Source: an uncultured Clostridia bacterium (GTDB taxonomy: Bacteria; Bacillota; Clostridia; TANB77; CAG-508). From it: a stretch of 64,000 bases of DNA. Where the stretch lies: the NCBI GenBank assembly GCA_947632035.1, contig CANRNR010000005.1, forward strand, positions 10,017 through 74,016. Direction: 5' to 3'. Under the pieces are notes generated by a model, which saw only the letters and a list, made by a program, of their open reading frames with translations, was not told where the DNA came from and made no database searches. Shown piece after piece: positions 1 through 64,000 of this stretch. The translations under genes and the position numbers were made by a program. Position 1 is the first letter of the stretch; each line of letters begins with the position of its first letter.

Positions 1-62
1 TATTATGGAAAATAAAGAAAGATTATATTAGGTTAAAAACAAAGAGAAAAGTTTCCATATAT

Positions 63-1010
63 ATGCTTATAATTTCATTTATATATTTAGCTATATACTT
101 TTATATGGGATTTATTCTAGACTTTTCAAAAAGCCCATATAGCCATAGCATAAGCTCAATAATTCAAAATGTAATAATACAAATAATACCAATTATAGGA
201 ATAGAAACAGTAAGGTGCATCATATCAATCAGAAACAAAAGTAATAAATTAGTATTAATATGTATAGCGATAATACTAGCGCTGATAGAAATAAAATATA
301 ATATATTGCTTGATCTGCTTTCAGATAAAGAAAAACTTTTTCAATATATATGTGAAATAGTAATACCAATTCTAAGTGGAAGTTTTCTATTTACTTATTT
401 AGCATCCAAAGGAGCATGGAAAGCATCTTTACTATGTAGAATTTTTAATAAATTAGTGCTTTTATTATTACCAATCCTTCCAAATGCAAATTGGTTTTTG
501 AATGGAACAATGTCTATAATTTCTCAGGTAATAATATATTTGCTATTTAAATATAGATTTTTTAAAAATAAAACTGAAATTAAAAACAGAAAGGAAAATA
601 TAACCACAAAAATTGTTTATACAATAATAATTGTTATCTGCATAACATTAGTAAGTTTTGTTATGGGTCTATTTAAATATGAGCCAATAGCTATTGCTTC
701 TAATAGTATGTATCCTAGCTTTATAAGAGGAGATGTAGTAATATTCAAAAAACTAAATGAAAGTGAGCTAAATAAAATTCCAGAAGGTAGCATAATTGTA
801 TATAGTGTGTCAAATCAAAATGTGGCTCATAGAGTTGTAAAAGTGATTGAAAAAGAAAATAAAGTTTTATATCAAACGAAGGGTGATAGTAATAATGTGC
901 CAGATATGCTTTTAGTAGAAAAAAGTCAGATTAAAGGTGTGTATGTGCTTTGCATTAAATATATAGGTTACCCATCTGTTTGGCTTTACGATTATTTCAA
1001 AAACAATTAG
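63..1010 (+). CDS. Signal peptidase I of the ER/archaeal (SipW-like) type, fused to a roughly 200-aa polytopic N-terminal extension
   Basis: C-terminal third carries SPase motifs ASNSMYPSF (Ser nucleophile region), GDVVIF, VAHRVVKV (His) and GDSN. The N-terminal 200 aa are multi-TM and lie in the same stop-free frame, which is unlikely by chance in AT-rich DNA. Confidence 0.6.
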   Translation: MLIISFIYLAIYFYMGFILDFSKSPYSHSISSIIQNVIIQIIPIIGIETVRCIISIRNKSNKLVLICIAIILALIEIKYNILLDLLSDKEKLFQYICEIVIPILSGSFLFTYLASKGAWKASLLCRIFNKLVLLLLPILPNANWFLNGTMSIISQVIIYLLFKYRFFKNKTEIKNRKENITTKIVYTIIIVICITLVSFVMGLFKYEPIAIASNSMYPSFIRGDVVIFKKLNESELNKIPEGSIIVYSVSNQNVAHRVVKVIEKENKVLYQTKGDSNNVPDMLLVEKSQIKGVYVLCIKYIGYPSVWLYDYFKNN

Positions 1011-1140
1011 AATTTTGAAAAGTAATTGTATGATTAACATAGAATTTAGAAAAGATTTTGTATAGTTAGCATACAATTAGAATTAAAAAAGATTTTGTAT
1101 GCTAACATAAAATTAAAATTTAGAAAGGATTTTGTATGAT
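1011..1140. repeat. Four imperfect tandem direct repeats of 35-37 bp, each containing AGAAAAGATTTTGTATG plus a short dyad (TATGCTAACATA-like). The last repeat overlaps the start codon of the downstream gene.
   Basis: Direct reading of the intergenic sequence. Units begin near 1011, 1046, 1083 and 1118. Confidence 0.7.
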
Positions 1141-2227
1141 AATGAAAAAAATTAATAAAAATAGCCTAATTATAGTAGTTATAATTATAATCATGATTAC
1201 AATAGGATGCTTTTTAATAAAAGTAGGTTTAGATATTGAAAAATTTATTTCTCCAATATATACTTATACTGCAAACAAAAATGATAATTATGAAGTATCA
1301 TTAAAAGGAAACGATTTCTATACAGAAAAAACTTTACCACAAGGAAGATACTATGCTTCCAAGTCAATCAAATCATTTAATGTAAATTTTAAATATGATT
1401 TTAAGTCAAATGAAGAAACTAATATCCAGTATAATTATAATATCGTGGCAAGTTTAATAGGAACAGTAAATGAGGATAATGAGAATAAAGAAATATGGAC
1501 AAGAAATTTTAATTTAAATAATGAAATAAGCAATAAAGGGGATATGAATGAATTTTCGATAGATGAGAATATAACTATTGATTATGATAAATATAATAGT
1601 TTAGCAAGATTATATGAAAAAACATATAATGTAAAAATAGATGCAGTTCTTAAAGTAAGATTAAATGTTTCATACAAAATAGACTTGGCAAAACTAGAAG
1701 GTATTATAGATAAAAAAATTGAAAATTCAGAATTGCAAAGCAGTATAGAAAACGAAACAGCTGAAGATTATATTGAATTAGACATACCTTTAACTAATAC
1801 TGTGACTGAAGCTAAACGAAATTATGAAGAAACTACTTTCAAAAATATTTTTGATGAAAGCAGTAATAGCATTATAAGAATTATTTTATATGTACTAGGC
1901 GGCTTATTTATATTATCTGCAATAGTAATAACTGCAATATATATAATAAGAAAAACAAATAAAACACCAGAAGAAATGTATAAATATAATATAAGACACA
2001 TTTTAAAATATTATAGTGACTTAATAGTAACAGTAACCAATGAACCTAATTTAGAAAATTTAAAGCTTATGACAATTGAAGTATTGGACGACTTAATTGA
2101 TGTAGCAGAACAAAACGAAAAAAACATTATTCATTATGAAATACCAGAAGTAGAAAAAAGTAATTTATATGTGATTGTAAATGGATATGTATACATTTAT
2201 ATTGTGGATGGCAATAAACTAAAATAA
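1136..2227 (+). CDS. Hypothetical membrane-anchored protein (N-terminal signal anchor, internal TM near residue 250, cytoplasmic tail)
   Basis: Long ORF with hydrophobic N-terminus MKKINKNSLIIVVIIIIMITIGCF and a second TM GGLFILSAIVITAIYII. No recognised catalytic motif. Sits downstream of the SipW-like gene. Confidence 0.5.
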   Translation: MIMKKINKNSLIIVVIIIIMITIGCFLIKVGLDIEKFISPIYTYTANKNDNYEVSLKGNDFYTEKTLPQGRYYASKSIKSFNVNFKYDFKSNEETNIQYNYNIVASLIGTVNEDNENKEIWTRNFNLNNEISNKGDMNEFSIDENITIDYDKYNSLARLYEKTYNVKIDAVLKVRLNVSYKIDLAKLEGIIDKKIENSELQSSIENETAEDYIELDIPLTNTVTEAKRNYEETTFKNIFDESSNSIIRIILYVLGGLFILSAIVITAIYIIRKTNKTPEEMYKYNIRHILKYYSDLIVTVTNEPNLENLKLMTIEVLDDLIDVAEQNEKNIIHYEIPEVEKSNLYVIVNGYVYIYIVDGNKLK

Positions 2228-2250
2228 GAAATACTGAAAGGAAGGGTATA

Positions 2251-3408
2251 ATGAAAAAGCCAGTTTTAATTATAGTTTTAATTTTATTAATTCTTACTAC
2301 TGGTGCATTACTAATATTAAATTTTAGTCAAAATAAAAACATTAATATTGGTACTATACGACCAATAGAAGTAAAGCAAACAATTTTGAAAGATAAGGGG
2401 ATTTTTAGTGAATATTATGAGGAAGCGGAAGAATTACTAAAAACTATGACTTTAGATGAAAAAATAGGACAGCTATTTTTAGTTAGATATCCAAGCGAAA
2501 ATCAAATAAGTATATTAAATAAATATAATTTTGGTGGATATTTATTCTTTGAAAAAGACTTTAAAGGAAAAACAAAAAGTCAAGTACAAGAAATGATAAA
2601 TAATGTTCAAGAGGTTTCAAAAATACCATTGCTTACAGCGGTTGATGAAGAAGGCGGAATAGTTGTAAGGGTAAGCAGTAACAGCAATCTTGCAAAAGAA
2701 AAATTTAAATCTCCGATGGAACTATATAAAAAAGGTGGAATTAAAAAAATTGAAGAAGATGTGAAAGAAAAGAGTAAAGTTTTAAGCAGTCTAGGAATAA
2801 ATTTAAATTTAGCACCAGTTGTTGATGTATCAACAAATTCGAGTGACTTTATGTATAAAAGAACATTAGGAGAGAATACTACTATTACATCTACTTATGC
2901 AAAATCTGTTATTAATACAAGTAAAGGATTAGGGGTATCATATACACTAAAACATTTTCCGGGCTATGGAAATAATATAGACACACATACATCTACTTCT
3001 GTTGATAAAAGAACATATGAAAGCATTTTAGAAAATGACATTCCACCATTTGAAGCTGGAATTGAAGCTGGTGCAGAAGCTATTTTAGTAAGTCACAATG
3101 TTGTAACATGTATGGATAAAGAAAATCCGGCTTCTCTTTCTCCAGCAATACATAAGTTATTAAGATATGACCTATCGTTTACTGGCATAATAATAACAGA
3201 CGATTTAGCAATGGCAGCAGTATCTTCAGATGAAGATGCAACTGTAAAAGCAGTACTTGCCGGAAACAATTTAATGATTACAACTGATTATAAACAAAGT
3301 ATAAATTCTTTAAAAAAAGCTATTGAAGAAGAAATATTGACTGAAGAAAAAATAGATGAATTAGTAGAACGTATACTAGCTTGGAAGTATTACAAAAAAT
3401 TAATTTAG
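2251..3408 (+). CDS. Glycoside hydrolase family 3 N-terminal-domain protein (beta-N-acetylhexosaminidase NagZ-like), membrane or lipid anchored
   Basis: Motifs LTAVDEEGGIVVRV, KHFPGYGN..DTH and IITDDLAMAA are typical of GH3 NagZ-type enzymes. Hydrophobic N-terminus. Confidence 0.65.
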   Translation: MKKPVLIIVLILLILTTGALLILNFSQNKNINIGTIRPIEVKQTILKDKGIFSEYYEEAEELLKTMTLDEKIGQLFLVRYPSENQISILNKYNFGGYLFFEKDFKGKTKSQVQEMINNVQEVSKIPLLTAVDEEGGIVVRVSSNSNLAKEKFKSPMELYKKGGIKKIEEDVKEKSKVLSSLGINLNLAPVVDVSTNSSDFMYKRTLGENTTITSTYAKSVINTSKGLGVSYTLKHFPGYGNNIDTHTSTSVDKRTYESILENDIPPFEAGIEAGAEAILVSHNVVTCMDKENPASLSPAIHKLLRYDLSFTGIIITDDLAMAAVSSDEDATVKAVLAGNNLMITTDYKQSINSLKKAIEEEILTEEKIDELVERILAWKYYKKLI

Positions 3409-3605
3409 ATATTAAAGTTAAAAAATTATATACTTGGTATTTAAATAATGGATAATTTATAGGAGAGTGTGGCAGATGTTTGATAAATCTATACAAACTT
3501 TATGTAAATTTGACAAATATACTGTACTTTTTACCAAAGTTATGATACAATATTATACGTGATATTTTTATTATAATTATTTTTATGAAGGAGAGATAAG
3601 TATTT

Positions 3606-4514
3606 ATGTATACTACAAAAAGTAGCATAATACTTAAGATAACTGCTAGCATAATGGTTTTATTTACTCTTTCAATCATTATCACTAGTAAATTTAATAT
3701 ACAAGAGAACCTTCAAGAATATACAGTAGAAGAAAATAAAATAGCATGTACAAAGCAAGAAATACTATTAGATGAAACTTTGAAAGATAAGGAAGCAGAT
3801 AATATGAATAAGAAAAATACAGAAAAAGAAGTTGCAAGTAGAGACACAGCTTCAAGAACTGTAGTACAAGAAGCAAAATTAAATCAATCAGAGGGTGCAA
3901 CTAAACAAGAAAATCAAGCAGAATATAAAACAGAACAAGGAAATCAAGCAAATACTAAAAGTCAAGAAGCAAAACAAAATCAAGTAAGTAGTAAAAACGA
4001 AGTGACAAAACAAACTCAAACGAATAAAAAAAATGAAGAAACAAGCAAAAATCAGGTAAGTAGCAAAAACGAAGAAACACAAAATAGCAAAACAAATAAT
4101 AATACTATAGTTGAAAAACAATATAAAGGTTTTGAAACAGTTGGTAAAATTGAAATACAAAAAACAGGACTTAATTTACCTATATTAAGTCAAGTTACAG
4201 TACAAGGAATGGAAGTAGCTCCTTGCTTATTATATTCAAAAGGACAAATTAATCAAAGTGGAAATACTGTAATAGTAGGTCATAATTATAACAATATTTT
4301 TTCTAAAAATAAAAATTTAGAAAAGGGAGATAAAATTTCAATTACAACTCTAGATGGGCAAAAAGTAACATATACTATTTATAGTAAATTTCGTACTACA
4401 CCAGATGAAGTTGATTATCTTGTAAGAAAAATAGGAGACAAGCCAGAAATAACTTTATCTACTTGTACAGAAAGTGACAAATATAGACTTGTTATTCTAG
4501 CGGTTGCTGATTAA
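3606..4514 (+). CDS. Sortase family transpeptidase with N-terminal TM and a long K/Q/N/S-rich repetitive linker
   Basis: C-terminal catalytic region VIVGHNY...ITLSTC carries His and the TLxTC Cys motif. The linker contains tandem ETSKNQVSSKNEE repeats. Confidence 0.75.
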   Translation: MYTTKSSIILKITASIMVLFTLSIIITSKFNIQENLQEYTVEENKIACTKQEILLDETLKDKEADNMNKKNTEKEVASRDTASRTVVQEAKLNQSEGATKQENQAEYKTEQGNQANTKSQEAKQNQVSSKNEVTKQTQTNKKNEETSKNQVSSKNEETQNSKTNNNTIVEKQYKGFETVGKIEIQKTGLNLPILSQVTVQGMEVAPCLLYSKGQINQSGNTVIVGHNYNNIFSKNKNLEKGDKISITTLDGQKVTYTIYSKFRTTPDEVDYLVRKIGDKPEITLSTCTESDKYRLVILAVAD

Positions 4515-4580
4515 AATACTTATATAAAAATTGTAAAGCTTGAACATATATAAATAAAAAAGCAAACATAGGAGGAAAAT

Positions 4581-5486
4581 ATGGGTTTTTTTGATAAATT
4601 AAAACAAGGTTTAAATAAAACAAAAAATTCATTTGATGAAAAAATTAATAATGTATTTAGTAATTTCAGAAAAGTTGATGAAGAATTATTAGAAGAATTA
4701 GAAGAAGTTTTAATAATGTCTGATGTAGGAGTAGAAACATCAACTAAAATAATTGGAAACTTACGTGAAAAGATAAAAAGAGAAAAAATCGAAGATGAAG
4801 ATGGTGTAAAAAATGCTTTAAGAGATGAAATAAAAGCAATTTTAGATGAAGTAGATAATGGACTAAAATTAGAAACTCATCCAGCAGTTATTTTAGTAGT
4901 AGGTGTTAATGGAGTTGGGAAAACTACATCAATTGGAAAAATAGCAAATAGATTAAAGAAAGATGGAAAAAAAGTTGTAATTGCAGCAGCTGATACATTT
5001 AGAGCAGCAGCAGTAGAACAATTAGAAGTTTGGGCAAATCGTGCAGGTTGCCAAATGGTAAAGAAAGAGGAAGGCTCAGACCCTGCATCAGTAGTGTATG
5101 AAGCAATTCAAATAACAAAAAATGAAAATGCAGATGTTCTAATTTGTGATACAGCAGGAAGATTGCATAACAAAAAATATTTGATGGACGAGTTAGTAAA
5201 AATAAAAAAAGTAATAGATAAAGAATTACCAAATGCTTCAAAAGAAGTACTTATGGTATTAGATGCAACAACAGGACAAAATGCAATTCCACAAGTAAAG
5301 GCTTTTAAAGAAACTGTTGATATAAATGGACTAATATTAACAAAATTAGATGGAACAGCAAAGGGTGGAGTTGTAATTGGAATCGTAGCTGAAAATAAGA
5401 TGCCTGTTAAATTTGTGGGTGTAGGAGAACAAATTGATGACATGGAAATTTTCAACAGTACCGATTTTGTAAATGCACTAATTTAA
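4581..5486 (+). CDS. ftsY: Signal recognition particle receptor FtsY
   Basis: SRP GTPase motifs GVNGVGKTTSIGK, DTAGR and TKLDG. The 301-aa size fits a Firmicute FtsY. Confidence 0.85.
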   Translation: MGFFDKLKQGLNKTKNSFDEKINNVFSNFRKVDEELLEELEEVLIMSDVGVETSTKIIGNLREKIKREKIEDEDGVKNALRDEIKAILDEVDNGLKLETHPAVILVVGVNGVGKTTSIGKIANRLKKDGKKVVIAAADTFRAAAVEQLEVWANRAGCQMVKKEEGSDPASVVYEAIQITKNENADVLICDTAGRLHNKKYLMDELVKIKKVIDKELPNASKEVLMVLDATTGQNAIPQVKAFKETVDINGLILTKLDGTAKGGVVIGIVAENKMPVKFVGVGEQIDDMEIFNSTDFVNALI

Positions 5487-5620
5487 AATAATATTTAATA
5501 GTAATAAAAAGAAAATTATACTAATGAGTGAACACAAATTGTGGGGAAAATACTTTAGATAAAAATATAAATTTATATAAAAAGGAAGGAGAAAGTACGA
5601 AATAAATCGTACAACTAAAA

Positions 5621-8446
5621 ATGGAAAAAACAGAACCACAAAATGCACTTGTAAAAGTAGAAGTTAAAAAGCGTAAATTAAGAAAATGGATTGTTTTAGC
5701 ATTTTTTGTAATTGCTATAATTGTCTCATATGTTACTTATAGAGGAAATTATTTAGAAACTCTTGAATTAGGAGAACAGTATTTAAGTATTTTTTGGAAA
5801 AACATATTTTATCAATTTGGTACGTTTATATCAAACTTCATAATTCTATTTTTACTTATTTACATTACTAATAAAAGAATAAAAAAAGGATTAGTACCAT
5901 TTTTTGAAGAAGAAAAAAAGAAAATACCTAAAATGCCAAACAAATCAATAGCATTTATAGTTTCATTATTAGTTAGTTTCTTTGTTACTAACATAATGCT
6001 AAAAAAATTAATGCTATGTTTAAATATGGCTGCATTTGAAATTACCGATCCAGTAATAGGATTAGATATAGGATATTTTGTTTTTATACAACCATTTTTG
6101 CAATTTTTATTACGCTATCTACTATTTATTGTAGTTGGCTTAACTATATATGGGGCTTTTTATTATATTGCAGTTTTCAATTTTTTATTAGATGGAGTTA
6201 GTAGAGAAACTTTAAAGAAAAGTAAACTATTAAATCAACTTTGCAATAATATTATTGTAATAGCAATTCTTATTGCAATAACAATTTTTGTAGAAACATT
6301 TAATGTTGGACTTCAAAAATTTATAAATTTAGGAAGTTATGCTATTTGGGGAGCTGGAATATCAGAAGTAACAGTAAAATTATGGGGATATAGAATTTTA
6401 TCAGTAATTATTGTAGTTTCAGTTATATTAGCAGTTCACAGATTAAAAAAAGGAGATACAAAGAGAATACTTACAGCTTTAGCGATAGTGCCAGCATTTT
6501 TAATTTTAATGCTTGTGTCTTTAATAGGCTTTAATCTTATATTTATAAATTCAAACGAATTAGATAAACAGCAAGATTATATAAAGGCTAACATACAGTC
6601 TACAAAGCAGGCATATGGAATAGATATAGATGAAGTATCTTTATCAGAAAATGAAACAATAACAAAAGAAACACTAAATAAAAATATTAATATTATAAAT
6701 AATATTAATATAACAAATAAAGATATTGTATTAAATAATTTAAATACTTCACAAACCAATAAAGGATATTATACTTATGGAACAACACAAGTTAGTGTAA
6801 AAGATATAGATGGAAATCCTAGTTTAGTATATATTACACCAAGAGAAATTACAGATTCAGCTGGAACATATAATAATAAGACATATCAATATACACATGG
6901 ATTTGGAGTTGTTATAACATCAGCTAGTAAAGTAGATGAAAATGGAGCATTAATACATCTACAAAAAGGTTTTGAAACTGCTGAAAATGATGTAATTACT
7001 ATTAGTGAACCACGAATATATTTTGGTTTAGAAACAAATGATACTGTTGTAACTAATAGTAAAGGAAAAAAGGAATTTGATTATCCAATAATAGATTCAG
7101 CAACGGCAGAAAATGCCGAAAATATATATCAAGGACAAGCAGGACTTAGTTTAAACTTTTTCGATAGACTTGTATTGGCAATAAAAGAAAATGACTTAAA
7201 ACTTGCATTATCTGGAAATGTAAATTCAAATAGTAAAATATTAATAAATAGAAACATAATAGAAAGAGCAAAGACTCTAATGCCATATATTTTATATGAC
7301 GAAAATCCTTATTTAGTGACAACAAAAGAAAATAGGTTAGTATGGGTATTAGATGGATATACTATAACAGAATGTTATCCATATTCACAAAGATTAACGT
7401 TAGAAACTGATAATGTATTAAATAAGATAGATATAAGTTACATCAGAAACTCCGTAAAAGTTTTAATTGATGCATATGATGGAACTATAAATTATTACAT
7501 TACTGATAAAAACGATCCAATAATTTCAGCATACCAAAAAATCTATCCAGATTTATTTATTGATGACGTAAATGCTATTCCAGAAGAAATAAAAGAGCAA
7601 TTTATATATCCAGAATTTTTATATAGTATTCAAGCTGAAATTTTAGAAAGATATCATAATGTACAAACTGATGTATTATATAGACAAGACGATATATGGA
7701 AAATTGCTACACATAATACAAGTAAAGTATTGTCAAAGATAGGAACAGAAATTACACCATATTATGCTATGGTAAAAACAGTAAATAATGAAAATTGGAC
7801 ATTAGGTTTAGTTTTACCATATACCCAAAATGATAAGCAAAACTTAATATCATATTTAGTAGGTTCGTATGAAAATGGGCAGTCAAAATTAACAATTTAT
7901 AAATATCAAGCAGATAGTGATATAGCAGGACCAATGCAAATAGATACACAATTAGAACAAGATGAAAGAATTTCAGAAGAAATAGAAGAACTTAATGCAT
8001 TAGGAACTAAAATTAGTAAAGATATGATAGTAATTCCAATTGATAATTCTCTACTTTATATAGAACCAATATATCAACAATATGTAAATGATGAAAAAGC
8101 AACTCCAGTACTTAAAAAAATAGTTGTAGCTTCAGGAAAAAAGGTAGCTATTGGAGATACATTAGAAGAAGCTTTGAATAATTTAGTATCACAGAATGCA
8201 GTTGATATTGAAATAGAAAATACCGATGACATAGAAGGAATATTAGATGCAATAATTAAAGCAAATCAAAACTTAAAACAATCTAATAAAAACAATAATT
8301 GGGAAATGGCAGGAAAAGATATGTCAAAGCTCCAAGAGTTAATAACAAAGCTTGAGAAATTGATTAAAGAACAAGAAAAGGGAGACAATAAAGGAAATAA
8401 TATAAAAAATTCAACCAATATTTACAATACAGATAATAATCAATAA
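5621..8446 (+). CDS. Large membrane protein: N-terminal multi-TM domain plus an extracytoplasmic domain of about 600 aa, UPF0182-like
   Basis: 941 aa with 6-7 N-terminal TM segments followed by a large soluble domain. The size and architecture resemble the UPF0182 family of Clostridia and Actinobacteria. Assigned on architecture only. Confidence 0.45.
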   Translation: MEKTEPQNALVKVEVKKRKLRKWIVLAFFVIAIIVSYVTYRGNYLETLELGEQYLSIFWKNIFYQFGTFISNFIILFLLIYITNKRIKKGLVPFFEEEKKKIPKMPNKSIAFIVSLLVSFFVTNIMLKKLMLCLNMAAFEITDPVIGLDIGYFVFIQPFLQFLLRYLLFIVVGLTIYGAFYYIAVFNFLLDGVSRETLKKSKLLNQLCNNIIVIAILIAITIFVETFNVGLQKFINLGSYAIWGAGISEVTVKLWGYRILSVIIVVSVILAVHRLKKGDTKRILTALAIVPAFLILMLVSLIGFNLIFINSNELDKQQDYIKANIQSTKQAYGIDIDEVSLSENETITKETLNKNINIINNINITNKDIVLNNLNTSQTNKGYYTYGTTQVSVKDIDGNPSLVYITPREITDSAGTYNNKTYQYTHGFGVVITSASKVDENGALIHLQKGFETAENDVITISEPRIYFGLETNDTVVTNSKGKKEFDYPIIDSATAENAENIYQGQAGLSLNFFDRLVLAIKENDLKLALSGNVNSNSKILINRNIIERAKTLMPYILYDENPYLVTTKENRLVWVLDGYTITECYPYSQRLTLETDNVLNKIDISYIRNSVKVLIDAYDGTINYYITDKNDPIISAYQKIYPDLFIDDVNAIPEEIKEQFIYPEFLYSIQAEILERYHNVQTDVLYRQDDIWKIATHNTSKVLSKIGTEITPYYAMVKTVNNENWTLGLVLPYTQNDKQNLISYLVGSYENGQSKLTIYKYQADSDIAGPMQIDTQLEQDERISEEIEELNALGTKISKDMIVIPIDNSLLYIEPIYQQYVNDEKATPVLKKIVVASGKKVAIGDTLEEALNNLVSQNAVDIEIENTDDIEGILDAIIKANQNLKQSNKNNNWEMAGKDMSKLQELITKLEKLIKEQEKGDNKGNNIKNSTNIYNTDNNQ

Positions 8447-8508
8447 AAACAAATTTATAAAATATTAATATAATGTATTGACAAATAAGGTTAATGAATA
8501 ATAAAATA

Positions 8509-8552
8509 TAAATGTATTCAAATATGGTTTCGAATGCATTTATATTTTTTTA
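8509..8552 (+). terminator. Rho-independent terminator after the large membrane protein gene
   Basis: Hairpin AAATGTATTCAAA...TTCGAATGCATTT followed by a T-run. Confidence 0.5.
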
Positions 8553-8600
8553 TTTTGAGTAAGATACATAAGAGAATTAAATGGAGGAACAGAGGAAAAA

Positions 8601-9056
8601 ATGAATCAGAATAATGTGAAAGGTATAACTTTAATTGCATTAGTAGTTACAATAGTAATACTTTTGATATTAGCGGCAATAAGTATAAATGTAATAATAG
8701 GAGAAGATGGAATTATAAATCAAACAAAATTAACAAAAGTAAAACAGAATCATGCAGAAGTAAGTGATCAAATACAAGTAATTGCAGCAGACTATTATGG
8801 AAAAAGAGTAATGGAACAAGAAGAAGGGTTAATAGATTATCTTAAAAATAAAGAAATAATAGATGATAATAAGGTAATAAATGTTGAAAAACTATTAAGC
8901 ATGGAATTATCAACAGGAAATGGAACCAACAAAAAGGATACATATGTACTTGAAAAAGTAGAAAATGAAGATGAAGCAATTGAAGAAATTTATGATATAA
9001 TATATTACGATGAAAATGGAAGACCAGAAAAAATAGGAAATTTAAAAGATATGTAA
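8601..9056 (+). CDS. Small secreted or membrane protein with a pilin-like hydrophobic N-terminus (degenerate prepilin-type signal)
   Basis: N-terminus MNQNNVKGITLIALVVTIVILLILAAI resembles class III (prepilin) leaders but lacks the Glu at +5. Confidence 0.3.
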   Translation: MNQNNVKGITLIALVVTIVILLILAAISINVIIGEDGIINQTKLTKVKQNHAEVSDQIQVIAADYYGKRVMEQEEGLIDYLKNKEIIDDNKVINVEKLLSMELSTGNGTNKKDTYVLEKVENEDEAIEEIYDIIYYDENGRPEKIGNLKDM

Positions 9057-9150
9057 AGATTAAATTATTTACTTGGTTTATAAATAATTTGTACACACTT
9101 TAAATTATATGAAATTGATTATATAAAATATGTATAAAACTAAAAAAAAT

Positions 9151-9180
9151 CTCCACTCTAATAAAGAGTGGAGGTTTTTA
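9151..9180 (+). terminator. Rho-independent terminator (CTCCACTCTAATAAAGAGTGGAG plus T-run). Its 3' arm also supplies the GGAGG SD for the next ORF.
   Basis: Perfect 8-bp stem and T-run seen directly. Confidence 0.6.
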
Positions 9181-9467
9181 TGTTTAAGAAAAACAAATTA
9201 GAAAAAGCATTATTAAAAAATTTAGAGCAAATAAATAATACATTAACAAAAAATAATATATTAGAATTTACAGAATTATTAGGCAATAAAAAACAATTAC
9301 TAATAAGAAACTTCATGACAGGAATTTCAAAAGGTATAGGGATAGGAATTGGATTTACTATTTTAACTGCAATTTTAGTAATAATACTTCAAAAAATTGT
9401 AACCTTGAATATCCCAGTTATAGGAGATTACATTGCAGATATTATAGAAATTGTAAGAAATAGATAA
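9180..9467 (+). CDS. Small hypothetical membrane protein
   Basis: ORF with GGAGG SD. One TM segment GIGIGIGFTILTAILVIIL. Confidence 0.4.
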   Translation: MFKKNKLEKALLKNLEQINNTLTKNNILEFTELLGNKKQLLIRNFMTGISKGIGIGIGFTILTAILVIILQKIVTLNIPVIGDYIADIIEIVRNR

Positions 9468-9644
9468 TAAATTTAATTAATAATTTTGAAATTTAAATGT
9501 AAAATTTTTATTAGTTTAAATTAATAAAATAAAAAATCTTTAATTACTATTTATTTTTTTTCAAACTTTATATATAATGTAACAAACAATAATATAATTA
9601 AACGTATTGTAAAATAATAAGAATAATATAAAGGTGGAAAAATA

Positions 9645-10244
9645 ATGAATTTAGCAAACAAATTAACTATTTTAAGAATTCTTTTAGTACCAATTATGGT
9701 CATAACCTCATTTATAAACATAGAAGGAGAAATCTGGGGAATACCAATCACATACATAATAATAGATGTTATATTCATAATTGCTGCAATAACAGATAAG
9801 TTAGATGGATATATAGCAAGGTCTAGAAATCAAATTACTACATTTGGAAAGTTTTTAGATCCAATAGCAGACAAAATAGTAGTGATAACTGCAATGATTA
9901 TGCTTGTAGAATTTAATCATTTACCAGCATGGATTCCAATTATAGTTATATTTAGAGAATTTGTGGTATCAGGTTATCGTTTAATTGTAGTAGAGAAAAA
10001 TGGAAAAGTAATTCCTGCAAATGTGTGGGGAAAATTAAAAACTGTAACTCAAATGGTAGCAATAATTCTTGCATTTATTGATCCAAATGCCTATGGAGCA
10101 ATATTTGATGGCAATTTAATTGGCTATGAATTTGTTATTAATTTATTAGTTACTATAACAATGAGTGTTTCAGTAGTTGCAACAATATTTTCAGGTTGGG
10201 AATATATAAAAGGTGGAAAAGATTTATTTAAAGATTCAATATAA
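9645..10244 (+). CDS. pgsA: CDP-diacylglycerol--glycerol-3-phosphate 3-phosphatidyltransferase
   Basis: CDP-alcohol phosphatidyltransferase motif DKLDGYIAR...G...DPIADK. N-terminus LTILRILLVPI is typical of PgsA. Confidence 0.8.
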   Translation: MNLANKLTILRILLVPIMVITSFINIEGEIWGIPITYIIIDVIFIIAAITDKLDGYIARSRNQITTFGKFLDPIADKIVVITAMIMLVEFNHLPAWIPIIVIFREFVVSGYRLIVVEKNGKVIPANVWGKLKTVTQMVAIILAFIDPNAYGAIFDGNLIGYEFVINLLVTITMSVSVVATIFSGWEYIKGGKDLFKDSI

Positions 10245-10246
10245 AT

Positions 10247-10392
10247 ATATATAATATTATGTTTTTTTCGCTCCATCCCTGCTTCGTAACAACTTGTAAA
10301 TAAAATTTTTCTTCGTAAAATTTTATAACAATTTGTAACTCGTTGTTCCCCACAGCCTCGCTACAAAAACATAATATTATATATCTGTAATG
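10247..10392. repeat. Palindromic intergenic repeat element E1 (MITE/REP-like) with terminal inverted repeats TATGTTTTTT...AAAAACATA
   Basis: GC-richer core CGCTCCATCCCTGCTTCG...CCACAGCCTCGC flanked by inverted AT-rich ends. The ends are shared with the elements at 37228 and 61079. Confidence 0.6.
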
Positions 10393-10418
10393 AATTTAAA
10401 TAAATTTAGAAGGAGTAA

Positions 10419-12416
<1,998 letters not shown>

Positions 12417-12517
12417 ATTCTAATAGAAGAAAAAATAATAAAAATATTAGCAAATAGTTAGAAAAATAAAAATTATGATGTGAAATTTTTGAATTAAATA
12501 AAACTAAAGGAGAGTAA

Positions 12518-12766
12518 ATGGAAGGAAAATATACATTTAAACAATTTTATCAAAATTTAGAGGATGGTTATCAAATTTATTTTACTTATGTAAGAAATAG
12601 ATATTTATTATTTAAGACAGCAGAAAATTGTTATACACAAAAACTATTATCAGTAGACGAAAAAAATCCACAGCCAAGAAATAGTATGCTTACTTTTAAA
12701 AGAGTAAAAGAAATGTTTCCACACATGGAAAATATTGAGTACAAGGTTTCAAACTTATTGGATTAA
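12518..12766 (+). CDS. Hypothetical small protein
   Basis: ORF with strong SD AAAGGAGAG. No recognised motifs. Confidence 0.4.
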   Translation: MEGKYTFKQFYQNLEDGYQIYFTYVRNRYLLFKTAENCYTQKLLSVDEKNPQPRNSMLTFKRVKEMFPHMENIEYKVSNLLD

Positions 12767-12933
12767 ATGCACAAAGAGCGATAAAAAATATTGATATATA
12801 ACTTAATAAAGAATATGGTCAAAATAAATTAAAAAGATAGTTAAAAAGTTAGATAAAAATAAGACAAAACGGTTGCAAAGTGTATAAAATGATGTTATAA
12901 TATAAAGGCAATTTTTTTTAAGGGGTGCTTCAA

Positions 12934-13185
12934 ATGACAGTAAAAGAAACAAACATCAAGCTCTTTACTAAAGAGCAGGTAGAAGCTATCAATGATAAGC
13001 TTCAGCAACAATGCCTTGTGCTTACAAATGGGTGTATTGAAATGGACACCAGTACACTAAATGTTGGCATAAGGAGTGGTAGAGGACAGATTGCTTCTTA
13101 TAGTGAGGCAAGAGTACTCCAAATAATTAGGAAAGTTTTTCCTGATTATGATAACATCATTCTAAATGGTGTTAGCACTTGCTAA
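12934..13185 (+). CDS. Hypothetical small protein, in a segment with visibly higher GC than its surroundings
   Basis: ORF with SD AAGGGGTG. Followed by a strong terminator. Confidence 0.4.
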   Translation: MTVKETNIKLFTKEQVEAINDKLQQQCLVLTNGCIEMDTSTLNVGIRSGRGQIASYSEARVLQIIRKVFPDYDNIILNGVSTC

Positions 13186-13205
13186 GGAATTCCCTTAGCA
13201 GAAAA

Positions 13206-13230
13206 GTCCCTCGAAAGAGGGATTTTTTTA
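13206..13230. terminator. Strong rho-independent terminator (TCCCTCGAAAGAGGGA plus T7), shared by the convergent genes on either side
   Basis: Perfect 6-bp GC-rich stem, GAAA loop and T-run. Confidence 0.7.
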
Positions 13231-13282
13231 TATAAAAAACCGAAGTTTTTGAGATTAATTTATATATAGTGATAAATTCTAA

Positions 13283-14995
13283 TTAAAAAATTTTAGGATT
13301 AACATTTACAGTTTCTTGGTTAGTATATATAACCATTCCTGGCTTAGCTTTATTAGGCTTTTTTACATATTTTACAAAAGTATAATCAACAGGTACATTA
13401 GATGACTGCATTGCTTTACTATGATAAGCAGTAATAGATGCACATTTATTTATAGTTTCTTGTGGTGGCATTTTTCCATTTGTTTGTAAGATAACATGAC
13501 TTCCATGAATATCTTTAACATGAAACCAAATATCATCTTTGCTAGCAATTTTGAAAGTAAGTTCGTCGTTTTGTTTGTTATTTCTTCCTACTAATATTTT
13601 GAAATTATCAACTACATAAATTATAGGATTTTCAGTATTTGAAACTTTTTTCATCTTTTGAACTTTCTTCTTAGAATTCTTTTTAGAAGCTACATTAGAA
13701 TTTGTTTTATTAACAGCAAAATCTTCTTGTATTTCATCATAAACATTATCTAAATCCTTAATAGAATTTGCAGTTTGAATTTCATAAACAATGCTTCCTA
13801 AATAATTTAATTCATCTTCTAACTGAATTTTTTGTTCTTGAACAATAGAATAGGTATTTTTTAATTTATGATATTTCTTAAAGTATTTTTTGGCATTATC
13901 ATTAGGAGATAGTCTAATATCCAAAGGTATATCTATTTGCTTTTCACTATAGTAATTATCTAAAACAATATGTGATATATGCTCATCTGAAATTTTATAT
14001 AAATTAGAAGTAATAAGCTCACCATATATTTTATATTCTTCCATATGAGTACATTCTTCAAGTTTTGAATTTAAAGCAATAAGCTTCTTTTCTAACTTTT
14101 TTAATTTTGCAGATATAAAGTTAAGAAGACTATTTCTATATGTTACAAATTGTTCTTGTAGTTGTTTAGAAGAGTAATAATCATCTAAAAAGAAATTAAC
14201 TTGCAATGCTTCAACCGTATCAGTATGTGTAATAGTATAATCGTTTTGAAAATTTATACATTTTACTTGATTTAGAGCTATACTATTTTTTAGGTTTATA
14301 ATATAATTAGCAAGTTTAATATAATTTTCTTTATTTAAATCATTTGACATATTTAAAGTTTGAACAGAATATTCAATAAAAGTTTTACTAATACCTATAA
14401 ATGTATCAATAAAAAACTGAGTCAATGTAAAATCAGTTGGAAAATTATTTTCAAAACGCAAGTAGTCTAAAATATCTATTTTGTTTGAAGTAGGAAAGGT
14501 ATAGATTTCTTTTGGAAAAATATTTCGATTTGCACCATCACTAATAGAAAAGTGCCTAATAGCATCAATGATAATATTTGAATTATCTAAAAGTAAAATG
14601 TTACTATGTTTTCCCATAAGCTCGACAATTAATTTCTTACTAACAATATTATCTTCATCATCTGAAAACTCAATTATTAATATTCTTTCTAAACCTATTG
14701 TATATATATTGGCAAGTTTTGAATTAGTTAAATGTTTTCTAAGTAGCATACAAAAATTAGGAGCAACTGTTGGATTCTCCCTTTTAGAAGTAGTTAAATG
14801 TGCACAATAAAAATTAGCAGAAATGTTAAGGCAAAGTGCATACTGTAAGCTATTAGCATAAATACTAAGTAGTACTTCATTTTGACTTGGCTGATAAACC
14901 TTTTGAACTTTTCCACCAATTAAATTATTTTTCAATTCCTCAGTAACAGCATTTAAAACTAATCCATCAAAAGCCATAATTAGTAATCCTTTCAA
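13283..14995 (-). CDS. rqcH: Ribosome-associated quality control protein RqcH (NFACT family, FbpA-like)
   Basis: N-terminus MAFDGLVLNAVTEEL is the NFACT-N signature. The 570-aa length and C-terminal GSHVIL/DUF814-like region HVKDIHGSHVIL are consistent. Confidence 0.75.
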   Translation of the reverse strand: MKGLLIMAFDGLVLNAVTEELKNNLIGGKVQKVYQPSQNEVLLSIYANSLQYALCLNISANFYCAHLTTSKRENPTVAPNFCMLLRKHLTNSKLANIYTIGLERILIIEFSDDEDNIVSKKLIVELMGKHSNILLLDNSNIIIDAIRHFSISDGANRNIFPKEIYTFPTSNKIDILDYLRFENNFPTDFTLTQFFIDTFIGISKTFIEYSVQTLNMSNDLNKENYIKLANYIINLKNSIALNQVKCINFQNDYTITHTDTVEALQVNFFLDDYYSSKQLQEQFVTYRNSLLNFISAKLKKLEKKLIALNSKLEECTHMEEYKIYGELITSNLYKISDEHISHIVLDNYYSEKQIDIPLDIRLSPNDNAKKYFKKYHKLKNTYSIVQEQKIQLEDELNYLGSIVYEIQTANSIKDLDNVYDEIQEDFAVNKTNSNVASKKNSKKKVQKMKKVSNTENPIIYVVDNFKILVGRNNKQNDELTFKIASKDDIWFHVKDIHGSHVILQTNGKMPPQETINKCASITAYHSKAMQSSNVPVDYTFVKYVKKPNKAKPGMVIYTNQETVNVNPKIF

Positions 14996-15171
14996 TATAA
15001 TTACAATATGATGTTTAAATTACATATTGTATAAAAATTGTATCATGCTCAAAATAATATCATATTTTATAGAATTTATCAATTTTTTCAAAATTATCTA
15101 TTGACAGAAAAAAAGAGAGTAGATATAATAAACCATAGTAATGAAGTGGCTTACAGGAGGTAACAATTAGC

Positions 15172-15835
15172 ATGGGCAAAACTGATGTATATTATTCATC
15201 AAATGCAAATTATAATGACATGTCAGATGAAGATTTAATTACTTTAATTAAATCTGATGATAAATGCGCCCTAGAACACCTAATAAATCGTTACAAAAGC
15301 CTAGTTAATATGAAAGTGGGCAGATATTATATTATAGGTGCAGAAAGAGAAGATATAGAGCAAGAAGGATTAATTCGGATTATTTAAAGCAATTAAAAAT
15401 TATCAAGCAGATAAACAAAACTCTTTTAAAACATTTGCTAGCATATGTATAGAAAGGCAACTAATTACAGCAATTAAAAGCTCTAATAGACAAAAACATA
15501 TGCCACTTAATTCATATCTATCATTAAATTGCAATGCTTATGACAATGAAGAAGATGGAAATAATAGCAATGCAGAACTATATGAAATTTTAAACACTAA
15601 TTTAATAGAAGATCCATTAGATACAATTACACAAAAGGAATACTATGCTAATATAGAAGCTACAATAGATAAAACTTTAAGTGATTTTGAAAAAAAAGTA
15701 TTAAACCAATATATACAAGGCGAAAGTTATGTTCAAATTGCAGAAAAGCTAGATGCACCAGTTAAGTCTATTGATAATGCTATTCAAAGGATTCGTAAAA
15801 AGGCAATTAAAGAAATACTAGATGAGTCAAATTAG
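15172..15835 (+). pseudogene. sigH: Sporulation/transition-state sigma factor SigH (Spo0H), interrupted by a +1 frameshift (extra C at 15376)
   Basis: ORFs 15172-15387 and 15500-15835 together align with B. subtilis SigH (YIIGAEREDIEQEGLI... then FASICIERQLITAIKSSNRQKHMPLNSY). Deleting C15376 restores ...EGLIGLFKAIKNYQADKQNSFKTFASICIERQ... Confidence 0.75.
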
Positions 15836-15901
15836 CTAAATTAATTTAGTTAGAAAAATATATATTAAAATAGCTAGAAATAAAGTTTCTAGTTAATTTA
15901 T

Positions 15902-15977
15902 GCTTCTATAGCTCAGTAGGTAGAGCACAGCCATGGTAAGGCTGGGGTCGCCGGTTCGATTCCGGCTGGAAGCTCCA
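15902..15977 (+). tRNA. tRNA-Thr (anticodon GGU)
   Basis: Cloverleaf: acceptor GCTTCTA/TGGAAGC, D-arm TAGCTCAGTAGGTAGAGCA, anticodon stem CAGCC/GGCTG with loop ATGGTAA, T-arm GCCGGTTCGATTCCGGC, encoded CCA. Confidence 0.9.
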
Positions 15978-16104
15978 ACGATATACCATTTTTAAATTTT
16001 TACAAATAGCATCAACTTGACATAATATTCTAAATGCTATATAATATACCTACAATGCTAAAAAGCATTAATATATTCAATTTCTTTTAAGGAGGATATA
16101 CATC

Positions 16105-16389
16105 ATGAGAGTACTAAAAAGAAAAAATCCAAGAGGCTGGGAAGTTGAAAAGGTATGTACGGGAGAAAATCGTGGACATGGCGATGGTGGCTGTGGAGCA
16201 CTACTTGCAGTCGAAGAAACCGATGTCCACATATTCAGCGATTTTGGGCATTTAGTAGACGGAGATCCACGATTCTTTGGTTTCATATGCCCTGAGTGTG
16301 GAAAGTGCACAGGTATTCCTGAAGAGGAATTACCTGAGTCAGTTAAAAACAGGGCATGGGATGAATTTCGAAAAAATATGAACCCGTAA
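16105..16389 (+). CDS. Small Cys-rich (putative zinc-ribbon) protein in a markedly GC-elevated 300-bp segment
   Basis: 94-aa ORF with two CxxC-like pairs (C18...C30 and CPECGKC). Codon usage is GC-rich (CGT GGA CAT GGC GAT GGT GGC TGT...), unlike the flanking DNA. A terminator follows at 16399-16445. Confidence 0.5.
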   Translation: MRVLKRKNPRGWEVEKVCTGENRGHGDGGCGALLAVEETDVHIFSDFGHLVDGDPRFFGFICPECGKCTGIPEEELPESVKNRAWDEFRKNMNP

Positions 16390-16398
16390 ACAAATTTA

Positions 16399-16445
16399 AA
16401 AGCATATGAAGTAAAAATATTTTTTATTTCATATGCTTTTTTATT
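16399..16445 (+). terminator. Rho-independent terminator (AAAGCATATGAA...TTCATATGCTTTTTT)
   Basis: 12-bp inverted repeat plus T-run. Confidence 0.65.
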
Positions 16446-16591
16446 ATCTACATTTACAATGAAAATATTGATTTATTATAAATAATGTGATATATTTTAG
16501 TCACTCTAGCAATGCTAGACCTAAATCTTATACTCCTGTTTTTATCGCAGGTTTTATATAGCAAATATAATTATAAAGGGGTAAAGAAGAA

Positions 16592-16837
16592 ATGTTTAAA
16601 CTTATCGAAATATTTACTGGTTTATTTGCGGTTGTAAAAGCAAATAAGGAGGAATCTAAATTTCCTGTTAATGCTCATGCTTTTCTTGAAGTAATTAATC
16701 GCAATTCAGATATGAAAGTGATAGTACTGAAAGGTAAAATGTCACAAGAATTATCGGATAGCGGTGAATTAGAAAGCTTGAAAAAGGAAGCAATAGAGCT
16801 TACAAAGGAAACTCTGTATGGAGAGTTTAGACGGTAA
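16592..16837 (+). CDS. Hypothetical small protein
   Basis: ORF with SD AAAGGGG and a plausible sigma-A promoter upstream (TTGATT-17-TATATT). Terminator at 16849-16880. Confidence 0.4.
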   Translation: MFKLIEIFTGLFAVVKANKEESKFPVNAHAFLEVINRNSDMKVIVLKGKMSQELSDSGELESLKKEAIELTKETLYGEFRR

Positions 16838-17012
16838 GAAACATGACAAAGAGGCTATAATACAGCCTCTTTATATTTTAAAATTTATAAGTTACATGAG
16901 AGAATATTGGATTTTTATTATTGATTGAAATGTTTATAAAAAACATTTTATATATATTACTTGCCAAAGAATAAAAATTGTGCTACATTATAATTGATAA
17001 ATTTGCAAGGGG

Positions 17013-18254
17013 ATGAAAATATTATACGATATGAAAACAAAAGCAGAAAATAAAGAGTTAAAAGTTATAAAAGATAAAAATCCAAATGTAAAAAAATGGG
17101 TTATTTTAGTATCTATTATGATTATTACTATTATTGGTTCAGGAGCTTTAAACATAATATTAAGTAATTCCAATAAAACAGCTTTAGCAAGTGCAGATGA
17201 TGAAGAATTATCAATAGAAAATTTTACCGATGTAGAGAATAAAACAGAAGAAGAATTAAAAGAAATAAACGATAAAGAAATAAAAAAATCTGAACAAAAT
17301 AAAAAATCAAAAGAAAAAGATACTTCAAACAAAAATACTACCAAAAATAGTAATAGCTCTAAAACAAAAAATAAATATTATATAAAAGTAAATTATAATG
17401 CACAAGTGGTTACAGTATATACTTATGATTCTAAAGGCAATTATACAGTACCTGTTAAAGCAATGGTATGTTCAACTGGTACTGCAACTCCAAGGTCAGG
17501 AGTTTATAAAATTCCGGCTAAAATTTTGTGGTGCAAAATGTATGGAGATGTATATGCTCATTATTGTAGTCAAATTGTAGGAAATATCTTATTCCATTCA
17601 GTTCCATTTTTAGAGAAAAACAACCATACATTAGAATATTGGGAATATGATAAACTCGGAACAAAAGCATCAATGGGATGTATAAGATTAACTACAAGAG
17701 ACGCTAAATGGCTTTTTGACAATGTATCTGTTGGAACATCAGTTGAATTTTACTCAAGTTCTAACCCTGGACCACTAGGTAAGCCAACAGCACCAAAAAT
17801 TTCAAGTGGTCCTAAAAACTTAAGAGGTTGGGATCCAACAGACCCAGATCCTAATAATCCTTGGAAGAATTATAATCCTAACAAAGAAGATAATAATAAA
17901 AATGAAAATACCAATACTGAAGCACCTAGTGTAGATAACACAAATAATCAAAATAGTGGAAATAATGTAAATAATGAAAATAGTCAAATTCCAGAAAATA
18001 ATACAAACAATGAAAACAATCAAGTTAACGGAAATAATACAAGCAACGAAAACAATCAAGTTAATGGAAATAACACAAATACTGAAAATAATCAGAGTAG
18101 TGGTAATACTAATAATGAAAATGATACAAATACTGATAACAACCAAAGTAGTGGAAATAATACGCAAAGTGGAAATGTACAAACTAATGATACGTCTAGC
18201 GAAAATAACCAAAGTACTGAAACAACAGGTGATGGCTTAAATACTAATAATTAA
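17013..18254 (+). CDS. L,D-transpeptidase (YkuD domain) with N-terminal TM, charged linker and an N/Q/S-rich tandem-repeat C-terminal tail
   Basis: Catalytic motif HSVPF...SMGCIRL (His/Cys of YkuD). The C-terminal 140 aa are made of NNENNQVNGNNT(S/N)-type 13-aa repeats. Confidence 0.7.
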   Translation: MKILYDMKTKAENKELKVIKDKNPNVKKWVILVSIMIITIIGSGALNIILSNSNKTALASADDEELSIENFTDVENKTEEELKEINDKEIKKSEQNKKSKEKDTSNKNTTKNSNSSKTKNKYYIKVNYNAQVVTVYTYDSKGNYTVPVKAMVCSTGTATPRSGVYKIPAKILWCKMYGDVYAHYCSQIVGNILFHSVPFLEKNNHTLEYWEYDKLGTKASMGCIRLTTRDAKWLFDNVSVGTSVEFYSSSNPGPLGKPTAPKISSGPKNLRGWDPTDPDPNNPWKNYNPNKEDNNKNENTNTEAPSVDNTNNQNSGNNVNNENSQIPENNTNNENNQVNGNNTSNENNQVNGNNTNTENNQSSGNTNNENDTNTDNNQSSGNNTQSGNVQTNDTSSENNQSTETTGDGLNTNN

Positions 18255-18322
18255 ACTGAAGACTAGAAATAATCAAAAATTTATATCTTATATAAAAATT
18301 AATAATAGGAGGAAATTACATT

Positions 18323-19414
18323 ATGAAAATGGGAATAGTAGGACTTCCTAATGTCGGAAAGAGTACTTTATTTAATGCAATAACAAAGGCAGGAGCAGAA
18401 TGTGCAAACTATCCTTTTTGTACAATAGAGCCAAATGTAGGAATAGTTGCAGTACCAGATGAAAGATTAGATAAGCTAGCTGAAATTTATCATCCAGAAA
18501 AAGTTACTCCTGCTGTAATTGAATTTGTTGATATTGCAGGTTTAGTAAAGGGTGCTAGCCATGGAGAAGGATTAGGAAACAAATTCTTATCACACATAAG
18601 AGAAGTAGACAGCATAATAGAAGTAGTAAGATGTTTTGAAAATAGCAATATTGTTCATGTTGATGGAGGAATAAATCCTGTTAGAGATATAGAAACAATT
18701 AATTTGGAATTAGTTTTTGCAGACATGGAAACAATAGAAAAGAGGCTTGACAATGCTAGGAAAAAATTAAAGGCTGATAAAAAATATCAAGAAGAAATTG
18801 ATTTATTAGAAAAAGTAAAAAAATGTTTAGAAGAAGGAAAACCAGCAAGGTCTTTAAACTTAAATGAAGATGAACAATTAATTATTAGAGATTCATTTTT
18901 ATTAACCATGAAACCAATTTTGTATATAGCAAATGTTTCAGAAGAACAATTATCAAATGCAGAAAATGATGAAAATGTAAAGCAAGTAGTAGAATATGCT
19001 AAAAAAGAAAATGCAGAGGCAATTGCTCTTTGCGTAAAAATAGAAGAGGAACTTGCAAGCTTAGAAAAAGATGAACAAAAGGAAATGTTAGATGCTTTAG
19101 GATTAAAAGAATCAGGATTAGATAAAGTAATTAAAGCAAGTTATGATTTATTAGGATTAATGTCATTTCTAACAGCTGGAGAACCAGAAGTAAGAGCATG
19201 GACAATTCAAAAAGGAACAAAAGCACCAAAAGCAGCAGGAAAAATTCATAGTGATATAGAAAGAGGATTTATAAGAGCAGAAATTGTTTCTTATGATGAC
19301 TTAATTAGAGAAGGCTCAATGAATAATGTAAAAGAAAAAGGCTTAATGCGTTTAGAAGGAAAAGATTATATAATGCAAGATGGAGATGTAGTATTATTTA
19401 GATTTAATGTATAA
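18323..19414 (+). CDS. ychF: Ribosome-binding ATPase YchF
   Basis: G1 motif GIVGLPNVGKSTLFNA, a C-terminal TGS domain and a length of 363 aa. Confidence 0.9.
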   Translation: MKMGIVGLPNVGKSTLFNAITKAGAECANYPFCTIEPNVGIVAVPDERLDKLAEIYHPEKVTPAVIEFVDIAGLVKGASHGEGLGNKFLSHIREVDSIIEVVRCFENSNIVHVDGGINPVRDIETINLELVFADMETIEKRLDNARKKLKADKKYQEEIDLLEKVKKCLEEGKPARSLNLNEDEQLIIRDSFLLTMKPILYIANVSEEQLSNAENDENVKQVVEYAKKENAEAIALCVKIEEELASLEKDEQKEMLDALGLKESGLDKVIKASYDLLGLMSFLTAGEPEVRAWTIQKGTKAPKAAGKIHSDIERGFIRAEIVSYDDLIREGSMNNVKEKGLMRLEGKDYIMQDGDVVLFRFNV

Positions 19415-19642
19415 ATTATAATATAAAATTTTTAGTTAAAATTAAATAAAACCATAAATTGTAACAAAAAACAGTTATTATTTAAGCTAAAAATAATAAA
19501 ATGATAAAAAAATGTAAAAATTGACAAAAAAAACTTGACTATTTTATAAGCAAAGTATAAAATGTTAGCAAATAAGAAATCTATGTATAAGTTTTATTAT
19601 TTTTAGAAATAATAAAAGTAAAACATCAAAAGAAAAAGGAGA

Positions 19643-19996
19643 TTGAAAAAAATGAAAAATCAAAAAATTATTTTAGTATTTGCATTAGTAGCAGTATTTT
19701 TATTAATTATGGCAAACTTAGTACAAGCAACAAACAATATATTACAAGTAAATCCACCACCTGAATATAATGGTCAACAATCTGGAAATAATGCAGCAGG
19801 AAATAACACAGTAGGAAATAATACACCAGTTAATAATGCACAGAAAAACAATACATTACCTACAAATAATTCTGCAAATAATACATTACCACAAACAGGT
19901 GTAACAGAAGATACAACATTATTTGTCTTCATTGCAATATGTGTAGTATCAGCAGTATATGCATTTATTAAAATCAAAAATTATAGAAATATTTAA
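19643..19996 (+). CDS. Small LPXTG cell-wall-anchored surface protein (sortase substrate) with N-rich repeats
   Basis: Signal peptide followed by GNNxxGNNT repeats and LPQTG, then a hydrophobic segment and a basic tail (KIKNYRNI). Confidence 0.7.
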   Translation: MKKMKNQKIILVFALVAVFLLIMANLVQATNNILQVNPPPEYNGQQSGNNAAGNNTVGNNTPVNNAQKNNTLPTNNSANNTLPQTGVTEDTTLFVFIAICVVSAVYAFIKIKNYRNI

Positions 19997-20080
19997 TTGA
20001 ATATATAAGCAAAAATATTCTACTTATGAAATCAAAGATTTACTAAGTAGAATATTTTGAAGACTTTTTATATTTATAAA

Positions 20081-20111
20081 AAAACTGTAGGGGAAAATCT
20101 CTACAGTTTTT
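20081..20111. terminator. Bidirectional rho-independent terminator between the convergent LPXTG and sortase genes
   Basis: AAAAACTGTAGGGGAAAATCTCTACAGTTTTT: a perfect stem with A-run and T-run flanks. Confidence 0.7.
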
Positions 20112-20802
20112 AAAGTTTCTCAGTTGCTTTTACTACAGTTCTTTTCCCATTTACATTATTGCATGTGATAAGAGTTATAATCTTTTGGTTTCCAACATCT
20201 TGATTAGTACATGATAAATCATTGACATCAACTTCATATTTATCAAAAACTGTGTATATAACTTTTCTACCATTTAAATCATAAACTTCTACTAAATCAT
20301 TTTTAGATAATTGTTTTAATTTACTAAAAAATCTATTATCCACATAATTATGACCTGCAATACATAAATTTCCAACTTCATTTGGCATTGGACCTGCAAA
20401 TCTGCATAGTGAAATTTTTAATAATTCTTTATTACTTTCTGATAAAATAGGGTAATTTAAATTTATTTTATCAATACAGAGCATTCCTATTACAAATGGA
20501 TTTTCTATTATTGTAGATGTATTTTCTATTTCAACTTGATTAAATTGATTGTCTTGATATAAAGTAGTTAGTGTATAATTTTTCAAAAGTTGCTTTGATA
20601 TTTTTTCCTGTTCGTTTTTTTTATAAAAATGATAAAATAAAACCAAAAGAGATATTACTGCTAGTATGAAAGAAATAAAAAATTGTAAAGAATATTTACT
20701 TAATTTAAAAAAAGAAACTTTACTACTAGAATTTTTTATATTAGAAAGATTTTTTTCTTTCAACAATTTACTATATTCTATAATTTGATTCATAACTATC
20801 AC
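20110..20802 (-). CDS. Sortase family transpeptidase (N-terminal TM, TLITC active site)
   Basis: LCIAGHNY (His) ... KIITLITC (Cys) ... R. 230 aa. Convergent with the LPXTG protein gene. Confidence 0.75.
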   Translation of the reverse strand: MIVMNQIIEYSKLLKEKNLSNIKNSSSKVSFFKLSKYSLQFFISFILAVISLLVLFYHFYKKNEQEKISKQLLKNYTLTTLYQDNQFNQVEIENTSTIIENPFVIGMLCIDKINLNYPILSESNKELLKISLCRFAGPMPNEVGNLCIAGHNYVDNRFFSKLKQLSKNDLVEVYDLNGRKVIYTVFDKYEVDVNDLSCTNQDVGNQKIITLITCNNVNGKRTVVKATEKL

Positions 20803-20948
20803 CTTATATTTTGATATTCTTATTTAGTATTGACATTATAGATAAAATTATTTATTAAAATTAAAAAAATGTATTATTTTTTAAAAAAGAGATGTAAAAA
20901 TAAATAATCTATGATAGAATACAAATATAAAATTTAATATTAAGGAGA

Positions 20949-21668
20949 GTGTTATTATTGCCAAATTTAAAGTATAAAAGAGTATTGCTAAAACTTAGTG
21001 GTGAAGCTTTGGCAGGAGAAAGCAAACATGGTATTGATGCAAAAACAATAGGTGGAATTTGTGACAAAATAAAAGAACTAGTAGATTTAGGTGCAGAAGT
21101 TGCAATTGTAGTTGGAGGCGGAAATTTCTGGAGAGGAAAATATGGTTCAGAAATGGAAAGAACAACATCTGATTATATGGGAATGCTTGCAACTTGTATG
21201 AATGGATTAGCACTTCAAAGTTCACTAGAATCAAGAGGAGTTTGTACAAGATTACAAACAGCAATTGAAATGAGAGAAATAGCAGAGCCTTACATAAAAA
21301 GAAAAGCAGATAAACATTTAACTAATAAAAGAGTAGTTATATTTAGTTGTGGAACTGGAAATCCATATTTCACAACAGATACAGCAGCAGCTTTAAGAGC
21401 AGCAGAAATAAATGCTGAAGTTATATTAGTAGGAAAAACAATTGATGGAGTATATTCAGATGATCCAAAAATAAATAAAGATGCAATTAAATATGATAAA
21501 ATTAGTTATTTAGATATTCTTAATAAAGATTTAAAAGTAATGGATTCGACAGCTACATCTTTATGCAGAGATAATAATATTCCTTTAATTGTATTTGGAA
21601 TAGATAATCCAGACAATATGGTAAAAGCTATATTGGGAGAAAAAATAGGAACTATTATAGAAAATTAA
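20949..21668 (+). CDS. pyrH: UMP kinase (true start more likely the TTG at 20958)
   Basis: [12 protein letters not shown] and GGGNFWRG motifs. The conserved pyrH-frr-uppS-cdsA order follows. Confidence 0.85.
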
Positions 21669-21821
21669 AATTATATAAATGAAATATTAAATAAACTTTA
21701 ATTTATGGAGTTTAAAGTTAGAAATAAAAATTAAAATAAAAAGAAAGGAGAGTATAACCTACTTAAATAATATAAAATTAAAAAGTAAGAATAATTATTA
21801 AAGGTTATACAAAATAAAAAA

Positions 21822-22370
21822 ATGATGAATAGTATTTTCGAAGAAAAAATGGATAAAACAATAAGCGTTTTTAGAGAAAGCTTATCAGAAATTAGAGCAG
21901 GTAGAGCAAATCCTGCAATTCTAAATAAAATCACAGTAGATTATTATGGTGTACCAACACCTATAAATCAAGTAGCTGGTATTTCTGTACCAGAAGCTAG
22001 AATGATTTTAATACAACCATGGGATATGAGTTTATTAAAAGAAATAGAAAAAGAAATATTAAAATCAGATATTGGAATAAACCCAAATAATGATGGTAAA
22101 GTTATAAGATTAACATTTCCAGAATTAAATGAAGAAAGAAGAAAAGAACTAGTAAAAGATATTAGAAAATTAGCTGAAGATGCAAAAGTAGCAATTCGTT
22201 CTATTAGAAGAGATGCAATAGATGAAGCAAAAGAAAAAGAGAAAAAGTCTGAAATAACAGAAGATGATTTAAAAAATGAAGAAGATCAAATTCAAAAATT
22301 AACAGATAAAAAAGTAGAAGAAGTAGATAAGCTATTAGAAGCAAAAGAAAAAGAAGTCATGAGTATATAA
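21822..22370 (+). CDS. frr: Ribosome recycling factor
   Basis: The segment [36 protein letters not shown] is a diagnostic RRF sequence. Confidence 0.9.
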
Positions 22371-22478
22371 TTTATAAGTTAGTTATTAAAAATAAAAAAT
22401 TGCAAGTATTTAATTTATATAAGAATAGAATAATAAAAAGTTAAATAGAATTATTTAGTAAAAAGAAAGGAATACCAA

Positions 22479-23186
22479 ATGGAGGAAAGACTATTACCAC
22501 AGCATATTGCAATTATTATGGATGGTAACAGAAGATGGGCAAGGAAAAGAAACTTAGAAACCAAACTAGGACATAAAGAAGGTGCAGAAAACTTAAAAAG
22601 AATTGCAAAATATGCAAATAAAATTGGCATTCGATATTTAACAGTATATGCTTTTTCAACAGAAAATTGGAAAAGAACAAAAGAAGAAGTAGGAGCTCTT
22701 ATGCTATTACTTCAAAAATATGTAGAAGATTTCTTAACTGACAAGAACATGGACAATATTAAAATCAATATCTTAGGAGATATTTCTAAACTAGATAATG
22801 GACTTCAAAAAAGTATAAAAAGAATAGTAGAAAAGACAAGTTCAAATACAGGGCTTACTTTAAATATTGCATTTAATTATGGTGGCAGAGATGAAATTGT
22901 AAAAGCCACACAGAAAATAGCTACAAAAGTTAAAAATGGTGAAATAAAAGTAGAAGAAATTGATGAAAATTTAGTATCTAATTTTCTTTATACAGCAGGT
23001 CAACCAGACCCTGACATTTTAATAAGACCTGGTGGAGAACAAAGAATTAGTAATTATCTTCCATGGCAATTAGCTTATACGGAATTTTTATTTATACCTA
23101 AATATTGGCCGGATTTTACGGAACAAGATTTAGATGATGCTATTTCAATTTTTAATAAAAGAAATCGTAAATTTGGTGGTAAATAA
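22479..23186 (+). CDS. uppS: Undecaprenyl diphosphate synthase
   Basis: HIAIIMDGNRRWA and ENWKR motifs. Confidence 0.9.
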   Translation: MEERLLPQHIAIIMDGNRRWARKRNLETKLGHKEGAENLKRIAKYANKIGIRYLTVYAFSTENWKRTKEEVGALMLLLQKYVEDFLTDKNMDNIKINILGDISKLDNGLQKSIKRIVEKTSSNTGLTLNIAFNYGGRDEIVKATQKIATKVKNGEIKVEEIDENLVSNFLYTAGQPDPDILIRPGGEQRISNYLPWQLAYTEFLFIPKYWPDFTEQDLDDAISIFNKRNRKFGGK

Positions 23187-23241
23187 TAAATTATAAAGTT
23201 TATTTTAAGTAATTAAAGATAAATAGTAAATTAAGCAAAAA

Positions 23242-24076
23242 GTGGAAAGGAATAGAAAAATGAATATTAAAAGGATTGTATCAGGTTTGATTTTATTTCC
23301 AATAGTAGCAATTATAATGATATATGGAAATAAATATGTTGTAGATTCTGTTATTGCAGTAATTGCTATTATGAGTATACATGAATTCTATAAAGCTTTT
23401 TATACAAGCAATAAAGCAAAACCAATAACATGGCTTCGGCTATATTGCAGCAGCAACAATTTCTATAATACATGTATTTCCAAAACAAATGCTACTAATG
23501 ATAATTGGAATTTTAATACCTACTATTATATTAATTTTATTTTTACATACAATATTCAGTAAATTAAAAATAAATATAATTGATATGTCAGTTACACTTT
23601 TTGGAATTTTCTATATTGCGATATTTTTAATGTTTATATCAATAATTAGGGAAAATCTAGAAAATGGAAAATTTTTAATCTGGTATGTATTCTTTGCAGC
23701 ATGGGGAACGGATATATTTGCATACATAATAGGAAAAAATTTTGGAAAACATCATTTTACAGAAATTAGTCCAAACAAAACTATAGAAGGTTGCATTGGA
23801 GGAATAATAGGAGCAGTCATATTAGTAACGCTTTATACTGTAGCTTGTCAATATATATTCCATTTAGAATTTAATTATATAATTGTTATTTTAATTTCAC
23901 TAGCACTTAGTGTGCTTAGCCAAATTGGAGATTTATCAGCATCAGCTGTTAAGAGATATACTGGAATTAAAGATTTTAGTAACTTAATTCCTGGACATGG
24001 TGGAATGTTAGATAGAATTGATAGTATCGTCTTTATTGCACCTTTTGCTTACTTCTTGTTCATGTTGCTAGTGTAA
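23242..24076 (+). pseudogene. cdsA: Phosphatidate cytidylyltransferase CdsA interrupted by a +1 frameshift near 23437
   Basis: ORF 23242-23562 matches the CdsA N-terminus up to ...KAKPIT. ORF 23489-24076 in the +1 frame (open from 23432) carries the CdsA C-terminal motifs (KNFGKHHFTEISPNKTIEG, GHGGMLDRIDS). Removing one nucleotide (for example C23437) gives a continuous CdsA of about 277 aa. Confidence 0.7.
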
Positions 24077-24099
24077 AAGCATATTTATAAATATTTTCT

Positions 24100-24238
24100 A
24101 TTATATATTTTTTATGACTTGCTGTCGTCGTACAGAATAGTGAATTAATAAATATTGTTATCTAATTAAACAATATTTTCTAAGTGTAAATGATTAAAAT
24201 GCTCCTTCAAACTGCGCGTCATTGCAAAATATATAATA
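24100..24238. repeat. Palindromic intergenic repeat element E2 (cores CTTGCTGTCGTCG and AAATGCTCCTTCAAACTGCGCG, inverted termini ATGAC...GTCAT)
   Basis: Shares both GC-rich cores and the overall layout with the element at 25585-25728. Confidence 0.6.
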
Positions 24239-24283
24239 GAAAATTATAGAATGATTAAATAACTATAAAAAGGAGAGACAAAA

Positions 24284-25549
24284 TTGCTAAGTTTTATTAT
24301 AGCAGCGATAAAAATAATTATTATTTTAGGACTTCTTGTATTTATACATGAAGGCGGACATTTTTTAGTTGCAAAGCTATGCAAGATAAAAGTTAATGAA
24401 TTTGCAATAGGCTTTGGACCAACGGTATGGAGAAAACAAGGAAAAGAAACTAAATATGCATTAAGATTAATTCCTTTAGGTGGATTTGTTAATATGGAGG
24501 GTGAAGAAGAACGCTCTGATGCAGAGGGTTCTTTTAGCAAAGCTAGCATTCCTAAAAGAATTGCAGTTGTAGTAGCAGGTGGACTTGTAAATATCGTATT
24601 CGCTTTAATTGTATATTTTATTTTAATGAGTTGTACAGGAAACAATATTTCTACAACAATAGATTCTGCAGTTCCTGATACAGAAGCAAGCAAGGTTGGC
24701 TTTGAAGAAAATGATAAAATTGTAAAGGTAAACGGAAAAACTATTCATTACAAAACAGATTTAGATAACGCTCTAAAAAAATGTGATGGAAATGAAATAG
24801 AAGTAGTTGTAGAAAAGTCTGATGGAACAAAACAAACATTTAACTTTAAACCAGTAGAAGAAAAGTATAATTATACAGGAATTGCAATTTCAAGTAATGG
24901 AGATGAAAAAACAAAAGTCGCAGCACTTTACCCTAAAAGTCCAGCACAAGAGCAAGGCTTACAAGTAAATGATATTATAGTTTCTATAAATGGAGTAAAT
25001 GTAGAGGGAGATGTTAAAAAGCTATCTTCAGAAATAAGTAAGGTAATTGGAGAAAAAATAGAATTAGAGGTAAAAAGACAAGAGAAAACAGTTAAACTTG
25101 AAATAAAACCAGAAGTTCGTTCAAATTATTATTTAGGTGTTTATATGAAAATGGCGGAAAACAACCTGGGAAATAATTTATATTATGCGTTTTTTGAAAC
25201 TGGAGAATTTGCATTTTCTATAATAGATAATTTAAAACTATTATTTACTGGAAATGTTACAATAGACCAAATGATGGGACCTGTTGGAATAAGTGGTGTA
25301 GTTGCAGAAACAAATGGCTTAGCAGATTTTATTTATATACTAGCATTGATTTCTATTTCACTAGGATTTACTAATTTATTACCATTCCCACCATTAGACG
25401 GAGGAAAAGTAGTATTATTACTAATAGAAGCAATAAGGAGAAAACCTTTAAATGAAAAGACCGAGATTACAATTCAAATGGTTGGATTTGCAATTTTAAT
25501 CGGATTGTCTATTTTGGTTACTTATAATGATATTTTGAGGGTGTTTTAA
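24284..25549 (+). CDS. rseP: Regulated intramembrane proteolysis zinc metalloprotease RseP/RasP (site-2 protease), TTG start
   Basis: HEGGHFLVA (HExxH), a PDZ domain and LLPFPPLDGG. Confidence 0.85.
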   Translation: MLSFIIAAIKIIIILGLLVFIHEGGHFLVAKLCKIKVNEFAIGFGPTVWRKQGKETKYALRLIPLGGFVNMEGEEERSDAEGSFSKASIPKRIAVVVAGGLVNIVFALIVYFILMSCTGNNISTTIDSAVPDTEASKVGFEENDKIVKVNGKTIHYKTDLDNALKKCDGNEIEVVVEKSDGTKQTFNFKPVEEKYNYTGIAISSNGDEKTKVAALYPKSPAQEQGLQVNDIIVSINGVNVEGDVKKLSSEISKVIGEKIELEVKRQEKTVKLEIKPEVRSNYYLGVYMKMAENNLGNNLYYAFFETGEFAFSIIDNLKLLFTGNVTIDQMMGPVGISGVVAETNGLADFIYILALISISLGFTNLLPFPPLDGGKVVLLLIEAIRRKPLNEKTEITIQMVGFAILIGLSILVTYNDILRVF

Positions 25550-25584
25550 TAATTAATTTTACATGTATGTACTATTTCATAATA

Positions 25585-25728
25585 ATTATTGTTATTTCTT
25601 GTGCTTGCTGTCGTCGCTTAGGTTTATGAATAAATTTGCTTTTGTGATTCATATAAAAATAATATTTCTAAATAAAAATTATTCAAATGCTCCTTCAAAC
25701 TGCGCGCACTACAAAATAACAATAATTA
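25585..25728. repeat. Palindromic intergenic repeat element E3, paralogous to E2
   Basis: Contains CTTGCTGTCGTCG ... AAATGCTCCTTCAAACTGCGCG with inverted termini TTGTTATTTCTTGTGC / GCACTACAAAATAACAA. Confidence 0.6.
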
Positions 25729-25783
25729 TTATACGTAAACAATATAATAAACTTATATTATTAATAAATAGAGGAGAAATACA

Positions 25784-28700
25784 ATGGAAGAAGTTACTGT
25801 GTTAAAGACTGTAAAACAAGTTTTTAAAGATTATAATACAAACAGCTTTGCTTTAAGTGAAGGTAAAGTTGCTTGTATTAATGTGTATAAAAAAACTGGT
25901 ACTTTGGAAATAAAGCTAAAGGCTACTTCTTCTATTCCTGTAAAGGATTTATTAGAGTTTGAAAAGTATTTGAGCAAGAGATTTGCTTTTAAAGAGATTG
26001 AAATAAAGATTGAAAACGAAAGAAAAAATACATTAAAAAATAATGAAAATATAAATGAAGAAGATATAAATGCAAATATTACAAATGAATCCAAAGAGAG
26101 CAATTTAGATGATGACATATCTAATAAAATTAAAAGCGAGTGGCCATATATTGTAGAATATATGGCATATAAGCATCCTTTGACGAAGGCATTATTAAAA
26201 GATAGCATAGTGGAAATAAATGAAAATAAGCTTACTGTAAAACTTGCAAGAAAAGGACAAGCTATTTTGTCTGCAAGAGGATTTGAAAAAATATTAGAAG
26301 CTAAGCTAGATGATTTATATTCAAAAAAATATATTGTTACATATAAAGAAGAAATTACAGAAGAAATGATAAGAAATTATGAAGAATATGCAAAAGAATT
26401 AGAAAAACAAGCAATTCTATCAGCTCAAACTGAAGCACAAAGAGAAGCTGAGCAAAGAGCAAATGATGCTTTAATAGAAGAAGGTTCAAATAGTTCTTCT
26501 AATAATAGCCAAAATAATTCTTCAAAAGGTAGTTCAAATAGCAATTCAAATAATGCTTCAAATAGCTCTTCAAATGGACAAGGTGGAGGGCAAAATGGTT
26601 CATCAGGTAATGGTGGGTCTAATGGTTCAAATAATGGAAATATTACAAATAGTGGCAATTCAGGAGATAAGTCTTCTGACTCAAATGAAGAAGAAAATTC
26701 ACCTTTAATTTTGGGTAGAAGTTTAAAAATAAAAGAAGAATTAAGCAAAATTTCAGATATAAGCATAGATAGTGGAAAAGTACTAATAGATGGGGAGATT
26801 CTAAATACAGATTCAAGAGAACTAAAATCAGGTAAGTTTTTAGTTACTTTTGATGTATATGATGGAACCACGACAATTACTTGTAAAGCTTTTGTTGAAG
26901 CAGATAAACATGATAGTGTTGTTAAAAGATTAAAAAGTGTAAAAGGTGTAAAAGTTAATGGAAATGCACAATTTGACCCTTTTGCAAAAGAATTAGGAAT
27001 AATTGCAAATGTAATTATTGAATCTACTGGAATTAAAAGAGAAACTAGAAGTGATGATGCAAAAGAAAAAAGAGTTGAACTTCATATGCATACACAAATG
27101 AGCCAGATGGATGGAATGACAGCAGTTACAGATTTACTTAAACGAGCTGTAAAATGGGGAATGAAGTCAATAGCAATTACAGATCACGGTGTAGTGCAAG
27201 CTTTTCCTGATGCACATAAATATTTAGAAAAAGCTAAGCCTGATTTGAAGGTTATTTATGGTGTGGAAGCATATTTAGCACCTGACAAAACACCATCAGT
27301 TTCTTTTTCAAGAGGACAAATTATTGAAGATGCAACTTATTGCGTACTAGACTTAGAAACAACAGGTCTTTCTTTTAGAACAGAGAAAATAACAGAAATA
27401 GGCATTATGAAGGTAAAAAATCATGAAGTAATAGAAGAATTTAGTACATTTGTAAATCCTGAAAAACCTATTCCTCAAAAAGTAGTAGAAGTAACTAATA
27501 TCACAGATGAAATGGTAAAAGATGCACCAACTATTGAAGAAGTTTTACCAAAAGTTCTAGAATTTGTAGGCGATAGCGTTCTAGTTGCACATAATGCAGA
27601 TTTTGATATAGGATTTTTAAAACATAATTGCTCTGAATTAGGCTTAAAATTAGGAAATACTTACATAGATACTTTGCGTTTAGCAAAAGATTTATTCCCA
27701 GAATATAAAAAGTACAAATTGGGAATCATTGCTGAAAATTTAGGCATTAAAGTAGAAGTCGCTCACAGAGCTTTAGATGATGTAGATACAACAGTTAAAG
27801 TATTTAATATTATGTTAGATATGCTAAAAGAAAAAGGAATATCAACCTTAGATGAGATAGATGAAAAATTAAGTGGAACAGCAGACTATAAGTCACTTCC
27901 AACTTACCATGCTATTATTTTAGCAAAAGATTATGTGGGATTAAGAAACTTATACAAACTAATTTCTATTTCTCACTTAGATTATTTTTACAAAAAACCT
28001 CGTATTTTAAAATCAATATATAAAAAATATTCTGAAGGTCTTATGCTTGGAAGTGCCTGTGAAGCAGGAGAGCTTTATAGAGCAATTATTGCAGGAAAAA
28101 CAGATGAAGAGTTAGAAGAAATCGCTTCAGATTATGATTATTTAGAAATTCAACCAAATGGAAATAATATGTTTATGGTTAGAAATGAAACTGTAAAATC
28201 AGTAGAAGATTTGCAAGATATTAACCGTAAAATTGTAGCCTTAGGCGAAAGATTGCAAAAACCAGTAGTTGCAACTTGTGATGTTCACTTTATGGATCCA
28301 CAAGATGAGGTTTATCGTAGAATTTTAATGGCAGGTCAAGGCTATGATGATGCAGACGAGCAAGCACCATTATATTTAAGAACAACAGAAGAAATGCTAA
28401 AAGAATTCGAATATTTAGGGGAAGAAAAAGCTTACGAAGTAGTTGTAACTAATACAAATAAAATTGCAGATATGTGCGAAAAAATAAGCCCAATTTCTCC
28501 AGAAAAATGCCCTCCATATATTGAAGGTTGTGAGCAAACAATCAAAGAAATTGCTTATAACAAAGCACATGAATTATATGGAGACCCATTACCAGAATTA
28601 GTACAAACAAGATTAGATAAAGAGCTAAATTCAATTATAAAAAATGGCTTCTCAGTTATGTACATTATTGCACAAAAACTAGTATGGAAATCAAATGAAG

Positions 28701-30397
28701 ATGGCTACATTGTAGGTTCAAGAGGTTCAGTAGGTTCTTCATTTGTTGCAAATATGACAGGTATTACAGAAGTAAATTCACTTCCACCACATTATAGATG
28801 CCCTAACTGTAAGTATTCAGACTTTACAGATTATGGTTATAAAAATGGATTTGATTTACCTGATAAAGATTGCCCAAAATGTGGTCATAAACTAGCAAAA
28901 GATGGTATGGATATTCCATTTGAAACTTTCTTAGGATTTGATGGAGATAAAGAGCCTGATATTGACTTAAACTTCTCAGGAGAATATCAAGCAAAAGCAC
29001 ATCGTTACACAGAAGTTATATTCGGAAAAGGAACCACCTTCAAAGCAGGAACAGTAGGTACAGTAGCAGATAAAACAGCTTATGGATATGTTAAAAAATA
29101 TTATGAAGAAAGAGGTATTCCAGTTAGCAATGCAGAAATTTTAAGGCTTTCACAAGGTTGTACTGGAATTAAAAGAACAACAGGACAGCACCCTGGTGGT
29201 ATTATAGTTGTACCAAAAGGAAGGGAGATATATGAATTTACACCAGTACAACATCCAGCAGATGACCCTAACTCAGACATTATAACAACACACTTTGATT
29301 ACCACTCAATAGACCAAAACCTATTAAAACTTGATATACTAGGTCATGATGATCCAACCATGATTCGTATGCTATATGATATAACAGGAATAGACCCAAC
29401 AAAAGTACCATTAGATGATAAAGACACAATGTCAATATTTGCATCTACTGAAATATTAGGTGTTACCCCAGAGCAAATACATTCAGAAGTTGGAACTTAT
29501 GGAATACCTGAATTTGGTACTAAATTCGTAAGAGGAATGTTAGTTGATACAAAACCAACAACATTTGAAGAGCTACTTCGTATTTCTGGTTTATCACATG
29601 GTACTGATGTATGGCTTAACAATGCACAAACCTTAATAGAAGAAGGAACAATTAAATTACAAGATGCAATATGTACTCGTGATGATATTATGCTTTACTT
29701 AATAAAACAAGGAATGCCACCAAAGCCAGCATTTAAAATAATGGAATTTGTTCGTAAAGGAAAACCATCAGCAGACCCAGAAAAATGGAAAGAATTTGAG
29801 CAAACAATGAGAGAATACAATATTCCAGAATGGTATATAGGCTCATGTAAGAAAATTAAGTATATGTTCCCAAAAGCTCATGCAGCAGCATATGTAACAA
29901 ACGCCTTCCGTATTGCTTGGTTTAAAGTACATAAACCAGCAGCATATTATACAGCCTTTTTCACAATTCGTGCAGATGAATTTGATAGCGATATTATGTG
30001 TTATGGTGTAGAAAAAGTAAAAAATAAAATGAAGGAAATTGATTTACAAGGAAATAGTGCTACAACTAAAGATAAAAATATGTATGCAATTCTAGAATTA
30101 GTTTTAGAGATGTATGAAAGAGGAATAACTTTCTTACCAATCGACCTTTATAAAAGTCATGCTACTAAATTTATAATGGAATCAGATACAGAAATAAGAC
30201 CACCTCTAAACAGCATTCCAGGTCTTGGAACTGTGGCAGCAGAGGGAATAGATGCAGCAAAAAAAGACGGAAAATTCATGTCAATAGACGATATGAGGAT
30301 TCGTTCTAAAATAGGAAAATCTGTAACTGACTTATTGGAAAAAGTAGGTTGCTTAAAAGGAATGAGCCAAAGCAATCAAATGAGCTTGTTTGGGTAG
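25784..30397 (+). CDS. polC: DNA polymerase III PolC-type (Gram-positive replicative polymerase) with a roughly 70-aa S/N/G-rich low-complexity insertion
   Basis: PHP domain HLHMHTQMS, DnaQ-like 3'-5' exonuclease (YCVLDLETTGL...HNADFD), zinc-finger cysteines and the polymerase core. 1537 aa, against the usual figure of about 1440. Confidence 0.95.
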   Translation: MEEVTVLKTVKQVFKDYNTNSFALSEGKVACINVYKKTGTLEIKLKATSSIPVKDLLEFEKYLSKRFAFKEIEIKIENERKNTLKNNENINEEDINANITNESKESNLDDDISNKIKSEWPYIVEYMAYKHPLTKALLKDSIVEINENKLTVKLARKGQAILSARGFEKILEAKLDDLYSKKYIVTYKEEITEEMIRNYEEYAKELEKQAILSAQTEAQREAEQRANDALIEEGSNSSSNNSQNNSSKGSSNSNSNNASNSSSNGQGGGQNGSSGNGGSNGSNNGNITNSGNSGDKSSDSNEEENSPLILGRSLKIKEELSKISDISIDSGKVLIDGEILNTDSRELKSGKFLVTFDVYDGTTTITCKAFVEADKHDSVVKRLKSVKGVKVNGNAQFDPFAKELGIIANVIIESTGIKRETRSDDAKEKRVELHMHTQMSQMDGMTAVTDLLKRAVKWGMKSIAITDHGVVQAFPDAHKYLEKAKPDLKVIYGVEAYLAPDKTPSVSFSRGQIIEDATYCVLDLETTGLSFRTEKITEIGIMKVKNHEVIEEFSTFVNPEKPIPQKVVEVTNITDEMVKDAPTIEEVLPKVLEFVGDSVLVAHNADFDIGFLKHNCSELGLKLGNTYIDTLRLAKDLFPEYKKYKLGIIAENLGIKVEVAHRALDDVDTTVKVFNIMLDMLKEKGISTLDEIDEKLSGTADYKSLPTYHAIILAKDYVGLRNLYKLISISHLDYFYKKPRILKSIYKKYSEGLMLGSACEAGELYRAIIAGKTDEELEEIASDYDYLEIQPNGNNMFMVRNETVKSVEDLQDINRKIVALGERLQKPVVATCDVHFMDPQDEVYRRILMAGQGYDDADEQAPLYLRTTEEMLKEFEYLGEEKAYEVVVTNTNKIADMCEKISPISPEKCPPYIEGCEQTIKEIAYNKAHELYGDPLPELVQTRLDKELNSIIKNGFSVMYIIAQKLVWKSNEDGYIVGSRGSVGSSFVANMTGITEVNSLPPHYRCPNCKYSDFTDYGYKNGFDLPDKDCPKCGHKLAKDGMDIPFETFLGFDGDKEPDIDLNFSGEYQAKAHRYTEVIFGKGTTFKAGTVGTVADKTAYGYVKKYYEERGIPVSNAEILRLSQGCTGIKRTTGQHPGGIIVVPKGREIYEFTPVQHPADDPNSDIITTHFDYHSIDQNLLKLDILGHDDPTMIRMLYDITGIDPTKVPLDDKDTMSIFASTEILGVTPEQIHSEVGTYGIPEFGTKFVRGMLVDTKPTTFEELLRISGLSHGTDVWLNNAQTLIEEGTIKLQDAICTRDDIMLYLIKQGMPPKPAFKIMEFVRKGKPSADPEKWKEFEQTMREYNIPEWYIGSCKKIKYMFPKAHAAAYVTNAFRIAWFKVHKPAAYYTAFFTIRADEFDSDIMCYGVEKVKNKMKEIDLQGNSATTKDKNMYAILELVLEMYERGITFLPIDLYKSHATKFIMESDTEIRPPLNSIPGLGTVAAEGIDAAKKDGKFMSIDDMRIRSKIGKSVTDLLEKVGCLKGMSQSNQMSLFG

Positions 30398-30406
30398 GTG
30401 ATATAT

Positions 30407-30691
30407 ATGAATATGGAAAATATATTTACAGTACAAAATATAATTATTTATTTTGTTGCGATTAATATAATTACATTTTTTGTAATGTGGCTTGATAAAA
30501 GAAAAGCAAAGAAAGGAAAATGGAGAATACCTGAAAATACTTTATTACTTTTAGTTTTATTAGGTGGAGGAATAGGTGGGATAGCAGGTATGTATACTTT
30601 TAGACATAAAACACAAAAAATGAAGTTTGTAATAGGTTTTCCTGTAATCCTAATTTGCGAAATTATATTGATTTTGAAGATTATACTTTAA
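30407..30691 (+). CDS. DUF1294-family small membrane protein
   Basis: WLDKRKAKKGKWRIPE...GGGIGGIAGMYTFRHKT is the DUF1294 signature as I recall it. Confidence 0.5.
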   Translation: MNMENIFTVQNIIIYFVAINIITFFVMWLDKRKAKKGKWRIPENTLLLLVLLGGGIGGIAGMYTFRHKTQKMKFVIGFPVILICEIILILKIIL

Positions 30692-30741
30692 AAAAATTAT
30701 AAAAAAAATATATGTATATTAATAAAATATTAAATTAACTT

Positions 30742-30776
30742 AAAAATTTCCTAGATTAAAAATCTAGGAAATTTTT
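30742..30776. terminator. Bidirectional terminator (AAAAATTTCCTAGATTAAAAATCTAGGAAATTTTT)
   Basis: Perfect 10-bp stem with A-run and T-run flanks. Confidence 0.7.
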
Positions 30777-31295
30777 AGAGTCTTTTTTCCATATCCAAAG
30801 GTCACGATCATTATCGCCGTAGTAAGGATAGCGAGGGTCGAGTTCAATTCTTACATTGTGAGATTTAAGCAACCTATATATATTTTGAATAATAGGCTGA
30901 TAATCTTTGGTAGCACAAAAGATTAAAGTTTCGCAATCCCAGTAGCAAGCCATTCCACATTTTTTTGCTATTTCAAACATTCCCTCAGGAATTCTTTCGC
31001 TACTGTATTTTAGGACTGAAAAATCTTTGTGTGTAAGAATTTTTAAATCAGATGGAGCCCTTCTTATAAATCCCATTGAGCCTATCATAAAGGCTTTTTG
31101 CAAAGGCATAATATCAATTTCCTGGTATATAAAATCTCGAGATTTTGCCAGGACAATTGATTTTATTTTTTGATTAAGCTGAGATTCATTAGGCAAACGG
31201 GATCTTATGTCTTTGACAGTAGAAAAAGAGTATCCACCTCCGTTTCCTTCAGCTTCAAATATGACCTCTTCAGATATGTGCGCTATGTCAATCAT
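30756..31295 (-). CDS. Hypothetical protein in a GC-elevated segment (possibly horizontally acquired)
   Basis: 179-aa ORF. The codon usage is visibly richer in G/C than neighbouring genes. No motif I can assign. Confidence 0.45.
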   Translation of the reverse strand: MIDIAHISEEVIFEAEGNGGGYSFSTVKDIRSRLPNESQLNQKIKSIVLAKSRDFIYQEIDIMPLQKAFMIGSMGFIRRAPSDLKILTHKDFSVLKYSSERIPEGMFEIAKKCGMACYWDCETLIFCATKDYQPIIQNIYRLLKSHNVRIELDPRYPYYGDNDRDLWIWKKDSKNFLDF

Positions 31296-31603
31296 AGCTT
31301 GTTCCTCCCAATAATTATTTCCTCATGTATTTTCTTAAAAAGTGGTATAGAGGGAAGAAAATTTAATGAAGATAATACTATTTTAACACAATTTACATAA
31401 TTTATCAATAGTGAGAAATGTATATATTTGACATAGTAGATAATAAATATATTTGAAATATAGGTAATAAATATGTTTAACATAAATGCAATAATATATT
31501 TTAAAGTTAATATAAAAGATAAATGGAAATATATGTAAAATATCAAAACTTAAAAATGACAATAATAAGTTTTCATAAAATAATAACAAATAATTTTTAA
31601 AAG

Positions 31604-31675
31604 TTATCCACAATTTTTAGTGCCTATTTATAGTTATTCACAAAGTTATCCACAATTTCCACAATACTGTGGAAA
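31604..31675. promoter_or_regulatory. Cluster of DnaA-box 9-mers: TTATCCACA at 31604 and 31646 (perfect), TTATTCACA at 31634 (one mismatch), and a TTCCACAATACTGTGGAA palindrome carrying two box-like half-sites
   Basis: Direct match to the Firmicute DnaA-box consensus TTATCCACA within a 630-bp gene-free AT-rich region. Confidence 0.55.
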
Positions 31676-31680
31676 AATAT

Positions 31681-51678: not shown

Positions 51679-52941
51679 ATGAAGTTTCAAAAAGAAGAAA
51701 ATACAAAAATACGTTATGAAAAAGATGGCATATATATAATGAATTACAGATATCAATCAAAAGATAAAATAACAGATTTAAAAGAAGAAGGAAAAATCTT
51801 TTATGATGCAATTTGTGGAAATGAAATAAACGATATTAGCAAGCTTCAAAAATTTATAGATAAAAAGTTTATAATACCAATTACTGAATATGATAGTCAT
51901 TTCATTGGTAAAACTACGGAGCACACTAGCTTACCAATATATATGACATTAGGAATTACTTCAAATTGCAATTATAATTGCAAACATTGTGGAAATGATT
52001 CAAGTATAAAAAAAGATACAGACTTAAAAAAGAGCGAAATTTATTCAATCATTGATGAAATGATTGATATGCAATTATTAAAATTAAATTTTACGGGAGG
52101 TGAGCCAACAACCAATAACGATTTACTTGATTATATAAGATATGCAAAAGGAAGAATTCCAAGAATAACATTAACAACTAATGGTAGTTTAATAGATAAA
52201 GACAAAGCAGAGGAGCTAAAAAAAGCAGGTCTTAATATGGCAAAGATTTCAATAGATGGTTTATCTAAATTTCATAACAAATTTAGAAACTGTGAATTTG
52301 CATATGAAAAAGCAATAGAAGCAATAAAAAATTTTCAGGAACAAAACATTGAAGTAAGAGTTCAATCTACATTAACTAAAGATAATCAAGATGACTTAAT
52401 AAAATTAATGGAAGTGCTTTCTAATTTAAAAATATCTCATCAAACCATAGTTCCAGTATGCCCTATAGGTAGAGCAGATAAAGATATGATGCTACTTAAA
52501 GAAGATTATAAGAAATTTATTGTGAGAATGTATAAAAAGGTAAAAGAATTAAATGAAAAAGGAACTTTAACACATTTCCAAATAAGACCTATATTTGGAG
52601 CAAAAGAATTATTTGATGATTCTATACAAACATCTTTTGAAACATTAAGTATTAAATATAGCTGTGAAGCCTTAAAAAATACTATGGAAATAAAGCCGAA
52701 TGGTGATGTAGTACCGTGTTCATTTTTAGATATTCCTATAGGAAATGTTAGAGAAAAGTCATTAAAAGAAATATGGACTGATGCTAAAAGCTATGAAATT
52801 AGAAAAATGTTTTCAAAAAATAATGAAAATGAAGAATGTAGAAAATGCAAGAAAAACAATATATGTAATGGTGGATGCATAGCAAACAAATATTATTATT
52901 ATAAAAAATTTGATAAAAAAGATCCTTATTGCTTTATATAA
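51679..52941 (+). CDS. Radical SAM enzyme with N-terminal RRE-like domain and C-terminal SPASM domain (RiPP maturase-like), first of a tandem pair
   Basis: CNYNCKHCGN (Cx3Cx2C), FTGGEPT, SPASM cysteines CSFLD...ECRKCKKNNICNGGCIANKYY, and N-terminal ...EKDGIYIMNYR... (PqqD-like). Confidence 0.75.
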   Translation: MKFQKEENTKIRYEKDGIYIMNYRYQSKDKITDLKEEGKIFYDAICGNEINDISKLQKFIDKKFIIPITEYDSHFIGKTTEHTSLPIYMTLGITSNCNYNCKHCGNDSSIKKDTDLKKSEIYSIIDEMIDMQLLKLNFTGGEPTTNNDLLDYIRYAKGRIPRITLTTNGSLIDKDKAEELKKAGLNMAKISIDGLSKFHNKFRNCEFAYEKAIEAIKNFQEQNIEVRVQSTLTKDNQDDLIKLMEVLSNLKISHQTIVPVCPIGRADKDMMLLKEDYKKFIVRMYKKVKELNEKGTLTHFQIRPIFGAKELFDDSIQTSFETLSIKYSCEALKNTMEIKPNGDVVPCSFLDIPIGNVREKSLKEIWTDAKSYEIRKMFSKNNENEECRKCKKNNICNGGCIANKYYYYKKFDKKDPYCFI

Positions 52942-52955
52942 GGTAGGAGGTAATA

Positions 52956-54245
52956 ATGTATAAAGAGTTGAGAAATATAGAAAAAAGGGAAGATGGTATA
53001 TATCTATTAAATAAATTAGGTCATGTAGCTAAAATACCTTTAGAATTAGAAGAGAATCTAAATAAATATGCAGTACTAAAAACAATTTCTGATGATACAC
53101 CTGAATTTATCTTAGAGCTTGCAGACATAGGACTATTGGAATATGAAAATTATACACCTAATGAAGACAAATTGTATTTTGATGATAGTATATTAAAAAG
53201 CAAAGATGATAAGCCAGTATATAAAGGTCCTATAATTGCTCATTTAGCAATAACTAATATGTGCAATATGAACTGTGATTATTGTTCAGTAAGGAATATG
53301 CACGGAAAAATAAAAACTGGTCTTTCAACAGAAGAATATAAAAAAATAATTGATAAACTTGTAGATATTGGAACATTTCAAATAGGCTTAACAGGAGGAG
53401 AGCCAACAACTAGAAAAGATTTAGTTGAATTAGTGAAATATGTAGCTAGCAAAAATGTTGCCTGTAACTTAACAACAAATGGATATGTTGTACCAGAAAA
53501 ATTAATAATTGAATTAAAAAATGCTGGTTTAACACAAGTTCAAATTTCATTAGATTCATATAAAAAAGAAGTTCACGAGAAATATAGAACAAAAGGTAGT
53601 TTCGATAGAGCAATAGAAACAGCAAAATTGTTTAAAAAACATGGATTCATTGTAGGAGTAGATACCGTTGTAACAAATAATAACATAGATGATATAGAAG
53701 ATTTTATGATATTTTTGGAAAAAAATAATTTTGATGGGCTAACTATAATAAAACTAAAACAGGGATATCTTGATTTAGAAACATTTAAAAAGGAAGTGCC
53801 TGAATATAATAAATATGCAGAATTAATAGATAAAATATGTAGATGGAAAGGAAAACTAGAAGTAACTATTGATTGCTCATCAGTAAATAATTTATGCAAA
53901 ACTTTAACTGAAAAGGAACAAAGCAAAATACATTCTGCTGGTTGTCCTGCTGGGCATACTCTTATTTCAATAGCACCAAATGGAGATATATATCCATGTG
54001 CAGCTTTAACAAATGAAAATTACAAAATTGGCAATATGCTAACAGATAATATAAAAGAATTATGGCAAACTAATAAAACTTTAAGAAAGTTAAGAGGAAT
54101 AAAAAATCACATTGAAGGAAAGTGTAAAAATTGTAAAAAAATTGATGTATGCAGAGGCGGATGTAGGGGAATAGCAGACAGTTTAAATGGAAAGCAATAT
54201 AGTAGTGATATAAATTGCAAATATACATATAAGGAGGTGATATAA
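52956..54245 (+). CDS. Radical SAM enzyme with N-terminal RRE-like domain and C-terminal SPASM domain, second of the tandem pair
   Basis: CNMNCDYCSV (Cx3Cx2C), LTGGEPT, SPASM CAALTNEN...KCKNCKKIDVCRGGCRGIA, and N-terminal REDGIYLLNKLGHVAKIP. Confidence 0.75.
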   Translation: MYKELRNIEKREDGIYLLNKLGHVAKIPLELEENLNKYAVLKTISDDTPEFILELADIGLLEYENYTPNEDKLYFDDSILKSKDDKPVYKGPIIAHLAITNMCNMNCDYCSVRNMHGKIKTGLSTEEYKKIIDKLVDIGTFQIGLTGGEPTTRKDLVELVKYVASKNVACNLTTNGYVVPEKLIIELKNAGLTQVQISLDSYKKEVHEKYRTKGSFDRAIETAKLFKKHGFIVGVDTVVTNNNIDDIEDFMIFLEKNNFDGLTIIKLKQGYLDLETFKKEVPEYNKYAELIDKICRWKGKLEVTIDCSSVNNLCKTLTEKEQSKIHSAGCPAGHTLISIAPNGDIYPCAALTNENYKIGNMLTDNIKELWQTNKTLRKLRGIKNHIEGKCKNCKKIDVCRGGCRGIADSLNGKQYSSDINCKYTYKEVI

Positions 54246-54247
54246 CA

Positions 54248-54322
54248 ATGGTTAAACTAATAATATCATCTATGGCTTGTGGCCATTACTGCTATTATAG
54301 CAGATTACCAAAAAGAAGCTAA
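54248..54322 (+). CDS. Candidate 24-aa Cys-containing peptide (MVKLIISSMACGHYCYYSRLPKRS), a possible RiPP precursor, immediately after the rSAM pair
   Basis: ATG at 54248 is preceded at 9 nt by a perfect SD AAGGAGGTGA (54230-54239), embedded in the 3' end of the upstream gene. A terminator hairpin follows about 45 nt downstream at 54371-54398. Confidence 0.3.
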   Translation: MVKLIISSMACGHYCYYSRLPKRS

Positions 54323-54370
54323 AATTTATATTAAACGCAGTATCAATAGTGAAAATTAAATTTGCTTTAC

Positions 54371-54398
54371 GGAAAAGTGCATTTTTTGCACTTTTTCC
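54371..54398 (+). terminator. Terminator hairpin closing the rSAM-rSAM-peptide unit (GGAAAAGTGCATTTTTTGCACTTTTTCC)
   Basis: Perfect 11-bp stem with a T-rich loop. Confidence 0.55.
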
Positions 54399-54481
54399 AT
54401 AAGGCAAAAAATTAATAGGAGGAAAATAAAGTAAAAATAATATATATTAATAATCATTTCAATAAAAAAATATCTAAAATA

Positions 54482-55075
54482 ATGAATGAGTTTGTATTAG
54501 GCATAAAAAATATATATGGAGATAAATACATAAACAGAATCATAAAAAGGTTAAATGAATTAGAAGAAATTAAATATGAGTATAATGATAGCAAATATAT
54601 AGCATCCAGCAAGAAAAATTATATTGTATTTTTTAAAAATATAAAAGATGAAAAGAATTTTAAGTATGTTTTAGAACATGAGTTATTCCATTTTATACAA
54701 AAAGAAAATAGTGAGTTTGAAAATATTCCTGAAAAATACAAAGATATTTTAAGCAAGGATATAAAGATAGAGCTACTAGAAGAGGTATTTGTGCAGTATT
54801 TTACAGCTAAGATAAATAATAAAAAACCTGAATATGAAACTAAGATTAAAGATGGTAAATTAGTAAAATATTGGCTAAATGAATGCTATAAAGATATCGT
54901 ATGGATTGGTGAAGAATTAGAGCAAAGAATAGGCGAAATAAGAATGTTTGAAATGTATATGGATGATGATATATATAAAAGAGAAATAAATAACTTTGAT
55001 AAAAAATATGGAGAAAACGAATTTGCTAAATATATAGAAAAAATAGAAAACATTTATAAAATAAAGAAACCCTAG
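54482..55075 (+). CDS. Hypothetical protein with an HExxH motif (LEHELFHFIQ), a possible zinc metallopeptidase
   Basis: 197-aa ORF. A single HExxH with a downstream Glu (ENSEFE). No family assignment possible by eye. Confidence 0.4.
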   Translation: MNEFVLGIKNIYGDKYINRIIKRLNELEEIKYEYNDSKYIASSKKNYIVFFKNIKDEKNFKYVLEHELFHFIQKENSEFENIPEKYKDILSKDIKIELLEEVFVQYFTAKINNKKPEYETKIKDGKLVKYWLNECYKDIVWIGEELEQRIGEIRMFEMYMDDDIYKREINNFDKKYGENEFAKYIEKIENIYKIKKP

Positions 55076-55120
55076 AAGTGAAGAACACTCCTAGGGATTT
55101 TTGTTAGCAGATTAGGAAAA

Positions 55121-56227
55121 TTACAGGGTGCGAAGCTTAGCAAGAGAATGATTTCGATAAGCATTTTCAGAAGTAACTTCTCGAATTACAGAAATGCAAG
55201 GCGGAATATTTACTCCTGAAGATTCTTCTGTAAGCTCAATCTCAAGGATGGCTCGATTTTCAGAGAAATCGTAAAAGTCCATTTCAAAGTACTGCCCCTT
55301 GTAAGCAAAGCAATAACGCTTCTTTACAACAGGAGAAACTGAAGTATCGATTTGCGTTAGATACTGAATGTACTCTTTCTCTGTAATCTTTTTCTCTATT
55401 TCTACACGTTTAAGGTTACTAACTTTGCGCTTTTCGGTGTAGTAATAGGAAAAGCTTCCATTTTGACCGCGTTGACGAACACGTCGTTCAGTACTGTCAT
55501 CATCAGGAATAAGATAAGTTTGAACGATATCCACCTGCGTAAAATTGACATAGTGCTGAAGCTCCTCAAAGGAAGGCTTATTGATTAGGTATTTGCGCTC
55601 GATTTCCAACGGAATAGGCTCGCCAAGAACGGAATAGATTTCCTTCATAAGCTTAAATATTTTACCGTCGAAATTGGTAGAATTGTCGATTACACGAAAG
55701 TGTGCATGACCGGTCCAATTCTTAATTCCGAGCTCATCGAGATGCCTTGCTTCTTCTAATGTTTCTGTGCGGGCCTTATTGTTTTCCAAGGTATAAAATT
55801 CCTCGGCGCCATTAGCAGCAGTTACAAGATGAAAAACCGCATCATAATGATCTCTTGCCTCAACCTCTGTGAGATTAAAATATTGAAGAATTTGATTAAA
55901 TTCTTCGGCTGAAACGTAACTCTTGTTGTCCATTATCCCACGATCGTGCAACAGAACAATTTTATCCGAAGGAATTAGTTTTTCAGCAACCTCTTTGTAT
56001 AAGTCTTCTTTGTATAGTTGCTTTTTAAAAACAACATACTGAAAGTCAAGCAAATTGAGAGAATTGCCGAAAGGACGAATACCGGTAGAAATAAGCTCTG
56101 TTGCAGTTTCTGGAATAATTAAAACATAATAACCCCGACTGCTTAGTTCTTGCTCAATGATAGACAAAGCAGTTGTCTTACCAGAACAAGGACCTCCTGT
56201 AATAACAAGTGACCAAATCTGTTTCAC
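55121..56227 (-). CDS. Fusion protein: N-terminal P-loop NTPase/kinase (NadR/AAA_28-like) and C-terminal CYTH (triphosphate tunnel metalloenzyme) domain, in a GC-elevated segment
   Basis: Walker A GGPCSGKTT, Walker B-like VLLHDRG, and the CYTH signature EIERKYLI (ExExK) followed by RVRQRG...YYYTEKRK...EIEL. Confidence 0.6.
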   Translation of the reverse strand: MKQIWSLVITGGPCSGKTTALSIIEQELSSRGYYVLIIPETATELISTGIRPFGNSLNLLDFQYVVFKKQLYKEDLYKEVAEKLIPSDKIVLLHDRGIMDNKSYVSAEEFNQILQYFNLTEVEARDHYDAVFHLVTAANGAEEFYTLENNKARTETLEEARHLDELGIKNWTGHAHFRVIDNSTNFDGKIFKLMKEIYSVLGEPIPLEIERKYLINKPSFEELQHYVNFTQVDIVQTYLIPDDDSTERRVRQRGQNGSFSYYYTEKRKVSNLKRVEIEKKITEKEYIQYLTQIDTSVSPVVKKRYCFAYKGQYFEMDFYDFSENRAILEIELTEESSGVNIPPCISVIREVTSENAYRNHSLAKLRTL

Positions 56228-56442
56228 TTATTACACCTCCTAAAATTTTATAAAGGTATGCCAAATAGATGACATAAAAATTATATAACCAATTATGTAA
56301 ATTGTCAAATAAAAATAGCTTATTTTCAAAATTATATGAAGATAGCTTATATTTAAAAATTATTAACAGTAAGAAAAAATTGTTGGCATATAGGACATTC
56401 CAAGCATAATATACTTAAATAAAGAAAATAAAGGAGTATATT

Positions 56443-57201
56443 ATGAAAGTAATTACTATGAAAAGAAAAAAATTTTTAAAAGCTACGGCTATAATATCAT
56501 TTATATTAGTAATGGCAATGTTTACAACTTCTTTTGGTATGCAACATTATTATAATGTTGACTTTTCAACAGGATTAGTAACTGCAAGTACTCTTAATGT
56601 AAGAAATGGTCCGGGAATACAATATAAAGTCATTGCAACTGTAAATAAAAACGAATATATTAGAGTTTTTGCAGGAGTGGGTGATTGGTATATTGTACAA
56701 ATAGAAGGAGATTATGTTGGAGCAGTAAATAAAAAATATGTAAAACCAATTTATCCAAGCTCATCAAATGGTGGAAATACGAATAGCAATACAGGAAACA
56801 CACAAACATCATCTACTATGAATTCAGATGAAAAAGAAGTGTTTAATTTAATTAATCAGCAAAGAATTAATAATGGCTTAACAGCATTAAAAGTAGATGA
56901 AGAAGTACAAAGAGTAGCAAGAATAAAAGCCCAAGATATGGTAGATAATAGTTACTTTTCTCATACATCACCAATATATGGCTCTCCATTTGATATGTTA
57001 AAGAGCTTTAAAATATCATATAAAACTGCTGGAGAAAATATAGCTGGAAATTCAAGTAATAGTGGTGCTGTTAATGCTTGGATGAATTCATCAGGACATA
57101 AAGCAAATATTTTAAATTCTAGTTATAATTATACTGGAATTGGAGTAGTTAGTAGCCCTAAGTATGGTAAAATTTTTGTGCAGATGTTTATTGGAAAATA
57201 A
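56443..57201 (+). CDS. Secreted protein with an SH3b-like domain and a CAP/SCP (YkwD-like) domain
   Basis: Signal peptide, SH3_3-like LNVRNGPGIQYKVIATVNKNEYIRVFAGVGDWYIVQ, and CAP motifs GENIA...NAWMNSSGHKANIL...YTGIGVV. Confidence 0.65.
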   Translation: MKVITMKRKKFLKATAIISFILVMAMFTTSFGMQHYYNVDFSTGLVTASTLNVRNGPGIQYKVIATVNKNEYIRVFAGVGDWYIVQIEGDYVGAVNKKYVKPIYPSSSNGGNTNSNTGNTQTSSTMNSDEKEVFNLINQQRINNGLTALKVDEEVQRVARIKAQDMVDNSYFSHTSPIYGSPFDMLKSFKISYKTAGENIAGNSSNSGAVNAWMNSSGHKANILNSSYNYTGIGVVSSPKYGKIFVQMFIGK

Positions 57202-57278
57202 TTAAATATGTAAATAATTTGACTTATTATTTAAATTATGCTATTATTTAACTATAAAATTAAAGAAAGAGGAACAAA

Positions 57279-57470
57279 ATGGAATTTAATATATTTTTAA
57301 ATCAATTACATCATCATCGTAGGAGCTTGTAACTATCGCATTTTTGATTGCGTAGGTACAGGCTAAAAATCTTGTGCCTACGATAGTTTAAAAATATATA
57401 ATTATAGATATATTAAAAATACTATTTGTAGGAAAAACTATAAATAGTATTTTTGGTATATCTATTTTTG
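57279..57470 (+). promoter_or_regulatory. Candidate attenuation leader: a 17-codon ORF (MEFNIFLNQLHHHRRSL; three consecutive His codons followed by two Arg codons) overlapping mutually exclusive hairpins, then an intrinsic terminator at 57430-57470
   Basis: SD AGAGGA 7 nt before the ATG at 57279. The segment ATCGTAGG (within the His/Arg codons) can pair with CCTACGAT at 57393-57400, and that in turn resembles the 5' arm of the terminator AAATACTATTTGTAGG...CTATAAATAGTATTTTT. Confidence 0.3.
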
Positions 57471-57499
57471 TTTGCTTAAAAGAAAGGAGGTGACTAAAT

Positions 57500-58312
57500 A
57501 TGAATAATTATAAATATGACTTATGTTCTATTGAAAAACTTGAGTATAAGATATTAAATCCTGGCGGTAATAAAACAGCAATAATTAATGGAAATGAATA
57601 TACAAATAATCAAAAGAAATTAATTAATAAAATGATAATGGATAAGTACCCACAAGTAGAGCAAGTTGGATTTTTAAGTAATAAAGAAAATTGTTTAGAA
57701 ATGGCTGGTGGAGAATTTTGCATAAATGCGACAAGATGTGCAGTCTTTGAATACTTAAAAGGAAGAGTAGGAAAAATAGAATTGTCAGTATCAGGAACAG
57801 ATAAAAAAATAATAGGAAAAGTATTAGAAGATAAAATGGTAGAGGTTGAATTAAATATTGATAAGAAAATATCAGATTTAGTTGAACTAAAAAAAGATTT
57901 TACTTGTATAAAAATAGATGGAATACTAATAGCTGTTTTAGATGAAGAAAAATCACAAAAATATATTCAAAAATTAAGAGAAAATGAAGAAGCTACAAAA
58001 GTTGAATTAAAGCAATTAATGATAGATGAGATTAATTCAGATGAAAAAGCAATAGGAATAATGTTATTAGAAAGAGTTTCAAAGAATATAAAAATAAATC
58101 CAATTGTATGGGTAAAGGAAATAAACACTATTTTTTATGAGACTGCATGTGGTAGTGGAAGTATAGGAACAGCAATATTTAATTATTTAAAGAATAATGA
58201 AAAAGAAATTGAAATAGTTCAGCCATCTGGATATAGTATTTATGTTAGATTGGAAACAGAAAATGAGTATATAAAAAATGCTATACTTAGAGGTATTGTT
58301 AAGGAGGAATAA
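57500..58312 (+). CDS. DapF/PhzF-fold epimerase/racemase-like protein (possibly diaminopimelate epimerase)
   Basis: Two-Cys pattern EMAGGEFCINATRC and ETACGSGSIG parallels DapF CGNGARC / ACGSGACA. LNPGGNKTAII parallels MHGLGNDF. Confidence 0.5.
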   Translation: MNNYKYDLCSIEKLEYKILNPGGNKTAIINGNEYTNNQKKLINKMIMDKYPQVEQVGFLSNKENCLEMAGGEFCINATRCAVFEYLKGRVGKIELSVSGTDKKIIGKVLEDKMVEVELNIDKKISDLVELKKDFTCIKIDGILIAVLDEEKSQKYIQKLRENEEATKVELKQLMIDEINSDEKAIGIMLLERVSKNIKINPIVWVKEINTIFYETACGSGSIGTAIFNYLKNNEKEIEIVQPSGYSIYVRLETENEYIKNAILRGIVKEE

Positions 58313-58313
58313 G

Positions 58314-59345
58314 ATGGAAGCAACAGATATATTGAGAAATTTAATTAAGTTTGATACATATGAAGATAAAGAAAATGAGCAAATAATAAATTATATACAA
58401 AAGCTTTTACAACAAAAAGGATTTAAAGTCAATTATAAGAGTAAATGCTTAGTTATGAGCATAAAAGATGATTGCAAAATAGGCTTTCTAGGCCATACTG
58501 ATACTGTACAAAGTGGATGCGACTGGAAATATAATCCTTTAGAATTAACTCAAGTTGGTAATAAATTATATGGTTTGGGTACTTGTGATATGAAGGGTGG
58601 TATTGCTGGCATTCTAAAGGCCGTATTAGATATTGATTGGAAGAATTTGAATTATGGTATTAAATTATTTTTTACTTATGATGAAGAAATAGGTTTTGGA
58701 GGAATAAAAGAAATTAATAATTTAAATATTAAAATTCCTAATACTATGATTATAGTAGAGCCAACTAATAACGAAATAATGGCTGGAAGTAAAGGATTGT
58801 TAGAATTCAAAATAGAATTTAAAGGAAAATCAGCACACTCTAGTAATCCTCAAAAAGGTATAAATGCAATAGAAGCTTGTATGAGTTTTATATGTGAGTT
58901 AAAAGAATTTTATAATAAGTTGAAACTGGAAACTGATGATAGGTTTGAAATTCCATATACAACAATGAATATAGGAAAAATAGATGGTGGCAAAAGCATA
59001 AATATTGTTCCCAATAGTTGTATTGTATATATTGATTTTAGAGTTATAAATAATAAACATCAAAGTACTATTATTAAAGAAGTTAGTAAATTAAAAGATA
59101 AATATAATTTTGAGTATAGTATAATAAATAATATTGAACCTTTTATAACTGAAAGCAAGAATTGCAAAACAACCAATTTTATAACAGAAGCTAGCTTTAT
59201 AAAATCTGAAAATAGATATATACTTGGTACAGGACCAATAAATCCACATGAAGCAAATGAATATATTACAATAGAAAGTTTGAATAAATTAGTTGAACAA
59301 TATAAGCAAATGATAATGCTAATGGATGAGAAATATGAAAAATAA
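58314..59345 (+). CDS. M20 family metallopeptidase/deacylase (ArgE/DapE-like)
   Basis: GHTDTVQSG and GTCDMKGG metal-ligand motifs, and EPT...GSKG. SD AAGGAGG precedes the ATG at 58314. Confidence 0.65.
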   Translation: MEATDILRNLIKFDTYEDKENEQIINYIQKLLQQKGFKVNYKSKCLVMSIKDDCKIGFLGHTDTVQSGCDWKYNPLELTQVGNKLYGLGTCDMKGGIAGILKAVLDIDWKNLNYGIKLFFTYDEEIGFGGIKEINNLNIKIPNTMIIVEPTNNEIMAGSKGLLEFKIEFKGKSAHSSNPQKGINAIEACMSFICELKEFYNKLKLETDDRFEIPYTTMNIGKIDGGKSINIVPNSCIVYIDFRVINNKHQSTIIKEVSKLKDKYNFEYSIINNIEPFITESKNCKTTNFITEASFIKSENRYILGTGPINPHEANEYITIESLNKLVEQYKQMIMLMDEKYEK

Positions 59346-59454
59346 AAACAGTAACAATACTATGAAAATACATATATATTTTACTTGAACTTGAAAAAAG
59401 CATAAAACTATGATAAAATAATACTATGAGCTTTTTTAAATGCTCTCGGATCAA

Positions 59455-59505
59455 TTTCGAGGGCAAACTAGCAAAAAAGTTTCCCTCGAAAAATTTATTT
59501 TTAAA
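59455..59505 (+). terminator. Rho-independent terminator (TTTCGAGGGCAAACTAGCAAAAAAGTTTCCCTCGAAA plus T-run)
   Basis: 8-bp GC-containing stem followed by AATTTATTTTT. Confidence 0.6.
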
Positions 59506-59524
59506 ATTTTAGGAGGAAACAAAA

Positions 59525-59845
59525 ATGGAAGGAACTTTATTATCAAGGTCTGTGGAAGTAATCAGAAAGTTAAGGGAACTTAATGTTTTAGGGCGGGATG
59601 AAATAGTAAATTATTCCAGCCATAATAGAGAAAACTCTACTAAGCGCATTACCAATCTGACAATCATGTTTAGAGAAGGAAGAAAATCTAACCATTCCGA
59701 CATTAAAACTACTATCCAAGCGCTTGTAGATGAGTTCGGTGAGGATGTTGTTATCAAAATGCTCTATAACGACAGAGCAGTCAAAGAAATATCTGATGAT
59801 TGCTATGTGGATACATTGGTTTGCCTGATAAAGACAGATGAATAG
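59525..59845 (+). CDS. Hypothetical protein in a mildly GC-elevated segment, bracketed by terminators
   Basis: 106-aa ORF with SD AGGAGG. Terminator at 59853-59890. Confidence 0.4.
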   Translation: MEGTLLSRSVEVIRKLRELNVLGRDEIVNYSSHNRENSTKRITNLTIMFREGRKSNHSDIKTTIQALVDEFGEDVVIKMLYNDRAVKEISDDCYVDTLVCLIKTDE

Positions 59846-59969
59846 TTCCAATAAATGAACAGCTTTAACAAGTTGTTCATTTATTTTTTATAAAAGTATT
59901 GCTAAGTGCTAGTATTATTTGATATATTAAATGCAAATAGTAGGAAGTTATATAAAGGAGCGTGACAAA

Positions 59970-64000: not shown

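What the first reader, a model, noticed from the sequence alone, without database searches (positions are those of the whole stretch)
31604..31675. DnaA-box cluster far from any dnaA/dnaN gene, in a 630-bp gene-free AT-rich region
The cluster holds two perfect TTATCCACA boxes, one single-mismatch box, and a TTCCACAATACTGTGGAA palindrome carrying two box-like half-sites, all within about 70 bp. Perfect boxes contain three C residues and should be rare by chance at 28% GC. The cluster sits between a GC-elevated gene of unknown function on the minus strand (30756-31295) and the rSAM gene. Possible roles are a DnaA-box cluster that titrates DnaA or represses a promoter, a DnaA-regulated promoter, or the replication origin of an integrated or degraded plasmid or ICE.
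Basis: partly seen in the sequence, partly recalled or inferred. Interest (0 to 1): 0.55.

Follow-up and report, generated by a model that had tools for sequence, protein, structure and literature searches.

The report
Conserved origin-like DnaA-box cluster outside oriC
A roughly 200-bp non-coding module between polC and uvrA in uncultured gut Clostridia carries four to five DnaA binding sites and six evenly phased TGTAA repeats, stays put while the genes on both sides change, and copies the DnaA-box grammar of the replication origin without its unwinding part, so it is most likely a DnaA-binding control site and not an origin.

Summary
Window 31604-31676 holds two perfect TTATCCACA boxes, TTATTCACA, ATTTCCACA and an inverted TTTTCCACA. 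No shuffle out of 300 reached this density.

The module of boxes plus repeats recurs in every relative I could fetch, three groups with nine independent loci. It always lies downstream of polC-DUF1294, while both neighbouring genes vary (rSAM, YkuD, glyQS, an orphan gene). Boxes 1-4 and the GTAA cores are 90-100% conserved. Spacers are 57-75% conserved.

In about 225 kb from this group, 27 perfect boxes lie in this intergenic region and one lies elsewhere.

It is not the chromosomal origin:
- GC skew and gene strand do not switch.
- There is no dnaA or dnaN within about 42 kb on either side.
- There are no DnaA-trios.

Three bona fide oriC regions of related gut Clostridia show the same grammar next to dnaA: tandem boxes, an inverted box, then TGTAAH 11-mers.

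Best reading: a non-origin DnaA-box cluster (DBC, datA/DARS-like kind) that also binds a second factor. The repeats fit the WalR/OmpR-type consensus.

Plasmid or ICE origin, small RNA and chance are disfavoured. This is a new member of a known kind and of moderate interest.

The parts
31561..31603 (+). Conserved AT-rich leader of the module (AATAATAAGTTTTCATAAAATAATAACAAATAATTTTTAAAAG). Its core is GTT(T/A)(T/C)CATAA ... A(A/T)AATAAT ... AAAAG. Binding partner unknown.
   Evidence: 27 of 43 columns are invariant in 10 sequences from 3 lineage groups. No convincing sigma-70 promoter is conserved in it (and inspection).
31604..31612 (+). DnaA box 1, perfect TTATCCACA.
   Evidence: 9 of 9 columns invariant in alignment A2. 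The spacing to box 3 is 42 bp in all lineages except L266 and L268, where it is 43 bp.
31613..31633 (.). Variable 21-bp spacer between box 1 and box 2.
   Evidence: Only 2 of 21 columns are invariant, mean column identity 0.71. This contrast with the boxes is the phylogenetic footprint.
31634..31642 (+). DnaA box 2, TTATTCACA (1 mismatch). It is TTGTTCACA in the glyQS clade.
   Evidence: 8 of 9 columns invariant.
31646..31654 (+). DnaA box 3, perfect TTATCCACA, 3 bp (AAG) after box 2.
   Evidence: 9 of 9 columns invariant.
31655..31663 (+). DnaA box 4, ATTTCCACA (2 mismatches), abutting box 3. It is also the left arm of the palindrome.
   Evidence: 7 of 9 columns invariant. It is a perfect TTATCCACA in L260 and L262. 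The geometry box, 3 bp, box, 0 bp, box equals that of the box array in front of the DnaA-trios in the dnaA-dnaN spacer of L054 and L293.
31668..31676 (-). DnaA box 5, TTTTCCACA on the minus strand (1 mismatch). It is the right arm of the palindrome and lies 4 bp from box 4, with the CACA ends facing each other.
   Evidence: It is a perfect inverted box in L260 and L262 and ATATCCACA in L264. In the glyQS clade it is replaced by a direct degenerate box.
31685..31712 (+). First triplet of phased repeats, TGTAAA-N5-TGTAAT-N5-TGTAAC (11-bp period).
   Evidence: TGTAA cores are 98-100% conserved and the bases between them 72-75%. Each adjacent pair is an exact match to TGTWAH-N5-TGTWAH.
31727..31754 (+). 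Second triplet, TGTAAA-N5-TGTAAT-N5-TGTAAC, 42 bp (4 helical turns) after the first, so all six cores lie on one face of the helix.
   Evidence: Cores are 90-100% conserved and the bases between them 57-60%. The same 0/11/22/42/53/64 phasing is seen in L004.
31764..31792 (+). Predicted promoter of the rSAM operon (TTGTTA-17-TAAAAT), just downstream of the repeat array. It is specific to this lineage and is not part of the conserved module.
   Evidence: 9 of 12 match. Sequence conservation stops at about 31755.

Best explanation
This is a non-origin DnaA-box cluster: a chromosomal landing pad for the initiator DnaA, of the same kind as the B. subtilis DBCs and E. coli datA/DARS.

**Proposed mechanism.**
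- Inferred: the two consensus boxes (1 and 3, four helical turns apart) nucleate DnaA. The weaker boxes 2, 4 and 5 then fill cooperatively. This gives the same box, 3 bp, box, 0 bp, box oligomer geometry that precedes the DnaA-trios at the true origin of related bacteria.
- Shown: no DnaA-trios are found next to the boxes (the 12%-GC TGTAAH array has no tested unwinding role), and neither strand bias nor GC skew switches here. Inferred from this: the complex is a dead end for unwinding. It sequesters or modulates DnaA, and it may secondarily tune whichever promoter lies downstream.
- Shown: six TGTAAH cores lie directly next to the boxes at 11-bp phase on one helical face. Inferred: they bind a second factor. 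By sequence this is most likely an OmpR-family response regulator of the WalR type.
- Shown: the same box-plus-TGTAAH grammar sits immediately upstream of dnaA in three bona fide oriC regions of related gut Clostridia. Inferred: the module works as a decoy or extra copy of the dnaA-proximal control region.

**Status of the evidence.** The sites, their conservation, their autonomy from neighbouring genes, and the non-origin status are shown. DnaA occupancy, the identity of the second factor, and the effect on initiation are inferred.
For: 1. **Density beyond chance.**
   - 4 boxes with up to 1 mismatch lie in 73 bp; none of 300 shuffles reached this.
   - 27 perfect boxes lie in this intergenic region against 1 elsewhere in about 225 kb of related sequence.
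2. **Phylogenetic footprint.** Boxes 1-4 have 92-100% column identity and the TGTAA cores 90-100%. Spacers have 57-75%.
3. **Autonomy from neighbouring genes.** The module always lies after polC-(unknown)-DUF1294.
   - The gene on the left is an orphan ORF, DUF1294, or a 412-aa or 778-aa gene.
   - The gene on the right is rSAM, YkuD or glyQS.
   - rSAM orthologues at other loci have no boxes.
4. **The degenerate palindrome arms are real boxes.** They are perfect TTATCCACA/TGTGGATAA in L260 and L262.
5. **Not an origin.**
   - GC skew is +0.04 to +0.30 in every 2-kb bin.
   - Almost all genes are on the + strand on both sides.
   - The same holds 10 kb beyond each end, with no dnaA or dnaN.
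   - No DnaA-trios are found in any module intergenic region, whereas the control L054 and L293 dnaA-dnaN spacers show box array, GCACC, (TAC)4-5, then an AT-rich run.
6. **Same grammar at true origins.**
   - L054, L078 and L293 (jag-yidC-yidD-rnpA-rpmH, then dnaA on the opposite strand) have box, RAG, box, N4, inverted box, then TGTAAH-N5-(T/A)GTAA right next to dnaA.
   - An identical 24-mer, AAATATTACAAAAATATTACAAAA, is shared by the L054 oriC, the L078 oriC, and the L004 and L266 module intergenic regions.
7. **Repeat array matches the WalR consensus.**
   - The adjacent core pairs in the array give four exact matches to the B. subtilis WalR consensus TGTWAH-N5-TGTWAH.
   - Four of the six matches in the window are here (consensus cited in bioRxiv 10.1101/2022.04.01.486798).
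   - In S. aureus, WalR sites lie in the rpmH-dnaA spacer and control dnaA (PMC10746227).
8. **Precedent for the kind.** B. subtilis has six DBCs outside oriC, and deleting them gives early initiation (PMC3245932).
Against: - No binding or functional data exist; everything rests on sequence and comparison.
- The distance to oriC is unknown. B. subtilis DBCs are mostly oriC-proximal.
- I could not fetch the oriC of the same genomes. The three comparator origins come from other gut Clostridia of unknown relatedness (one search found no shared contigs).
- The second factor is unidentified. TGTAA-type 11-mers also occur in AT-rich phage contigs without DnaA boxes, so the WalR assignment is only a sequence fit.
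- In some lineages extra boxes lie close to the downstream promoter (L262 8634; L266 7698 and 7718). A transcriptional role therefore cannot be separated from a titration role.
- The TGTAAH array is 12% GC and lies where a DUE would lie relative to the boxes, so unwinding is not strictly excluded.
Confidence: 0.62

Rival explanations
1. It is a DnaA-regulated (and response-regulator-regulated) promoter region. In this reading the module exists to control transcription of the gene downstream (here rSAM and the 316-aa membrane protein) in response to replication or envelope status. DnaA would act as a transcription factor and the TGTAAH array as class-I activator sites, as OmpR acts at ompF.
For: - A predicted promoter, TTGTTA-17-TAAAAT, starts 10 bp after the sixth repeat. 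The array would then span about -115 to -47.
- In other lineages extra boxes lie near the downstream promoter (L262 8634; L264 8681; L266 7698 and 7718, just upstream of the glyQS -35).
- Some B. subtilis DBCs regulate neighbouring genes (PMC3245932).
- In L262-L265 the downstream gene is a cell-wall L,D-transpeptidase, a plausible Wal-type target.
Against: - The downstream gene differs between lineages (rSAM, YkuD, glyQS with its own T-box leader) while the module is constant.
- rSAM orthologues elsewhere have no boxes.
- No promoter is conserved at a fixed distance from the module. Conservation ends at the last repeat.
- Downstream genes have their own strong promoters 100-250 bp away.
Confidence: 0.2
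2. It is a cryptic, secondary or relic replication origin. DnaA would assemble on the box array and the adjacent 12%-GC TGTAAH 11-mers would serve as the unwinding element, like the 13-mers next to box R1 in E. coli oriC.
For: - Same-direction boxes are followed directly by three AT-rich 11-mers containing TT[G/A]T.
- The glyQS-clade intergenic regions have two opposed box arrays, like an rpmH-dnaA spacer.
- The grammar is shared with true oriC regions.
Against: - There is no switch of GC skew or gene strand at the site or within about 42 kb.
- No DnaA-trios or GC clamp are present, unlike the dnaA-dnaN spacers of L054 and L293.
- The conserved bases are the GTAA cores and not the AT-richness, which points to duplex recognition by a protein.
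- Related organisms have a canonical rpmH-dnaA-dnaN origin.
Confidence: 0.07
3. The palindrome plus T-run is an intrinsic terminator or the 3' end of a small RNA, and the 'boxes' are parts of an RNA element.
For: - The terminator scan flags 31656-31675 followed by AATATTTTTT.
- Within the uvrA clade the two arms change together, with 2 compensatory pairs; 1 of 500 shuffles reached the covariation score.
- A T-run follows in all lineages.
Against: - All six core pairs are broken in 4 of 10 sequences (the glyQS clade), where a direct degenerate box replaces the inverted arm.
- No conserved promoter lies upstream (inspection of A2).
- No Rfam match even at E<=1.
- Boxes 1-3 and the repeat array lie outside the hairpin and are better conserved than it is.
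- DUF1294 has its own terminator in the window (30740-30778) and in L004.
Confidence: 0.04
4. It is the replication origin of an integrated or degraded plasmid, ICE or phage.
For: - The genes immediately around the module are variable and often orphans: the 179-aa ORF, the 412-aa gene, an Abi_2 gene in L260, and the 600-836-aa genes.
- Tandem DnaA boxes are common in viral contigs.
Against: - No rep, integrase, relaxase or partition genes are present.
- No PHROG hit for the neighbouring ORFs.
- No similar sequence in 72,556 plasmids or 50,697 phages apart from a 55-bp AT-rich chance match.
- The module keeps the same chromosomal position between polC and the next housekeeping gene in three lineage groups.
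Confidence: 0.02

Closest known systems
B. subtilis DnaA-box clusters outside oriC (six DBCs; Okumura et al. 2012, PMC3245932)
   Same: - An intergenic cluster of consensus DnaA boxes in a Bacillota chromosome, away from the unwinding site.
- It lies next to different genes in different species.
- It may both titrate DnaA and affect neighbouring promoters.
   Different: - No ChIP or deletion data exist here.
- The distance to oriC is unknown.
- This module has a rigid conserved architecture (42-bp, 12-bp and 9-bp box spacings) plus a six-unit phased repeat array. To my knowledge that is not described for the B. subtilis DBCs.
E. coli datA and DARS1/DARS2 (PMC6868365, PMC5742627)
   Same: - A short non-coding locus with a few DnaA boxes in fixed geometry.
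- An oppositely oriented box pair next to a consensus box. DARS boxes I and II are opposed with a 5-bp gap; here boxes 4 and 5 are opposed with a 4-bp gap.
- Adjacent sites for accessory DNA-binding proteins. E. coli uses IHF and Fis; here the TGTAAH array.
   Different: - No sequence homology.
- The relative direction of the opposed boxes in DARS was not compared.
- The opposed pair is absent in the glyQS clade.
- Nucleotide hydrolysis or exchange activity is untested.
- These systems are known only in Proteobacteria.
The dnaA-proximal DnaA-box cluster of oriC (rpmH-dnaA spacer, the dnaA autoregulatory region) in related gut Clostridia (L054, L078, L293)
   Same: - Tandem boxes with a 3-bp RAG spacer, then an inverted box, then TGTAAH 11-mers.
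- An identical 24-mer of reverse 11-mers is shared with some module intergenic regions.
   Different: - No dnaA gene is attached.
- The module has an extra upstream box 1, an extra box 4, and a second repeat triplet.
- It is located downstream of polC.
WalR (YycF/VicR) binding sites, including those upstream of S. aureus dnaA (PMC10746227; consensus TGTWAH-N5-TGTWAH cited in bioRxiv 10.1101/2022.04.01.486798)
   Same: - Direct hexamer repeats at 11-bp period that match the consensus exactly.
- They lie next to DnaA boxes, as in the S. aureus rpmH-dnaA spacer.
   Different: - Three contiguous half-sites occur twice, instead of single pairs.
- No WalR gene from this genome was identified.
- PhoP-type (TTHACA) and other OmpR-family regulators fit about as well.
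- Binding is untested.

Membership tests
Non-origin DnaA-box cluster (DBC, B. subtilis sense) | Several consensus or near-consensus DnaA boxes clustered in an intergenic region outside the unwinding origin | tested here: met
   Five boxes lie in 73 bp, two of them perfect. None of 300 shuffles reached this density. 27 perfect boxes lie in the module regions against 1 elsewhere in 225 kb.
Non-origin DnaA-box cluster (DBC, B. subtilis sense) | Stable DnaA occupancy in vivo (ChIP) and an effect of deletion on initiation timing | not testable with these tools
   Needs ChIP-seq and genetics, or at least purified DnaA footprinting.
Non-origin DnaA-box cluster (DBC, B. subtilis sense) | Location near oriC (typical, not obligatory) | tested here: inconclusive
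   No dnaA or dnaN within about 42 kb on either side. The contigs do not reach the origin. yabP, yabQ and divIC lie 30 kb downstream.
Chromosomal replication origin (oriC, Bacillota type) | Switch of GC skew and of gene orientation at the site | tested here: not met
   Skew is positive in all 32 bins. Genes are on the + strand on both sides. The same holds in the 10-kb extensions and in nine related loci.
Chromosomal replication origin (oriC, Bacillota type) | Basal unwinding system: box array followed by a GC clamp, DnaA-trios and an AT-rich DUE | tested here: not met
   No runs of TA[C/G] or TAN trios in any module intergenic region. The positive controls L054 and L293 show GCACC-(TAC)4-5 followed by an AT-rich run.
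Chromosomal replication origin (oriC, Bacillota type) | Adjacency to dnaA/dnaN (usual in Bacillota) | tested here: not met
   Pfam and NCBIfam annotation of the window and both extensions shows none.
DARS / datA-type DnaA-modulating locus (E. coli) | Core of three boxes with one oppositely oriented pair (DARS), or boxes plus an IHF site (datA), that changes the nucleotide state of DnaA | tested here: inconclusive
   An opposed pair (boxes 4 and 5, 4-bp gap) lies next to consensus box 3 in the uvrA clade, but is absent in the glyQS clade. The biochemical activity is not testable here.
WalR / OmpR-family response-regulator operator | Direct repeats TGTWAH-N5-TGTWAH | tested here: met
   Four overlapping exact matches at 31685-31754, out of 6 in the window (1.66 expected by chance). 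The cores are conserved in 10 sequences.
WalR / OmpR-family response-regulator operator | A cognate regulator encoded in the genome that binds the site | not tested
   No response-regulator gene lies in the window. WalRK is reported in all Firmicutes (bioRxiv 10.1101/2022.04.01.486798).
Intrinsic terminator / small RNA | A hairpin plus U-run conserved with covariation, and an upstream promoter | tested here: not met
   The hairpin pairs in 6 of 10 sequences only and is broken in the glyQS clade. There is no conserved promoter and no Rfam hit.
Plasmid / ICE / phage origin | Linked rep, integrase, mobilisation or partition genes, or similarity to known mobile elements | tested here: not met
   (no such genes). 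(no plasmid or phage homologue).

The most novel reading that the evidence does not exclude
The module is a Clostridial counterpart of datA/DARS. It would be a dedicated chromosomal locus where DnaA oligomerises on an origin-mimicking box array together with an array of an essential envelope-sensing response regulator (WalR type). Cell-wall or growth status would then set how much active DnaA is free to fire oriC. The same two-factor grammar at the dnaA-proximal origin region would make this a family-wide circuit coupling envelope homeostasis to replication initiation.
Probability: 0.15. Interest if true: 0.7.

Novelty: new member of a known kind. Interest (0 to 1): 0.45.

Why it matters
- DnaA-box clusters outside the origin have been shown to matter in only a few model bacteria (E. 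coli datA and DARS, the B. subtilis DBCs, Streptomyces).
- Comparative evidence alone shows here that a family of uncultured gut Clostridia keeps one such cluster under strong purifying selection, at a fixed chromosomal address, while the surrounding genes turn over.
- That gives a concrete, compact (about 200 bp) candidate for a DnaA control locus in anaerobic Bacillota.
- It also exposes a second, unidentified partner site, the phased TGTAAH 11-mers, which also flanks the dnaA-proximal origin boxes in related bacteria.
- This makes the proposed WalR-DnaA link (S. aureus) testable in a distant lineage.
- On the practical side, it is a clear false-positive trap for oriC predictors that rely on DnaA-box density.

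Tried and rejected
1. **Collection scans with TTATYCACAAAGTTATCCACA** (metagenome and viral). More than 120 hits each, from 27-64% GC organisms and phages. The pattern is just a generic tandem DnaA-box pair and not specific to the module. No further module homologues were found among those loci. It did give the oriC comparators L054 and L078.
2. **rSAM-anchored loci**. Only the closest lineages (L001, L002, L004) keep the module, and four others at 77-79% identity lack it. This rejects a link to rSAM.
3. **Search for the origin of the same genomes.** I used DnaA homologues of L054. The first look-up of the leftmost window ORF failed.
4. **RNA readings.** Rfam gave nothing at gathering threshold or at E<=1. 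The hairpin is not conserved across clades.
5. **DnaA-trio / DUE reading.** No trios were found.
6. **Conserved promoter inside or just upstream of the module.** Candidates are not conserved in L262, L264 or L266.
7. **Mobile-element reading.** Plasmid and phage BLAST were negative. PHROGs were negative.
8. **The 179-aa neighbour.** No Pfam, NCBIfam or PHROG hit, and only 3 clusters in 5.8 billion proteins. It is absent in most module-bearing lineages, so it is not part of the element.
9. **The 22-mer ATATTACAAAAATATTACAAAA in viral contigs**. It is found without DnaA boxes, so it does not by itself mark DnaA loci.

Full report
**1.

Reading window 31100-32200 shows the following sites:
- Box1: TTATCCACA at 31604-31612.
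- Box2: TTATTCACA at 31634-31642.
- Box3: TTATCCACA at 31646-31654.
- The palindrome TTTCCACAATACTGTGGAAA at 31656-31675. It reads as Box4 (ATTTCCACA, 31655-31663, + strand) and Box5 (TTTTCCACA, 31668-31676, - strand).

The 17-mer AAAGTTATCCACAATTT occurs twice, exactly 42 bp apart.

The statistics are as follows:
- The 64-kb window has only three perfect boxes, against 0.8 expected.
- Boxes with up to one mismatch are at background level overall: 24 found, 22 expected.
- Four of them fall within 73 bp here. None of 300 dinucleotide-preserving shuffles reached four in 80 bp, and one shuffle had two perfect boxes in 80 bp.

The gene-free region 31296-31928 is 633 bp with 19% GC.

**2.

Two triplets of TGTAAH lie immediately after the boxes. 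The cores start at 31685, 31696 and 31707, then at 31727, 31738 and 31749. Each triplet reads TGTAAA-N5-TGTAAT-N5-TGTAAC.
- The triplets are 42 bp apart, so all six cores lie on one face of the helix.
- GTAA-N7-GTAA-N7-GTAA occurs only here in the window, with 0.04 expected.

**3. Context and organism**

The gene order is:
- pyrH, frr, uppS, cdsA, rseP, polC (25784-30397), DUF1294 (30398-30691);
- a 179-aa orphan ORF on the minus strand (30756-31295);
- the intergenic region;
- a radical-SAM/SPASM gene (31929-33299) and a 316-aa membrane protein;
- uvrA (34362-37187), a TPR gene, cmk, murD, then secA and further genes.

This is an ordinary chromosome. The closest public records are MAGs of uncultured Clostridia from rabbit gut.

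**4. It is not the chromosomal origin**

- GC skew is positive in all 32 bins of 2 kb.
- Nearly all genes are on the + strand on both sides.
- The 10 kb beyond each end of the window shows the same strand and skew and no dnaA or dnaN.

**5. Conservation is the key result**

I fetched three sets of related loci:
- **rSAM-anchored loci.** The module is present in L001, L002 and L004 (rSAM 79% identical in L004). It is absent upstream of four other rSAM orthologues of similar divergence that lie in other genomic contexts.
- **DUF1294-anchored loci, uvrA clade.** L260/L261, L262/L263 and L264/L265 have the order cdsA-rseP-polC-(600-836-aa gene)-DUF1294 ... uvrA. The gene after the module is rSAM or a YkuD L,D-transpeptidase.
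- **DUF1294-anchored loci, glyQS clade.** L266-L269 have polC-DUF1294-(778-aa gene) ... glyQS with a T-box leader.

In every one of these lineages the module is present downstream of DUF1294, while the genes on both sides of it differ.

In a 10-sequence alignment (A2) the column identities are:

| Element | Column identity |
|---|---|
| Box1 | 100% |
| Box3 | 100% |
| Box2 | 96% |
| Box4 | 92% |
| Six TGTAA cores | 90-100% |
| Box1-Box2 spacer | 71% |
| Bases between the cores | 57-75% |

Further points:
- In L260 and L262 the palindrome is made of two perfect boxes, TTATCCACAATAATGTGGATAA. The degenerate arms in the window are therefore real DnaA-box derivatives.
- Across about 225 kb of sequence from this group, 27 perfect boxes lie in this intergenic region and one lies elsewhere.

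**6. Comparison with real origins**

The generic scan happened to bring in two true origin regions of low-GC gut Clostridia, L054 and L078. A DnaA-anchored look-up gave a third, L293. All three have jag-yidC-yidD-rnpA-rpmH divergent from dnaA-dnaN.
- **Next to dnaA.** All three show TTATCCACA-RAG-TTATCCACA-N4-inverted box, followed at once by TGTAAH-N5-(T/A)GTAA repeats.
- **Shared 24-mer.** At the rpmH end, L054 and L078 have three inverted boxes followed by AAATATTACAAAAATATTACAAAA. This 24-mer is found identically in the module intergenic regions of L004 and L266.
- **dnaA-dnaN spacers of L054 and L293.** These show the classical unwinding system: CTTTCCACA-TAG-TTATCCACA-G-TTTCCACA, then GCACC, then (TAC)4-5, then an AT-rich run.

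The module's Box2-Box3-Box4 array has the same box, 3 bp, box, 0 bp, box geometry. No module intergenic region has DnaA-trios. The module therefore speaks the origin's DnaA grammar but lacks the part that opens DNA.

**7. The repeats**

- The adjacent core pairs give four exact matches to the B. subtilis WalR consensus TGTWAH-N5-TGTWAH, quoted in bioRxiv 10.1101/2022.04.01.486798. That paper also states that WalRK occurs in all Firmicutes.
- Four of the six matches in the window are in the module, against 1.66 expected for the whole window.
- In S. aureus, WalR sites (TGTHH-N6-WGTNDD) lie in the rpmH-dnaA spacer and control dnaA (PMC10746227).
- From my own knowledge, PhoP-type and other OmpR-family regulators recognise similar 11-bp direct repeats.
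- The assignment is therefore a sequence fit and not an identification. The same 11-mers also occur in AT-rich phage contigs without DnaA boxes.

**8. The palindrome**

It looks like a terminator: a hairpin followed by a T-run. Inside the uvrA clade its arms change together, with two compensatory pairs. In the glyQS clade the inverted arm is replaced by a direct degenerate box and all core pairs are broken. There is no conserved promoter upstream and no Rfam match. An RNA role is unlikely to be the main function. The concerted change of the arms remains unexplained.

**9. Mobile-element origin**

There are no rep, integrase or mobilisation genes and no PHROG hits. No similar sequence was found in plasmid or phage collections. 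The chromosomal position is fixed. This reading is rejected.

**10. Verdict**

The finding is a real and strongly conserved non-origin DnaA-box cluster. It is of the kind known from B. subtilis (six DBCs, whose deletion gives early initiation; PMC3245932). It also resembles E. coli datA and DARS, where boxes in fixed geometry combine with accessory-protein sites, and where DARS boxes I and II are opposed with a 5-bp gap (PMC6868365).

The most likely mechanism is as follows:
- DnaA nucleates on the two consensus boxes and fills the weaker ones.
- This forms an origin-like but non-productive oligomer that sequesters or modulates DnaA.
- A second factor sits on the phased TGTAAH array.
- Effects on whichever promoter lies downstream are possible.

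Occupancy, the partner and the physiological effect are inferred and not shown. I file it as a new member of a known kind. The more novel possibility is a datA/DARS-like locus that couples a WalR-type regulator to DnaA, to which I give a probability of about 0.15.

Noticed in passing
window 31848-31931: The rSAM gene has an unusual leader. The only Shine-Dalgarno-like sequence (GAAAGGGG, 31848-31855) lies about 74 nt before the ATG at 31929. A hairpin at 31856-31919 (outer stem GTTAGCTT/AAGCTAAC; -13.9 kcal/mol, z -3.0) would bring the two to about 11 nt apart. It is kept in L001 and L002 but not in L004, which has a normal SD.
   Followed up: partly
window 33283-34233: A 316-aa membrane protein is translationally coupled to the rSAM/SPASM gene (its start overlaps the rSAM stop). 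It ends in a Gly/Tyr-rich and Cys-rich tail, GGGYYGGGYYRGCVHSSCACACAHSSCAHSSCACACAGS. It has no Pfam, NCBIfam or PHROG hit. It could be a partner or substrate of the rSAM enzyme.
   Followed up: partly
window 30756-31295 (-): The 179-aa ORF next to the cluster is an orphan: only 3 clusters (59-98% identical) in 5.8 billion proteins and no family hit. It is absent from L004 and L260-L269, so it is a recent insertion beside the module. Its GC is 34%, against 27% for the window.
   Followed up: yes
window 48667-48748 (+): Rfam skipping-rope RNA (RF02924), 68.8 bits, just after secA.
   Followed up: no
window 62983-62999 (+): The only other intergenic exact TGTWAH-N5-TGTWAH match in the window lies between yabQ and divIC. 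This is a plausible site for a Wal-type regulator upstream of a division gene.
   Followed up: no
window 34276-34321: uvrA has its own promoter (TTGACT 34293-98, 17-bp spacer, TATAAT 34316-21). A box-like ATTTCCACA (34276-84) lies 8 nt upstream of the -35. No LexA-type GAAC-N4-GTTC site is visible.
   Followed up: no
L266:7289-8020, L267:9841-10520, L268, L269: In the glyQS clade the intergenic region is a fuller mimic of an rpmH-dnaA spacer. After the module come a conserved TGTCGAA (a Spo0A-box-like heptamer), reverse 11-mers (ATATTACAAAAATATTACAAAA), and two inverted DnaA boxes 13 nt upstream of the glyQS -35. A glycine T-box leader follows.
   Followed up: partly
L270-L287 (IMG/VR contigs): The 22-mer ATATTACAAAAATATTACAAAA occurs in 18 low-GC viral contigs without DnaA boxes. 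It is often extended to 3-5 tandem 11-mers. In L275 and L278 it lies right beside a divergent repressor-type promoter.
   Followed up: partly
L004:6869-9181, L260:6189-7994, L262:5467-7977, L265:6162-7952: A 600-836-aa gene of unknown function, with only faint HTH/GerE/TnsD hits, sits between polC and DUF1294 in most relatives. It is missing in the window, where DUF1294 abuts polC.
   Followed up: no
window 51679-54245: Two further adjacent radical-SAM/SPASM genes (420 and 429 aa) lie 20 kb downstream. The window therefore carries three such maturase-like genes.
   Followed up: no
window 30740-30778: A perfect 18-bp-stem bidirectional terminator lies between the convergent DUF1294 and 179-aa genes.
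   Followed up: no

What the first reader, a model, noticed from the sequence alone, without database searches (positions are those of the whole stretch)
51679..55075. Compact RiPP-like locus: two tandem RRE-rSAM-SPASM maturases, a 24-aa Cys peptide ORF with a perfect SD, a terminator, then an HExxH protein
Both enzymes (51679-52941 and 52956-54245) carry a PqqD-like RRE N-terminal domain, a Cx3Cx2C radical-SAM cluster, GGEPT and a full SPASM cysteine array. That architecture is typical of sactisynthase and ranthipeptide-type maturases. Directly after the second stop codon, a perfect AAGGAGGTGA sits 9 nt before an ATG opening MVKLIISSMACGHYCYYSRLPKRS. A strong hairpin follows at 54371-54398. 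A separately transcribed HExxH protein at 54482 could be a leader peptidase. A NUDIX gene lies upstream. I do not recognise a described product matching this peptide. A tandem pair of RRE-rSAM-SPASM enzymes with a trailing rather than leading short precursor is unusual.
Basis: partly seen in the sequence, partly recalled or inferred. Interest (0 to 1): 0.75.

Follow-up and report, generated by a model that had tools for sequence, protein, structure and literature searches.

The report
NrtR-controlled two-maturase radical-SAM peptide cassette
A real, previously unannotated 24-residue peptide gene sits behind two radical-SAM enzymes and a NAD-type (NrtR) repressor; the same cassette, with the same Gly-His-Tyr-x-aromatic core, recurs from gut Clostridia to DPANN archaea, which looks more like a conserved physiological peptide or cofactor precursor than a bacteriocin.

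Summary
Both ORFs are radical-SAM/SPASM proteins. Each has Cx3Cx2C, GGEPT, a full SPASM cysteine array and an RRE-like N-domain. The RRE is seen only by structure: the best PDB match is SuiB over the full length, and Pfam PqqD does not hit.

The 24-aa ORF is a genuine gene. A homologous peptide with its own GGAGG Shine-Dalgarno follows rSAM2 in every orthologous locus long enough to show it (16 distinct peptides, bacteria and archaea). Among eight close relatives, 17 of 20 variable sites are third-codon positions.

The sactipeptide/ranthipeptide reading fails. The two Cys are not conserved (C to A/S/T/G). The conserved core is G-H-Y-[A/C/S]-[Y/F]-[Y/F/L]-x-x-L-P-x-R.

The "NUDIX gene" is an NrtR-family repressor, present upstream in all 10 bacterial loci with enough flank. 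Two TGTGTA-N5-TACACA operators, each abutting a TATAAT, are conserved in the close clade.

The HExxH protein is specific to that clade.

No NCBIfam or Pfam model and no paper found covers the enzymes or the peptide.

Best reading: an undescribed NrtR-regulated RiPP-type cassette. The likely chemistry is His/aromatic side-chain crosslinking; this is inferred.

The parts
50796..50823 (+). Consensus sigma-70-type promoter of the nrtR operon (TTGACA-16-TATAAT)
   Evidence: 12/12 match; sequence
50823..50839 (.). Operator 1: palindrome TGTGTATGTAATACACA, starting at the last T of the -10 box
   Evidence: only 2 matches in 64 kb, 0.3 expected. The position is conserved in L009, L013-L018 and L020. 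It contains the NrtR core GT-N7-AC (PMC2330246).
50870..51541 (+). NrtR-family regulator: Nudix-like domain plus NrtR winged-helix domain; the Nudix box is partly degenerate (REMIEK)
   Evidence: Pfam NrtR_WHD 83 bits and NUDIX 49.5 bits, both above cutoff. NF050029 scores 142.7 bits, below its 400 cutoff. It lies directly upstream of rSAM1 in all 10 bacterial loci with enough flank.
51531..51569 (.). 18-bp-stem inverted repeat spanning the nrtR stop codon; possible partial terminator or attenuator between nrtR and rSAM1
   Evidence: listed on the - strand; sequence
51577..51593 (.). Operator 2: palindrome TGTGTAAAAAATACACA, starting at the last T of a TATAAT (51572-51577), upstream of rSAM1
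   Evidence: It is conserved between nrtR and rSAM1 in L009, L013-L018 and L020, including a symmetric TGCGTA...TACGCA variant.
51679..52941 (+). rSAM1: RRE-like N-domain (about residues 1-85), radical-SAM domain, SPASM domain. It is the faster-evolving maturase. The N-domain is absent from distant orthologues (337-348 aa).
52956..54245 (+). rSAM2: RRE-like N-domain (about residues 1-90), radical-SAM domain, SPASM domain. It is the conserved core maturase, 43-48% identical between Clostridia and DPANN archaea over its full length. The peptide gene always follows it.
54231..54240 (+). Shine-Dalgarno AAGGAGGTGA of the peptide gene, here overlapping the last codons of rSAM2
   Evidence: All 20 distinct peptide-gene DNA versions (encoding 16 distinct peptides) except L024 carry a GGAGG/GGGGG-type SD just upstream of the ATG.
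54248..54322 (+). Precursor peptide MVKLIISSMACGHYCYYSRLPKRS: about 11 leader-like residues followed by the conserved core G-H-Y-x-[Y/F]-[Y/F/L]-x-x-L-P-x-R
54361..54408 (+). Stem-loop ending the operon (core 54371-54398)
   Evidence: -24 kcal/mol, z = -4.3. Hairpins follow the peptide stop in most relatives, several with U-tracts.
54482..55075 (+). HExxH...EE protein (putative small zinc metallopeptidase). A clade-specific neighbour and a possible, unproven processing enzyme.
   Evidence: Present downstream in 7 close loci at 61-69% identity; H66ExxH70 and E100E101 are invariant. It is absent from L011, L012, L023 and the archaea. Pfam gives only a sub-threshold match (PhageMetallopep, 17.9 bits against a 23.7 cutoff); NCBIfam, PHROGs and PDB give nothing significant.
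55121..56227 (-). AAA_28 P-loop (NadR-kinase-like) plus CYTH protein; a possible loose accessory
   Evidence: Pfam. The orthologue (44% identity, full length) lies inside the operon in L011. AAA_28 genes abut the cassette in archaeal L029, L035 and L038. However, the family is large and usually sits elsewhere.

Best explanation
The locus is an operon: nrtR, rSAM1, rSAM2, a 24-aa peptide gene, then a terminator.

Proposed mechanism:
1. The NrtR-family repressor binds two TGTGTA-N5-TACACA operators. One overlaps the nrtR promoter. The other sits in front of rSAM1. Each abuts a -10 box. By analogy with characterised NrtRs, an ADP-ribose-type ligand would release the repressor, so expression would follow NAD turnover (inferred).
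2. The peptide is translated from its own strong SD.
3. Its first ~11 residues, which have an alternating hydrophobic pattern, act as a mini-leader. They are bound by the RRE-like N-domain of rSAM2, and in this clade also by that of rSAM1 (inferred from the fold).
4. The two radical-SAM/SPASM paralogues (33% identical) each install one modification on the invariant core G-H-Y-[A/C/S]-[Y/F]-[Y/F/L]-x.
5. The Cys are dispensable, while His and the aromatic at +3 are fixed. The core also reads as two back-to-back aromatic-X-X motifs. The most likely chemistry is therefore radical C-C (or C-N/C-O) side-chain crosslinking of His and Tyr/Phe, of the cyclophane or triceptide type, not thioether formation (inferred, not shown).
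6. The product is probably a physiological molecule (cofactor-like, signalling or regulatory) rather than a variable bacteriocin. The core is conserved across domains. There is no transporter or immunity gene. In archaea the cassette sits among housekeeping genes.
For: Shown:
- Enzyme domains and motifs.
- RRE-rSAM-SPASM fold with SuiB as the best match for both enzymes.
- The peptide gene follows rSAM2 in window, L003-L018, L020-L034 and L036, in two gene orders: rSAM1-rSAM2-pep and rSAM2-pep-rSAM1.
- Purifying selection: 18 of 24 codons vary synonymously, and 17 of 20 variable sites are third positions, p = 3e-6.
- Invariant G, H and L; near-invariant Y, aromatic, P and R; Cys replaced by A/S/T/G.
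- An SD is present upstream of all but one peptide gene.
- Hairpins follow the peptide stop.
- NrtR lies upstream in all 10 informative bacterial loci.
- Two operators are unique in the 64 kb window and positionally conserved. They match the published NrtR core GT-N7-AC.
- No transporter or immunity gene recurs, and archaeal neighbours are housekeeping genes.

Precedent for His-x-Ser and Tyr-x-Lys cyclophanes made by a radical-SAM enzyme: minviopeptin (PMC12912966).
Against: - No experimental or transcript evidence is available.
- The RRE is not recognised by Pfam PqqD.
- The crosslink chemistry is pure inference from residue conservation. Y+1 is Met in one lineage (L011).
- L029 has rSAM2 and the peptide but no rSAM1 within 6 kb, so two modifications are not universal.
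- The NrtR ligand is unknown. NF050029 scores well below its cutoff, and some NrtR-family members regulate sugar use, not NAD (PMC4666351, listed).
- In the more distant bacterial loci (L011, L012, L023) the operator motif is weak or absent under my pattern.
Confidence: 0.72

Rival explanations
1. One reading: a sactipeptide or ranthipeptide-type bacteriocin locus. The two maturases would make Cys-to-carbon thioether bridges on the Cys-containing 24-mer, and the HExxH protein would remove the leader.
For: The RRE-rSAM-SPASM architecture is shared with sactisynthases: CteB 5wgg and SkfB 6efn are among the structural hits. The window peptide has two Cys. An HExxH...EE protein lies downstream with invariant motif residues.
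Against: - Both Cys are replaced in orthologues: position -2 is C/G/T/S/A and position +2 is A/C/S. The archaeal and L011/L012/L021 peptides have no Cys in the core at all.
- PapB, StsB and AlbA models score 88-131 bits against cutoffs of 340-850.
- The core is invariant across domains, unlike bacteriocin cores.
- No ABC transporter or immunity gene recurs.
- The HExxH gene is missing outside one clade.
Confidence: 0.06
2. The cassette makes a peptide-derived small-molecule cofactor or NAD/ADP-ribose-linked metabolite, PQQ- or mycofactocin-like in logic. The crosslinked His/Tyr core would be excised by housekeeping (or HExxH) proteases. NrtR control and the recurrent NadR-kinase-like AAA_28 neighbour would reflect a role in pyridine-nucleotide economy in auxotrophic, reduced-genome organisms.
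For: - The core motif is invariant from Clostridia to DPANN archaea, like PqqA and MftA and unlike antibiotics.
- The best sequence-profile PDB hit is PqqE, 2e-29.
- NrtR is obligatorily linked in bacteria, with operators in front of the maturases.
- NrtRs characteristically sit next to the NAD genes they control (PMC2330246).
- An AAA_28 gene lies inside or beside the cassette in L011, L029, L035, L038 and the window.
- rSAM2 forms a compact, slowly evolving family.
Against: - There are no PqqB/C- or MftD/E/F-type tailoring genes and no dedicated protease in most loci.
- PqqE and MftC models score below their cutoffs.
- AAA_28-CYTH homologues are abundant and mostly unlinked.
- No NAD gene was seen next to the cassette.
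- The archaeal loci have no NrtR.
Confidence: 0.17
3. The two enzymes are non-RiPP cofactor maturases of NirJ/AhbC-AhbD type (tandem SPASM pair acting on a tetrapyrrole or other small molecule). The small ORF would be an unrelated small protein or translational coupling element.
For: The best NCBIfam hits are NirJ2 and AhbD, at 160-178 bits. Tandem rSAM/SPASM pairs are typical of alternative haem and haem d1 pathways (established knowledge). Some sources label homologues 'AdoMet-dependent heme synthase'.
Against: - The scores are a third of the 500-650 bit cutoffs.
- NirJ/Ahb enzymes lack an N-terminal RRE, which rSAM2 keeps in all lineages.
- The peptide co-migrates with rSAM2 even when gene order changes.
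- No sirohaem or haem genes are nearby.
Confidence: 0.04

Closest known systems
SuiB / streptide-type RRE-rSAM-SPASM crosslinking maturases (PDB 5v1t)
   Same: Three-domain architecture: N-terminal RRE, Cx3Cx2C radical-SAM barrel, and a SPASM domain with two auxiliary clusters. It is the best structural match for both enzymes. It acts on a short precursor to make a side-chain C-C crosslink.
   Different: Only 17-21% sequence identity. The precursor motif is different (no KxxxW). Two paralogous maturases act on one peptide. The precursor trails instead of leading. The cassette is NrtR-regulated and occurs in both bacteria and archaea.
Triceptides / three-residue cyclophane RiPPs, e.g. minviopeptin (PMC12912966)
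   Same: The core can be read as two aromatic-X-X motifs, H-Y-[A/C/S] and [Y/F]-[Y/F/L]-x. This resembles the YSK and HAS motifs crosslinked by the radical-SAM enzyme MicB. Minviopeptin also links a His-cyclophane peptide to NAD/ADP-ribose chemistry.
   Different: Homology of the enzymes to 3-CyFEs was not tested. There is no ADP-ribosyltransferase or alpha-KG enzyme here. The leader is far shorter (about 11 aa). The crosslinks are unproven.
PqqA/PqqE(/PqqD) and MftA/MftC(/MftB): peptide-derived cofactor systems
   Same: A very short (22-32 aa) precursor with an invariant aromatic-containing core, an rSAM/SPASM maturase with RRE recognition, and wide, conserved distribution. PqqE is the best sequence-profile PDB hit.
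   Different: TIGR02109 and TIGR03962 score below their cutoffs. There is no E-x3-Y motif or C-terminal GVY. No PqqB/C/F or MftD/E/F partners are present. Two rSAM paralogues are present instead of one.
NirJ1/NirJ2 and AhbC/AhbD tandem rSAM/SPASM pairs
   Same: Adjacent paralogous rSAM/SPASM genes. These are the top NCBIfam matches by score.
   Different: The scores are about one third of the cutoffs. An N-terminal RRE and a conserved peptide partner are present. There is no tetrapyrrole context.
NrtR regulons of NAD metabolism (Rodionov et al. 2008, PMC2330246)
   Same: A Nudix plus winged-helix regulator, autoregulated and adjacent to its target operon, with palindromic operators carrying the GT-N7-AC core and overlapping promoters.
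   Different: The target genes are radical-SAM maturases and a peptide, not nad/pnc/pnu/prs genes. No paper holding both 'NrtR' and 'radical SAM' was found.

Membership tests
RRE-dependent radical-SAM/SPASM RiPP maturase systems (general class) | Cx3Cx2C radical-SAM cluster motif and GGE SAM-binding motif | tested here: met
   rSAM1 has C97/C101/C104 and TGGEPT. rSAM2 has C103/C107/C110 and TGGEPT. These residues are invariant in the alignments. Pfam Radical_SAM scores 95 and 111 bits.
RRE-dependent radical-SAM/SPASM RiPP maturase systems (general class) | SPASM domain with Cx2Cx5Cx3C and additional Cys for two auxiliary clusters | tested here: met
   Pfam SPASM scores 57.5 and 44.2 bits against a 21.5 cutoff. 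The invariant Cys arrays are seen.
RRE-dependent radical-SAM/SPASM RiPP maturase systems (general class) | RiPP recognition element (PqqD-like winged helix-turn-helix) | tested here: inconclusive
   There is no Pfam PqqD hit even at E<=10. The AF2 N-domains are beta3-4/alpha2 with pLDDT about 90. Full-length Foldseek alignment to RRE-bearing SuiB spans 450-466 columns. The N-domain was not searched on its own.
RRE-dependent radical-SAM/SPASM RiPP maturase systems (general class) | Adjacent, co-inherited short precursor peptide gene | tested here: met
   16 distinct homologous peptides lie directly after rSAM2 in bacteria and archaea, under purifying selection.
RRE-dependent radical-SAM/SPASM RiPP maturase systems (general class) | Enzyme-dependent post-translational modification of the peptide | not testable with these tools
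   Needs co-expression and mass spectrometry.
Sactipeptides | Conserved Cys donors in the core (S-to-C-alpha thioethers) | tested here: not met
   The Cys at -2 and +2 relative to His are replaced by G/T/S/A and by A/S in orthologues.
Sactipeptides | Maturase scores as a known sactisynthase family (AlbA, StsB, etc.) | tested here: not met
   StsB NF045574 scores 98 and 131 bits against a 625 cutoff. AlbA NF012164 scores 88 bits against 850.
Ranthipeptides (SCIFF/PapA type) | Cys-rich C-terminal core and a PapB/SCIFF-type maturase | tested here: not met
   PapB NF047865 scores 105.6 and 100.4 bits against a 340 cutoff. The Cys are not conserved.
Triceptides (3-residue cyclophane RiPPs) | Aromatic(1)-X2-X3 motif(s) in the core | tested here: met
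   H-Y/M-[A/C/S] followed by [Y/F]-[Y/F/L]-x occurs in all 16 peptides. This is a motif-level match only.
Triceptides (3-residue cyclophane RiPPs) | Maturase belongs to the 3-CyFE clade; aromatic-C to C-beta crosslink shown | not tested
   No 3-CyFE reference sequences or models were compared. The chemistry needs MS/NMR.
PQQ biosynthesis | PqqE equivalog score, PqqA E-x3-Y motif, pqqBCD(F) partners | tested here: not met
   TIGR02109 scores 103 and 143 bits against a 381 cutoff. The peptide has no E-x3-Y. No pqq genes lie in the neighbourhoods.
Mycofactocin | MftC equivalog score, MftA C-terminal GVY, mftBDEF partners | tested here: not met
   TIGR03962 scores 132 and 150 bits against a 265 cutoff. 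The peptide C-termini are variable and carry no GVY.
NirJ / AhbC-AhbD haem-pathway rSAM pairs | Equivalog score to NirJ1/NirJ2/AhbC/AhbD; tetrapyrrole gene context | tested here: not met
   The best score is 178 bits against cutoffs of 500-650. No such gene context was seen.
NrtR family regulators | N-terminal Nudix-like domain plus C-terminal NrtR winged-helix domain | tested here: met
   PF00293 scores 49.5 bits (cutoff 21.1). PF21906 scores 83.4 bits (cutoff 27).
NrtR family regulators | Palindromic operator with GT-N7-AC core at promoters of adjacent target genes | tested here: met
   TGTGTA-N5-TACACA occurs at 50823 and 51577, each abutting a TATAAT. Both are conserved in 8 related loci. 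The consensus comes from PMC2330246.
NrtR family regulators | Equivalog to the ADP-ribose-responsive repressor (NF050029); ADPR-relieved DNA binding | tested here: not met
   142.7 bits against a 400 cutoff. The ligand response is not testable here.

The most novel reading that the evidence does not exclude
The cassette encodes a third kind of ribosomal-peptide-derived cofactor or metabolite, after PQQ and mycofactocin. It would be built from an invariant Gly-His-Tyr-x-aromatic core by two radical-SAM enzymes and wired into NAD/ADP-ribose homeostasis through an NrtR repressor, with a NadR-kinase-like partner in some lineages. It would be shared, through transfer or ancient descent, between anaerobic gut Clostridia/Bacilli and genome-reduced DPANN archaea.
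Probability: 0.2. Interest if true: 0.9.

Novelty: new variant of a known kind. Interest (0 to 1): 0.66.

Why it matters
Radical-SAM RiPP families are found often. Very few have a core that stays fixed across bacteria and archaea, and the known examples (PQQ, mycofactocin) turned out to be cofactors.

This cassette has four useful properties:
- It is tiny: two enzymes and a 22-32 aa peptide.
- It lives in uncultured anaerobes and DPANN archaea with minimal genomes.
- It is unannotated. In an exact-sequence look-up only 2 of 7 peptides had ever been called as genes, both unnamed, and no HMM exists.
- In bacteria it is under a regulator family otherwise devoted largely to NAD supply.

It gives a directly testable three-gene system for new radical chemistry on His/Tyr. 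It also gives a concrete lead to an unrecognised link between NAD status and a modified peptide. In addition, it shows that NrtR regulons extend beyond the catalogued nad/pnc/pnu/prs and pentose genes.

Tried and rejected
1. Pfam and NCBIfam on the peptides and on the isolated N-domains gave no hits. RRE status therefore rests on structure only.
2. NCBIfam on both enzymes returned 74-97 weak hits, none near its cutoff. I rejected NirJ/Ahb, PqqE, MftC, PapB, StsB, WgkB, DynA, ScmE/F and GeoRSP membership.
3. The genome-contig scan with the single protein returned only six close relatives and one unrelated archaeal rSAM array, L019. Diversity came from the metagenome scan with the alignment.
4. 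Exact-sequence look-up of seven peptides found two, both unnamed.
5. I tested whether the AAA_28-CYTH neighbour ties the cassette to NAD salvage. Its family is large (>5,700 hits) and its contexts elsewhere are unrelated. There is no NrtR-type site upstream of it in the window. I kept it only as a weak, recurrent association.
6. Multi-module rSAM fusion proteins from the representative search are distant (22-31% identity). They are not Rosetta-stone fusions of rSAM1 and rSAM2.
7. A survey of archaeal neighbourhoods for a functional theme found only housekeeping genes.
8. Eight literature searches, using combinations of the terms NrtR, radical SAM, SPASM, RiPP, NadR, Nudix, DPANN, Woesearchaeota, triceptide and peptide-derived cofactor, found no description of this system.
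9. The HExxH protein has no significant match in Pfam, NCBIfam, PHROGs or PDB.

Full report
**1. What is in the sequence**

Both pass the Pfam thresholds for Radical_SAM (95 and 111 bits) and SPASM (57 and 44 bits). rSAM1 carries C97-x3-C101-x2-C104 and TGGEPT. rSAM2 carries C103-x3-C107-x2-C110, TGGEPT and C390-x2-C393-x5-C399-x3-C403. All of these residues are invariant in alignments of homologues. The two proteins are paralogues, 33% identical over the catalytic and SPASM parts.

The claimed PqqD-like RRE is not seen by Pfam, even when the N-termini are searched alone at E<=10. AlphaFold2 models are confident (pLDDT 91.3 and 88.6) and give each protein an N-terminal beta-sheet plus two-helix domain. 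Foldseek against the PDB puts SuiB, the streptide RRE-rSAM-SPASM maturase, first for both, aligned over 450-466 columns at E about 1e-20. SkfB, CteB, PqqE and anSME follow. I accept the RRE-like domains on structural grounds only.

The small ORF is at 54248-54322. Its AAGGAGGTGA (54231-54240) lies inside the last codons of rSAM2, not after the stop. The hairpin is real: 54361-54408, -24 kcal/mol, z = -4.3. It lacks a clean U-tract, and the terminator scan missed it.

**2. The small ORF is a real gene**

I collected orthologous loci in three ways: exact-protein look-ups, a species-genome scan and a metagenome scan with an rSAM2 alignment.

In every orthologous locus with sequence downstream of rSAM2, a homologous small ORF follows. 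Examples:
- MVKLIISAMACGHYCYYSRLPKR[DAG] in the close clade
- MVKVIVSAMATGHYSYFSRLPERKKK
- MKVIVSKMAAGHMSYFTRLPRR
- MIKILVTAMQTGHYCYFSGLPRR
- In DPANN archaea: MAEVLVDLLQGGHYAFLEELPQRLGSKN, MEVRADKFLSGHYAYFCELPDR... and MKIRVDKLQGGHYSFLCELPKI

The SD is independent of the rSAM2 C-terminus. In relatives it lies after the stop, and in L013/L016 the whole SD-peptide unit sits about 95 nt downstream. All versions but one (L024) have a GGAGG-type SD.

Among eight close relatives, 18 of 24 codons vary synonymously and only positions 8 and 24 change residue. Of the 20 variable nucleotide sites in codons 1-23, 17 are third positions (binomial p = 3e-6). When the gene order changes in archaea to rSAM2-peptide-rSAM1, the peptide stays directly behind rSAM2. 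A hairpin follows the peptide stop in most relatives.

**3. What the peptide says about chemistry**

The following holds across 16 distinct peptides, numbered relative to His:

| Position | Residue(s) | Count |
|---|---|---|
| -1 | Gly | 16/16 |
| 0 | His | 16/16 |
| +1 | Tyr | 15/16 (Met once) |
| +2 | Ala/Cys/Ser | small residue in all |
| +3 | Tyr/Phe | 16/16 |
| +4 | Tyr/Phe/Leu | all |
| +7 | Leu | 16/16 |
| +8 | Pro | 15/16 |
| +10 | Arg | 14/16 |

The two Cys of the window peptide, at -2 and +2, are replaced by G/T/S/A and by A/S elsewhere. Thioether (sactipeptide or ranthipeptide) chemistry therefore cannot be the conserved function. The PapB, StsB and AlbA models also score far below their cutoffs.

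The roughly 11 residues before the Gly have an alternating hydrophobic pattern and are the obvious mini-leader for the RRE. The core reads as two consecutive aromatic-X-X motifs, H-Y-[A/C/S] and [Y/F]-[Y/F/L]-x. This is the substrate logic of radical-SAM three-residue cyclophane synthases. The recently described minviopeptin has exactly a Tyr-x-Lys and a His-x-Ser cyclophane made by a radical-SAM enzyme (PMC12912966). I take one crosslink per paralogue as the most likely mechanism. This is inference, not a tested result. L029 carries rSAM2 and the peptide with no rSAM1 within 6 kb.

**4. The NUDIX gene is part of the system**

The upstream ORF (50870-51541) has a Nudix domain plus the NrtR winged-helix domain, both above Pfam cutoffs. 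It scores below the NCBIfam equivalog cutoff (142.7 against 400).

An orthologous gene lies immediately upstream of rSAM1 in all ten bacterial loci that extend far enough. rSAM2 identity in these loci ranges from 100% down to 52%.

In the window, a perfect TTGACA-16-TATAAT promoter (50796-50823) is abutted by the palindrome TGTGTATGTAATACACA (50823-50839). A second palindrome, TGTGTAAAAAATACACA (51577-51593), abuts a TATAAT in the nrtR-rSAM1 spacer. These are the only two matches in 64 kb, against 0.3 expected. Both are conserved in position in L009, L013-L018 and L020, including a symmetric TGCGTA...TACGCA variant. They contain the GT-N7-AC core reported for NrtR operators (PMC2330246).

The operon is therefore nrtR-rSAM1-rSAM2-peptide-hairpin, apparently autoregulated. 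The archaeal loci have no NrtR. Their cassette sits among housekeeping genes: exosome, thermosome, topoisomerase, GluRS and CDC48.

**5. Accessory genes**

The HExxH protein (54482-55075) has orthologues only in the closest clade: 7 loci at 61-69% identity, with H66ExxH70 and E100E101 invariant. It matches nothing significant in Pfam, NCBIfam, PHROGs or PDB. It may trim the peptide in that clade but is not part of the conserved system.

The convergent AAA_28 (NadR-kinase-like) plus CYTH gene (55121-56227) has an orthologue inside the operon in L011 (nrtR-AAA_28-rSAM1-rSAM2-peptide). AAA_28 genes also abut the cassette in archaeal L029, L035 and L038. However, the family has more than 5,700 detectable members that mostly sit elsewhere. 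I rate this link as suggestive only.

**6. Distribution and relation to known families**

rSAM2 homologues with full-length coverage, including the N-domain, come from Candidatus Scatovivens and other uncultured Clostridia, from Bacilli, and from Woesearchaeota and Nanoarchaeota at 43-48% identity. In a library clustered at 50% identity, the family collapses to about six to eight representatives (688 down to 403 bits). Scores then fall to generic rSAM/SPASM levels. The family is compact and slowly evolving. rSAM1 evolves faster and loses its N-domain in distant lineages.

No NCBIfam equivalog is approached. The best are NirJ2/AhbD at 160-178 bits against 500, then WgkB, MftC, GeoRSP and PqqE, all below cutoff. 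The best PDB sequence-profile hit is PqqE at 2e-29. The peptides match no Pfam or NCBIfam model. Only two of seven had ever been called as genes, and both are unnamed. Eight full-text searches found no description of the system.

**7. Verdict**

The locus works like an RRE-guided radical-SAM peptide-maturation system. It is not a member of any defined RiPP or cofactor family tested here. Three features make a physiological product more likely than a bacteriocin: core invariance across domains, the absence of export or immunity genes, and NrtR control.

The most novel reading still open is a new peptide-derived cofactor or metabolite tied to NAD/ADP-ribose status. I give it about 0.2.

Noticed in passing
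window 54410-54482: The window's HExxH gene is 10-21 residues shorter at the N-terminus than its seven orthologues (197 aa against 207-218 aa). An AGGAGG at about 54418-54423 is followed by stop codons, and the annotated ATG at 54482 has no SD. The 5' end may be degenerate or may use an unusual start.
   Followed up: partly
window 51531-51569: A long inverted repeat (18-bp stem) spans the nrtR stop codon, just before the second operator. It could attenuate read-through from nrtR into the maturase genes.
   Followed up: partly
L029 5333-7423: This archaeal locus has AAA_28, rSAM2 and the peptide but no rSAM1 within 6 kb. The second maturase may be dispensable or encoded elsewhere.
   Followed up: partly
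L025 5011-5844, L026, L029 4391-5227, L030, L033 (minus strand): A conserved protein of about 279 aa with no Pfam match lies divergently upstream of rSAM2 in five archaeal loci. It may be an archaeal counterpart of the regulator or an accessory protein.
   Followed up: partly
L019 1300-13600: A contig from an uncultured archaeon carries about ten radical-SAM/SPASM paralogues in a row, 23-29% identical to the query. It is a different, highly expanded rSAM array.
   Followed up: no
L014 9380-9460: Directly after the peptide gene lies an exceptionally long, near-perfect GC-rich hairpin (-69 kcal/mol, GGGACGCCCTTGACCAAACGGGG...). It looks like a repeat element, not a simple terminator.
   Followed up: no
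proteins P0247-P0260, P0368: Many giant proteins (660-1,927 aa) contain two to six radical-SAM/SPASM matched stretches in one chain. They are only 22-31% identical to rSAM1 and rSAM2.
   Followed up: partly
window 55121-56227 (-) and P0492, P0496, P0508: The AAA_28+CYTH protein belongs to a very large Clostridia family. Some members carry an N-terminal HTH_3 domain, which recalls NadR. Its CYTH part matches phrog_6660. The function is unknown.
   Followed up: partly
window 49107-50668: A 399-aa multi-pass membrane protein with no family match and a 63-aa DUF1737-like protein lie upstream of nrtR. They occur in this genome only and not in related loci.
   Followed up: no
L003-L008 around the cassette: In one Woesearchaeota lineage the cassette is flanked by two glutaredoxins, a thioredoxin-reductase-like and a dihydrolipoamide-dehydrogenase-like flavoprotein, VKOR and G6PD. 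This redox neighbourhood is not seen in other archaeal loci.
   Followed up: no
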